From assembly GCA_964016885.1 (NCBI GenBank), contig OZ024743.1:10478001-10542000 (forward strand): a stretch of 64,000 nucleotides of DNA, read 5' to 3'. Shown piece by piece: positions 1-64,000 of the stretch; position 1 is the stretch's first letter; the number at the start of each line of letters is the position of its first letter. Both the position numbers and the translations under genes were made by a program. Under the pieces are notes generated by a model. The model was given only the letters and a program-made list of their open reading frames with translations, made no database searches and was not told where the DNA came from. The DNA comes from Eledone cirrhosa (lineage: Eukaryota).

Positions 1-1531
1 ATAATGAACAAGAGCGGGCTGAGGACCGAACCTTGATGTACTCCTACTTGTATCTGGAATTTCTCACTAAACTCCATTCCTACCCTGACTTTACTGAGAG
101 TACCTCTGTACAAAGTTTGCACTGTCCTCACAAGCCATTCCTCAACACCTAGTTTCCTTAGGGACCACCAGATGACAGATCGGGGTACCCTATCAAAGGC
201 CTTCTCTAGGTCAACAAAGGCTAAGTATAGTGGCTTATTTTTCTCTAAGAACCTCTCTTGGAATTGTCTCACCAAGGAGAGGGCATCTGTTGTACTCTTC
301 CCAGGCACAAAAACAAACTGCATCTCATCTAGTTTGACCCTTTCTCTAATTAGTTGTGCTAATATCCTTTCTGCCACTTTCTGATCCATCAGTTTTATAC
401 CCCTATAATTGCTCCTCTCCAGAGCATCCCCTTTACCTTTGTAGCAATTTATGAGAATACTGCTGCACCAGTCTTTGGGTATGACACCACCATATATAGC
501 CTGATTGATGATGCGTGAAACCAGTTTAGTGCCTACGTCCCCTGATGCCTTCAGCATCTCACCAACTATTCCCGATGGTCCAGCAGCCTTACCATTTTTC
601 ATTTCCTTAATCACCTCTTGGACCCTATATTCTTGAATCTCAATAGCTGGTCCCTCTGTTGGATCTACTAAGGGTAATTTCTCTCTCTCCCATTCGTTCT
701 CCACATTCATTAGTCTCTCATAATGACATTTCCAGGCCTCCTTTTTCTGATCATTCATGACACTAAGTACACTGGCATCATTCCGGACACATTTATCTCC
801 AACAACATCCTGATTTGCATTGACACACTGCTTTGCAATGTGGAACACCGCACGCCTCTGATCTTCCCGTCGCAGAACATTGGCAAACCTCCTACTCTCA
901 ACCTCCCTGCGTGCTAAGTACACCTGACGTCTAGCTTCTCTCTTAGCGGCTGTATATTCTTCCCTACTCCCACCCTTTTTCCAAGCCTTCCATGCTAGTC
1001 TTTTGTCTCTAATGGCTTTATCTACTGTGTGGTTCCACCACCAGGTCACTCTCTGTCTGGTTGGAGCTCTGCTCCAGCCACAAGTTTCATCAGTAGCCTG
1101 CAGTAAGTTGTCACATAAGAAATTCCAGTTATTATCTATGTCATACGTCTCTAAATCGTCTTCTTTTTCGTCATATACATCTTGAAGGGCTTTCCTAAAT
1201 TTGTATTTTAGTGAAAGGTCTTTTAGCTTCCAGGCCTTTCTTCTCCACACTTTCCTGTATGTCTCATTCCATCTCTTGCTTACTGAGATATCACTAACGA
1301 CTAACCTATGCTGTGGGGTACATTCTTCCCCAGGGTATGCCTTGGTATTAGACACTATCTGCCTGTCCCACTGCCTAACTAGTAAGAAGTCAATCTGGCT
1401 TATGTGCTCGCCAGCTTTGTAGGTTATTACGTGATTGGCAGGTTTCTGGAAGTTTATGTTGCAAATAGTCAGTGTGGAAGTTTGTGTTGCAAATAGTCAG
1501 TGTGGAAGTTTGTGTTGCAAATAGTCAGTGT
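1..1531 (-). mobile_element. RTE-clade LINE fragment (end of endonuclease through RT), divergent from families A/B; runs off the window start
   Basis: The minus strand translates to [41 protein letters not shown] and PGEECTPQHRL. Frameshifts are present. The 5' end is truncated into (TA)n. Confidence 0.9.
1448..1531. repeat. 3 x 28-bp tandem duplication at the LINE 5' truncation junction
   Basis: ggaagttt(a/g)tgttgcaaatagtcagtgt at 1448, 1476 and 1504, followed by (TA)n. Confidence 0.9.
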
Positions 1532-1593
1532 ATATATATATAGTATATATATATAGTATATATATATATATATAATTTAAATTATATATGTAT

Positions 1594-1633
1594 ATCATCA
1601 TCATCATCATCGTTTAACGTTCCATCTTCCACC
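1594..1633 (-). mobile_element. Extreme 3' tip of an RTE element
   Basis: (CAT)n-cgtttaacgttccatcttccac matches the reverse complement of the RTE 3' terminus. Confidence 0.7.
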
Positions 1634-1730
1634 CTTCCTGACTTGACCACTGCCACCTCACAGTTCTCAACCATTTTGAATTCCTGTTTGGCGGGGGCCA
1701 CTTTGGAAAATAATATGTCCTAGCGAGTTT

Positions 1731-1809
1731 GTCCCCTGAAGAGCTCTAAAACTCGAGTATTATCCTTAATAAGATATCTCAAAAGTGAACGAAACCCATG
1801 GGTCAGGAT
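1731..1809 (+). ncRNA. Type I hammerhead ribozyme motif with palindromic stem III, probably from a Penelope-like terminal repeat
   Basis: gtccc-CTGAAGA(1736)-long stem II-GAAA(1791)-cccatggg-TC-aggat. GUC cleavage triplet at 1802-1804. One mismatch each in stems I and II. Confidence 0.6.
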
Positions 1810-2109
1810 TTAGTGATGTAATCCTGGTATGTATATAAGCATTTCTAACATTAATTTTTACCTAATTATGTATGGTTGACCGTATATTTAATTAATTTCC
1901 ACGTGCTGTTGAAATGTTGGATAAATATTCTATAGCGGTTGCACGCGAAGATGCCGCAATGGCGTATTTATTTACTGTTTCTTCATAGATGCCTTTTATT
2001 CTTATAGCCTGGTCTAATTGATTTTTTGTGTGGTTAATTATGCTGATTGGGAGTAGAGATGATGTATATATATTATCAAATAATTCTCTGGACATATATA
2101 GTATATATA

Positions 2110-3451
2110 TCATCATCATCATCATCATCATCAACGTTTAATGTCCGTGTTCCACGCTTGCATGGGTTTGGATGGGGGTTTTCCCACTTGAGGCAAGAGT
2201 GATTGTCTTGCTCGCATCGGACTGTCTGGCAGGTTTTCTACAGTTGGATGCCCTTCCTAACACCAACCACATTTACAGTGTGGGTCTGGGAGGTTTTTAC
2301 CGTGTTGCCTACACGGCCACATTACAGCGTGGACTGTGTGTTTTTTTGTCGTGACACTTACACGATCTCATTTGTTTCGGCCTGGATGGTGTGGCACCAA
2401 CATAACTTTACATAGAAGGGGGCGGTGTGGATGGGGTGGGGGTGGTGGGACGGGGGTGTATTTTGTTAGAGATGCCTACTGACTGTAGTAGGTTTTACTA
2501 TGTATTTAGGTAAGGCGGGTCTTCTCTATTACTGAGTACCGCCAAAGGTCTCGGTCCAGTGACATTGTCTTGAAGTGCGTGAGGTCGGAGTTTATCAGCT
2601 CGTCCCAGGTTTTTCTAGGTCTGCCTATTCCGTGGCTACCGTCTATCTTTATTGCCCTGCACTTTGTTATACAGCTATCGACTTTCATGCGCATCACGTG
2701 TCCATACCAACGTAGCCTTCTCTCGAGTAAACAACATCTGATCCCTCTTATTTCTAATTTTTTCCTTAGTTCGTTTATGCTTTGCCGTTCACGTATATTA
2801 CTATTACACATCCAGCGGAGCATGCAAGCTTCATTCCTCTCTAGTCTGCATATATCCTCTGCACACAATGCCCAGGTCTCACTGCCATGCAACATTGCTG
2901 TTTGTATGCAGGCATCATACAACCTGCCTTTCATTTTTAGGGAGAACCCTTTAGCGGCTAATAGTGGTATAAGCTCTCTGAACTTTTTCCATCCAGTTCT
3001 GACTCTAGCTACTGTACTTTCAGAACACCCTACCCCACTGCTGATTTTGTCACCCAGGTAACGGAAGCTGTCCACTATTTCTATAGAGCCCTCTGCGCTG
3101 TTGAAAGAGCTAGTATTTTGTGAGCACTTGCTGCTACTTATTGCACCAGAGCACCGGCCACATGTAAAATCTATGTTCTTAGTTAGCTTACCTGTGATCC
3201 CACTACATCTTTTATGCACCCATACTTTGCATTTCTGACACAAAATGGAGTTTCTACCTATGCCTTTCCTACACACTGAGCATGGCCACTTCCCGGAAGG
3301 GACCGCCGCCTTATTTCCTTTCTTACAAACTAGAACTTTGGTCTTAGCCAGGTTAATTTTAAGGCCTTTTGATTTTAGGCCGTGCTTCCATGTTTGGAAT
3401 TTCTTCTCTAGCTCGGCCATTGATTCAGCTATGAGTGTTAGGTCGTCTGCG
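2110..3451 (-). mobile_element. RTE family A, 5'-truncated copy (from YADD through the 3' UTR and (GAT)n tail)
   Basis: ORF 2506-3420 encodes the RT C-terminus and PHD finger. The 3' UTR matches other A copies. TA-rich flanks. Confidence 0.95.
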
Positions 3452-3621
3452 TATATATATATATATGTATATATTTATATATATATATATGTATATATTT
3501 ATATATATATATATACATATATATCTATATATATATAAAAAAATATCTATATATATATACATATATATCTATATATATATACATATATATCTATATATAT
3601 ATTTATATATACACACATATA

Positions 3622-3663
<42 letters not shown>

Positions 3664-3680
3664 TATATACACGTGTATAT
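3452..3680. repeat. Compound (TA)n microsatellite between two divergent RTE copies
   Basis: Directly visible in the sequence. Confidence 0.95.
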
Positions 3681-6043
3681 AAGACTATCAAGTGGCCAGG
3701 AGGGAAGCTAGGAGACAAGTGTACTTCGCAAGAAGGGAAGCAGAGGAAAGAATGTTCAAGCATGTTCTACAACGTGAGGACCAAAAACGTGAGGTGTTCA
3801 GGATTGCTAGGCAATGTGTCAAGGAAAACAGTGATATTGTCGGGGAGAAGTGTGTACTTAACGATGACGGCGTACTTGCCATCACCGACGCCGATAAGAA
3901 GGTAGCTTGGAAGTGTCACTATGAAAGGCTACTAAATGAGGAGAATAAATGGGAGAAAGACAGTCTCCCCCACATAGACCCAATAGAGGGACCAGCAGTG
4001 TTAGTCGAGGGTAGTATAATAAGTAAGGCAATCAAAGATATGAAGACAGGCAAGGCGGCTGGGCCTTTGGAAATAGTTGCCGAGATGCTGAAGGCATCTG
4101 GTACGGTGGGACACACCATGGTCACCCGGATAGTCAACCAAGTCATACAGAATGGGGTTGTTCCGAAGGACTGGCGTAGCAGCATTATCGTTAACTGTTA
4201 TAAGGGTAAAGGAGATGCCCTAGATAGGAGTAACTATAGAGGCATTAAATTAATTGACCAGGTCATGAAGGTCACGGAAAAAGTAATAGCGCAACTAATC
4301 AGAGAGCGAATTGATCTAGATGAAATGCAGTTCGGGTTTGTGTCAGGAAAAAGTACCACAGACGCTCTTTTCATTGTACGACAACTACAGGAGAAGTACC
4401 TAGCTAAAAGTAAACCCCTATACTTAGCTTTCGTCGACTTGGAGAAGGCCTTCGACAGAGTCCCCCGTTCCATTATCTGGTGGGCTCTTAGAAAACTAGG
4501 TGTTGATGAATGGCTTGTGAGAGCTATACAAGCCATGTATAAAGAAACAGTCAGCAAGGTTAGAATTAACAACGAATATAGTGAAGAGTTTAGTGTAAAA
4601 GTTGGTGTTCATCAGGGCTCTGTTCTTAGCCCCCTGCTATTTATTATTGCCCTCCAGGCTATAACAGTGGAGTTCAAGACCGGCTGCCCATGGGAACTCC
4701 TATACGCAGATGATCTAACGCTCATAGCTGAATCAATGGCCGAGCTAGAGAAGAAATTCCAAACATGGAAGCACGGCCTAGAATCAAAAGGCCTTAAAAT
4801 TAACCTGGCTAAGACTAAAGTTCCAGTTTGTAAGAAAGAAAATAAGGCGGCGGTCCCCTCCGGGAAGTGGCCATGTGCAGAGTGTAGGAAAGGCGTAGGT
4901 AGAAATTCCATTTTGTGTCCCAAATGCAAAGTTTGGGTGCATAAAAGATGTAGTGGGATCACAGGTAAGCTAACTAAGAACATAGATTTTACATGTGGCC
5001 GGTGTTCTGGGGCAATAAGTAGCAGCAAGTGCCCACAAAATACTAGCTCTTTCAACTGCGCAGAGGGTTCTATAGAAATAGTGGACAGCTTCCGTTACCT
5101 GGGTGACAAAATCAGCAGTGGGGGAGGGTGCTCTGAAAGTACAGTAGCTAGAGTCAGAACTGGGTGGAAAAAGTTCAGAGAGCTTATACCACTATTAGCC
5201 GCTAAAGGGTTCTCCCTAAAAATGAAAGGCAGGCTGTACGATGCCTGCATACGAACAGCAATGTTGCATGGCAGTGAGACCTGGGCATTGTGTGCAGAGG
5301 ATATACGCAGACTAGAGAGAAACGAAGCTTGCATGCTCCGCTGGATGTGTAATAGTAATATACGTGAACAACAAAGCATAAACGAACTAAGGAAAAAATT
5401 AGAAATAAGAGGGATCAGATGTTGTTTACTAGAGAGAAGGCTACGTTGGTATGGTCACGTGATGCGCATGAAGGACGATAGCTGTATAACAAAGTGCAGG
5501 GCAATAAAGATAGACGGTAGCCACGGAATAGGCAGACCCCGAAAAACCTGGGACGAGCTGATAAACTCCGACCTCACACACTTACACCTCACCAAGACAA
5601 TGTCACTGGACCGAGACCTTTGGCGGTACTCAGTAATAGAGAAGACCCGCCTTACCTAAATACAAAGTAAAACCTACTACAGTCAGTAGGCATCTCTAAC
5701 AAAATACACCCCCGTCCCACCACCCCCACCCCATCCACACCGCCGCCTTCTATGTAAAGTTATGTTGGTGCCACACCATCCAGGCCGAAACAAATGAGAT
5801 CGTGTAGGTGTCACGACAAAAAAACACACAGTCCACGCTGTAATGTGGCCGTGTAGGCAACACGGTAAAAACCTCCCAGACCCACACTGTAAATGTGGTT
5901 GGTGTTAGGAAGGGCATCCAACTGTAGAAAACCTGCCAGACAGTCCTATGCGAGCAAGACAATCACTCTTGCCTCAAGTGGGAAAACCCCCGTCCAAACC
6001 CATGCAAGCGTGGAACACGGACGTTAAACGTTGATGATGATGA
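3681..6043 (+). mobile_element. RTE family A, 5'-truncated copy
   Basis: Uninterrupted RT ORF, ~370-nt 3' UTR, (GAT)n tail running into (TA)n. Confidence 0.95.
3692..5659 (+). CDS. RTE reverse transcriptase with inserted PHD finger (5'-truncated, no endonuclease)
   Basis: Motifs [57 protein letters not shown]. Confidence 0.85.
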
Positions 6044-6091
6044 TATATATATATAATTTAAACTGAATTTTCGTTTATCCTCTGACTAAAT

Positions 6092-6284
6092 AATAATTGT
6101 TTCTACTTTTGGCACAAGGCCAGCAATTATCTCAATGTATTACTGGTACTTTATTTTATCGACCCCGTAAGGATGAAAGGCAAAGTTAACCTCAACGGGA
6201 TTTGAACTCAGATCATAAAGGGCCGTAACTCTTTGTGCAAAGCATGGCGTCCAACCCTCTACCGATACTGCCAATCCACCGCCC
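6092..6284 (-). mobile_element. tRNA-derived SINE with Nin/Deu-type central domain
   Basis: Minus strand shows A box tggcagtatcgg, B box gttcaaatcc, gcctttcatccttacggggtcgataaaataaagtaccag and an (ATT)n tail. ctaaataataat occurs at both ends. Confidence 0.85.
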
Positions 6285-9200
6285 TAAATAATAATAAAAA
6301 CTATTTCGTCTTATCTATCTATCTACCTATGTTTGACTTCATCTTTTACAGGATATATTGATCTGAAAATTATTGCTTTATTGTTTGGATGACAATTTTT
6401 AAGAAATGTCAAAAAAGTATCAATCTGTTCTTTATTGAGCAAAATATTTCTAAATTGAACAATGATTTAAATTTTGAAAAAATTCTATTGTTATTAACTA
6501 AGTTATGTACCATTTGGGAAAACCCTAACATTATAGAACTTTCAAGCATTCACTAATGCTTTTAATAACAAGAAAAAAATATATATTGAACCATTCAAAT
6601 TAGATTTTGTCTTGTCATTCACAGTCATTCTGCTGCAAGGCTCTAGAGACGAAAATCTTGAATCAAACAAAATTATCCATTCGTTCGTTTTCAGAAATAT
6701 TTTAATAATTTTAATCTATTACTTTCAATTGTTAAAGCTTGTGTTTGGTTCTGTTGAGTTTGTCAATAAAGTAAGATAAGTTATTCAGTTCACTTTTTGC
6801 TTAACATAACCAAAATTTTATTATAGCAGATTGAAAGCAAGAAGCCAGTAATGTATTTGCTAAACCTCTGATTTAATAATATTACATACGTCAGTATAAA
6901 GTTCAATTCTAGCAGTGTAATTTAACAAGGCCATACTTCAATTCAGGAAAATTGACATTTTTCTTAAAGGGTTATAAAATAATGTTAAATATTAATATTT
7001 TCTTAGATGTATAACTTAACTACTATTTTTATCACAGCTATTATTTCTTTTTAAATTGCTGCAAATATTCCTTGCCTGTCTTTTCATACAATATGGCTTT
7101 TAGCTGTTATTCTTTCGTCTATTTTCAAGTCCTCTTTGTTGACTTATACTGCTTAAATTGTCAAGTTTCTTCAAACGTTTTACAATATTTCCATAAGCTA
7201 TTCAAGATATCAGTATATTTTCATTAAAAATAAGTCATACAAAATATGTTTTTCAGCATTTGATTTATATTTTTGACACAATTTTCTTTATGGTTTTCAT
7301 TACATTGTTGTTATATTTCATAAAATTAGTCGTCACTTTTGAGAATTGATGTTAGCAATTGATTATTTGCAAATCCTATTGCCTTACAACCACCACCCCA
7401 AACATGATTCAGCAAAATCCATCCTTCTTTCAAAACGATCCAGCTCTGTCTGAATTTGTTAAGTATTTTGAGATATTATTCTAACGTTTGTTGAAGTAAA
7501 TTGCACTAGAGGCTCAAACTTACATGAGGTTACTTGATGTAAAATCACGTTAATTTTAAACATTTTGGAAACTTGCATATAAACTCATTTTCATTCTATA
7601 ATTGAAAACAACTCTAGAAAGATTTGCACATAGATATGTTAACAATCAAAAAAGGCAAAAGAAAACAAAATAATAGTGTTTTGTATACTTGAATGATAGG
7701 AAAGGAAACTCTTTTGTTATTAATCTACCCCAAACTGTGGTTGATTCTATGATGAAATACCATTTGTTTTAATATGCTTCTATTATACACTTTTGTGAGA
7801 ATCTTTTCTCAATAATGATAAAGATAGTTATATTACTAAATCCCCCTAACTTTCTAAGTATATTAAAAATTAATTGAAAATGATAGGTAGTATACTTCAT
7901 TAGAAATGTAGTGACAAAATGGTTTAACATTTTTTTGAATAACTAATAATTATAGATTATTTTTGGCATTCACACACAATGCCTGATATGTTTAAGCCTA
8001 TTGTTTAATAAATATATGACAATGTTTTGAGAATTTTTATTCTTTTATTATGTCCGCATAACATTTTTCTCATGAATACATTTATGACTAATGATGTTAC
8101 TAATTTTACAATTTTTGCCATAACAAAGCACTGATACAACTTTAACTTGAAAGTATGTGATCTTGTGTCTCATTTTCTGTTATTAAATGACCACTCTGTT
8201 ATTCTAAACAATAAGAAATTAACAATGTAGTTTTGTAGCAAAAAGAAAAAAAGTATAACAAGAAATAAAGTATAGAATCTATTTGTTGGAAATATAATTA
8301 TATTGAAATCATGCATATAGATTTTTTGCTATTCAATAATCGATGCAAAAGATAAAATAGGAAAAGTTTACTTTAATTCAAATTAATTATACAAATGGAT
8401 AATAAATTGTATCAGAGACTGAAGCTGTGAAAAAGTTTGAAACAAAATCAATACGATAAAGTGTCCACAACAAAAGGTGAATGGAATCAGATATAATTCA
8501 GAGAGTAAAAAGAACTCAAGATCAGTATATGTCATCAGTTGCTTTGGCCTTACACACAGGCTAGCTTTTGCACATCACTCTTTAGAATTAAGATGTCAGC
8601 CATAGATGTTGAGTTATCTGGTAAATATAACCTATTTGCTTTCGTTATCATCTTAAGAAGAGTGACCATAGTATTTATTGAATTGCAGTATAAATGGTGA
8701 TATTGTGCAGTTGACTAATTTTAGAACTGACAAATATCAGTAGGGGTTTTGTGTCAAAAGAGCAACATAACCTTCATCTAACCTTTTACAGAAGTCTTTT
8801 ATCACAAAAATAAAACTTAGCAATCATTATGAAAGTTAGTGGTTAACTGGGACTTTTTTGAATATTAATTACTTTTTGCCTGTTGTAGTTGCTATTGTTG
8901 TTATTGATTTACCTCCAGTCTATTGTATAGATATAATCTTAGTTATTCTTCAGATATACTAAAGTTGTTAGTTCATTTTTTTTTTTCTTTCTAACAGTTC
9001 AGTGTATCTCTTCCCCTTATGAATTAAAATGTCAACAATGGTTTGGGAAGCTTGACTTTTTTGATCTCTCCCAAATGGTCCTCATAGATATGTGAAGGCA
9101 CATAAAATACATTTATATACCTATCATTCACTCTCTTATATTTATAAGATAATGCAAAACTAAAAGAAGAATCCTAAGTTTACTATTTCCATGCATTGTG

Positions 9201-10049
9201 TTTTTGGTGGGATAGTTTTAGCAGATGACAGTTGCATACTGTTTAGCAATTTTGTTTAACAGCTACATGCCCTTCCCATGTCTAATAATTAGTTGTAATG
9301 TAGAAGTAGAATAAGTGCATCAGCTGGACAGCCTCAAGCTAACAAATTTATTTGTCTACCTGAGTACAATACTAACATCTGCAGCTGTATGATTTGAACA
9401 TTCTATATTGCCTTTTTTCTTAAAGAAATATATTGCTATGATAAACATACATTAAGATTATTTTCTTTTTAGTTCAAAATTAAGAAAAATACTCCTTTTA
9501 TGCATAAACATGACCAAATGTTTATAAATTCTTAAAATGCTATTTAAAATGTTATTTAGAAAACTAGGTTTTACAATTATTTGCAGTAGCAGCTATAGAT
9601 TGTAAAACAAAGCAAAAAATGAAAAATAGAAATGATAAATATATTGATTCTAACATCATAATGAATGATGCAGAGCTACATATTCAATAAAAGAATATAC
9701 ATTTTCTGTCAGCAGAAATATACAGAATTCATGCAAAAATAATATCACACCAGAGTCTTCAGTGATATCAGTTTCTCTTTGCATAAAATGCCCAATTATT
9801 ATTTGTATGAAATAATCATTCTTATCATGTGATACGAATCAGCCAAAACCTGTAGTTGAATTAATAGTTAATAGAGTGGTGTGGTCTGTACTTTATCATA
9901 GTTGTAAACAAATCTGGGTAAAATGATAGAAATTTCTCACATAGTAAAATACAGTGTTTAAGCCATTTTCTTTTAAGATATAATATAATTATCTAAAACT
10001 GATGATAATTCATTTTGAGTAAAATAAATGTGGCTATTCCATTGGACTA

Positions 10050-10700
10050 CTTAAATGTCTTCATAAAACTACCACCAAAGTATACATTATACCTTGTAAT
10101 AGATATAGACTCTTTTGGTGCTACCAAACATTCTGGTAATTCTCTTTCATCCCTAATTCATTTTATTTTGCTTAAGTTAATAATGGAAAATATTCAACTC
10201 TGCCTCTCCTATTTACTTGAGGGCCTTCACTTCAGTCGTCTGGATTCTGTTAATTTCAGTGTAGCCTTTCTAATTTCAACAAGAATGAAACTCAGTTCTT
10301 GTATATTGGAAGAATGCCAATTCAAAATACTGCCTCCTTTCAACACAAGTTTTAAGTCAGCAGTACACTATAGCCAATAGTCAACAGATGTATTGCATTT
10401 TCTTTTTGTTTAGTACTGAGCTACAACAGCCTCTGAACTTATAAACAGAGCTACTATGTCAATCCAAATCAATTTCATGTATGGTTTTAGTCGGATCAAG
10501 AGATTTTGTCTTAGTTGTTCAGAATGTGTGTGGCACCATCAGACTTTAGTCAATTACTTAGTTTGCCTTGTGTGTAGCCCTATGAATAATTAATATAGTT
10601 ATGACTAAGTTTACTGAAAATTCAGTACTTACATAACAGCATCCAGCAGACTCTAACATACTGTTTATATAGGCAGAATAGAACTGTGCATTTGCCTCTT
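10050..10700 (-). mobile_element. Possible ancient, heavily decayed LINE
   Basis: Only weak peptide echoes (SEAVVAQ, EIRKATLKL) with many stop codons. Confidence 0.3.
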
Positions 10701-10737
10701 AGTAAACTTCAACAAATACTCTAAACAACACTTCCAA

Positions 10738-10860
10738 TCATCATCATTATCCTCATCATCTAACGTCCATTTTCCACACTATCATGGGTAGGACGGGCTG
10801 ACCCTTTGGGAGAGGATCAGGTCAGAGGACCATGTTTCACTCACCCATGGCTGATTTTGC
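10738..10860 (-). mobile_element. Old RTE/SINE 3' end
   Basis: (CAT)n-taacgtccattttccacactatcatgggtaggacggg is a degenerate version of the RTE terminus. Confidence 0.65.
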
Positions 10861-11123
10861 AATGTCTGTCTATCGTATCATAACTATAATCTTTGTTCCC
10901 TTGACCTTTTTAAATCTATATTTTGTCCCACATAAACTCATTCACTATGCTCATTTCTCCATTTCCCATCACTCACACATCCTGAAGCAATAACAATGGC
11001 AATTCTTTAAAAATTTCTTATGCTTTTTTCTTAGAACCATCAGCCTGCAATAGTTTATGTTAAATACTACCTATACTACTTGATTAAATACTACCTGTAC
11101 TACTTTATCATGTTAGACTCTAG

Positions 11124-11342
11124 TTAACCTATTAGCATTTACATTACTCTATATTTACTATTGTATTTTCACGGTAAAGACTTTATCTTACATAATTATC
11201 TCATATGATATCGAATTTATGAGATTTGGATATTATTTATTTTGAGAACAATACTTTAACATCAGTATGAGTGGCCAGTTTGAACAGAAAGAGTTGAGAA
11301 AATTCTGGCCAGATATGGCCAGTTTAAATGCTAAAGGGTTAA
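11124..11342. mobile_element. Small non-autonomous DNA transposon with TTAA-flanked TIRs (piggyBac-like MITE)
   Basis: TTAA-cctattagcattta ... taaatgctaaaggg-TTAA. Confidence 0.55.
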
Positions 11343-11994
11343 AAAGGGTTATAGAAAGCTATGGCATCTCAACATTGTTGAAGTAATAAATTTAAGAACT
11401 ATACCTTGATAACTTTTCAAAACTCAAACTATGTTACAATGTGTGTTGTACTATTACATGCTGAATTCTCCACTCTTTTGTAAACATGTTTTATCATATC
11501 TGACAGGAACTAACTAACTAACAACAATAACAATAATAGTGGTAACAACAGTAACAACAACAAGATATATGAAAACCTAAATCAACACTGACAAGATTTC
11601 AACTTGAGATCATAAAATTACCAAATCTGGTGCTCTATCACTCAGCTCTAAAGATGATGTATTTTCATTTGAAATATTCTATTTAAAATGTTACTATTAA
11701 TTCTTTTATCCTATTTACCAAACTCATGCCATGAAAGATGTCAAAACAATGAAATATGTAGAAGCATTTCATTTACAGAGAATTTCTTTACAAAAACCAA
11801 TTCTTAAAATTGTCATAAAAGCTAAACAAAAAATTTCAATGTTTGTTTACATTTTTCCCTAGCTTTACTTAAACTATTAATTCCTTTTTAAGATTAAAAC
11901 AATTTTTTTATAGCATTCATAAATTATTTTGCCTTACTTCTACGACCTACTATAAAAATCCTGGTATATTTATTAATTCATTATCATTATTTAT

Positions 11995-12009
11995 CAATAT
12001 ATATAAACG

Positions 12010-12050
<41 letters not shown>

Positions 12051-12193
12051 GTACATATGTGTATGTATGTGTGTGTGTGTGTGTAGGAATACATGTATGC
12101 ATATATAAGCCTACATGTTACATACACAGACACACACTCATATATATATACATACAAACACACACACATATGTATATATAATATATATATATT

Positions 12194-12225
<32 letters not shown>

Positions 12226-12293
12226 ATTATGTATATATTTATATATATGTATATATTTATATATATGTATATATTTATATATATACATATATA
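11995..12293. repeat. Compound (TA)n/(CA)n microsatellite
   Basis: Directly visible in the sequence. Confidence 0.95.
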
Positions 12294-12693
12294 TTACCCA
12301 ATTACACCTCTCAAAGACAATGACACACGACCGTGACTTCTGGCGTCATGCAGTAATACAGAGTACCCGACCTCCCATGGGTACAAGCTGAAGCATATAG
12401 ACAATATGCCCCCACACCCCCCACCGCAAGGTCGTCGTGGAGGTGCCACGGAAAAAAGCACCCAGCCCACACTGTAAAGTGGACGTGTAGGCGCCACGGA
12501 AAAAGTACCCAGCACTCACTGTAAATGAGGTTGGTGTTAGGAAGGGCATCCAGCTGTAGAAACCAAGCCAAATCAGTTCCTGTATGAGCAAGGCATGGTC
12601 AGCCGACCAGACACTGCCCACAACAGGACAACCCGTCTAACCCATGCTAGCGTGGAAGAACGGACGTAAAACAGTGATGATGATGATGATGAT
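12294..12693 (+). mobile_element. RTE family B 3' fragment
   Basis: Matches 27443-27842, has a (GAT)n tail and TA flanks. Confidence 0.92.
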
Positions 12694-12728
12694 ATAAATA
12701 AATATATATATATATATATATATACATA

Positions 12729-12878
12729 CATCATCATCATCATCATCGTTTAACGTCCATCTTCCACGCTTGCATGGGTTTGGACGAGAGTTTTCCCACT
12801 TGAAGCAAGAGTGGTTGTCTTGCTCGCATAGGATTGTCTGGCGGGTTTTCTATGGCTGGATGCCCTTCCTAACACCAA
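12729..12878 (-). mobile_element. RTE family A, 150-bp 3' tip
   Basis: Matches the last 150 nt of the A 3' UTR. TA flanks. Confidence 0.9.
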
Positions 12879-12930
<52 letters not shown>

Positions 12931-12933
<3 letters not shown>

Positions 12934-13811
12934 AATAAACGTGCTGCAGAGTTGCAAATGGGTTACATATGAATAAAGTGGTCCTTCATCAGTGATCTTC
13001 CAACCATCATCGGTATTTCTTCGCTTTAAAGACCATATACCTCCGGTTGGTGCGAGCAACGGCTAAAGAAAGTCGTTGGGACATGTAAATAAAGGGAACA
13101 GCGAGAGTGTAAACAAACAAAGATGGTGAAGCAACGAAAAGTGAGGAAGAGCGAGTCAAGTCCAAAAATTTCCATGAATATAAGTTCGGTGAAATCGTGA
13201 ACGAGAGAGAATAAAGACCATCAAACCTGGTTGAAATGTGAGCAAGGAAAGAATTTCGCACAGGTCTAACGGGAGAAAGAAGGGGTCTAGTCTGTGAATT
13301 CGGTAAACATAAGTTCTGTGAAATCGTAGACGAAAGAGAGAAAAAATGCTGACCGGCCTGGCCAAGCGTGCGAAAGAAAAGATTTACGCACAGGTCAAAT
13401 GGGAAGGAGGAGGAGGAGAGGTAGTAACAGAGTGAGTGAGTGAAGGGTGAGGAAGAGGCTAACAGAGAGAGTGACTGTTAGAGAGGGTAAAGATACAGAG
13501 AAAGAGGAAGCAGTAAGAACGAAATAGACGGGTCATAGCAGGAGAAAAAAATATGTGTAAATATGAGAATAAACGTGCTGCAGAGTTGCAAATGGGTTAC
13601 ATATGAATAATGGACTTGACTCGCTCTTCCTCACTCTTCCTCACTTTTCGTTGCTTCACCATCTTTGTTTGTTTACACTCTCGCTGTTCCCTTTATTTAC
13701 ATGTCCCAACGACTCTCTTTAGCCGTTGCCCGCACCAACCGGAGGTATGTGGTCTTTAAAGCGAAGAAATACCGATGGTGGTTGGTAGATCACTGATCAA
13801 GGACCACTTTA

Positions 13812-13818
<7 letters not shown>
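12931..13818. mobile_element. Repeat with combined direct and inverted duplications, resembling Penelope-like terminal repeats
   Basis: 45-bp direct repeat at 12932-12976 and 13566-13610. About 200-bp inverted repeat at 12967-13164 vs 13611-13818. Purine-rich interior. (TA)n on both sides. Confidence 0.6.
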
Positions 13819-13863
<45 letters not shown>

Positions 13864-14001
13864 CATATATTTATATATATATATACATACATATATATAT
13901 ATACATATACATATATATATAGATTACCCACTCTACTAACCCAAGTATTGAGTACTTTGGTGCGTTATGGTCCACCTGGTTTCTTACCACATTTCCTTCG
14001 T

Positions 14002-14035
<34 letters not shown>

Positions 14036-14162
14036 CATACATATATATACATATATATATATATTTATATATATATATACATACATATATATACATATAT
14101 TTATATATATATACATACATATATATACATATATATATATATATTTATATATATATACATGC

Positions 14163-14204
<42 letters not shown>

Positions 14205-14423
14205 TTATATATATATACATACATATATATACATATATATATATATGTACTACCAAACCAACTTCTTACATAAAAGTTAATCAATATTTATGGTACGTCA
14301 AAATTATTTATAAAACTGTTTATATATTGTATTTTATCTGAAGAAGGCATGCCATATTTTTAATATGGTATCCCCGAAATATGTATAATGAAATAAATAT
14401 GGTTTTATATATATATATACATC

Positions 14424-14454
<31 letters not shown>

Positions 14455-14480
14455 GTATATATTTATATATATATACATAC

Positions 14481-14512
<32 letters not shown>

Positions 14513-14528
14513 ACATACATATATATAC

Positions 14529-14561
<33 letters not shown>

Positions 14562-14578
14562 CATACATGTATATACAT

Positions 14579-14580
<2 letters not shown>
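13815..14580. repeat. Higher-order (TA)n microsatellite containing two short unique islands
   Basis: Recurring unit TATTTATATATATATACATACATATATATACA. Islands at 13921-14002 and 14247-14405. Confidence 0.9.
14330..14395 (+). ncRNA. Minimal type I hammerhead ribozyme motif
   Basis: tattttat-CTGAAGA-aggcatgccatatt..aatatggtatcccc-GAAA-tatgta-TA-atgaaata. Homologous to 35437-35500. Confidence 0.65.
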
Positions 14581-14609
<29 letters not shown>

Positions 14610-14979
14610 ATTTTAACGTCCGTGTTCCACGCTTGCATGGGTTTGGACGGGGGTAGTCCCACTTGAGGCAAGAGTGATTGTCTTGCTCGCATAGGACTGT
14701 CTGGCAGGTTTTCTACAGTTGGATGCCCTTCCTAACACCAACCACATTTACAGTGTGGGTCTGGGAGGTTTTTACCGTGTTGCCTACACGGCCACATTAC
14801 AGCGTGGACTGTGTGTTTTTTTGTCGTGACACCTACACGATCTCATTTGTTTCGGCCTGGAAGGCGCGGCACCAACATAACTTTACATAGAATGGGGTGG
14901 TGTGGATGGGGTGGGGGTGGTGGGACGGGGTGTATTTTGTTAGAGATGCCTACTGGCTGGAGTAGGTTTTACTATATAT

Positions 14980-17900
14980 TTAGGTAAGGCGGGTCTTCTC
15001 TGTTACTGAGTACCGCCAAAGGTCTCGGTCCAGTGACATTGTCTTGGAGAGGTGTGTGTGATGTCGGAGTTTATCAGCTCGTCCCAGGTTTTTCTAGGTC
15101 TGCCTATTCCGTGACTACCATCTATCTTTATTGCCCTGCACTTTGTTATACAGCTATCGACTTTCATGCGCATCACGTGTCCATTCCAACGTAGCCTTCT
15201 CTCGAGTAAACAACATCTGATCCCTCTTATCTCTAATTTTTTCCTTAGTTCGTTTCTGCTTTGCCATTCACGTATATTACTGTTACACATCCAGCGGAGC
15301 ATGCAAGCTTCGTTCCTCTCTAGTCTGCGTATATCCTCTGCACACAATGCCCAGGTCTCACTGCCATGCAACATTGCTGTTCGTATGCAGGCATCGTACA
15401 ACCTGCCTTTCATTTTTAGGGAGAACCCTTTAGCAGCTAATAGTGGTATAAGCTCTCTGAACTTTTTCCAACCAGTTCTGACTCTAGCTACAGTACTTTC
15501 AGAGCACCCTCCCCCACTGCTGATTTTATCGCCCAGGTAACGGAAGCTGTCCACTATTTCTATAGAACCCTCTGCGCAATTGAAAGAGCTAGTATTTTGT
15601 GGGCACTTGCTGCTACTTATTGCACCAGAACACCGGCCACATGTAAAATCTATGTTCTTAGTTAGCTTACCTGTGATCCCACTACATCTTTTATGCACCC
15701 ATACTTTGCATTTAGGACATAAAATGGAGTTTCTACCTACGCCTTTCCTACACACCGAGCACGACCATTTCCCAGAAGGGACCGCCGCCTTGTTTTCTTT
15801 CCTACAAACTAGAACTTTGGTCTTAGCCAGGTTAATTTTAAGTCCTTTTGACTCTAGGCCGTGCTTCCATGTTTGGAATTTCTTCTCTAGCTCGGACATT
15901 GATTCCGCTATGAGTGTCAGGTTAGATCGTCTGCGTATAGGAGTTCCCATGGGCAGCCTGTCTTGAACTCCTCTGTTATAGCCTGAAGGGCAATAATAAA
16001 TAGTAGGGGGCTGAGAACAGAGCCCTGATGGACGCCAACTTTTACGCTAAACTCTTCACTATATTCGTTGTTAATTCTAACCTTGCTGACTGTTTCTTTA
16101 TACATGGCTTGTATAGCCCTCACAAGCCATTCGTCAACGCCTAGTTTTCTAAGAGCCCACCAGATAATGGAGCGGGGGACTCTGTCGAAGACTTTCTCCA
16201 AGTCGACAAAAGCTAAGTAGAGGGGTTTACCTTTCGCTAGGAACTTCTCCTGTAGTTGTCGTACTATGAAAAGAGCGTCTGTGGTACTTTTGCCTGACAC
16301 AAACCCGAACTGCATTTCATCTAGGTCAATTCTCTCTCTGATTAGTTGCGCTATTACTTTTTCCGTGACCTTCATGACCTGGTCGATTAATTTAAAGCCT
16401 CTATAGTTACTCCTATCTAGGGCGTCTCCTTTACCCTTATAACAGTTAACGATGATGCTGCTATGCCAGTCCTTCGGAACAACCCCATTCTGTACGACTT
16501 GGTTAACTATGCGAGTGACCATGGTGTGTCCCACCGTGCCAGATGCCTTCAGCATCTCAGCAACTATTTCCGAAGGCCCAGCCGCCTTACCCGTCTTCAT
16601 ATCCTTGATTGCCTTACTTATTATACTCCCCTCGACTAACACTGCTGGTCCCTCTATTGGGTCGATATGGGGGAGACTGTCTTTCTCCCATTTATTCTCC
16701 TCATTTAGTAGCCTTTCATAGTGACACTTCCAAGCTACCTTCTTATCAGCGTCGGTGATGGCAAGTGTGCCATCGTCGTTTAGTACACACTTCTCCCCGA
16801 CAATATCACGGTTTTCCTTGACGCATTGCCTAGCAATCCTGAACACCTCACGTTTTTGGTCATCGCGTTGTAGAACATGCTTGAACTTTCTTTCCTCAGC
16901 TTCCCTTCTTGCTAAGTACACTTCTCTCCTAGCTTCCCTCCTGGCCACTTGATAGTCTACTCTACTTCCCCCATCCCGCCATACTTTCCAAGCCTGCTTT
17001 TTGGCCTTAATTGACCCCTCCACCTTACTGTTCCACCACCATGTTACTCTCCACCTGCCTACAGGCCTGCTCCAGCCACAGACTTCGTCTGTCGCCAACA
17101 GCAGGTTTGCTTTCAGAAATTCCCACTGTCCCTCTATATTGTCCGACTCTAAATGTTGTTCCTTACTGTCGAAAGCATCAAGTAATATGTTTTGAAATTT
17201 ATTTTTGTCTGTGGGGTCCTTTAGCTTCCATATTTTTCTCCTGAGGATAGTCCTCTTCTGCTGTCGAGTACGTCTCGTCCTGACTATGAGGTCGCTAATT
17301 ATCAGTCTATGTTGGGAGGTGCATTCTTCATGGGGGAGGGATTTAGTGTTTACAACAGACACTCTGTCACGTCTTCTGGTAAGGATATAATCTACGTGGC
17401 TTGTGTGTTCCCCGGATCTATAGGTGATCAGGTGATTGTCACGTTTTTTTGAAGTTAGTGTTACAGATAGTTAGGTTATTTGCATCACAGAATTCCAGGA
17501 TTCTGGAGCCTTCCTCATTTCTAGTACCAAACCCATAGCCTCCATGGATTTCGTCGTAGCCGTCACAATGTTGTCCAACGTGACCATTTAGGTCGCCTGC
17601 AATAATTATATAGTCACTGTCAGATATTTGGGAGGTAGTTAGCAACAGTGTCTCATAGAATCTGTCTTTTATAGTGCCGGGCAGTCCGGATTGGGGTGCG
17701 TACGCAGATATTACTGTCACCGTAGTTCTATTGAGGACAAGTCGTATTTTAATTATTCTGTCGTTCACTCTATTTACGTCTATTATCTTATCTGCCCACT
17801 TTTCTGCTACCATGATTCCTACTCCACCCAGCCCATCGTCGTTTCCCACCCAGAAAAGCTTATAACATCGTTTTTTACCCTCAATGAATCTAGCAGACCC

Positions 17901-18141
17901 ACCCCTCCACCTGGTCTCTTGAATACAACAAACATCGACCTCCTTACGTTCAAGCATTTCTACAACCTCGTTAGCGCGACCCTTTAGGGTGCCTACATTT
18001 ATGGTACCAACTCTGAAGTTTTGGAGGGTGGGGGTGGTGGGGGGCGGGGGGAGATGGGGTTATGTTAGCCATCCGCGGGCGAAACAAGTAGGAGTGCTCG
18101 CATTCTCGTCCGCGAGGTGAATTTGACTTTAACTTTGGCAT
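14980..18141 (-). pseudogene. Disrupted APE-RT(PHD) polyprotein
   Basis: VCCIQETRW, ISAYAPQ, AGDLNGH and YADD are present, with at least four frame breaks. Confidence 0.9.
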
Positions 18142-18244
18142 TTTCGCTCTGAGCGTCCAGATTTTTCTCTCCCTTCCACTCTCCAGGATTCCATCCATCC
18201 ATCCATCCATCATATATCGAAGGCAACCGTGCAAGCGATAGTAT

Positions 18245-18410
18245 AGGCCTCTGGCTTATGATTGGTCCGCGTAATAATAATAATGGTGATGCGTGTGTGG
18301 GGGGGGGGGGGTCTCTGGCTTATAATAATAATAATGGTGATGCGTGTGGGGGGGTTCTCTGGCTTATGATTGGTCCACGTATTAAGAATGGTGGTGTGTG
18401 GGGGCGGGTG
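18245..18410 (-). promoter_or_regulatory. Triplicated ~50-55-bp unit with CCAAT motifs in the family A 5' UTR (candidate internal promoter)
   Basis: tctggcttat...ggtg(atgc)gtgtggggg occurs three times, two with GACCAATCAT on the minus strand. A single copy is at ~36790, and GACCAATC is also at ~46736 in family B. Confidence 0.4.
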
Positions 18411-18964
18411 GGGTAGCTAGCTGGAAGGTTATGAATGTTTAACAAGCGATTAACAAAAAGCAAAACTGCAAGATTTGTTCTGTTCAATCCGACAAAAACA
18501 CCGTATTTAAACCTTAATAAATAACAAAAAATACAGATTTCGGATTTTGCGAGATTGGATGTTTGGACTATGTACGAAATTGTGGCGTGGAGTAGATAGG
18601 AAAAACGTGAATGTTACGATTACATGGGTACACCGTAGTAGGAATAGTTGAAGCAGCAATTGTTTGGCGAAAGTGAATAAACATGAACGGGAATTTATCT
18701 TATATATATATATATGTATGTGTGTGTAGCTAAGAGAGAGAGAGAGGGGAAGGGGAAGAGAGAGAGAGTGGGAAGGGGGAGAGAGAGAGAGAGTGGTTGA
18801 CCGCAACCCCTCATGAAGAAGATGGTGGGTGAAGGGTGTATGAGCGGGATTTTTGACTTTCGAGGTAGCATAATATATATATTTAAAGGAATTTATAAGA
18901 AGTAGAATGGGAAGGATTTTGTTTTTTGTTTGAGAATACGATAGAATTAAGGAATTGGAGGATA

Positions 18965-18997
<33 letters not shown>

Positions 18998-19012
18998 CAT
19001 ACATATATATAC

Positions 19013-19071
<59 letters not shown>

Positions 19072-19081
19072 CATACATATA

Positions 19082-21323
19082 GAGGTGTTCAGGATTGCTA
19101 AGCAATGTGTCAAGGAAAACCGTGATATTGTCGGGGAGAAGTGTGTACTTAATGATGATGGTGTACTTGCCATCACTGATGCTGATAAGAAGGTAGCTTG
19201 GAAGTGTCACTACGAAAGGCTTCTAAATGAGGAGAATAAATGGGAGAAAGACAGTTTCTCCCACATCGACCCAGTAGAGGGACCGGCAGTGTTAGTCGAA
19301 GGTAGTATAATAAGTAAGGCAATCAAAGATATGAAGACGGGTAAGGCGGCTGGGCCTTCGGAAATAGTTGCTGAGATGCTGAAAGCCTCTGGAACGGTGG
19401 GACACACCATGGTCACCTGGATAGTAAACCAAGTCATACAGAATGGGGTTGTTCCGAAGGACTGGCGTAGCAGCATCATTTAACTGTTACAAGAGTAAAG
19501 GAGATGCCCTAGATAGGAGTAACTATAGAGGCATTAAATTAATCGACCAGGTCATGAAGGTCACGGAAAAAGTTATAGCGCAACTAGTCAGAGAGAGAAT
19601 TGATCTAGATGAAATGCAGCTCGGTTTTGTGTCAGGCAAAAGTACCACAGACGCTCTTTTCATTGTACGACAACTACAGGAGAAGTACCTAGCTAAAAGT
19701 AAACCCCTATACTTAGCTTTTGTTGACTTGGGGAAAGCCTTCGACAGAGTCCCCCGTTCCATTATCTGGTGGGCTCTTAGAAAACTAGGTGTTGACGAAT
19801 GGCTTGTGAGAGCTATACAAGCCATGTATAAAGAAACAGTCAGCAAGGTTAGAATTAACAACGAATATAGTGAAGAGTTTAGTGTAAAAGTTGGTGTACA
19901 TCAGGGCTCTGTTCTTAGCCCCCTACTATTTATTATTGCCCTTCAGGCTATAACAGTGGAGTTCAAGCCCGGCTGCCCATGGGAACTCTTATACGCAGAT
20001 GATCTAACGCTCATAGCTGAATCAATGGCTGAGCTAGAGAAGAAATTCCAAACATGGAAGCATGGCCTAAAATCAAAAGGGCTTAAAATTAACCTGGCTA
20101 AGACTAAAGTTCTAGTTTGTAGGAAAGAAAATAAGGCGACGGTCCCTTCCGGGAAATGGCCATGCTCAGTGTGTAGGAAAGGCGTAGGTAGAAACTCCAT
20201 TTTATGTCCCAATTGCAAAGTATGGGTGCATAAAAGATGTAGTAGGATCACAGGTAAGCTAACTAAGAACATAGATTTTACATGTGGCCGGTGCTCTGGT
20301 GCAATAAGTAGCAGCAAGTGCCCACAAAATACTAGCTCTTTCAATTGCGCAGAGGGTTCTATAGAAATAGTGGACAGCTTCCGTTACCTAGGTGACAAAA
20401 TCAGCAGTGGGGGAGGTTGCTCTGAAAGTACAGTAGCTAGAGTCAGAACTGGATGGAAAAAGTTCAGAGAGCTTATACCACTATTAGCCGCTAAAGGGTT
20501 CTCCCTAAAAATGAAAGGCAGGTTGTATGATGCTTGCATACGAACAGCAATGTTGCATGGCAGTGAGACCTGGGCATTGTGTGCAGAGGATATATGCAGA
20601 CGAGAGGAACGAAGCTTGCATGCTCCACTGGATGTGTAATAGTAACATACGTGAACGGCAAAGCATAAGCGAACTAAGGAAAAAATTAAAAATAAGAGGG
20701 ATCAGATGTTGTTTACTAGAGAGAAGGCTACGTTGGTATGGTCACGTGATGCGCATGAAGGACGATAGCTGTATAACAAAGTGCAGGGCAATAAAGATAG
20801 ACGGTAGCCACGGAATAGGCAGACCAGAAAAACCTGGGACGAGCTGATAAACTCCGACCTCACACACTTACACCTCACCAAGACAATGTCACTGGACCGA
20901 GACCTTTGGCGGTACTCAGTAATAGAGAAGACCCGCCTTACCTAAATACAAAGTGAAACCTACTACAGCCAGTAGGCATCTCTAACAAAATACACACCCG
21001 TCCCACCACCCCCACCCCATCCACACCGCCCCCTTCTATGTAAAGTTATGTTGGTGCCACACCATCCAGGCCGAAACAAATGAGATCGTGTAGGTGTCAC
21101 GACAAAAAAACACACAGTCCACGCTGTAATGTGGCCGTGTAGGCAACACGGTAAAAACCTCCCAGCCCCACACTGTAAATGTGGCTGGTGTTAGGAAGGG
21201 CATCCAGCTGTAGAAAACCCGCCAGACAGTCCCATGTGAGCAAGACAATCACTCTTGCCTCAAGTGGGAAAACCCCCGTCCAAACCCATGCAAGCGTGGA
21301 ACACGGACGTTAAACGATGATGA

Positions 21324-21327
<4 letters not shown>
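19082..21327 (+). mobile_element. RTE family A, 5'-truncated and frameshifted
   Basis: ORF pieces 18926-19483, 19443-20639 and 20527-20847, followed by the A-type 3' UTR. TA flanks. Confidence 0.95.
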
Positions 21328-21384
<57 letters not shown>

Positions 21385-21386
21385 TG

Positions 21387-21420
<34 letters not shown>

Positions 21421-21426
21421 TATATG

Positions 21427-22115
<689 letters not shown>

Positions 22116-22164
22116 TATATATACATACATATATATATATATATATACATATATATATACATAT

Positions 22165-22496
22165 GGAGGCACATTGCTTAGTGGTTAGAGCATTGGCCTT
22201 GCAATCGAAAGGTTGTGAGTTCAATTCTCAGACCGGGTGATGTGTTGTTTCCTTGAGCAAGACACTTTATTTCACATTGCTCCAGTTTACTCAGCTGTAG
22301 AAATGAGATGATAGGGACTGGGGTCCCCATCATTCCACTGCAAAGTGGTCGTGGAGGTGCCACGGCAAAAAAGCACCCAGCACTCACTGTAAATGAGGTT
22401 GGTGTTAGGAAGGGCATCCAGCTGTAGAAATCAAGCCAGAATCAGTTCCCGTGCCACCCTTGCAAGCAGGGAAAAGCGGACGTAAAATGATGATGA
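22165..22496 (+). mobile_element. tRNA-derived SINE with RTE-type body and tail
   Basis: A box (gcttagtggttag) and B box (gagttcaattc), then ccttgagcaagacact. The body matches the family B 3' UTR and the terminus matches the family C 3' end. Confidence 0.9.
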
Positions 22497-22531
22497 TATA
22501 TGATGATACATATATATATATATATATATAT

Positions 22532-22562
<31 letters not shown>

Positions 22563-22693
22563 CATACATATATATATATACATATATATATATACATACA
22601 TATATATACATATATAGATATATATAAATATATATATACATACATATATATACTTATAGATATATATATATAAATATATATATATATACATAC

Positions 22694-22736
<43 letters not shown>

Positions 22737-22796
22737 TATATATATATACATACATATATATACATATATAGATATATATATATAAATATATATATA
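22497..22796. repeat. Compound (TA)n microsatellite
   Basis: Directly visible in the sequence. Confidence 0.95.
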
Positions 22797-23184
22797 TCAT
22801 CATCATCATCATTTTACGTCCGCTTTTCCCTGCTTGCAAGGGTGGGACGGGTCTTATTTAGCACAGCATCTCTCCACTCGTCACGGTCCCTCGTCTTCTC
22901 CACCGTAAGCTTCAATGATCTGAGGTCTGTTCTCACCACCTCCGCCCATGTTTTTCGTGGTCTACCTCTAACACGTCTTCCTTCAACTGGCATTTCCTGG
23001 CACTTCTTCACCCATCGGTCATCCTCCATGCGCATCACATGTCCATACCACCTCAGTCTCCTCTCCCGTACACTACATTCTATCCCTCTCAGACACAGTT
23101 TCTCTCTCAACACATTTATGCTGGGTCGTTCACGCACATTTACACTGCACATCCAACGGAGCATGCTTGCCTCATTTCTCTCCA
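22797..23184 (-). mobile_element. RTE family C 3' fragment (ORF runs almost to the tail)
   Basis: [41 protein letters not shown], then (GAT)n. TA flanks. Confidence 0.92.
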
Positions 23185-23187
23185 TAC

Positions 23188-23326
<139 letters not shown>

Positions 23327-24603
23327 AAATATGCATGTGTATGTTTCTATTTACAGAATTTTCTTCGTGTCTACAAAAACCTAAATGTACACTCATGCTG
23401 GTAACATATACTCACTTATATTAATAAATCTTTAAACATTATATCTCATTTTACACATACACATACATGCACACATATACACATACATGGAGATGAAGAA
23501 AAATTCTGTGCACATAAACACACCCAGTTTCCTTTTCTTTTCAAAGCATCTACTTACTGTCCATATGATTGATATACTATTCAGCGTTGTTGCTCTATAT
23601 GCATTGAAACGGCCCATCCTCATAGATAAAGTGCTTTCACTTACTAAGTCTTGAAATGACTTCATAGAAATCATTGAAATGAAAATCAAAAAGAAGAGAA
23701 AAAGAAATTGATGAATAAGTGATATAAAAAAGTTAAAATAGCAACTGCAAAAACGTTGACGGAAAAACAAGATGAGGGAATTTTTAAAAAGGATGCAAAT
23801 AGCAAAAAGGAAAGACAATATTTTTGAGAAGTTTTGCTGAAGGACTCTTTGACCAGGAAAAAAATCTCTTCAGTATATTTGGTATTGAAGCTGTCACTTG
23901 TCAGATTAGAAAATGTCCCATTTTATGGCAATGTCTTTGACAAGTGATCACAAATGTTACATTTAGAGACAGTGGTCAATGACTCATACATTTTCAATAC
24001 CATTTCATGTTATTAACGTTAAATTGACATCTTCTCTGCCTCATGTATGAAAAAGATTTTTTTTTTCTTTCTACAAATAGAAATGTAGTTTTAGAGAATC
24101 TATGACAAAAGCTGACCTCAAAACAAACCACAATGTGAACTGGACTTGCATGCATTACCAAGACAATGAAGAGAGCTTATCAAATAGTTTAAAAAAATAT
24201 AAAATATAGTAAGTAGCATAAGCCTAGCAATGAATGTATTATTGGTTCATGTATTCATGTAACATGGCAGAGTGATTCCATCACATTTTAATATGATTAG
24301 AAGAAAAATGGTGGTGTTGTGTTGGGTGGAAATACAGTGGTGGTGAGGATAATATTGAAGATGGTCATGATAAGGATGATTATTGCATGACTAAAGTTGT
24401 ACTTTTTCAAACTAAATGAACTAGTGTATGTTCTTATAATGTGTAGTTAAAGTGTTTTAACAATGAGCTTACAACTAAGCAAATCGGTTCTCAAGGATTT
24501 ATTATGTAATACAGTATGTTTTCTAACATTTAATCATGCTTACATATATATGTGTGCGTGTGTACGTTTAATCATATACATGCCTTTGTGATGTATACAT
24601 ATA

Positions 24604-24654
<51 letters not shown>

Positions 24655-24658
24655 ATAT

Positions 24659-27600
24659 AATTTTCTGGGTGGGAAATGACGATGGGATGGGTGGTGTAGG
24701 TATACTATTAGCTGACAAGTGGGTAGATAAAGTAATCTCAGTGTACAGGGTAAATGCAAGAATCATTAAACTCAGACTAGTCCTGAATAAGACAATTACC
24801 ACAATAATATCAGCTTACGCACCCCAATCGGGGCTGCCAGACGAACTTAAGGATAGGTTTTACGAGTCCCTAATACACACTACTGCTCTAACAGACGACA
24901 AGGACTTCCTAATCATTGCAGGAGATTTTAACGGACACGTAGGTAAACACTGCGACGGCTTCAATAGAGTACATGGAGGCCATGGAGTTGGCACAAGGAA
25001 TGAGGAAGGATTCAGACTTCTAGAATTCTGCGACGCCAATGACATGTCGATATGTAACACAAACTTTAAAAAACCCGACAACCACCTGATCACCTATAGA
25101 TCAGGGGAGCACTCTAGTCAGTTAGATTTTATCCTCATCAGAGGACGTGACAGATGGACGGTCGTAAACACAAAAGCCTTCCCTAGTGAGGAATGTACAT
25201 CCCAACATAGCTTAGTTGTCAGCGACCTCACGGTCAGAACTAGACGAGCCCTGAAACAGAGGCCAACCTGGAGAAGAAAGATCTGGAAGCTGAAAGTCCC
25301 CTCAACCAGTAACAGATTTAAAGATATTTTACTCAACGCCTACGACAGTAAAGAAGAACAGATAGAGACATTTAACGTAGAAGAGAACTGGGAGTTCCTA
25401 AAAAATAACTTACTAGAGGCGACGGATGAGGTTTGTGGCTGGAGTAAGACCTCAAGCAGGAGGAGAGTGACTTGGTGGTGGAACAATAAGGTAGATGAAG
25501 CAGTCAAGGCCAAGAGACAGGCATGGAAAGAATGGAAGAACGGGGGGAGCAGGGTACATTACATAGAGACCAAGAGGGAAGCTAGGCGACAAGTATACTT
25601 AGCTAGGAGGGAAGCAGAGGATAGAAAATTCAAGCATGTTTTACAACGTGAGGACCAGAAACAGGAGGTATTCAAGATTGCGAGGCAGTGTGTCAGAGAT
25701 AGTTGTGATGTCATTGGAGAGAAGTGTATCCGGAATGATAAAGGTGAGCTTGCCCTCACAAGTGCTGAGAAGAAAGATGCATGGAAGAGTCATTATGATA
25801 GATTACTAAATGAGGAGAATGCATGGGAAGAAGAGACCCTACCCCACGTAGACCCTATAGAGGGACCAGCAGTACAAGTCAGCGGCAGCGTAGTAAGTAA
25901 GGCAATCAGAGATATGAAGATAGGGAAGGCAACCGGTCCATCGGGTATAGCTGCCGAGATGCTGAAGGCATCTGGGTCTGTAGGTCACACTATAACCACA
26001 CGTATCGTTAACCAGGTAATACTAGAGGGGGCCATACCAAAAGATTGGTGCAGTAGCATCATTGTCAACTGCTACAAAGGTAAAGGCGATGCACTAGATA
26101 GAGGAAACTATAGAGGTATAAAGTTGATGGACCAGGTCATGAAAGTAACAGAAAGAGTTATAGCACAGCTGATTAGGGACCGGGTGAATATAGACGAGAT
26201 GCAATTTGGGTTTGTTCCAGGGAAAGGCACCACTGATGCGCTCTTCCTTGTGAGGCAATTACAGGAAAAGTACCTAGCTAAAAGTAAGCCACTCTACTTG
26301 GCATTTGTCGACCTTGAGAAAGCCTTTGACAGAGTTCCACGTGCAGTAATCTGGTGGGCTCTTAGAAAACTAGGAGTAGATGAATGGCTTGTGAAAGCGG
26401 TACAAGCCATGTATAGGGGAGCAGTCAGCAAAGTTAGGATTGGCAATGAGTATAGCGAGGAATTTAGCGTACAGGTTGGGGTCCACCAGGGCTCTGTTCT
26501 TAGCCCTCTCCTGTTCATCATAGTCCTGCAGGCAATAACGGAGGAGTTTAAGACCGGATGCCCATGGGAACTCCTGTATGCTGATGACCTCGCACTCATA
26601 GCTGAATCTATGGTAGAACTAGAGAATAAATTCCAAACCTGGAAGCAGGGACTAGAGAGAAAGGGCCTCAAAGTCAACATGACAAAGACTAAGGTCCTTA
26701 TAAGTAGACGAGAAAACAGAACCCAGATCCCCTCAGGGAAATGGCCTTGCTCAGTATGTAGGAAAGGTGTAGGTAGGAACTCCATTCTTTGCCCCAAATG
26801 CAAACAATGGGTACACAAGAGATGTAGCGGGATCTCAGGAAGCTTAATTAAGAATGTAGGATTCACATGCAGCAGCTGTGCTGAAACAGCAAGCAAACAG
26901 CCACAGGAAACAAGTACCACCAATCTCTGGGAGGGCCCTGTAGAAACAGTAGACAGCTTCTGCTACCTAGGTGACCGAATTAGCAACGGAGGTGGGTGCT
27001 CAGAAAGTACAATAACTAGGGTAAGAACGGGATGGAAGAAGTTTAGGGAACTACTACCACTGCTAGCTGCAAAAGGCTTCTCCCTCAGAATGAAAGGCAG
27101 ACTGTATGATGCGTGTATCCGAACAGCGATGTTGCATGGTAGTGAGACCTGGGCGCTGAAGGTGGAAGACTTACGTAGATTAGAGAGAAACGAAGCCTGC
27201 ATGCTCCGATGGATGTGTAACAGTAATATACGTGAACGACAAAGCATAAATGAATTGAGAGAGAGACTGAGCATAAGAGGAATCAAATGCTGCGTGCAGG
27301 AGAGGCGGTTACGCTGGTATGGACATGTGATGCGTATGAAGGATGACAGCTGCATAAAAAGGTGCAGAGCACTAGAAGTTGATGGAAACCGCGGAGTGGG
27401 GAGACCCAAGATGACTTGGGATGAGGTGATAAAAGCCGACCTTACCCAACTACACCTCTCAAAGTCAATGACACACGACCGTGACTTCTGGCGTCACGCA
27501 GTAATACAGGGTACCCGACCTCCCATGGGTACATGCTGAAGCATATAAACAATATGCCCCCCCCCCCCACCGCAAGGTGGTCGTGGAGGTGCCACGGCAA

Positions 27601-27842
27601 AAAAGCACCCAGCCCACACTGTAAAGTGGACGTGTAGGCGCCACGAAAAAGCACCCAGCACTCACTGTAAATGAGGTTGGTGTTAGGAAGGGCATCCAGC
27701 TGTAGAAATCAAGCCAGATCAGTTCCTGTATGAGCAAGGCATGGTCAGCCGACCAGACACTGCCCACAACAGGACAACCCGTCTAACCCATGCTAGCGTG
27801 GAAGAACGGACGTAAAACGGTGATGATGATGATGATGATGAT
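24659..27842 (+). mobile_element. RTE family B, 5'-truncated within the endonuclease, otherwise intact
   Basis: Near-identical to 47170-50339. Starts in (TA)n and ends in a (GAT)n tail. Confidence 0.97.
24660..27539 (+). CDS. RTE APE-RT(PHD) ORF with the N-terminus missing; the start of the 995-aa call is read-through of TA repeat
   Basis: Open frame from FWVGNDDG to RPPMGTC*, with all RT motifs intact. Confidence 0.85.
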   Translation: MFWVGNDDGMGGVGILLADKWVDKVISVYRVNARIIKLRLVLNKTITTIISAYAPQSGLPDELKDRFYESLIHTTALTDDKDFLIIAGDFNGHVGKHCDGFNRVHGGHGVGTRNEEGFRLLEFCDANDMSICNTNFKKPDNHLITYRSGEHSSQLDFILIRGRDRWTVVNTKAFPSEECTSQHSLVVSDLTVRTRRALKQRPTWRRKIWKLKVPSTSNRFKDILLNAYDSKEEQIETFNVEENWEFLKNNLLEATDEVCGWSKTSSRRRVTWWWNNKVDEAVKAKRQAWKEWKNGGSRVHYIETKREARRQVYLARREAEDRKFKHVLQREDQKQEVFKIARQCVRDSCDVIGEKCIRNDKGELALTSAEKKDAWKSHYDRLLNEENAWEEETLPHVDPIEGPAVQVSGSVVSKAIRDMKIGKATGPSGIAAEMLKASGSVGHTITTRIVNQVILEGAIPKDWCSSIIVNCYKGKGDALDRGNYRGIKLMDQVMKVTERVIAQLIRDRVNIDEMQFGFVPGKGTTDALFLVRQLQEKYLAKSKPLYLAFVDLEKAFDRVPRAVIWWALRKLGVDEWLVKAVQAMYRGAVSKVRIGNEYSEEFSVQVGVHQGSVLSPLLFIIVLQAITEEFKTGCPWELLYADDLALIAESMVELENKFQTWKQGLERKGLKVNMTKTKVLISRRENRTQIPSGKWPCSVCRKGVGRNSILCPKCKQWVHKRCSGISGSLIKNVGFTCSSCAETASKQPQETSTTNLWEGPVETVDSFCYLGDRISNGGGCSESTITRVRTGWKKFRELLPLLAAKGFSLRMKGRLYDACIRTAMLHGSETWALKVEDLRRLERNEACMLRWMCNSNIRERQSINELRERLSIRGIKCCVQERRLRWYGHVMRMKDDSCIKRCRALEVDGNRGVGRPKMTWDEVIKADLTQLHLSKSMTHDRDFWRHAVIQGTRPPMGTC

Positions 27843-27874
27843 AATATTTATATGTATATATATATATATATACA

Positions 27875-28015
27875 TACAAGGTGGTATCAAAACATTTCGG
27901 GAATAGCTCTGTAGTGCCAACAGATGGCAGCAGAGGGCTACACACAGTGAAAATTAGCTCTAACTGTCATAAGTCAGTGTACCAAGTGACTGTTGTGTTA
28001 ACATTCAATCATGCA
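27875..28015. mobile_element. Possible Tc1/mariner-type terminal fragment
   Basis: TA-caaggtggtatcaaaacatttcggga resembles mariner TIRs. No matching right end was found. Confidence 0.3.
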
Positions 28016-28101
28016 TGTGGGGTGGGGTGGGGGTGCAAGTTTTAGTCTTCTTTCTTTTGAGTTTCTAGTGTGTAATCACAGGGTCATCAGAGACAAGATT
28101 A

Positions 28102-28358
28102 TATTTTCAGACGATGAGAGAATATTATTATTATCATCATCATCATTATTATTACCAACAGCAGACAAGATAGAAAAAATAAATCAAAATTAATTTATAT
28201 TTACTAGTCAAAGCTTTCAGCACACATTCTGTGATCTTCTCAGTGACTTTTCTGAGTCTCTTCTTCACTTTAATTTTGATTTATTTTCTCTATCTTGTCT
28301 GCTGTTGGTAATAATAATGATGATGATAATAATACTATTCTCTCCATCGTCTAAAAAT
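28102..28358. repeat. Inverted repeat with ~90-bp arms and ~75-bp spacer
   Basis: agacgatg..accaacagcagacaagatagaaaaaataaatcaaaattaa pairs with ttaattttgatttattttctctatcttgtctgctgttggt..catcgtct. Confidence 0.85.
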
Positions 28359-28411
28359 TGACTGTTTCAACACACAATTTCAAATCAAGAACCTTGCAAA
28401 AATAATACCAA

Positions 28412-28445
<34 letters not shown>

Positions 28446-28450
<5 letters not shown>

Positions 28451-28808
28451 AGTATGCATGTATACGTACATACATATATGTATACAGACGTACAGTAGCA
28501 TGCACATATATATATATATATACATATATATATACATATGCATACAGGTACACATACATATATGCACGTATCAGTTTAGCGGCGCTTATTATAACGTCGC
28601 TTTGTTCGTTTGTAAACAAACTGAACAGCCTGAATTTATGCCATATGGTGTTAAGGCCGCTAATAAGCGCCGCTAAACTGATACGTGCATATATGTATGT
28701 GAACCTGTATGCATATGTATATATATATGTATATATATATATATATATGTGCATGCTACTGTACGTCTGTATACATATATGTATGTACGTATACATGCAT
28801 ACTTACAT
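28446..28808. repeat. Near-perfect foldback element with ~146-bp arms and 69-bp spacer
   Basis: 28446-28591 is the reverse complement of 28661-28808 with very few mismatches. Confidence 0.92.
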
Positions 28809-28862
28809 TTAAGTAAGTGCCATACTAAGAGTGAGAAATGAAATTTCGTTTTCATTTTGTTT

Positions 28863-28941
<79 letters not shown>

Positions 28942-28953
28942 CATCTATGTATG

Positions 28954-29010
<57 letters not shown>

Positions 29011-29784
29011 TTTACTGTGGTCACAATGATGATGATATACATATATATAATTTAGGGTGTCACACCTGAATAAACTTAATGAAAATTTGATACCTTGTCC
29101 ATACTTATTATATATACACCCATTTCCCATTATATAAAGCCTACTCCTAATGAGTTTTCAAAGATAAGGGTAAAATGTTTTGTTCCATGCACCTATTAAC
29201 ACAAAACTCTGATGTATAATTATTTTACTTGTTAAGCTCCATTAAATTAGTCAATTGATCGTGTGTATCAAATAATTTAAAAATTGTTTCCAGGTAATTT
29301 AATTTAAAACTAAATTTATGTTACTACAAAATCATATTATTAATTTTCGAATTATTATTAAGTAAAATCTATATTTATTTTGTGAATTAGAAGTGTTTCA
29401 CTTTTGTTGTGCTAGCGTGTTTCATACTGCAGCATTTGTGTAGGCCTTTATTTTGTTCTTGTTATTTTTGTTTCTTCCTTCCAAAAGTCTGTTGTTTTTA
29501 ATGTTTGTAATGGATATCTACATTATTTTGAATTATTCCACTATTATGTACTGAGAATATCTAGTAAGCAATATGTGAGTAGGAAAAGTGTAGATGGCCC
29601 AGTTAAGAGGGCTTGAAAAGCAATTACATTAGAAATTACACTGGAAATAATATTAAAGAAACATGAACATGATGAATAAATGAGCCAATCATTACAATAT
29701 TTATTTTTCCATTGTTTACATTATTAAAAAATAAAATTGATGAACTTACATAAAGTGCTAAACCATTTTAAGTGCTAAAATAAT

Positions 29785-29995
29785 TGTTTCTGATTTAGGT
29801 ACAAGACCAGCAATTTGTGTGGTGGTGGGGAGCCATTTATATTGACTCTGGTGTGTGACTAGGATTTTATTTTATCAATCTCAGAAGGTTTAAAGGCAAA
29901 GTTGACTTCAGCTGGATTTGAACTCAGAATGTAAAAAGTAGGATGAAATGTTACACAGCATTTTAACCAATGCTCTAAAAAAATTCCAATTCACC
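29785..29995 (-). mobile_element. Decayed Nin/Deu-domain SINE
   Basis: aaaggcaaagttgacttcagctggatttgaactcaga matches 6176-6211. Confidence 0.75.
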
Positions 29996-30666
29996 ATACT
30001 TTTAAGTGCTAAAATAACAAAGTATTAAGCTAGTGTAATGTAAGACATGCTTGTTAATTTGTTAACATTATGGTCATGATTAATGACTACCCAATGTTTC
30101 CATTCAAGACCAAAAGAAAACAACGTGAAGAGAATATTGGACCTAGACTTATAGTGATGCAGCCTCAGAATTTATAGCTAGAAGGGATTGGCTTAATCAT
30201 CTTGTTAAAAATGGAGGATGAGACAGTGAGTGTAGAGAAACAGGTGATTGCCAAGTACCTGATTATTCCAAGAGAAATTATATCCATAAGTTGGGATACT
30301 TCCATCCCAGCTTTCAGTGTAGACAAAAAGAACCTGCCATGTATTGAACTCGTATTGAATAGTATCTTGCAAGTGCTGTGTAGTTGTTTAATTATTTAAT
30401 GACAGCCAATCATATCACAATCACATGTTTCAAGTTTGCTCTGCTTTTTGCCCTGATATTATGTTTCAGCTAAACAGAGGAACATAATTCTATTCAACAG
30501 GTTCGAAGTATAGTTTCATGGTTTGAGGAGTACACAATTCTTTGTTGCCACGGAATTACATTGTGTTATTATCATTATATACTCATTTCAGTTCAAACTT
30601 CCAACAGTTCTGCAGTTTATTGTGCTTCATTGTGTCGAAATAGAAATTTATAAATTACTGTTCCTT

Positions 30667-31197
30667 ATAAAAAAGTGCAGGGTGATCAAAATTGATGGAA
30701 GTTATGGAGTAGGTAGACCCAGAAAAACTTGGGACGATTTGATAAATTCCGACCTTACACACTTGCACCTCTCTAAGACAATGTCACTGGACTGAGATCT
30801 TTGGCGCTACGCAGTAATACAGAAGACCCACCTTGCCTATGTACAAAGCGAAACCTACAGTCAGTACACCCCAATCCACTACCCCTACCCTATCCTCCCT
30901 CTCCCACTAACACCACCCTCTCTCTGTAAAGTTGGTACCACAACATTCAGTCCAAATAAATGAGATAATGAGATCGAGATCGTGTAGGTGTCACAACAAA
31001 AAAAAACACAGTCCACGCTGTAATGTGGCCATGTAAGTAACACTGTAAATGTGATTGGTGTTAGGAAGGGCATCCAGCCATAGAAAACCTGCCAGATAGT
31101 CCTCTATGAGCGAGACACGGTCACCCGACCAACCTTGCCTCAAGTGGGACAACTCCCGTCAAACCCATGCTAGAGGATGATGAGGATGATGATGATG
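30667..31197 (+). mobile_element. Older RTE A-related 3' fragment
   Basis: [29 protein letters not shown] followed by a variant 3' UTR. Confidence 0.88.
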
Positions 31198-34100
31198 TTC
31201 AATTACCCATGCACATAAAGAAATAAACAAAACATGGCAGAACACTCTTTTAATAGATAACCAAAGTCAGCCCCAGGACATAAATCCTCTAAACATATGC
31301 TCTCATTACCTCTTTATAGTAATGCTAAAAATAATATAAAGTTGAGTCCACTGTTGTCTAAATAATCAGAAGTCTCTAGGTCTCTTAAGTGGTTTAGAAA
31401 TGTGAATCTTCTAGTCATTTGGTGATCCAATAAGATAGCTTCAAAGACTGATTCTCTTTGTATATGTGTCCTAAAATAGAGAGATTTTATGACAAGATAA
31501 ATTTCCTATTAAATGTTTTATTTTTTAATAACATACTTGGCTTTCTCATCAACTTATCTGATTTTAGTGACTGAGTTTAGGTGAAGTTTTTGCCTAAAAA
31601 TACAACTTCATTCATCCAACTCATAGACGAGAGAAAAATGGCTGCTTTTAAAGCGCTTTCCTTCTAACATACCTGCAGACATATTATGCATTTAGTATTT
31701 AATGACAAAAGCCTAAAAGTTCAAAATTTCTGGAAGAAGTTCCACAATAATAATATCTGAAATATTTTTAATAACAGTCCAAATTTTAATGAAGATGTAT
31801 CTATGAAGTTTCAGCTTCTGTTAAATATTATATTAGTGAATACTTTTTACTCGTGTTTGTAGGCATTAATGTACATTCACTCATTTATTATATATATATA
31901 TATATGTGTGTTGTGTGTTTATGTATAAGGAGGGAAGGAGAGAAACACAGATGATGGAAGATAATATAAATTATTTAGCACCTTATAGATAAATGGAATT
32001 AATTAAAATAGTGTTACATGCATGTTATAATTATATTCTTTTATAAAATCAACCCATATACCAGATAGAATCTTACATAATTTTCATCATATGACAAATG
32101 CCATATCTGCACTAGCAGATAATTTATTCTGAATATTGATTGGTGTGTCAATAGACTGACAGTGACAATATGTGTTGTTCTGACTGCACCAAAATTGATG
32201 AGAGACATGAGTAAGTTGAAATTGATATGGATGTATGTCTGTCTAAGCACATCTGTGTGTCTCCATGGGTTTGTGTGTACTCAGAAACACTTTGTTACCT
32301 GCTATTTATGTCAACCACAATTTGTCAGTGTATAAAGATTATTCTCCAGAAAATCATTTATTTCAGGTGTCCATGATGAATAAAAAGCTACAAGCACTTT
32401 CAAACATAGAAGTAATTTTTACAAAACTGTCATTTTATATTATCAAAGATATTCCCTGCCAATTACAAAAATAATAATTTCAAATATCAGCTTTTCTCAT
32501 TATGATAAAGAATTTGATTTGTGTAAGTTTATTGTACTACAAGCAAGGAGACACTTAATTTTTTTTAAAATTAAGAATCAATAATTATGTTTAATGAATA
32601 ATTAACTATGACAATTATCATAAAACAGAGATAAGGTAATGCATAGCTAAGTGTACTGCAACACAATTGTGATGGTCTATTGCAGTAATTTCTCTTCTAT
32701 CATTATAAATGAGGTCTGCAGGTAGCCAAGTTGATAGGGCTTTGGAAAATCAGCTAGTTAAGGTATTACTGATTCATATTCTTATAACTGTTTCTATACT
32801 ATGTGTTTGCTAAAAATAGTTAACTCCTATTGGCTCTATTCATTTGGAAGCAAGTAAGTACTAGGAAGTAGAATGGTAAATCAGTGAAAGCAATGCAACA
32901 ATTTAGAATCATAAATGTGTCAGTGATCATTAATTATTTCCATGTGAGTTAGTGTCACTAGTGGAATGGACCTCCTGTTTAGATGATGAGTGTTCCAGTT
33001 GCTCATGGAATAAATGTGTGCATGACTGTGCATTATACTTGTACATATATATACACTTAATATAATTCTCAAGGATTCAGTATGACAAGACTGGCTCTTT
33101 GAATTACAAGTCCAGTCCCTCTGAAGAGCTGTCAGTTTCTGTTTATCCAATTTTATTCACAGGGCATGGCTCAACCCAAGAATATGGTAAATGACATTTG
33201 CCCTTGTTGCACAGTGAGATCAAACCCAGGAGTTAATGTTTGTGAAGCAAACTCCTTAATCATTTGCCCATGCTGCATACACTGAAGTTATAGTAGATCT
33301 AAGTAGATTGCTTTCTGTCATGACCATCATAGAAAAAAGTTGAAAATAAGTGTCATATTTACAATGCTTTGTAAGAGAAATATTAAAGCCTTGAAAAGCT
33401 TTAGGTTGCTTTGAAGAGCAGAATTTTATCTTTGGTCCCATGAAAAAGAAATATATCTTCCCTGGATAGAACATTAACATTTTATGGACATAAGCTATCT
33501 ATTTCTGACAGTGATGCAAATCGTCTTACCTAAGTGCAATGCCAAAATGAACAATAATGCTTGTACTAGCTTTGAACTCAAGACCTCTAAGCTCACTCTT
33601 ATCTCTTGTACCCTAATGCTCTTAAAACAGAAAGGAATATCGTACAATCCCATTAGTATGTGTTTTTATATTTGACATGAAATGGTGATGTAAAAGAAAT
33701 AAATTAATAAATCAAGCTATGTTTTCATATAAATCCTTTTTGAACATGATTCTAAAGAAACTACATCAGTTGAAAAACAGACCCATCAATGATAGTTGTA
33801 AAACATGTGTCTTTGATCAAATAATTCTTTTGGACTGTTATACTCTTGTTTTGCAATGACCTGACCTTAAAAACATGTTACTGAAAAACATTTGATACTT
33901 AAAGTTGATCTGCTTGGATACACTGAGAAATGGTACTTTATAAACAAGAAGTATAAGGATAAATGTTTAAAGGAAATATGTTGAATAGCAAGGACAGTTC
34001 ATCAAAGAAAACATAACTTTGATACCATACACTTTTATTCATTAGTTGTGATAAGTTTTCATTAACTAGAATAAGAAAGTGAAAAATGTTTTTTAATGTA

Positions 34101-34521
34101 AACAGTCAGCTGAATGAAGATTGCCTTGATTGATATAACAACTTTATGTTCTCAGTAGTTATGAACATATTTCATTAACTACTATAATAATGACAACAAC
34201 GATGATAGTGATGACAATTTTGAGGATGATAAGAAAAATAATATAGTTTTCATAGAGCTAACAAGTTACAGACAACAAAAAGCCACTTCAACATCAACAA
34301 ACTAAAGTACCTAATCTTGCCACGTAAATTCAAAAGTAATTCAACTTTTGTTAGCTATCTAGATTTGAATTGCTTATTAAATGTTCATATCTTTAAAATA
34401 GGAACAAAATGTATAAGTCTTCTCAACAATTACTGCTTTGCACACACAAACACATTCTCAGATATACACAGACACATATATAACTATACATATACACACA
34501 TGTATACATAGATACATTCAT

Positions 34522-34668
34522 ATCATCATCGTTTGACGTCTATCTTCCACGCTAGCATGGGTTTAGACGGGAATTGTCCCACTAGAGGCAAGATTGGTCG
34601 GGAGACCGTGTCTCGCTCGTATAGGACTGTCTGGCAGGTTTTCTATGGCTGGATGCCCTTCCTAACAC

Positions 34669-34671
<3 letters not shown>
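34522..34671 (-). mobile_element. RTE A-related 150-bp 3' tip
   Basis: Tail resembles 31060-31170. TA flanks. Confidence 0.88.
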
Positions 34672-34713
<42 letters not shown>

Positions 34714-34756
34714 ATGTATATATATATATATATATATATGTGTATGTATGTATGTA

Positions 34757-35545
34757 GATCCTGAGTTATTTCGTAAGTAACCACAGGTAAAAAGGTACTC
34801 AATACATTAATAGAATATAAAAATCGTTATTGTTATTTAATATAGAAATGGCTTCTATAAGACTAGAACTGTTTTATTCTAATGAAATCATCAAGAATGC
34901 CAGGTGACATAGAAAGTCATTGATACTTATATGTTTCCTAGTGAATGGGGAGCAGATATCAAGTAGTGGGTTAGAGGGAGGTAGAAGAGGAGGAAAGGTG
35001 TGTTGTAAGGAGTGGGGTTAAGAGAATGGGAAGAAAATAAGATAATTTTTTAGGTAGGATAAGAAGAATTTCAAAAGATAGGTTTCTTTATATATATATA
35101 TATCCCTCAGTTTAATATAGAAATGGCTTCCACAGGACTATTTCATTCAAAAGAAATCATCAGGAAAGCAGCTTTCCAATATTAAACCTGATGTCTACAC
35201 CCTACCAATGTATAGAGGACCTTACTAACTGTGGTTACCCCACCCTCGGACTCGTATATATATATATATATATATATAAGTAGAAGGGGTATTTAATTTG
35301 TTGGAAGTCCGACAAATATAAATGTTTATAACTGATTTAGAGCACTCAACTGGTTACTGGAGTAAATATCCAGTGAATTTTCAACTGATAAGGTATGATT
35401 TTCATGGGTATGTCTCTATTTATAAAACAAACTTTGTATTTTATCTGATGAAAGCGTACCAATGTTGTCTTCGTACCCTTGAAATATATATAATAAAATA
35501 AATATGGTTTTATAAATATAGTTTCTATTTATTTAATATCATTGT
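34757..35545. mobile_element. Cluster of Penelope-like terminal-repeat relics separated by (TA)n
   Basis: tttaatatagaaatggcttc..gaaatcatca(a/g)ga is duplicated at ~34836 and ~35111. Degenerate hammerhead cores lie on the minus strand, and an intact one at 35437 on the plus strand. Confidence 0.5.
35437..35500 (+). ncRNA. Minimal type I hammerhead ribozyme motif
   Basis: tattttat-CTGATGA-aagcgtac..gtaccctt-GAAA-tatata-TA-ataaaata. Perfect 8-bp stem I and palindromic stem III. Confidence 0.75.
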
Positions 35546-35624
35546 ATATATATATATATATATATATAACTATATATATATATATATATAACTATATATA
35601 TATATATAACTATATATATATATA

Positions 35625-36099
35625 ACAGTAGGCATCTCTAACAAAATACACCCCCGTCCCACCACCCCCACCCCATCCACACCGCCCCTTTCAATGTAAA
35701 GTTATGTTGGTGCCACAAAATCCAGGCCGAAACAAATGGGATCGTGTAGGTGTCACGACAAAAAAACACACAGTCCACGCTGTAATGTGACCGTGTAGGC
35801 AACACGGTAAAAACCTCCCAGCCCCACACTGTAAATGTGGTTGGTGTTAGGAAGGGCATCCAGCTGTAGAAAACCCGCCAGACAGTCCATGCTGTAATGT
35901 GGCCGTGTAGGCAACACGGTAAAAACCTCCCAGCCCCACACTGTAAATGTGGTTGGTTTTAGGAAGGGCATCCAACTGTAGAAAACCCACCAGACAGTCC
36001 TATGCGAGCAAGACAACCACTCTTGCCTCAAGTGGGAAAACTCCCGTCCAAACCCATGCAAGCGTGGAACATGGACGTTAAACGATGATGATGATGATG
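35625..36099 (+). mobile_element. RTE family A 3' UTR-only copy with a 112-bp internal duplication
   Basis: 35771-35882 is repeated at 35883-35994. (GAT)n tail. Confidence 0.92.
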
Positions 36100-36102
36100 A
36101 AC

Positions 36103-39100
36103 ACTCTATCATTTTTTCCCCGAATCCAATCTTTGCCTTTCTACTCGATACTCTGTCGTATTTTCCAAAACAAATCTTGTATTTTTTGTTTTATGCTTGT
36201 TAAATTATGCCCAAAATACGGGGATCTTATTTAAACCTTACATTCTCGCTAACTACCCCAACCTTAATTCTGTCGTATTTTCAAAACAAAACTCCTTATA
36301 TATTTTTAAATATATTTTGTTATGCTGGCTAAATTATGCCCCAAATTTCGAGGACTGTATTTAAACTCTTAACCTCTGCTCCCTCCTATCTTCTCCTCCC
36401 CCTGCATCATGCTGGTTCGCGGCCACCCCCCCCCCCCCCTCTCTATCTCCATATATAAGATAAACCCTACAAGTACGAAAAAATCAGAACTGCCAATTCT
36501 ACTCCGGATGGCTGCTTTCATGGTATAATGTAACGTACAAATATTTCTTCATTCTTCTCACCATTTTAATTCCTTAGTCCATTCGTCATTCTCTATCATT
36601 TTTTTCCCCGAATCCAATATTTGCCTTTCTACTCGATACTCTGTCGTATTTTCCAAAACGAATCTTGTATTTTTTGTTTTATGCTTGTTAAATTATGCCC
36701 AAAATACGGGGATCTTATTTAAACCTTACATTCTCGCTAACTACCCAATATCCCTCCCACCCGCCCCCACGCACCACCATTATTACGTGGACCAATGATA
36801 AGTCAGAAGCCTATACTATCGCTTACCTGGTTGCCTTTCGATATGATGGATGGACTACGGAATTCTGGAGAGTTGAAAAGAAAAATCTGGACGCTCAGTG
36901 ACAATGCCAAAGATTAAGACAAATTCACCTCATGGACGAGAATGCAAGCACTCCTCCTCTTTGTTTCGGCCGCGGATGGCTAACATAACCCCATCTCCCC
37001 CATCCCCCCCCCCCCCCCCGCACCCCACCGCTCCCACCATCCAAACTCAATCCAAAACTTCAGAGTTGTTACCATGAATGTAGGCACCTTAAAGGGTCGC
37101 TCTAATGAGGTTGTAGAAATGCTTGAACGTAAGGAGGTCGATGTTTGTTGTATTCAAGAGACCAGGTGGAGGGGTGGGTCTGCTAGATTCATCGTGGGTA
37201 AAGAACGATGCTATAAGCTTTTCTGGGTGGGAAATGACAATGGGCTGGGTGGAGTAGGAATCATGGTAGCAGAAAAGTGGGCAGATAAGATAATAAGACG
37301 TAAATAGAGTGAACGACAGAATAATTAAAATAACACTTGTCCTCAATAGAACTACGGTGACAGTAATATCTGCGTACGCACCCCAATCCGGACTGCCCGG
37401 CACTATAAAAGACAGATTCTATGAGACACTGATGCTCACTACCTCCCAAATAACCGACAGTGACTATATAATTATTGCAGGCGACCTAAATGGTCACGTT
37501 GGACAACATTGTGACGGCTATGACGGAATCCATGGAGGCTATGGGTTTGGTATTAGAAATGATGAAGGCTCCAGAATCCTGGAATTCTGTGACGCAAATA
37601 ACCTAACTATCTGTAACACTAACTTAAAAAAACGAGACGATCACCTGATCACCTATAGATCGGGGGAACACACAACCCAGGTAGATTATATCCTTACCAG
37701 GAGACGTGACAGAGTGTCTGTTGTAAACACTAAATCCCTTCCCCATGAAGAATGCACGTCTCAACATAGACTCATAATCAGCGACCTCATAGTCAGGACG
37801 AGACGTATTCGACAACAGAAGAGGACTATCCTCAGGAGAAAAATATGGAAATTAAAGGACCCCACAGCCAGTCATAAATTTAAAAGCATATTACTTGATA
37901 CTTTTGATAGTAAGGAAGAGCAATTAGAGTCGTACAATATAGAGGAACAGTGGGAATTCCTGAAAGCTAACCTGCTGAAGGCGACAGATGAAACCTGTGG
38001 CTGGAGCAGGCCTATAGGCAGGAGGAGAGTAACTTGGTGGTGGAACAGTAAGGTGGAGAGGTCAATCAAGGCCAAAAAGCAGGCTTGGAAAGCATGGTGG
38101 GATGGGGGAAGTAGAGAAGACTATCAAGTGGCCAGGAGGGAAGCTAGGAGACAAGTGTACTTCGCAAGAAGGGAAGCAGAGGAAAGAAAGTTCAAGCATG
38201 TTCTACAACGCGAGGACCAAAAACGTGAGGTGTTCAGGATTGCTAGGCAATGTGTCAAGGAAAACAGTGATATTGTCGGGGAGAAGTGTGTCCTAAATGA
38301 TGATGGTGTACTTGCCATCACTGACGCTGATAAGAAGGTAGCTTGGAAGTGTCACTACGAAAGGCTACTAAATAAGGAGAATAATTGGGAGAAAGACAGT
38401 CTCCCCTACATCGACCCAATAGAGGGACCAGCAGTGCAAGTTGAAGGTAGTATAATAAGTAAGGCGATCAAAGACATGAAGACGGGCAAGGCGGCCGGGC
38501 TTTCAGAAATAGTTGCCGAAATGCTGAAAGCATCTGGCACGGTGGGACACACTATGGTCACCCGGATAGTAAACCAAGTCATACAGAATGGGGTCGTTCC
38601 GAAGGACTGGTGCAACAGCATCATCATTAACTGCTACAAGGGTAACGGTGATGCCCTAGATAGGGGAAACTATAGAGGCATTAAATTAATTGACCAGGTC
38701 ATGAAGGTCACAGAAAAAGTAATAGCGCAACTAATGAGAGAGCGAATTGATCTAGACGAAATGCAGTTCGGGTTTGTGTCAGGTAAAAGTACAACAGACG
38801 CTCTTTTTATTGTACGACAACTACAGGAGAAGTACCTAGCTAAAAGTGAACCCCTATACTTAGCTTTTGTTGACTTGGAGAAAGCCTTTGACAGAGTACC
38901 CCGCTCGATTATCTGGTGCGCCCTAAGAAAACTAGGCGTTGATGAATGGCTTGTGAGAGCTATACAAGCCATGTATAAAGAAACAGTCAGCAAGGTTAGA
39001 ATTAACAACTAATATAGTGAAGAGTTTAGCGTAAAAGTTGTTCATCAGGGCTCCGTCCTTAGCCCCCTACTATTTATTATTGCCCTTCAGGCTATAACAG

Positions 39101-40480
39101 AAGAGTTCAAGACCGGCTGCCCATGGGAACTCCTATATGCAGATGATCTAACGCTCATAGCTGAATCAATGGCTGAACTAGAGAAGAAATTCCAAACATG
39201 GAAGCATGGCCTAGAATCAAAAGGCCTTAAAGTTAACTTGTCTAAGACTAAAGTTCTAGTTTGTAGGAAGGAAAATAGGGCACCGGTCCCATCTGGGAAA
39301 TGGCCATGCTCAGTGTGTAGGAAAGGAGTAGGTAGAAACTCCATTTTGTGTCCCAAATGCAAAGTATGGGTACATAAAAGATGTAGTGGGATCACAGGTA
39401 AACTATCTAAGAATATAGATTTTATATGTGGTCGGTGCTCTGGTGCAATAAGTAGCAGCAAGTGCCCACTGAATACTAACTCATTCCAATGCACAGATGG
39501 TTCTATAGAAATAGTGGACAGCTTCCGTTACCTGGGTGATAAAGTCAGCAGTGAGGGAGGGTGCTCTGAAAGTACAGTAGCTAGGGTCAGAACGGGATGG
39601 AAAAAGTTCAGAGAGCTTATACCACTATTGGCCACTAAAGGGTTCTCTCTAAAAATGAAAGGCAGGCTGTATGATGCCTGCATACGAACAGCAATGTTAC
39701 ATGGCAGTGAGACCTGGGCATTGTGTGCAGAGGATATACGCAGACTGGAGAGAAACGAAGCTTGCATGCTCCGCTGGATGTGTAATAGTAACATACGTGA
39801 ACGGCAAAGCATAAACGTACTAAGGGAGAAATTAGAAATAAGAGGGATCAGATGTTGTTTACTCGAGAGAAGGCTATGTTGGTATAGTCACGTGATGCGC
39901 ATGAAAGACGACAGCTGTATAAAAAAGTGCAGGGCAATAAAAATAGACGGTAGCCACAGAGTAGGCAGACCCAGAAAAACCTGGGACAACTTGATAAATT
40001 CCGACCTCATACACACCTCTCCAAGACAATGTCACTGGACCGAGAGCTTTGGCGCTACACAGTAATAGAGAAGACCCGCCTTACCTAAGTACAAAGTGAA
40101 ACCTACTACAGTCAGTAGGCACCTCTAACAAAATACACCCCCGTCCCACCACCCCCACCCCATCCACACCACCCCTTCAATGTAAAGTTATGTTGGTGCC
40201 ACAACATCCAGCCCGAAACAAATGAGGTCGTGTAGGTGTCACGACAAAAAAACACACAGTCCACGCTGTAATGTGGCCGTGTAGGCAACACGGTAAAAAC
40301 CTCCAAGTTCCACACTGTAAATGTGGTTGGTGTTAGGAAGGGCATCCAGCCATAGAAAACCCGCCAGACAGTCCTATGCGAGCAAGACAACTACTCTTGC
40401 CTCAAGTGGGAAAACCCGCGTCCAAACCCATGCAAGCGTGGAATATGGACGTTAAACGATGATGATGATGATGATGATGA
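36103..40480 (+). mobile_element. RTE family A, full-length copy with frameshifts and stops
   Basis: 5' UTR with a ~158-bp direct repeat (36103-36260 / 36591-36748). ORF pieces 37074-37307, 37309-39012 and 39169-40065. 3' UTR and tail. Confidence 0.95.
36904..40088 (+). pseudogene. Disrupted APE-RT(PHD) polyprotein
   Basis: Frameshift near 37295, TAA at 39010, small deletions near 39040 and 40010. Confidence 0.9.
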
Positions 40481-40497
40481 ACTATATATATATATAT

Positions 40498-41565
40498 AAC
40501 TAAGAATATAGATTTTATATGTGGCCGGTGCTCTGGTGCAATAAGTAGCAGCAAGTGCCCACAAAATACTAGCTCATTCCATTGCACAGATGGTTCTATA
40601 GAAATAGTGGACACCTTCTGTTACTTGGGTGACAAAATCAGCAGTGGTGGAGGGTGCTCTGAAAGTACAGTAGCTAGAGTCAGAACCGGATGGAAAAAGT
40701 TCAGAGAGCTTATACCACTATTAGCTGCTAAAGGGTTCTCTCTAAAAATGAACGGCAGGCTGTATGATGCCTGCATACGAACAGCAATGTTACATGGCAG
40801 TGAGACCTGGGCATTGTGTGCAGAGGATATACGCAGACTGGAGAGGAACAAAGCTTGCATGCTCCGCCGGATGTGTAATAGTAATATACGTGAACGGCAA
40901 AGCATAAACGAACTAAGGGAAAAATTAGAAATAAGAGGGATCTGATGTTGTTTACTCGAGAGAAGACTACGTTGGTATGGTCATGTGATGCGCATGAAGA
41001 TGACGACAGCTGTATAAAAAAGTGCAGGGCAATAAAAATAGATGGTAGCCACGGAGTAGGCAGACCCAGAAAAACCTGGGACGAGCTGATAAATTCCGAC
41101 CTCACACACTTACACCTCTCCAAGACAATGTCACTGGACCGTGATCTTTGGCGCTACACAGTAATACAGAATACCCGCCTTACCTAAGTACAAAGTGAAA
41201 CCTACTACAGTCAGTAGGCACCTCTAACAAAATACACCCCCGTCCCACTACCCCCACCCCATCCACACTACCCCTTTCAATGTAAAGTTATGTTGGTACC
41301 GCAACATCCAGTCCGAAACAAATGAGGTCGTGTAGGTGTCACGACAAAAAACACACAGTCCACGCTGTAATGTGGCCGTGTAGGTAACAGTAAAAACCTC
41401 CCAGTCCACACTGTAAACGTGGTTGGTGTTAGGAAGGGCATCCAGCTGTAGAAAACCCGCCAAACAGTCCTATACGAGCAGGACAACCACTCTTGCCTCA
41501 AGTGGGAAAACTCCCGTCCAAACCCATGCGAGCGTGGAACATGGACGTTAAACGATGATGATGAT
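40498..41565 (+). mobile_element. RTE family A 3' fragment
   Basis: Starts within the PHD-coding region. A-type 3' UTR. TA flanks. Confidence 0.93.
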
Positions 41566-41789
41566 ATATATATACATATATATATACACACACATATGCA
41601 CACACATATGTATATATGTACATATGTTTATACATGCGTACATACAGACAAACATTTACACATACATTTACACACAAAATATCCATGTATGGCTGATTTT
41701 GGTCAGGCTGATGAGTGTACAGAAGGATTGTCAAGCTGGTGACCTTGGAATTAAAAGAGAATTCTATTATAGCAATTGGTGTACTGGGA

Positions 41790-42525
41790 ACTCACTTATG
41801 AATGATAGTAGTAGTAAGGGCTTATTTTTGCAGTCCAGGAACAGGCATTGAGAACAAACTATATCAAGTTCGATATTGACACGTCAGTGAATGTAAGATG
41901 CTTGCTCAGAAAGAGTATAATAGAAGGCATGACAACATTGCCAGATTGGATCATTGGATGCTCTGCCATAAGTATAACATAAGCAGAAGTGAGAAATGGT
42001 ATGAGCATCAACTGAAAAGGGTTGCTAAAAATGAACAGTATGAGATCTTGTAGGACATGACCATCAAGTGCAACCATTTTATCATGGCTAAAAAGCCTGA
42101 CATTGTTGTAGAAAAGAAGAATAACAATGCAAGTATTGTGGATATTACTTCACTGTGGGACCACAGGGTGGATGAGAAGAAAAGTGAAGTTGAGAAATAC
42201 CAGGAGCTGAAGAGAGAAATCAGGAAACTATGGAGAATCAGACTCGTAGAAGTGGTACTGATTCTGGTTGGTGCACTGGGAGCCATTAGTAAAAGGCTAG
42301 ATGCATGGCTTGAGACGCTAGGAATTACCATCGGGGGGGGGGTTGCAGAAAACAGCCTCGCCTGGAACAGCAAGGATTTTAAGGAGGTGTTAGAATGTTG
42401 AAGGAGAAGGAATGACTCAAAGGACATTTGGCCATTGGCTATAGCTCGCTCTTTTAGAGTATATTGTTGGTATAACATCTGCCAGAGCAAAATCGTTATG
42501 AATGATAATAATAACAATAATAATT
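41790..42525 (+). mobile_element. R4/Dong-clade non-LTR retrotransposon 3' fragment (restriction-like endonuclease)
   Basis: GLIFAVQEQALRTNYIK, RRHDNIAR, KKPDIVV, EKYQELKREIRKLW and VGALG, ending in (TAA)n. Confidence 0.85.
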
Positions 42526-43051
42526 GTTTCTACTTTTGGCACAAGGCCAGCAATTATCCCAGTGTATTACTGGTACTTTCTTTTATCGACCCCGTAAGGA
42601 TGAAAGGCAAAGTTAACCTCGTGGTTTCTGATTTAGGCACAAGGCCAACAATTTTGGGGGAGGGAAAAGTCGATTAAATCGACCCCAGTGAGTGACTGGT
42701 ACTTTTTTTGTCGACCCTTTAAGAATCAAAGGCAAAGCTAACCTCAGCAGGATTTGAACACAGAGCGTAAAGGGCCATAACTCAATGCCACAAGACATGT
42801 TGCCCAATGCTCTACCAATACTGCCAATCCGCTGCCCTAATAATAACAACAATAATAATAATAATAATTGTTTCTACTTTAGGCACAATCCACCAATTAC
42901 CCAGTGCATTACTGGTACTTTATTTTATCGACCCCGTAAGGATGAAAGGCAAAGTCAACCTCGGCGGGATTTGAACTCAGATCGTAAAGGGACGTAACTA
43001 TGCTGGAAAGCATGGCGCCGACCCTCTACTGATACTGCCAATCCACCGCCC
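42520..43051 (-). mobile_element. Three tandem Nin/Deu-domain SINE copies (42520-42620 partial, 42623-42837, 42865-43051)
   Basis: Each matches 6092-6284. The group is flanked and partly separated by (TAA)n. Confidence 0.88.
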
Positions 43052-43349
43052 ATACGCCATTAATAATAATAATGCCTTACTAATCATTAAATTTAAATAA
43101 TTTTAATGGTAGTTATAGGGATAAAATTAAGGAAATAAAGACCTATATGCATACATGTATGCAAGAATTCATGCACATATAAATGGTCATGTACATGCAC
43201 GAGCATACACACACATTTTACGGAATTGTGTATGAAAATGATGATAAATAACTAAAACAATATAATAAATATAGAGTAGAGAAGGGAAGAAAGGATGATA
43301 CTAGGTCGAGTTCATCATCATATCCATTTTACCATTCTGGAAACAACTG

Positions 43350-43935
43350 GATTGTATGCACTATATGTTTTGTGCATGCAGTTTGGGCAGTGTTCAGAGA
43401 GTTTGTTCAGGATTAGGCCTTTGACAAATAATATCACATAGCTTTCTGAGATATATAAACCACAGCCCTTATACCCACCAGTGTATAAGCATGCCTTCTG
43501 GAGTATTTTCCATTTGAGGGTGAAGGGGATGGACTTCTTCTTGAGGTCCCATATATAGGTGGCCAGTGCAATTTAGTTTTCCAGTCTTCAAAAAGAGTTG
43601 ATGTGGGCATACCACTGATAGAAGTCATGCCGAAGTATGCTATTTTGTTGTTTATACTTGATATGAAATCGCATTTGTATATGATGTCGCCCATTAAACA
43701 TTTGTTTTTCACTAAGCAGGTGTCCTTATTTGGGCAGTTGCACAATGCCCCATTGTGGGCAGTGGTTTCTGATGTTGTGGGCTTATTCACTTTAGAGATG
43801 TTTAGGCTGGCTATGTTTCTTGCTAAATTAGATGTTGTTGAGTAGGAAAGTCTTATAGTGTTCATGTTCAAGATTGTATAGTTTTTGTGTTGAGTGAGAA
43901 AGTGCTTATTTAATAATTTGAAGAAGATTCGTTTC
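43350..43935 (-). mobile_element. Penelope-like element 3' fragment (GIY-YIG endonuclease), Naiad-like
   Basis: FFKLLNKHF..NTIRLSYS, CNCPNKDTCLVKNKC (CxCx5Cx5C), IIYKC..YFGMT and LNKLSE..CMH. Frameshifted. Confidence 0.75.
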
Positions 43936-44963
43936 TTCCCATTCTCTCAACCCTACCTCTTACTGCACCCCTTCCTTCCTCTCTACTCTCCTCCTATCTC
44001 CTACTTGATATTTGCTCCTTAAAATAGGCCTCAGACTGTTTTCACCCCACTAGCAGGTGGCTACAAAGAAGAGACCTGAAAATATCTTTTGACCTAAAAT
44101 AATTTAATTCATAGTTGGCCTCTTGACTGGGAACTAAACAGCAACTGTACTTTAAGCAGTTGGGCTTACTTTATTAAATTCTGTTCATTTAGATGGTGAC
44201 TTGGCAGAAGCCTTAGAGCATCAGATTAAATGCCTTGCCATTTGTTTGGTCTCTCTGCAAATCCTGCTGATGCCAACTTTGCTTTTTCCCTTTCAGGGTT
44301 GATAAATAAAGTATTAGATAAGAAGTGGTGTTTGGTAGAATTGTTAAACCATTAGATGGGGATGATTTGTAATATCTATTGTAGCTCTGAGTTTAAATTC
44401 TGCCTCCTCTTACTGGAAAAGTAATGACACATCTGCCAGCCCTTGTAACTGACAGATAGAACTAGCAGTAGAAAAACCAATGTAAACATACATTCCTTGG
44501 TTTAGTCATAGCTTCAGTTTCTTTCATTCATTTTCCTAAGATCCTTAATAACTGCAAGAATATTCTAAATAAAACTAGATTGATGAATGTAGAAAGAAAT
44601 CCTTATGACATTAATTAAAACATTATACTCCTGGCCACATTTAATTTTTTAATTATTTTTCTGGTTTTAACCTAATTTCTATTTTGAATGACATTACCAA
44701 TCAAACACTTTCTATGAGAATATTATTTTTTTGACCAAATCAATTTATTTCTATAAATATTCCAGTATCTGCCCCTGGTGTCAAAGACTTGGTTTTTCAG
44801 ATAAATGGTTCCAGACAATATTCCACAAATATTCATCACAAGCTTCTCTGCAATCCAAATCTCGGGATCAATTAAATGTGACAGCAACTGTGACTATTTT
44901 GGGACTAAATATTTTCTTTTAAAAAATCAATGATCACAATAATCCTAAGATATGTCTAAATAT

Positions 44964-45034
<71 letters not shown>

Positions 45035-45129
45035 CATATATATATATTTATTAAAATAACAGGTTAAAGTTATTTTAGTCTTCACATTTATTATTATATA
45101 TATTTATTATATATATATATATATATATA

Positions 45130-45540
45130 TCATCATCATCATCATTTTACGTCCGCTTTTCCCTGCTTGCAAGGGTGGGACGGGTGCTATTCAGCACAGC
45201 ATCTCTCCACTTGTCACAGTCCTTCACCATCTCCTCCGTGAGTTTCATCGATCTAAGGTCTGCTCTCACCACCTCCGCCCATCTTTTTCATGGTCTACCT
45301 CTACTGCGTCTTCCTTCTACTGGGATTTCTTGGCACTTCTTTACCCAGCGGTCATCCTCCATGCACATCACATGTCCATACCATCTCAATCTTCTCTCCT
45401 GTACACCACAACTTATACCCAGTTTCTTTCTCAACTTCAACTCATCTACGCTTGGTCGTTCACGCACATTCACATTGCACATCCAACGGAGCATGCTTGT
45501 TTCATTTCTCTCCTGCCGTCGCATATCCTCTGCAGTTGCA
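45130..45540 (-). mobile_element. RTE family C 3' fragment
   Basis: Similar to 22797-23184, with the same terminus. Confidence 0.92.
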
Positions 45541-45597
45541 ATTATGCAGACAAGCCTCATTAAAAAATTTATATATATATATATATATATATAAATT

Positions 45598-46688
45598 TTA
45601 ACCTAATTTAATCTAATTCATTCAATCTGAAAATATTGAAGAGATAAGACACTTTCCCATTCTTCTCTGCTAAAATGTATCACTAGAGCTGATTCCAATT
45701 TTCCCAGCCAGCCATCCATCTAATCTACGAAGGTATTTTAGCCTACATATTGTCGTTAATATTATGATGTTCCCTGCTGTATTAGCGTTAAATTTTCCCT
45801 GCTGTATTAGCGATAAATTTTCGAGGGTTTCTCTTAGTAGTTTTTTTCATGACGTTATTATTGTTAATTTTACTGATGTAGTATTAACTTGGATATTTAC
45901 CATGCGACCCTCAGTTCCTACCCCCCCCCTCTCTATGCACTTCTTTAAGGCTTACTACCCTGTCTTTAACCTAATTCATTCAATCTGAAAATATTGAAGA
46001 GATAAGACACTTTCCCATTCTTCTCTGCTAAAATGTATCACTAGAGCTGATTCCAATTTTCCCAGCCAGCCATCCATCTAATCTACGAAGGTATTTTAGC
46101 CTACATATTGTCGTTAATATTATGATGTTCCCTGCTGTATTAGCGTTAAATTTTCCCTGCTGTATTAGCGATAAATTTTCGAGGGTTTCTCTTAGTAGTT
46201 TTTTTCATGACGTTATTATTGTTAATTTTACTGATGTAGTATTAACTTATTAACTTGGATATTTACCATGCGGTATTCTAATCCTATTGTATCTCTCTCA
46301 GTTATTTACCATGCGACCCTCAGTTCCTACCCCCCCCCTCTCTATGCACTTCTTTAAGGCTTACTACCCTGTCTTTAACCTAATTCATTCAATCTGAAAA
46401 TATTGAAGAGATAAGACACTTTCCCATTCTTCTCTGCTAAAATGTATCACTAGAGCTGATTCCAATTTTCCCAGCCAGCCATCCATCTAATCTACGAAGG
46501 TATTTTAGCCTACATATTGTCGTTAATATTATGATGTTCCCTGCTGTATTAGCGTTAAATTTTCCCTGCTGTATTAGCGATAAATTTTCGAGGGTTTCTC
46601 TTAGTAGTTTTTTCATGACGTTATTATTGTTAATTTTACTGATGTAGTATTAACTTGGATATTTACCATGCGACCCTCAGTTCCTACC
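45598..46688 (+). repeat. Three tandem near-identical monomers (periods ~358 and ~409 bp) at the family B 5' end
   Basis: ctaattcattcaatctgaaaatattg begins at 45613, 45971 and 46380. Confidence 0.93.
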
Positions 46689-46931
46689 TCACAATTTCCC
46701 TCCCCCCCACCCCCACACACCACCATAGTCTATTCGACCAATCAAACCTAGCATGCCATTTCCACTGCTGCTGCTGCTACTACCTGCCTAACTAACTCTC
46801 TCCTCCTCTGGCGCATCCCAACACACCCTGCCATTACCCCACCACCACTGTCCTTCTAGCCCTCAATTTTCCCACCGTTATGGATGGATGAGCTGGGAAT
46901 ACACGAGCAACTCTGAATCAATAGATGAAAT

Positions 46932-49900
46932 ATGAATCTGCGAGCTACCAAGCACCCACGTGAAGCGCCAACCCAGAGACCCTCCCCTACGAGTGTCGAC
47001 AAATGCCCAAAACTCCGAGTTGGTACCATCAATGTAGGCTCAATGAAAGGAAGAGCAGGAGAAATCGTAGAAATGCTAGAGCGAAAGGAAGTTGATGTAT
47101 GCTGTGTGCAAGAGACTAGATGGAGAGGAGGGTCTGCTAGAGTCCTTGTAGGAAAAAGCCAGTGCTACAAATTTTTCTGGGTGGGAAATGACGATGGGAT
47201 GGGTGGTGTAGGTATACTATTAGCTGACAAGTGGGTAGATAAAGTAATCTCAGTGTACAGGGTAAATGCAAGAATCATTAAACTCAGACTAGTCCTGAAT
47301 AAGACAATTACCACAATAATATCAGCTTACGCACCCCAATCGGGGCTGCCAGACGAACTTAAGGATAGGTTTTACGAGTCCCTAATACACACTACTGCTC
47401 TAACAAACGACAAGGACTTCCTAATCATTGCAGGAGATTTTAACGGACACGTAGGTAAACACTGCGACGGCTTCAATAGAGTACATGGAGGCCATGGAGT
47501 TGGCACAAGGAATGAGGAAGGATTCAGACTTCTAGAATTCTGCGACGCCAATGACATGTCAATATGTAACACAAACTTTAAAAAACCCGACAACCACCTG
47601 ATCACCTATAGATCAGGGGAGCACTCTAGTCAGTTAGATTTTATCCTCATCAGAGGACGTGACAGATGGACGGTCGTAAACACAAAAGCCTTCCCTAGTG
47701 AGGAATGTACATCCCAACATAGCTTAGTTGTCAGCGACCTCACGGTCAGAACTAGACGAGCCCTGAAACAGAGGCCAACCTGGAGAAGAAAGATCTGGAA
47801 GCTGAAAGTCCCCTCAACCAGTAACAGATTTAAAGATATTTTACTCAACGCCTACGACAGTAAAGAAGAACAGATAGAGACATTTAACGTAGAAGAGAAC
47901 TGGGAGTTCCTAAAAAATAACTTACTAGAGGCGACGGATGAGGTTTGTGGCTGGAGTAAGACCTCAAGCAGGAGGAGAGTGACTTGGTGGTGGAACAATA
48001 AGGTAGATGAAGCAGTCGAGGCCAAGAGACAGGCATGGAAAGAATGGAAGAACGGGGGGAGCAGGGTACATTACATAGAGACCAAGAGGGAAGCTAGGCG
48101 ACAAGTATACTTAGCTAGGAGGGAAGCAGAGGATAGAAAATTCAAGCATGTTTTACAACGTGAGGACCAGAAACAGGAGGTATTCAAGATTGCGAGGCAG
48201 TGTGTCAGAGATAGTTGTGATGTCATTGGAGAGAAGTGTATCCGGAATGATAAAGGTGAGCTTGCCCTCACAAGTGCTGAGAAGAAAGATGCATGGAAGA
48301 GTCATTATGATAGATTACTAAATGAGGAGAATGCATGGGAAGAAGAGACCCTACCCCACGTAGACCCTATAGAGGGACCAGCAGTACAAGTCAGCGGCAG
48401 CGTAGTAAGTAAGGCAATCAGAGATATGAAGATAGGGAAGGCAACCGGTCCATCGGGTATAGCTGCCGAGATGCTGAAGGCATCTGGGTCTGTAGGTCAC
48501 ACTATAACCACACGTATCGTTAACCAGGTAATACTAGAGGGGGCCATACCAAAAGATTGGTGCAGTAGCATCATTGTCAACTGCTACAAAGGTAAAGGCG
48601 ATGCACTAGATAGAGGAAACTATAGAGGTATAAAGTTGATGGACCAGGTCATGAAAGTAACAGAAAGAGTTATAGCACAGCTGATTAGGGACCGGGTGAA
48701 TATAGACGAGATGCAATTTGGGTTTGTACCAGGGAAAGGCACCACTGATGCGCTCTTCCTTGTGAGGCAATTACAGGAAAAGTACCTAGCTAAAAGTAAG
48801 CCACTCTACTTGGCATTTGTCGACCTTGAGAAAGCCTTTGACAGAGTTCCACGTGCAGTAATCTGGTGGGCTCTTAGAAAACTAGGAGTAGATGAATGGC
48901 TTGTGAAAGCGGTACAAGCCATGTATAGGGGAGCAGTCAGCAAAGTTAGGATTGGCAATGAGTATAGCGAGGAATTTAGCGTACAGGTTGGGGTCCACCA
49001 GGGCTCTGTTCTTAGCCCTCTCCTGTTCATCATAGTCCTGCAGGCAATAACGGAGGAGTTTAAGACCGGATGCCCATGGGAACTCCTGTATGCTGATGAC
49101 CTCGCACTCGTAGCTGAATCTATGGTAGAACTAGAGAATAAATTCCAAACCTGGAAGCAGGGACTAGAGAGAAAGGGCCTCAAAGTCAACATGACAAAGA
49201 CTAAGGTCCTTATAAGTAGACGAGAAAACAGAACCCAGATCCCCTCAGGGAAATGGCCTTGCTCAGTATGTAGGTAGGAACTCTATTCTTTGCCCCAAAT
49301 GCAAACAATGGGTACACAAGAGATGTAGCGGGATCTCAGGAAGCTTAATTAAGAATGTAGGATTCACATGCAGCAGCTGTGCTGAAACAGCAAGCAAACA
49401 GCCACAGGAAACAAGTACCACCAATCTCTGGGAGGGCCCTGTAGAAACAGTAGACAGCTTCTGCTACCTAGGTGACCGAATTAGCAACGGAGGTGGGTGC
49501 TCAGAAAGTACAATAACTAGGGTAAGAACGGGATGGAAGAAGTTTAGGGAACTACTACCACTGCTAGCTGCAAAAGGCTTCTCCCTCAGAATGAAAGGCA
49601 GACTGTATGATGCGTGTATCCGAACAGCGATGTTGCATGGTAGTGAGACCTGGGCGCTGAAGGTGGAAGACTTACGTAGATTAGAGAGAAACGAAGCCTG
49701 CATGCTCCGATGGATGTGTAACAGTAATATACGTGAACGACAAAGCATAAATGAATTGAGAGAGAGACTGAGCATAAGAGGAATCAAATGCTGCGTGCAG
49801 GAGAGGCGGTTACGCTGGTATGGACATGTGATGCGTATGAAGGATGACAGCTGCATAAAAAGGTGCAGAGCACTAGAAGTTGATGGAAACCGCGGAGTGG

Positions 49901-50040
49901 GGAGACCCAAGATGACTTGGGATGAGGTGATAAAAGCCGACCTTACCCAACTACACCTCTCAAAGTCAATAACACACGACCGTGACCTCTGGCGTCACGC
50001 AGTAATACAGGGTACCCGACCTCCCATGGGTACATGCTGA
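46932..50040 (+). pseudogene. APE-RT(PHD) ORF with a single frameshift (1039 aa if repaired)
   Basis: GTINVG, VQETRW, AYAPQ, GDFNGH, QLDFIL, SQH and YADD are present. tgtaggaaaggtgtagg (26757) has collapsed to tgtagg. Confidence 0.92.
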
Positions 50041-50334
50041 AGCATATAAACAATATGCCCCCCCCCCACCGCAAGGTGGTCGTGGAGGTGCCACGGCAAA
50101 AAAGCACCCAGCCCACACTGTAAAGTGGACGTGTAGGCGCCACGAAAAAGCACCCAGCACTCACTGTAAATGAGGTTGGTGTTAGGAAGGGCATCCAGCT
50201 GTAGAAATCAAGCCAGATCAGTTCCTGTATGAGCAAGGCATGGTCAGCCGACCAGACACTGCCCACAACAGGACAACCCGTCTAACCCATGCTAGCGTGG
50301 AAGAACGGACGTAAAACGGTGATGATGATGATGA

Positions 50335-50386
<52 letters not shown>

Positions 50387-50394
<8 letters not shown>

Positions 50395-51168
50395 GACGTA
50401 AAATAAGAAAATTATAAAAATTAACTTACTAAAATTTCACTCCAACTAATTAGTTTCTAAAAGGGAATAAACATGGTTTCCAAATGGAAAGCATAGAGAA
50501 GCCATTTCGTCATCAGTAAGTCGTTCTCAGCTAAGATCCCAGGCGATGCGTGGACACAGGGAACTTATACAAAAATAATTCAGTGGGTGGAAAAAAGCAA
50601 GCGTGGACTAAATTCCACGACATTGAAAAAATCACTGCCTACTTCGTCGGTGGCAAATTCAAAAGAATCAATCACGTGACATCGAGGTTAATCAGTGAGG
50701 AGTGGGGTGTTAAAAAGACAGTAGCCAAGCTATTACTATGAACTATAGTAGCAGTTTTGGCAAATTTTTGTTCAACAAAATAATTTGGAGATAATTATAC
50801 TATAGTTCATAGTAATAGCTTGGCTACTGTCTTTTTAACACCCCACTCCTCACTGATTAACCTCGATGTCACGTGATTGATTCTTTTGAATTTGCCACCG
50901 ACCAAGTAGGCAGTAATTTTTTTCAATGTCGTGGAATTTAGTCCACGCTTGCTTTTTTTTCCATCCACTGAATTATTTTTGTATAAGTTCCCTGTGTCCA
51001 CGCATCGCCTGGGATCTTAGCTGAGAACAACTTCCTGATGACGAAATGGCTTCTCCATGCTTTCCATTTGGAAACCATGTTTATTCCCTTTCAGAAACTA
51101 ATTAGTTGGAGTGAAATTTTAGTAAGTAAGTTAATTTTTATAATTTTCTTATTTTACGTCTTTCATAT
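50387..51168. mobile_element. Long foldback/MITE-like element with ~365-bp arms and 47-bp spacer
   Basis: 50387-50750 is the reverse complement of 50798-51168. Mirror ORFs at 50550+ and 50807-. TA-terminated. Confidence 0.85.
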
Positions 51169-51510
51169 AATTGTTCTGCATCCCCTTGCATTGAACCACA
51201 CACAAAGTTACTAAGACAAAACCTATATATTTGCTGGCATAGGTATGCATCTGTATATATATGTTGGTAGATATACTAATTCTTTATATATATATATATA
51301 TATATGATATGATATACATACACATTTCATAAAATTGTAGGAATCTCAAAAACAGAAATAACTGTAAAACAGCCAGCTGCTATGATGATCATAGGAAAGA
51401 ATTGGGTTAAACAAAACATCTTAATTAATGGAAGAGTTCTCAGAGTAATACTAATAAAACTTTGTTCATTTGCAGCCCTGATTTTGTGTTGTCATTTCTT
51501 CAACTATATA

Positions 51511-51873
51511 TCATCATCATCATCATCATACGTCCGCTTTTCCCTGCTTGCAAGGGTGGGACAGGAACTGATTCTGGCTTGATTTCTACAGCTGGATGCC
51601 CTTCCTAACACCAACCTCATTTACAGTGAGTGCTGGGTGCTTTTGTCCCATGGCCCCTACACGTGCACTTTACAGTGTGGGCTGGGTGCTTTTTTGCCAT
51701 GGCACCTCCATGACCACTTTGCAGTGGAATGATAGGGAACCCAGTCCTATCATCTCATTTCTACAGCTGAATAAACTGGAGCAATGTGAAATAAAGTGTC
51801 ATCACCCAGTCTGAGAATTGAACTCACAACCTTTTGAATGCAAGGCCAATGCTCTAACCACTAAGCCATATGT
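51511..51873 (-). mobile_element. tRNA-derived SINE of the 22165 family, carrying two copies of the 48-nt module
   Basis: Same head and tail as 22165-22496. Confidence 0.9.
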
Positions 51874-51894
51874 ATCTTATATATATATATGTAT

Positions 51895-52610
51895 CTTCAT
51901 CAACATCATCTTTGTTTAACGTCCATTTTCCATGCTAGCATGGGTTAGAGGGGTTGTCCCATTAAAGGCAAGTTAGGTCAGGTTACCGTGTCTTGCTTAT
52001 ATAGAGCTGTTTCTGGCTAGCTTTCTATGGCTGGATGCCCTTCCTAATGCCAATCACATTTACAGTGTGTGGTGGTTGCTTTTTGTCATGACACCTACAT
52101 GACTACCATAGAGTATGAGCTGGGTACTTTTTGTTATGACACCTACATTACCACTTTACAGTGTGGGCTGGGTGCTTCTTGTTATGACACCTACATTACC
52201 ACTTTACAGTGTGGGCTGGGTACTTTTTGTTATGACACCTACATTACCACTTTACAGTGTGGGCTGGGTACTTTTTGTTATGACACCTACATTACCACTT
52301 TACAGTGTGGGCTGGGTACTTTTTGTTATGACACCTACATTACCACTTTACAGTGTGGGCTGGGTGCTTCTTGTTGTGACATACACACGACAACTTTACA
52401 GTGTGGCCTGGATGATTTTCTGTTGTGATACCAACATAACTTTACATTGTAAGGGTGGTATAAACAGAAGTGGGTGGGTGTAGGGGTGTGGTGGTGTATG
52501 CAAGGAAATAGAGTGGCTAAGGGTTGTCTATTAGATGTATGTTTAAGTCTATATGCATGGGAAGGCGTGTCTTCTGTACTACTACATAACACGAAAGATC
52601 TCAATCCTGT
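51895..52610 (-). mobile_element. Older RTE 3' end with an expanded module array in its 3' UTR
   Basis: RTE terminus at 51900-51950, GGAAGGGCATCC motif near 52040, and ORF-end-like sequence at 52545-52605. Confidence 0.8.
52078..52450. repeat. About 7.5 x 48-bp tandem repeat
   Basis: Unit ttttgttatgacacctacattaccactttacagtgtgggctgggtact. Confidence 0.93.
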
Positions 52611-52897
52611 AAATCCTGTATATATATATATACATACAGATATACATACATATATGTGTGTGTTCACATGTTTGCATGTGTGTGTCTTGAGTGTATTTGT
52701 GCATGTATCAAAGAGAATTTGATGCTAAGGTATTGCATTTCAGAATTATATGATTGGGAGTTCACCTTATACTAGAGTGATTGTTATTGTACATCTAAGA
52801 AAAGAAAAATGAAGAATTCTATTTTCCAAGATAGGAAGATGCATGATAGAAAAAGAAAGTGTACATGTGTGTGTGCTTCCGTGTATATATATATATA

Positions 52898-52946
<49 letters not shown>

Positions 52947-52957
52947 GTGTGTGTATG

Positions 52958-52991
<34 letters not shown>

Positions 52992-53769
52992 TCTATGCAT
53001 ATATGTACATGCACACAAGCACATACACATATATATATATATATATATATATGAAAGCATTTATATCATCAGGCTGAAAAGCAAACATCAAGTATATAAT
53101 TAAGATATATTCCAATTTGGAATAGAGACCTTCCCAGTAGTTAATTAAAACTAATTAGTGAAGAAATCCATCATTAGATTGATACAAAAATTACAGCACA
53201 TTTTGTGCAGGAGAGATAATTAAGAAGGGTAGATAATTAAGGTTTCTATGGTATGACCAAATTTTCTGTAGGCTTATATCTGTTAAATAAGATCTGTAAC
53301 TATCTAAATAGAATTTAGTCATTGTTTTTGTTGTTTTTATTATTATCTTAAGGCTAGATATTATTAAACAGACCCATTAAATAACTATTCCAGCCATGAC
53401 TATCCTACATTTTTCTATATCAGAGATTATATTGTCTAATGTGTCCTTTCTTTTTATAAAAGTGGTTGAATATGATTTTAGGGAGATTTGATTGCTATTT
53501 TTAACAGTTTCAGTGATTACATAATGATTCTCTCATCTGACTCATAGTTGACATGTGTTTTTTGAGGGTTTTTTTTTTAAGGTGGTTCTGAAAGATGCCT
53601 TGAAACATATTCTTGCTATGTTATAGAATTTTATTTTAGAATCCTGTGTGATATAAAGCAACTTCACTTCATGCCATAATAAAATGTAGCCAGTATGCTA
53701 TGTAAAAGGGTTATCAATTGAATAGAAACAATATAGGCTTAAAAGGACCTATATTCTTGTTGGAGACAT

Positions 53770-54085
53770 AGCCTCTCTAGTGCTGGTATCATGATGAAAT
53801 GCACACAGTACATTCTGCAAAATGGTTAGTGATTGAACACAGACAATGTAGAGTCAAGAAGATGTGCTGGTTTCATGATAAAATGCACCCAGTATACTCA
53901 GTAAAGTGAATGGCATTAATAATGGCACCCATCCATAGAAACCACGTCAAAAATTGAATTTACGAGAGATGCGTTCCTCCAGCCCATCGAGATAGGAAGT
54001 AACACAAAATAAGGACTGACTCAGTTTGTGATCACCTGTCCAACCCATGCCAGCATGGAAATCGCATGTAAAATAATGATGATAT
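53770..54085 (+). mobile_element. Decayed SINE/RTE-type 3' region with two module copies
   Basis: gtgctggt..catgat(g/a)aaatgcac(a/c)cagta occurs twice, then aacccatgccagcatggaa..gtaaaataatgatgat. Confidence 0.65.
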
Positions 54086-54559
54086 ATGAAGTAATTTGAC
54101 AGTGTAATGTATTGGTTAGTTATTGATCATTTCACATCATCATCATCATCATTTTTATCATCAACACCCCATGATAATCATCATCATCATCATTATCATT
54201 TCCATACTAGTATGTGTTGGTTTCATGCATAGATATAATATTATGTAGAAACGTAATGATTTTGCAAAGCAAAAACCTAAAACTAGGAGAGCAAATCAGT
54301 TGAGTAATTAGAGTATTGGATAGAATGTCTTGCAGTATTTGTTCCTGCATTTGATACACTGAGTTCAAATTTTTCAGAGGTCATCATGGTTTTTCTTATT
54401 TAGGGTCGATAAATAAAGTACCAGAAAGTACTGGTGTAAATTCTTCTTTCTCCTATCTATTTCACTTTTATAACTATCAAGATGGTGTATTGTAAGAATT
54501 TCAAATGAAAATTTAATGACACCTACATAATGCTTATAAAGGGTGTCACCAGCAGTCAT

Positions 54560-54870
54560 TCATTCGCCTGGTAACATAAAGTAGGTAAAAACACTTCTCC
54601 CGTTGCAATCTGTGACTAACCCAGGCTCTGCTGCACTTCAGGCTGGGGAGGGTTAACTCTCCAAATATCGGTTGCTCTTCAACAGGTTTGTGGTGGAGCC
54701 CGTAGCAGTGGATACTTCTGTAGTCCTTAGACCTAGAACCTCTTCCCTACTCACCACCATTGGCATGGAGTTGCATAACCGCCGGTGTGAGCCTCGCAAG
54801 CTGGAATAGCTCTTGCAGCACGTTCCCCTCACCATCCTCCAGGGAAACTTTTTCACTATTCTATCCACCA
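54560..54870 (+). mobile_element. CRE-like non-LTR retrotransposon C-terminal fragment
   Basis: PGSAALQAGEG*LSKY..FVVEPVAVDTS..IG..EPRKLE*LLQHVPLTILQGN..IL resembles the RLE C-terminus pattern (PIAVET..QRLS.A.QRGN). Confidence 0.6.
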
Positions 54871-57159
54871 TGGCCACGGGGTGACCAGGGTGTGGGACCC
54901 CATTTGCTCATAATAGTGAGAGATGGGGAGAGCAGGAGAGACAGAAGCAGGGACACTGGTAGTTTGGTCCCATTGTGTTCAGACCTGGTGTATATATCTA
55001 TTTACCGCACCACATATACAACTTTTTTAAGTAGAAAAATTCAGGCGTAGCCTTCACATTGATAAATGTATGCCCCAGCATGACTGCATTCTAATGACTG
55101 AAATATATAAAAGAATAGAAGCAGCATATTTTGACATTTTGTTACATCAGATTTTAAAAGATTTAATTGAGTGAATTTGATTAAATATTATAATACTCGA
55201 TGGTTTTGAGTGAAGGGATGAGAGAAAAAGAACATTTCTTTGTTATGCCACATCTTGGTAAATACTTCTGGTTTAGTTCACATATTTAGCTGATATATGT
55301 GTTAGTAAAACAAATCCTAATCAATATAATAACAATGATGATGAAAGTGATAGCAATGAGGAGGAAGAGGAGAAAGGATAACTATGACAATCATAATAGC
55401 AATGATGGCTATGAAGATCATAGCAATTATGATGTTAATCATAATTAAACTAGAAACCTGTTGGAATGAGAGTAAATTAGTAATTATTAGTTACTACCCA
55501 TCTTTGTAAGATATAATTGGGGTGGGGTGGGGGTGGGGATACAGGAGATGAAGTTCAGTTTAGATCATGACATGAATTTTTTCTAGTCTTCATCTGATGG
55601 AATAAACTTCAGTTTAGGTAGCAGAGAATTTCATTATCAGTTAAAGGAAGATGCCTGAATATTCTGCAGCAATCAGTGTTGTTAGGGTCAGGTAGAAAGG
55701 GATGATGATCATCATCTTCATAATCATATCAAGACTCTGATGATGAAGATGGTGATTGATGATGATTGATGATTGTAGTGATGATGTTGGTGGTGTTGAT
55801 GGTTTTCACAGTAGTGGTAGTGGTGGTAATAGTAATATAGCTGGTGTCTGTGGTAATGACGATGAAGATTTAATTAACATTGATATGAATTTGAAGACAT
55901 CTTGGATTCAATAACTAGTAAGATTATTGCCGATGATTGCCATTAACAATAGATTGCACTTTTAGCCTTAGTTGAAAACAGATATCAAGATAAGAGCTAT
56001 ATTTCAAAATAATATATTTTCATTTATCAGTTTCATAACTGTAAATCCTCTCTTATTGACCTCATGCTTTTCCTATTAACTTTTATGGTAATCAATATTG
56101 TTTTATTATAAAGTGGTGGATTAGTAGAAATAATAGAATGCTGAATTAAAACCTTAAGAGTGTTAAGCTTCATTCTTTTACACTCTGGGTTCAAATTCTA
56201 CTACATCAATTTTACCTTTCACCTTTTAAGAATTGATGAAAAGAAGTACCAGTCATAGAATGAGAGCAATTCAATCAACTACGTTCATCCCTTTCTAATT
56301 TGTAAATATCAGTTTTATTTTATTACAAAAGTCAGCAGAGCATGCAAAAATGGCAGAACATTACACTAAAGTTATTACTATGAAAAATTTCAAACTGTGG
56401 TATGACTGTCCTGATCTTTAATCCCTGCTAAAATTAATTTCAGCTTCCATATCACTAAAGATGAGAAAATAGGTAACAGTGGTACATTAAGGCCAAGTCA
56501 ATCCCTATCTTATGTTCCAAAAGAATGATTAGATGAAAACTTAATAGTAAAGTAAATGCTAGCATGCTTGCTGCAGTAGGCTAAGAAAATTTGAAGCAGA
56601 TCCTGAATGAAATTAATCCTGAATTCTTTTACCCTTATATTTTGGAAAAGAAGGAAAATTGCATTGTTCATGTTTCCCCTGAACATTAGTGGCATAATTA
56701 GAATGCAATTATTTCAATCATGCCACAATGTCATATCACCACAGTATTACCACTAATCAATGAATAAATAGATATTGATATACATAGGATGTAGGTATGT
56801 TTGTGTAGTTAAGAAGTAGACTTCACAACCTTATAGTCTTGGTTTCAACCCACTAAGGGATATATATTCATCTATATAATATATGATAGAAGACCATACA
56901 TTATATGGACGTCTATGATAGCCTCAAGTTGACCAATACCTTGAGAGTGAAATCTGGAAGCTGCAGAAGACCATCATATATGGTCATCATAATTTTATAT
57001 CCATTCCCTAAGCTTGCATAACTTGAATGGATCTTATTTATCAACGACTCTCCCCACTTATTGCAGTCTTACTATCTACTTCATGAGGTTCATCATCTCA
57101 AGATTAGCCTTCAGCATTTCTTTCTCAGTCTTCCTCAGCCTTCTTCAGAAGCCCTCTTT

Positions 57160-57645
57160 CTGGTGAGATAACTACAGGAGAGGTATTTAGCTAAGAGTAA
57201 GCCACTGTACCTAGCATTTGTAGATCTAAAGAAAGCCATTGACAGGGTCCCATGCTCTATAAGCTAGTGGCCACTTAGGAAGCTAGGCATTGACAAATGG
57301 CTTGAGAGGGCAATGCAGGCCATATATAAAAGAGCAGCCAGTGGGGTGAGGGGTGACAATAAGTACAGCAATAAGTTTGAAGTGCAAGTGGCATAAGCAA
57401 TCTGAGGGAATTGGTTGTAGTGTGCAAGAGAGCAGACTGCATTGATATGGCCATGTGATGTGCATGGAAAATAGTAGCTGCATAAACAAATGCAGGAAAC
57501 CCCGGTGGATGGGACCTATGGAAGAGGCAGACCCAGGAAGACATGGGATGAGGTTCTAAAGACTGAACTTTAAAAAGCTAGACCTTACAACAGAAATGAC
57601 TAAAGACTGCAAGGGATGGTGCTATGCAGAGCTGAAGACCTGACC
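57160..57645 (+). mobile_element. Old, internally deleted RTE fragment
   Basis: [26 protein letters not shown] joined to ..[20 protein letters not shown]. Confidence 0.85.
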
Positions 57646-57898
57646 TGCAGTATATAATATGTATGCATACATGTATGTATGATCATCATCTTGATCATTC
57701 TATATCTGATTTCCATGACTTAAGACCATTGCTCTCCCAGATAGTATGGAGGATTATGCCTCACAAATGTTACACTTTTGCCTTTTTCCAACACCAGCCT
57801 TTTTTGAGAGTGTATTGAGGAGATATTATAATGGCACCACCACTAGAGATGTTGTCATGTCTCTCATTCAACTAAAGATCCTTTCTGTCGTACACAAA

Positions 57899-58852
57899 TC
57901 ATCATCATCATCATCGTTTAACGTCCATCTTCCACGCTAGCATGGGTTTGGACGGGAATTTTCCCACTTGCGGCAAGATTGGTTGTCTTGCTCGTATAGG
58001 ACTGTCTGGCGGGTTTTCTACGGCTGGATGCCCTTCCTAACACCAACCACGTTTACAGTGTGGACTGGGAGGTTTTTACTGTGTTACCTACACGGCCACA
58101 TTACAGCGTGGACTGTGTTTTTTTGTCATGACACCTACACGCCCTCATTTGTTTCGGACTGGATGCTGTGGTACCAACATAACTTTATTTTGGAAGGGCT
58201 AGTGTGGATCGGGTGGGGGTAGTGGGGCCGGGGTGTATTTTTGTTAGAGGTGCCTACTGACTGTAGTAGGTTTCACTTTGTACTTAGGCAAGGCGGGTCT
58301 TCTGTATTACTGTGTAGCGCCAAAGATCTCGGTCCAGTGACATTGTCTTGGAGAGGTGTAAGTGTGTGAGGTCGGAGTTTAACAAGTCGTCCCAGATTTT
58401 TCTGGGTCTGCCTACTCCGTGGCTACCGTCTATTTTTATCGCCCTACACTTTGTTATACAGTTGTCGTCTTTCATGCGCATCACGTGACCATACCAACAT
58501 AGTCTTCTCTCGAGTAAACAGCATCTGATCCCTCTTATTCCTAATTTCTCCCTTAGTTCGTTTATGCTTTGCCGTTCACGTATATTACTATTACACATCC
58601 AGCGGAGCATGCAAGCTTCGTTCCTCTCTAGTCTGCGTATATCCTCTGCACACAATGCCCAGGTCTCACTGCCATGCAACATTGCTGTTCGTATGCAGGC
58701 ATCATACAGCCTGCCTTTCATTTTTAGTGAGAACCCTTTAGCAACCAATAGTGGTATAAGCTCTCTGAACTTTTTCCATCCCGTTCTGACTCTAGCTACT
58801 GTACTTTCGGAGCACCCTCCACCACTGCTGATTTTGTCACCCAGGTAACGGA
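57899..58852 (-). mobile_element. RTE family A 3' fragment
   Basis: ORF 58284-58952 from FRYLG onward, A-type 3' UTR and (GAT)n tail. Confidence 0.93.
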
Positions 58853-59984
58853 AAAATATATATGTATATTCTGATGTAAATAATGGGAAAATTGGAAAAC
58901 TGGTGCTTTTTGAGATATTTGTGATATTTGTTCTGCCCTGACCTACATACACTCTCTTGTCACATTCACCACCAGAAATGCTATAAACTAATAATTTATC
59001 AATTAGAAAGCCGCCAATTACTATGTAGAATAATTATAAAATAAATAGGTACAAGATGTTGGATTTATATGAGATTCTTGGCTGTTTGAAATGTGTTAAC
59101 AATATAAAGTAAATGTTGTAATGATCATATATTAAAGCCATTCTATGGATTAAGTTCACTGGGGATTTATCATCTCTACTCTATGGGACTCACCTTGTAA
59201 ATAAATCAATATTATTTCATTATATATTTTTCTCCCTTTTATTTTGCAAAGGCTTATAAGTTTATTTTATTCCGTAACTAAAATATTTCGACTAAATTTA
59301 TAGTTTATAGCATGAATTTTAAAGTAATTTTTAATTTCCCAATTAAAAGATATACATAAATCTCTGATAATAAATCACTATTTTTGACAGCTGCCATAAA
59401 TTTCAGAGATTGAGGATATTAAAAAAAGATTGCTTTGCTTCCATCAATATGTGATTTCAGATTTTAACTATTGAGGTTATCTGCATATATTTTATTCCAT
59501 GGCTGATTGATTTACTAGGAAAGTCATTGATATATGACAAAGCTTTTTTTTCTTTTTCTTTGGGCAAAAAGATCATAGTTAATTCGATTTGCTGCTCCTT
59601 CCATGATGTAATTGCACCATCATATGATTTATAATGAAAATGTATTGAAGGCATGAATAGTTGTGACAGGAGTTTCTCTCCAATCTTTCAATTTTTGCTG
59701 TACATTGTTAAGTTAGATTAGTGATAATACAATTGTTTTACATAATGTCGAATTTTAGCTTAGTACTTCAATTGAATTAATAATAACTAATTTTATAGTG
59801 CTTCTCACTATTTACAGTTGTAAACTGAACCTCTATATGGTACATATAAACAAGTGAACTATATAACTCTCTTTGCAAATGATACATTAGAACGCTGAGA
59901 ATAATTGTAAACTTTCATACTTTTTGCTTTTACTGTATCATTGTAGCATCCTAATGACATAATCAAATATAGCTCTGATGACAA

Positions 59985-60190
59985 CGAAAAGTGAGTCTCT
60001 ACATGGTCTCAACACCTGCTAGAAATAGTAGCCAATTTTTTCTTAGATCAGACCCTACTCTCTTATAAATTTAGGACACTTTGGGTAATATACTTCTAGA
60101 TACATTGCATGAAAATAAGATTTAATAGTAATGTCTTTAATGATTTTATCATAAGTCTACTTCTTGACATCTGACTGAGGGCTAAACAAC
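59985..60190 (+). repeat. Old interspersed repeat; an inverted relative lies at ~53340-53545
   Basis: ctgctagaaatagtagccaat..aggacact..tagataca corresponds to the reverse complement of 53430-53510. Confidence 0.4.
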
Positions 60191-60827
60191 ACATCAATGA
60201 TTACATCATATTGTACTCAGGTGCCTATTTCACCTGTGTTACAAGATTTTTACATGGAAAGAAATTTATAGTTTAGTCAGTGTCCAAAATTAATGGCTAC
60301 ATTATTAAAATAAACCCACACACCTATAACAAAAATACACATACTAAAATAGCCATAAAAATATCTTCTCAACTAAGGTAGGAATGTACATCTTCAGAGA
60401 TGGATAGAAATTCACAGCAGTTTAAAACTATATGAATAGGTTTTTTGCCTTGTTGCTTAGCTGATGAAAACTTGTAATTAACCAGATAACTTTCCATTGT
60501 TAACTCTATGAATGATATTATATTATAATTTTTGTGCACCTTCTTATAACCATTTATTTCATGATCTCTATTTATGCAACAAACAAACTGCATCAGTTTT
60601 TAGCTGTTGGGACACTGCATCCTTCAAAACATTGATGCTTCCCAAAATTCGCTAACACTACACCTGATATTCTCCCTCCATACACACGCATGCATGTATC
60701 TGTGTGTATATCATGACTCATACACTGTTCACTTTCTTCATATTTGTACATTATTCTATTTACTATACATGCACCTTTAATGCGTTGTAGTGCACCTGAG
60801 CACTGTAAACAATAATATTCATTATTA

Positions 60828-61005
60828 TTGGCAGTATTGGTAGAGGGTCAGGCACCATGATTATCAGCATAGTTACATGCCTTTACGAGTTCAAATCCCG
60901 CCGAGGTTAACTTTGCCTTTCATCCTTTCAGGGTCGCTAAAATAAAGTACCAGTAATGCACTGGGATAATTTCTGGCCTTGTGCCAAAAGTAGAAACAAT
61001 TATTA
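60828..61005 (+). mobile_element. Nin/Deu-domain SINE
   Basis: B box gttcaaatcc, gcctttcatcctttcagggtcgctaaaataaagtaccag, and an ATT tail. Confidence 0.85.
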
Positions 61006-61309
61006 TTTCAGAACCTCATAGTCAAATCATTTTGTGTTAATCTCATTTTAAAATTGCTATTCTCAATTTCAAATCAAAAAATCTCATTTAGAAATCTTTA
61101 ATCTCACTTAAATTTCTAAAGCCTCACTTTGAACTGATAAGTTCTCACTTAGAATTACAACTAACTGCATGATTATATTAACATACAATTATATATTTCA
61201 GGGATATAGAAATATTAGAGATATACCAGTAAATATATATTGGCCTAGCTTACCTAAGAAATGATGGTATGATATGCTGGGTAATAATATAATCTTAATG
61301 AATTTCAGT

Positions 61310-61642
61310 GGAGCCACATGGCTTAGTGGTTAGAGCATTGACCTTGCAATCAAAAGGTTGTGAGTTCAATTCTCAGACCGGGTGATGTGTTGTTTCCTTG
61401 AGCAAGATACTTTATTTCACATTGCTCCAGTTTACTCAGCTGTAGAAATGAGATGATAGGGACTGGGGTCTCTATCATTCCACTGCAAAGTGATCGTGGA
61501 GGTGCCATGGCAAAAAAGCACCCATCACTCACTGTAAATGAGGTTGGTGTTAGGAAGGGCATCCAGCTGTAGAAATCAAGCCAGAATCAGTTCCTGTCCC
61601 ACCCCCGCAAGCAGGGAAAAGCGGACATAAAATGATGATGAT
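61310..61642 (+). mobile_element. tRNA-derived SINE of the 22165 family
   Basis: Colinear with 22165-22496. Confidence 0.92.
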
Positions 61643-62029
61643 TGCTTAGTTACCCGTAACTTTTTACATGGCAAGCAGACAAGACAGGAATTAAACATTT
61701 TCTAAGAAATACATATCACTACTGGTCTCAGTAGCAGTGGTTTATCTAAATAATGCAGGTATATTTTGATTGTAACTACAGGTATATCTGATAGTGGTCT
61801 GGCCTAATTTATGATTTCTTAGTGAAGTATTTCTTAGCACATATTTTAATACACTCATCAAACCATAATAGCATAGAAAAATTACTGTCCTCATCAAAAC
61901 ACTTATGAGTTTTCTTGACTTTGGTTAGTCTCAGGTTTCAGAAAACTAAATGTTGAATAGTTGACAGCTCAGATCCTGTCTTAAACACACAGCTCCACCA
62001 CAGAATCGAAGAGATAAAATAAAAATCCA

Positions 62030-62340
62030 ATTACCGACCTCTGCCCCTAATTTTCCTTATGCTGCCTGTACTTATAGATATATTTGTGCAGAGAGATGTT
62101 CATAATGGACAACACATTCAGAGAAGTAGCAGCTCTACCTGGAGTGACTTACTGATCTCTGAGCTACACACTCTATTGAGTAACTTTATTCCAAAGACGC
62201 TTCAGAAGGACCCCATTTCAGCTGCTTGTATTCGCAATCATATTCTCTCGATCATTACCCAAGATTCATGACCATATGTAAGGGTTGGTACAAATGCCAA
62301 ATTCAAGATAGCTAGTTTGGCTTTTACACCTACCTCCCTT
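62030..62340 (-). mobile_element. Old RTE fragment of a different subgroup (Expander/Rex3-like)
   Basis: VPTLTYGHESWVMIERI*LRIQAAEMG on the minus strand. Confidence 0.7.
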
Positions 62341-62771
62341 ATTCTGATGAGTGAAGGCTACAATGAGTCAAGCAAAGTGTGGCTCTGAAAAAGCCTAGTT
62401 TTGTGTATCTGAGAAAAGTACTAAATTGATGACTGGTGTGAATAAGACAACTAAGACACTGCAATATGGTCAGAAAAAATAAAGGCATTCTACCACATTA
62501 TCCTTCACATGGAATAACAAAGGTGGCATTCAGGCCTTAGGTAGAGGGGCCTGTTTGAAAAATATATTGCAAGAACTGGCAATGGGCCTATGACCTGTCC
62601 TGGGAGGTGGTTAATGGGTGTACCAAGGTTGCATATTCTGAGACGCCAAGGTGGGTCCAGAAAGGAGCAAACCATTAACAATTGACAAAACAACTATGTT
62701 TCAATTAATTTTGAAAAGTTTGGAAGAATTTAATAAATGGACTGACTTTTTCATTATTAAGCTGATGTTTA

Positions 62772-62968
62772 TGGCAGTGGATTGGCAGAATCAGTAGAAC
62801 ATCAGACAACATGCTTCATGGCATAGTTAGTTTCACTGAGTGTAGCTTTGCCTTTCATCCTTATGGGCTCAATAAAATAAAGTACTTGCAACACACTGGG
62901 ATCAATTTGCTTGACTTTCCCTCCCACAAAAATTGTTGGCATTACACCTAGATCAGAAACCATTATTA
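62772..62968 (+). mobile_element. Decayed Nin/Deu-domain SINE; more decayed copies near 44200, 54300 and 56110
   Basis: ggcagtggattggcagaatcagtaga..gcctttcatcc..aataaaataaagtac. attattaagctgatgttta flanks both sides as a TSD. Confidence 0.8.
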
Positions 62969-63785
62969 AGCTGATGTTTAGAACATTACTTTACAAATAT
63001 TTCCAACATAAAATTATGATATATTTTGATATAAGCATGAGGATATTAAAATAGGTTATTTATATCATAGAAGTAAGGATAGTTTCAGGTGGGTTGGTAT
63101 CAAAAGGGTTAAATATAACTCCTTCACTTGTGGCTTCCTGGAGAAAGGGGAAATAATATGCCACCCACGTCAGTTGCCTAATTTGAACATGGTTGATTAC
63201 CCATCTGAATAGATCTATAGATTAAGTCACTATGAGAGAAATATAGAGAAGGATGATGGGTGAGAGACAAAAAAAGAAGAAAAAGAATGAGAGAGAGAGA
63301 GCAGGAAAGAGAAAGATAAGTGATCAGTTGTGTTTGCACAGTGTCCAATAGAGAAAACATACATGCAATTTTCACCAGTTAAGGTAGACCTTCAAAATAG
63401 TAAATGAACAGGAATAATCAATATTTGCTTAGATTAAATTTAGTAACTTTGCTTATTGCAGATTCCTAGAGAAAGAAGTTAAACACATTCTCACACACAC
63501 ACACATATATATATACAGAGAGAGAGAGGGGGGAGAGAGAGAGAATAAGGTTAAAACCAGCCTGATATATACATGGGTTGTGCTGACTGGTTATAGTGTC
63601 TACCAATTTATATGAAGATAGATGAAATTGCTAGGCAGTGTGATGAGGTTTACACTTTCCATCAAACACGCTCTACTCATTCCCATGCATAAAGGACTAC
63701 CTTGATTTGTGGTCTCCTTGGTCTCGGCACCACAGACTTTCAATGTATATATGTATAGCAAGGGTTGGATAGGTCTACATGAACC

Positions 63786-63859
63786 AAGTCAGTACTGAAG
63801 TGAGTATACAGCTGGGGGGTATAAGTCAGTACTGAAGTGAGTATACAGCTGGGGGGTAT
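63786..63859. repeat. 2 x 37-bp perfect tandem duplication
   Basis: aagtcagtactgaagtgagtatacagctggggggtat occurs twice. Confidence 0.9.
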
Positions 63860-64000
63860 GCATCTCGCTTGCATAGTCTTATATTCTATCAAGTGCACAG
63901 TAGAGATTATTATATCTTTGACAAAACTGAAGGGTTCACCCAACTATTTGTTTAGCAAGCTTTCTATGGGTGGATGCCCTTCCTATCTCCAATGCCTTTA

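What the first reader, a model, noticed from the sequence alone, without database searches (positions are those of the whole stretch)
5755..5940. Variable-copy ~48-nt pseudoknot-plus-hairpin RNA module in RTE 3' UTRs, with covariation
Seen: each 3' UTR is built from a repeating unit of stem, G-rich loop, A-run, C-rich match to the loop, then a hairpin with a CUGUAA(A)-containing loop. Family A has TCGTG-taggtgt-CACGA-caaaaaa-acac (5800) and CCGTGT-aggca-ACACGG-taaaaa-cct (5849). Family B has CGTGG-aggtg-CCACG-gcaaaaaag-cacc (27582). The hairpin is CCACA-ctgtaaa-TGTGG in A and CTCA-ctgtaaa-TGAG in B. Stems change in compensatory pairs while the loops are retained. The array ends in a larger unit of the same plan (GGTTGG-TGTT-aggaag-GGCA-t-CCAACT-gtagaaaa-cct). 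Copy number is about 3 in A, 2 in B, 1-2 in the SINE and 0 in C. Inference: a selected H-type pseudoknot array acting as a nuclease block, stability element, protein-binding site or self-cleaving motif. The B unit superficially recalls P1 and the pseudoknot of pistol ribozymes, but the rest of that fold is not evident.
Basis: partly seen in the sequence, partly recalled or inferred. Interest (0 to 1): 0.85.

Follow-up and report, generated by a model that had tools for sequence, protein, structure and literature searches.

The report
Relocated pseudoknot of RTE jumping genes
A short RNA segment predicted to fold into small knots lies just before the start codon of many animal jumping genes of the RTE group, but two families in this genome carry it near their tail instead, where it is still strongly conserved, so it likely works as a movable docking site for the element's own protein.

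Summary
The repeat is real, but it is not primarily a 3' UTR array. It is an RTE retrotransposon 5' UTR element. Family C, scored as having none, carries it 59-81 nt before its ATG (26 of 30 copies), as do RTE elements of other animals. Families A and B lack it at the 5' end and carry it, fused to a second tail, in the 3' UTR; the SINE took it from B. Its core is 24/25 identical between A and B against 43% at silent sites, so it is selected in the new place. By eye it matches the BovB-type 5' UTR motif. Small-unit stems covary through few events; extra copies decay and grow into satellites. No Rfam match; not a pistol ribozyme. Most likely a binding site for the RTE protein (0.5); a translation element is the main rival. 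Folding and function are untested.

The parts
3683..5659 (+). 3' part of a family A RTE-type ORF (RT, then a PHD-like finger), ending at the stop codon before the 3' UTR
5760..5783 (+). decayed small unit (A0), resembling the single small unit of the family C 5' UTR
   Evidence: sequence
5800..5827 (+). small unit A1: predicted H-type knot, stem 5800-5804/5812-5816, second helix 5808-5811/5824-5827, A-run between
5833..5848 (+). 4-bp spacer hairpin CCAC/GUGG
5849..5876 (+). small unit A2: 6-bp stem intact, second helix reduced to 2-3 bp
5882..5898 (+).
5900..5937 (+). large unit, the conserved core: predicted P1 5900-5903/5921-5924, bulge, P3 5908-5910/5917-5919, loop 5911-5916, A-rich linker 5925-5933, knot helix 5913-5916/5934-5937
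5990..6045 (+). RTE 3' tail and (GAT)n end; a second, decayed tail start overlaps the ORF end near 5640-5655
27581..27715 (+). family B module: B1 (both helices intact), hairpin, B2 (one mismatch in each helix), hairpin CUCA/UGAG, large unit 27678-27715
22165..22495 (+). SINE: tRNA-like head and CORE-like box (read by eye; ARAGORN calls no tRNA), B-type module, C-type tail
45165..45533 (-). 3' end of a family C copy: ORF runs into the tail, no module; full-length C with the module in its 5' UTR lies 10 kb past the window (L231:2649-2740, ATG at 2780)
52056..52450 (-). tandem run of about eight small units with a broken stem in an older element

Best explanation
The module is a piece of the RTE retrotransposon 5' UTR, predicted to fold into a compact pseudoknot, that has moved into the 3' UTR of families A and B and likely serves, in either place, as a binding site by which the element's own endonuclease-RT protein picks up its template RNA. 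Shown: it lies before the ATG in family C and in RTE elements of other animals, after the ORF in A and B, in the middle of the SINE, and its core is far more conserved than silent sites. Inferred: an ancestor of A and B captured a short '5' UTR piece + tail' element at its 3' end (a decayed tail start remains at the ORF end), then replaced its own 5' UTR; one small knot plus the large knot is the working set and spare units are slippage products. Predicted fold of the large unit: a 4-7 bp stem, a bulge, a 3-bp stem, loop bases GGC(A) paired to a downstream (U)GYY, with an A-rich linker crossing the stem. Inferred mechanism: the new protein binds the knot; next to the start codon that would also shut off further translation, while in a 3' UTR or a SINE it would only raise the chance of being copied.
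For: Position: 26 of 30 family C starts have the large unit 59-81 nt before the ATG, the other 4 are truncated within or past it; of 20 family B starts none has it in the 5' UTR (3 have hits that belong to neighbouring 3' ends) and 4 A-type starts lack it. Other animals: 5' UTR in L034, L042/L052, L043, L049, L058, L168; directly behind a twister-like ribozyme in L055 (E 3e-6, below gathering score); joined to an RTE tail or a tRNA-like head in L036, L038, L057, L176, L181, L182, L184. Selection in the 3' place: core 24/25 identical between A and B against 80/188 four-fold sites and 39/66 in the adjacent spacer. Fold: knot helix in 19 of 22 lineages, with 4 and 10 G-U variants at two of its pairs, in tail letters that my search patterns did not fix; family C, found through its protein, extends P1 to 7 bp and its predicted best nested fold is P1 + P3. 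Published consensus sequences read by eye (PMC5786205 supplement parts 1, 5, 6): the RTE-1_OAf 5' UTR core differs from this core by a 2-nt insertion; BovB families, SINE2-1_EC, SINE2-2_ACar, RTE1-N1_LA and RTE-2_DPl keep the layout with changes on both sides of P1, P3 or the knot helix. SINEs keep RTE 5' UTR pieces though they encode nothing (PMC5786205, PMC7245038). Analogy: A-clade R2 proteins recognise a 3' UTR pseudoknot (PMC12180492, passages).
Against: No binding, probing or expression data (no RNA run was listed). On the 22-row alignment P1 + P3 shows no significant covariation (56 of 500 shuffles reach 98.7% paired), and my patterns fixed most core letters in 18 of the 22 rows. The knot register was chosen per sequence after seeing the data; 3 of 22 fail (L201, L043, L035). 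The BovB comparison was not computed, and has misses (BovB_Es breaks two knot pairs; BovB_VA has an A-A in P3). The tight spacing to the ATG in most 5' UTRs fits a translation role at least as well. A+B as one clade has weak support on 102 residues (73/93; alternatives p-AU 0.15, 0.18).
Confidence: 0.5

Rival explanations
1. The large knot is a translation element: it would bind the 40S subunit or an initiation factor and place the start codon, letting uncapped, ribozyme-cut RTE RNA be translated; from a 3' UTR it would act as a 3' enhancer, and in SINEs it would tether the RNA to ribosomes making RTE protein.
For: The ORF's ATG lies 10-14 nt after the knot in 5 of 6 outside lineages (23 nt in the sixth) across an A/C-rich spacer, and 11-12 nt in BovB-type consensus sequences (by eye). 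Twister-cut Perere-3 RNA is translated (PMC8501958, passages). Pestivirus IRES function needs a pseudoknot upstream of the AUG (PMC2212637, passages); the about 11-nt spacing in HCV is recalled, Berry 2010 seen only as a reference title.
Against: Spacing is 31-44 nt in family C and about 140 nt in L201; A and B translate their ORF with no copy upstream yet keep the core at 96% downstream; no IRES domains II/III; no reporter data.
Confidence: 0.25
2. The knots are exonuclease blocks that would protect uncapped RTE RNA, and in the 3' UTR would leave a short stable tail-bearing RNA.
For: The module sits where a 5' end made by a ribozyme would need protection (L055); the folded R2 ribozyme is described as giving such protection (PMC13708176, passages). 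TA-flanked truncated copies begin at the first bases of P1 173 times against 40 three bases inside and 7 at 5923.
Against: 173 of some 10^5 copies is no pile-up; the three patterns differ in length and microhomology and there is no control upstream of the knot; no flaviviral xrRNA match in Rfam; SINE RNA is protected by its head.
Confidence: 0.1
3. The module, or small unit plus hairpin, is a self-cleaving ribozyme of pistol-like or new type.
For: Stem, knot loop and A-run resemble pistol P1; in L034 and L057 the small unit occupies the place that a twister-like RNA holds in L055.
Against: Cleavage in the 3' UTR would cut the ORF from the tail, yet most tail-selected A and B copies run through the module into the ORF; it would also cut the SINE from its promoter. 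Pistol's P2, 6-bp knot and G-U junction are missing; no Rfam ribozyme match at E up to 10.
Confidence: 0.05
4. The core is a DNA-level promoter or factor-binding site, or is carried along without function in the 3' UTR; the apparent folds are by-products of a palindromic minisatellite and CpG decay.
For: Core letters are nearly invariant rather than covarying; whole-region folding is no better than shuffles; the two CpG pairs of the small stem show no covariation (p 0.5, 0.87); small units form satellites with broken stems.
Against: The downstream GYY varies only in ways that keep G-C or G-U pairs on the sense strand and shifts position by several bases; the loop-closing pair of the small stem takes all four Watson-Crick forms; 96% against 43% excludes plain drift between A and B, and diverged spacers argue against a recent block swap.
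Confidence: 0.1

Closest known systems
RTE 5' UTR segments that form SINE middle bodies and bipartite non-autonomous RTEs (Kojima 2018, PMC5786205: main text parts 2-4 and supplement parts 1, 5, 6, 9 of 15 read; Kojima 2020, PMC7245038, passages); by eye the BovB / RTE-1_OAf / SINE2-1_EC / SINE2-2_ACar and HaSE1 / RTE-2_DPl segments
   Same: Conserved mid-5' UTR piece of RTE elements, kept in SINEs and joined to the RTE tail; near-identical core in RTE-1_OAf; ATG 11-12 nt downstream.
   Different: That paper gives no structure or function ('pseudoknot' 0 occurrences) and no case of the piece in the 3' UTR of an autonomous element. It is not the Ceph-domain segment printed there. The small upstream knot is extra.
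Pseudoknot-hinge-stem of A-clade R2 3' UTRs (PMC12180492, passages)
   Same: Small pseudoknot near the 3' end of a non-LTR retrotransposon RNA; model for protein recognition of the template.
   Different: Other clade and protein type, no sequence likeness seen; there the knot abuts the terminal stem, here 52-65 nt lie between knot and tail, and the knot is ancestrally 5'.
Pseudoknot of HCV/pestivirus IRES elements (PMC2212637, PMC5759354, passages)
   Same: Pseudoknot a short distance upstream of the initiator AUG.
   Different: No domains II/III here; the module also persists in 3' UTRs and SINEs.
Pistol ribozyme (PMC6154101, passages)
   Same: 5-bp stem whose loop forms a knot, followed by an A-run.
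   Different: No P2, knot helix 3-5 bp not 6, no P2-P3 junction with the G-U cleavage site; no Rfam match.
Twister and HDV-like ribozymes at RTE 5' ends (PMC8501958, PMC6765202, passages; Ruminski 2011 not held, seen only as cited)
   Same: Same UTR; a twister-like RNA abuts the large unit in L055.
   Different: They are neighbours of the module, not the module.

Membership tests
RTE-clade LINE (host element) | single ORF with APE endonuclease then RT, short tail ending in a microsatellite | tested here: met
   (GAT)n ends
RTE-clade LINE (host element) | RT groups with reference RTE elements in a tree | not tested
   trees held only session loci; the clade name rests on architecture, tail type and recall
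RTE 5' UTR-derived SINE body | segment lies in the 5' UTR of autonomous RTE elements | tested here: met
   26 of 30 family C starts; six outside lineages
RTE 5' UTR-derived SINE body | segment lies between a tRNA-like head and an RTE tail in a SINE | tested here: met
   window 22165-22495; 25 of 106 large-unit hits have a CORE-like box upstream; head read by eye, ARAGORN 0 genes
BovB / Bov-A-type 5' UTR motif | sequence and pairing homology to published consensus sequences | tested here: inconclusive
   by eye only from the PMC5786205 supplement; no BovB DNA could be fetched
H-type pseudoknot (small unit) | two helices with 1-2 nt first loop and A-rich 6-8 nt third loop | tested here: met
   A1, B1, C, L034, L057; reduced in A2 and B2
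H-type pseudoknot (small unit) | covariation in both helices after phylogenetic correction | tested here: inconclusive
   first helix 4 of 6 pairs change on both sides (0 of 500 shuffles, 9 related rows); four core pairs of the second helix show none, its fifth pair C-G to U-A; no correction for relatedness
Pseudoknot (large unit) | loop pairs with a downstream strand across lineages | tested here: met
   19 of 22, one-sided G-C/G-U changes only
Pseudoknot (either unit) | fold shown by chemical probing or structure | not testable with these tools
   needs SHAPE/DMS or NMR
Pistol ribozyme | stems P1, P2, P3 with a 6-bp knot to the P2-P3 junction | tested here: not met
   knot strand follows the A-run directly; 3-5 bp; definition from PMC6154101
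Pistol ribozyme | match to the Rfam model | tested here: not met
   none at E up to 10 in A, B, C modules
Self-cleaving ribozyme, any class | site-specific self-cleavage | not testable with these tools
   no raw RNA reads were offered
Exoribonuclease-resistant RNA | RNA 5' ends pile up at the 5' edge of the fold | tested here: inconclusive
   DNA truncation counts 173, 40, 7 without an upstream control
HCV-type IRES | pseudoknot a fixed short distance before the AUG | tested here: inconclusive
   10-14 nt in 5 of 6 outside lineages, 23, 31-44 and about 140 nt in others
HCV-type IRES | domains II and III; internal initiation in a reporter | tested here: not met
   no Rfam IRES match in the family C 5' UTR; reporter not possible
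R2 A-clade pseudoknot-hinge-stem | bound by the element's protein during priming | not testable with these tools
   analogy only

The most novel reading that the evidence does not exclude
RTE-clade retrotransposons from octopods and worms to ruminants share an undescribed 5' UTR pseudoknot (the core of Bov-A included) that recruits the element's protein or the ribosome from any position in the RNA. It would explain why RTE 5' UTR pieces, almost alone among LINEs, keep being captured as SINE bodies; here it has jumped to the 3' UTR of autonomous elements, freeing them to swap their 5' UTR.
Probability: 0.4. Interest if true: 0.78.

Novelty: new variant of a known kind. Interest (0 to 1): 0.6.

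Why it matters
Why SINE middle bodies come from RTE 5' UTRs is an open question in the one paper that documents it (PMC5786205), which offers no structure. A concrete fold with named pairs turns it into a compensatory-mutation experiment. The natural move from 5' to 3' UTR, with the core still under selection, separates position-dependent roles (promoter, upstream IRES, 5' processing) from position-independent ones. RTE elements are in use as RNA-only gene writers whose UTRs are tuned by screening (PMC13708176, passages), so a defined cis element has practical value.

Tried and rejected
Rfam: no match at gathering score in the window, only chance-level matches at E up to 10 in the A, B and C modules, none to a ribozyme in 15 of 30 family C start loci. 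One search used a structure set one column off and was redone. DNA search of the own genome with the module found nothing because common words are skipped. The 45 viral-contig matches to a 16-mer lack the flanks and are at about chance level; the 18 matches in prokaryote genome records are animal repeats, apart from none that looked bacterial. No BovB motif or RTE protein in viral contigs; no plasmid match. No RNA holder listed; contigs of four runs showed the same variants and nothing on expression or ends. A wider descriptor found no diverged large unit in 1.55 Mb held (3 non-canonical hits, 2 in a shuffle). Junctions of 31 distinct truncated A copies read by eye: 13 begin in the 4 nt just 3' of the knot, 7 in its 3' strand, 11 in the 22 nt further in; this would fit RT stalling at the knot but the pattern favours starts near its anchor, so I do not count it. 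Literature searches found no description of this fold or of its relocation; passages of PMC13282606, PMC9115989, PMC10085705, PMC4324840 and bioRxiv 10.1101/2022.11.04.512097 had none either. The library lacks most subscription papers, Repbase reports and patents, Ruminski 2011 was not held, and 11 of 15 parts of the Kojima supplement were only keyword-searched (its fig. S4 is not held as text).

Full report
Setting. The window lies at G000:C4:10478001-10542000 in a 3.0-Gb animal genome; its repeats recall octopod ones, which I did not check. It is packed with RTE-type LINEs (APE, RT, then a PHD-like finger) and SINEs, all ending in (GAT)n.

The observation. A stem / loop / A-run / complement descriptor finds 22 sites in the window against 0-3 in six shuffles, all copies of about four types. 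The genome holds 147,275 matches to a small-unit pattern and 90,649 to a large-unit 26-mer. Of 30 A copies chosen by their tail, 17 have two small and one large unit, 5 have a second large unit, the rest are truncated or deleted; 26 of 30 B copies have two and one. Rfam has no family for it and whole-region folding energy is ordinary.

Where the module comes from. A scan of metagenomes and of prokaryote genome records returned 33 and 18 stretches with the large unit, animal repeats by their content. In six lineages (L034, L042/L052, L043, L049, L058, L168) it lies 10-23 nt before the ATG of an RTE-type ORF; in L055 it follows a twister-like ribozyme (E 3e-6, below gathering score); in others it joins an RTE tail or a tRNA-like head. 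In this genome a full-length family C copy 10 kb past the window has one small unit, a hairpin and the large unit in its 5' UTR and none at its 3' end. Of 30 family C starts, 26 carry it 59-81 nt before the ATG and the other 4 are truncated within or past it. An older family (L201) has it 5' as well. Twenty family B starts and four A-type starts lack it in the 5' UTR. A and B are each other's closest relatives (74% against 69% and 68% to C), though the clade is weakly supported on 102 residues (73/93, alternatives not rejected). Their ORF ends keep a decayed tail start, and a full tail follows the module. I infer one capture of a '5' UTR piece + tail' element at the 3' end of the A/B ancestor, followed by loss or replacement of the old 5' UTR. 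The SINE carries B's module and C's tail.

Selection in the new place. Between A and B the 25-nt core is 24/25 identical, the first small unit 24/28, the spacer behind 39/66 and four-fold silent sites 80/188. The diverged spacer argues against a recent block swap.

The fold of the large unit. Instead a GYY, usually UGCY, at columns 35-41 of an otherwise variable tail can pair with GGC(A) in 19 of 22 (shuffle mean 4.9, 0 of 5000), varying only between G-C and G-U; L201, L043 and L035 fail. These tail letters were not fixed by my patterns, but the register was picked per sequence. Patterns fixed most core letters in 18 of 22 rows, so this comparison is weak. Family C, found by protein, extends P1 to 7 bp and folds as P1 + P3. 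Published consensus sequences, read by eye from the supplement of PMC5786205, show the same layout: the RTE-1_OAf 5' UTR core differs from this one by a 2-nt insertion, BovB_Ac against BovB_VA changes P1 on both sides, SINE2-1_EC changes the knot helix on both sides, RTE1-N1_LA and RTE-2_DPl change P3 on both sides, and an in-frame ATG follows 11-12 nt later in BovB types. BovB_Es breaks two knot pairs and BovB_VA has a mismatch in P3. None of this was computed.

The small unit. It reads as a minimal H-type knot: 5-6 bp stem, 1-2 nt first loop, GGUG pairing with CACY, A-run of mostly 6-7 nt. On nine unit types (seven from this genome, L034, L057) 4 of 6 stem pairs change on both sides and the closing pair takes all four Watson-Crick forms (0 of 500 shuffles); the four core pairs of the second helix show no two-sided change. 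In 1.34 Mb of this genome, 266 of 312 profile hits could be parsed into 137 types, 12 seen at two or more loci; only the outer and closing stem pairs and the fifth pair of the second helix beat shuffling, the two CpG pairs do not. These are a handful of events among relatives. A2 keeps 2 of 5 second-helix pairs, B2 has a mismatch, and arrays of 50 and 35 units with broken stems occur (L064, L240). Each family keeps one intact small knot (A1, B1, C). Outside this genome the small unit was seen in 2 of 18 lineages, and the CUGUAAA loop in none. So the small knot is an accessory, and copy number is best explained by slippage.

How it likely works. A role that survives a move from 5' UTR to 3' UTR to SINE body cannot depend on lying upstream of the ORF or at the RNA's 5' end. 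Self-cleavage in the 3' UTR would cut the ORF from the tail, yet most copies run through. Binding of the element's own protein fits all three places, fits the repeated capture of RTE 5' UTR pieces by SINEs (PMC5786205, PMC7245038), and has a precedent in the 3' UTR pseudoknot that A-clade R2 proteins recognise (PMC12180492, passages). I put it at 0.5. The short spacing to the ATG could reflect feedback on translation by the bound protein, or a ribosome- or factor-binding role (0.25; compare PMC8501958, PMC2212637). Nuclease block 0.1, DNA-level or passive 0.1, ribozyme 0.05. Shown: positions, copy numbers, conservation, pairing potential. Inferred: the fold, the single capture, the link to BovB, every statement on function.

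Novelty. The sequence class, RTE 5' UTR pieces reused by SINEs, is known. Ten literature searches found no account of its pseudoknot or of its move to the 3' UTR of an autonomous element; the library omits most subscription papers, Repbase reports and patents. Verdict: new variant of a known kind, interest 0.6.

Noticed in passing
L043:about 185-270 (+); also L038, L176, L031-type and L172-type loci, just 5' of the large unit: A different conserved element, by eye a multi-stem junction with a GAAUA segment and a short hairpin ending in GGCGAC-UAA, precedes the large unit in several animal lineages, where L055 has a twister-like RNA. No Rfam match. A candidate ribozyme.
   Followed up: no
L231:2560-2655: Family C 5' UTR upstream of the small unit: a T run, a CUGUAAA hairpin, then a 7-bp stem enclosing CCCU and a short hairpin, with a possible knot to an upstream AGGG. 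No Rfam match. Several copies begin at the T run, others extend more than 1 kb further.
   Followed up: partly
L055:545-601: Twister-P1-like ribozyme (41 bits, E 3e-6, below gathering score) ending at the first base of the large unit.
   Followed up: partly
window 3683-5659, 24534-27539, 39013-40065: A PHD-like finger follows the RT domain in families A and B (Pfam PF00628, E down to 7e-7); a similar cysteine pattern is in family C. A possible RNA- or chromatin-binding part.
   Followed up: no
L064 (G000:C1:5000001-5010000), L240, window 52056-52450; L106:2250-2560: Satellite-like arrays of the small unit (50, 35 and about 8 units) with broken stems; in L106 a decayed tandem run of the large unit plus hairpin.
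   Followed up: partly
window 22165-22495; L348: The SINE joins family B's module to family C's tail; L348 looks like the same head with a B tail.
   Followed up: partly
window 35626-36100: A-type copy with hairpin + A2 + large unit duplicated (112-nt period); 5 of 30 tail-selected A copies share this form.
   Followed up: partly
window 45607-46688: Family B 5' region is built of AT-rich tandem repeats of about 360-410 nt ahead of a unique stretch of about 290 nt; other copies carry a different short-period repeat there.
   Followed up: no
L168-L185: Records filed as bacterial or archaeal genome bins carry animal SINE and RTE sequence, some in contigs of 185-207 kb.
   Followed up: partly
L058, 5' of the large unit: Another H-type knot with a UAAAA linker (5-bp stem, 5-bp second helix) lies about 130 nt upstream in this RTE 5' UTR (by eye).
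   Followed up: no

What the first reader, a model, noticed from the sequence alone, without database searches (positions are those of the whole stretch)
12729..12878. Two independent RTE tips are 5'-truncated at exactly the same nucleotide, at the base of the GGAAGGGCATCC stem
Seen: 12729-12878 and 34522-34671 have different tail sequences, so they belong to different subfamilies. Both begin in the sense direction with (TA)n-TTGGTGTTAGGAAGGGCATCCAGCCATAGAAAACC, whereas longer copies have GTGG in front. Inference: a defined RNA 5' end (cleavage or an exonuclease halt) or a strong RT stop at the predicted structure could generate a discrete ~150-nt retroposon class. Only two cases are available.
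Basis: partly seen in the sequence, partly recalled or inferred. Interest (0 to 1): 0.7.

Follow-up and report, generated by a model that had tools for sequence, protein, structure and literature searches.

The report
Two retrotransposon stubs, same cut point
Two short, independently inserted stubs of a common jumping gene begin at exactly the same base; this is most likely an ordinary coincidence among many truncated copies, although the spot lies right behind a small predicted RNA hairpin that may make the copying enzyme stop there more often.

Summary
Both copies are 3'-UTR-only stubs of an RTE-type LINE, both join (TA)n bluntly at TATAT|TTGGTGTTAGG, their flanks are unrelated, and each is closer to a different long copy than to the other. 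The junction is not at the base of the GGAAGGGCATCC stem: it lies 5 bp inside its 5' arm, on the wrong side for an RT stop, and that stem shows no two-sided covariation. It does lie at the 3' foot of a small upstream hairpin, CCACA-CTGTAAA-TGTGG, which has one A-U/U-A swap; this was found after the fact. An exact tie among 13-15 truncated copies arises by chance in 2-19% of simulations. Contig depth shows no step at the site (ratio 0.98-1.03; 1.22 expected from the window), which argues against a large 150-nt class. Odds: chance 0.52, mild RT-stop hot spot 0.36, processed RNA class 0.07. The scan had not noted this elsewhere in five look-ups.

The parts
12729..12878 (-). Stub 1: last 131 nt of an RTE-type LINE 3' UTR (12748-12878) plus a GAT-repeat tail (12729-12747); nearest long copy is the one with the motif at 40336 (95.5%)
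34522..34671 (-). Stub 2: last 141 nt of a related 3' UTR with a 10-nt insert (34531-34671) plus (GAT)3; nearest long copies are those at 58026 (93.3%, without the insert) and 31064 (89.7%, with it)
12879..12931 (.). (TA)n array joined to the 5' end of stub 1, blunt junction without microhomology
34672..34739 (.). (TA)n array joined to the 5' end of stub 2, same blunt junction
12294..12728 (+). A second, family-B truncated copy and the (AT)n array that it shares tail-to-tail with stub 1
36752..40480 (+). Near full-length family-A LINE used as reference; position 40327 corresponds to the first base of both stubs
40310..40326 (+). Predicted upstream hairpin CCACA-CTGTAAA-TGTGG (-3.9 kcal/mol) whose last paired base is the base just before the junction; absent from both stubs
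40322..40354 (+). Predicted GGAAGGGCATCC stem (alternative fold of the same GTGGTTGGTGTT strand); the junction falls 5 bp inside its 5' arm

Best explanation
Both stretches are independent 5'-truncated copies of an RTE-type LINE inserted in (TA)n microsatellites, likely made by ordinary target-primed reverse transcription that ended early, and their shared start base is most likely a chance tie among many short copies. Shown: they are 3'-UTR ends with a GAT tail, joined to (TA)n, with unrelated flanks and different nearest relatives. Inferred: the LINE's own endonuclease/RT primed on the GAT tail, copied 131-141 nt and was joined bluntly to the upstream (TA)n end. A slight preference for starts at A/T and for short lengths narrows the usable positions and makes ties commoner.
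For: Long copies encode endonuclease + RT in one frame. (TA)n or AT-rich sequence abuts the 5' junction of most truncated copies at scattered positions: 9, 9, 224, 246, 398, 425, 816, 935, 1198, 2112, 2226 and 3026 nt before the motif. Exact-tie probability 0.02-0.08 for 12 copies and 0.02-0.19 for 13-15 copies (kernel model fitted to the window 0.04-0.085); the scan has notes on 467 windows of this genome, so some ties are expected, if other windows are similarly dense. 9 of 11 distinct junctions start with A or T (P about 0.05-0.06). No depth step in run X1 contigs: mean of 4 family-A positions downstream over 2 upstream = 0.98, over 5 upstream = 1.03, against 1.22 if the window's 2 of 11 were typical. 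No loose end with a TA consensus at 40327 among the 24 rows shown. Only 1 of the 10 other junction sites lies at a predicted hairpin foot.
Against: Both junctions are identical to the base and in TA phase, without microhomology. The base before the junction is the predicted 3' foot of a conserved hairpin (pair probability 0.90-0.93 in 3 of 4 family-A copies), a state met by 1-3% of random positions at P>0.85 and 9-10% at P>0.5. The depth test cannot see a class below about 10% of copies, the tool warns that summed depth is no copy number, and 1589 loose-end rows were hidden.
Confidence: 0.52

Rival explanations
1. A real but modest truncation hot spot: the RT copies through the GGAAGGGCATCC region, unwinds the lower CCAG/TTGG helix and tends to stall at the 3' foot of the upstream hairpin CCACA-CTGTAAA-TGTGG, possibly because a protein sits on its invariant loop; the cDNA is then joined bluntly to (TA)n.
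For: The geometry fits an RT stop exactly. The hairpin has an A-U/U-A swap between family A (7 rows) and family B/SINE (5 rows) and an invariant CTGTAAA loop in 11 of 13 rows. Precedent: Alu 5' truncations cluster at predicted hairpins directly 3' of SRP9/14 sites (PMC4666360, passages). One other junction (copy 2246) also follows a strongly paired base (0.98).
Against: The hairpin was found after the fact and is weak (-3.9 to -4.1 kcal/mol; -1.5 to -1.6 in the two GTGA copies, which share stub 2's insert). About 24 of 391 3'-UTR positions are such onsets. The covariation is one event inherited by five rows, and related rows can beat the shuffles without structure (tool caveat). 9 of the 10 other junction sites are not at a hairpin foot. 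No depth step.
Confidence: 0.36
2. A defined short RNA, made by cleavage, by a 5'-3' exonuclease halting at a protein-protected module, or by an internal start, is retroposed whole and forms a discrete ~135-145-nt class.
For: Exact tie with blunt junctions. The motif is conserved far beyond this genome: 19 metagenome stretches, one of them about 220 nt upstream of an endonuclease N-terminus like this LINE's (L009, tblastn E 6e-13), and it is kept in the window's SINE tails, so it probably binds something.
Against: No Rfam match at gathering score in the window or at a meaningful E-value in the 3' UTR. The start is inside the predicted stem in the CCAT-type long copy, the stem has no two-sided covariation in 16 rows, and 5 of 8 copies fold this strand upstream instead, with a sixth split. 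No depth step.
Confidence: 0.07
3. The two stubs share one origin: segmental duplication, a short master element, or gene conversion that copied one junction onto another tail.
For: The first 35 nt are identical, including the CCAT variant.
Against: Flanks give only low-complexity local matches (scores 22 and 30). Each stub is closer to long copies than to the other (89.6%). CCAT also occurs in the long copies at 40336, 31064 and 52033, so no transfer is needed.
Confidence: 0.04

Closest known systems
5'-truncated copies of non-LTR retrotransposons (RTE clade), established knowledge
   Same: Intact 3' end with a short tandem-repeat tail, loss of everything 5', parent with one endonuclease + RT frame.
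   Different: Nothing shown to differ; only the exact tie of two junctions is unusual.
Non-random Alu 5' truncation (PMC4666360, passages read)
   Same: Truncation points proposed to coincide with RNA hairpins and to lie directly 3' of protein-binding sites, as the rival reading here would need.
   Different: Alu clusters are broad regions backed by many insertions and are copied by L1 ORF2p; here there are two cases at one nucleotide in an RTE 3' UTR.
Bipartite non-autonomous RTE elements and RTE-derived SINE bodies (PMC5786205, parts 2-4 of 5 read and supplement searched)
   Same: Short RTE-mobilised elements with a defined 5' end exist, and RTE 5'-UTR modules recur in SINEs; the motif here also occurs 5' of an endonuclease frame in L009.
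   Different: The stubs have no separate 5' part and no common master; the motif was not found in that paper's supplement text, and the SepiaSINE sequence shown there lacks it, so it is not the Ceph-domain.

Membership tests
RTE-clade LINE (parent element) | Single frame with AP endonuclease and reverse transcriptase | tested here: met
   Pfam Exo_endo_phos(_2) + RVT_1 (+ PHD) in the long copies
RTE-clade LINE (parent element) | 3' end of short tandem repeats rather than poly(A) | tested here: met
   (ATG/GAT)n tails
RTE-clade LINE (parent element) | RT phylogeny places it in the RTE clade | not tested
5'-truncated TPRT copy | Collinear with the 3' end of long copies, 5' part missing | tested here: met
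5'-truncated TPRT copy | Target-site duplication | tested here: inconclusive
   Both ends lie in TA-rich simple repeats
Discrete non-autonomous family (SINE or bipartite RTE) | Copies descend from a shared master | tested here: not met
   Each stub is closer to long copies than to the other
Discrete non-autonomous family (SINE or bipartite RTE) | Own 5' head or 5'-UTR part | tested here: not met
   Stubs start inside the 3' UTR, directly after (TA)n
Discrete non-autonomous family (SINE or bipartite RTE) | Many copies with the same 5' end genome-wide | tested here: inconclusive
Self-cleaving ribozyme product | Known ribozyme fold at the 5' end | tested here: not met
   Rfam: 0 at gathering score, two chance hits on the GAT tail at E 1.6 and 3.2; undescribed folds are not covered
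Self-cleaving ribozyme product | Cleavage or a defined RNA 5' end at this base | not testable with these tools
   Needs in vitro cleavage or RNA end mapping

The most novel reading that the evidence does not exclude
The conserved 3'-UTR module defines an RNA 5' end at a single nucleotide across subfamilies (processing, or a protected boundary), so that headless ~135-145-nt RNAs are retroposed as a recurring class of minimal retroposons made afresh from each LINE subfamily.
Probability: 0.08. Interest if true: 0.6.

Novelty: already known. Interest (0 to 1): 0.24.

Why it matters
If the tie is chance, nothing new follows. If a genome-wide count showed a single-base spike at the foot of the CTGTAAA hairpin, it would give a nucleotide-resolution handle on why non-LTR copies are 5'-truncated, a question for which Alu offers only broad clusters, and it would mark a candidate protein-binding hairpin shared by two LINE families and a SINE. 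A processed RNA class would be a new route to minimal retroposons. The test is cheap once the assembly is at hand.

Tried and rejected
No whole genome is held, so the truncation histogram could not be drawn. Reads laid on stub 2 gave no depth over the junction because the tool skips simple repeats; the junction count stays open. loose ends: the listed ones before the motif (40309-40325) are subfamily divergence points, not TA junctions; if rows are the top by count, fewer than 3405 of about 38,000 X21 reads clip at 40327, a bound too weak to use; the raw runs are RAD-seq, so depth depends on cut sites. No RNA holder listed, which is no evidence either way. Pattern scans: viral contigs 0, prokaryote genome contigs 0, metagenome contigs 19 stretches, all with other flanking families and none with a (TA)n junction. 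My recalled idea that the motif is the Ceph-domain was rejected; its likeness to the V-SINE domain is recalled and untested. The motif is absent from the three 5' regions of near full-length copies searched with up to 4 mismatches. ARAGORN found no tRNA gene. cDNA fold-back is too weak to matter (-0.4 to -4.2 kcal/mol). Microhomology does not explain the junction (none). Paper searches listed no report of a truncation hot spot in an RTE 3' UTR; the library lacks most subscription papers, and Repbase was not searchable. Scan look-ups showed no note on this junction.

Full report
Observation. Both stretches are as described. On the minus strand each reads (TA)n-T followed by TTGGTGTTAGGAAGGGCATCCAGCCATAGAAAACC, with the first element base at 12878 and 34671. 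The motif GGAAGGGCATCC has 21 exact hits in the window. Of the 18 longer copies with the exact motif, 9 have GTGG before the site, 7 GAGG and 2 GTGA. The equal length of 150 nt is incidental: 131 + 19 nt against 141 + 9 nt of GAT repeats.

What they are. The window is dense in two related LINE families (A and B, about 74% alike) whose long copies encode endonuclease, RT and a PHD-like finger in one frame and end in (ATG)n. The motif lies about 270 nt after the stop codon of family A (frame ends at 40065, motif at 40336), so the stubs are pure 3' UTR. Three SINE-like copies (22408, 51594, 61553) carry the same module but a shorter tail; the stubs have the LINE tail. Other scan notes call this genome an octopus; I did not test that.

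Independence. The stubs are 89.6% alike with a 10-nt indel. Stub 1 is closest to the long copy at 40336 (95.5%), stub 2 to 58026 (93.3%) and to 31064 (89.7%, which shares its insert). The flanks beyond the TA arrays give only low-complexity matches. So these are two insertion events.

Is the tie more than chance? The 12 truncated copies with a mapped junction start 9, 9, 224, 246, 398, 425, 816, 935, 1198, 2112, 2226 and 3026 nt before the motif; a thirteenth (52033) was added. Three SINEs, three near full-length copies and several diverged or short ends were left out. Simulated exact ties occur with probability 0.02-0.08 for 12 copies and 0.02-0.19 for 13-15 copies, depending on the length model and on whether only 60% of positions are usable. 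A tie at one position named in advance would be rare (0.0002), but the position was named after the tie was seen. The scan holds notes on 467 windows of this genome.

The structure. In the long copy nearest to stub 1 the strand GTGGTTGGTGTT pairs with GGCATCCAGCCATA, and the helix runs 5 bp upstream of the junction. So the junction is inside the stem, and an RT would meet this stem from the other side. Across 16 rows the stem keeps 92.8% of cells paired but has no two-sided change and does not beat the shuffles. In full context 5 of 8 copies pair this strand with upstream sequence instead, and one more is split. That upstream fold has an upper helix CACA/TGTG in family A and CTCA/TGAG in family B and the SINE, one compensatory swap around a CTGTAAA loop. 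When only RNA not yet copied is folded, the base just before the junction is the last paired base of this hairpin, with probability 0.90-0.93 in 3 of 4 family-A copies. Against it: the hairpin is weak (-4 kcal/mol, and -1.5 in the GTGA copies related to stub 2), about 24 of 391 UTR positions are such onsets, and only 1 of 10 other junction sites shows the same.

Outside evidence. No genome is held. Reads and contigs laid on the family-A 3' end show the listed loose ends before the motif at subfamily divergence points and none with a TA consensus at 40327, but only 24 rows were shown and 1589 hidden. In the contigs of run X1, summed depth at family-A positions downstream of the site equals that upstream (ratio 0.98-1.03), whereas 2 stubs among 11 family-A tails would give 1.22. 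The tool warns that this depth is no copy number, and the spread between positions is about 10%, so this excludes only a large class. The motif occurs in 19 metagenome stretches with other flanking families, in one case upstream of a related endonuclease start (L009), so it is an old mobile module. Rfam finds no ribozyme.

Mechanism. Shown: independent 3'-UTR stubs with GAT tails, blunt (TA)n junctions at the same base. Inferred: target-primed reverse transcription into (TA)n that ended after 131-141 nt. Most likely (0.52) the tie is chance; a mild RT-stop hot spot at the upstream hairpin is a close second (0.36); a processed RNA class is unlikely (0.07). These odds are my judgement from the numbers above.

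Literature. PMC4666360 (passages) reports non-random Alu 5' truncation near hairpins and SRP9/14 sites. PMC5786205 (parts 2-4 of 5 and supplement searches) describes bipartite RTE elements and RTE 5'-UTR modules in SINEs; the motif was not found in its supplement text, figures were not visible. PMC4758252 (passages) names the octopus CORE-SINE OR2. PMC5322556 (passages) concerns 3' truncation hot spots and does not apply. Other papers were seen only as listings. Nine searches listed no report of such a hot spot in RTE elements.

Verdict. A real observation with an ordinary default explanation and one testable lead, the upstream hairpin. Interest 0.24.

Noticed in passing
window 40300-40354 and homologues: The strand GTGGTTGGTGTT can pair either upstream (CCCAG...CACA) or downstream (GGCATCCAGC), two mutually exclusive predicted hairpins; the upstream fold and a second hairpin CGTG-TAGG..-CACG each show one compensatory change. 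Possible two-state 3'-UTR module shared by both LINE families and the SINE.
   Followed up: partly
window 45600-46700: About three tandem units of roughly 370 nt (97-99% alike) lie directly upstream of the near full-length family-B LINE at 46880, like a 5' monomer array.
   Followed up: no
window 51893-52620: A truncated LINE copy whose 3' UTR carries about 8 tandem copies of the 48-nt unit that precedes the motif.
   Followed up: partly
window 35770-36005: One family-A copy has an internal tandem duplication of 112 nt that doubles the GGAAGGGCATCC module.
   Followed up: no
window 22165-22490, 51510-51880, 61310-61635 (approximate starts): SINE-like elements with a tRNA-like head and a CORE-like middle (recalled likeness, not tested) that share the LINE module and terminal stem-loop but lack 49 nt of the tail.
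   Followed up: partly
L009 417-863: In another organism's contig the same motif lies about 220 nt upstream of an endonuclease start 42% identical to this LINE's, so the module can sit in a 5' UTR there and in the 3' UTR here.
   Followed up: partly
window 22800-23184 and 45130-45560: A third, more diverged LINE family with a short 3' UTR that lacks the motif but keeps the terminal stem-loop.
   Followed up: no
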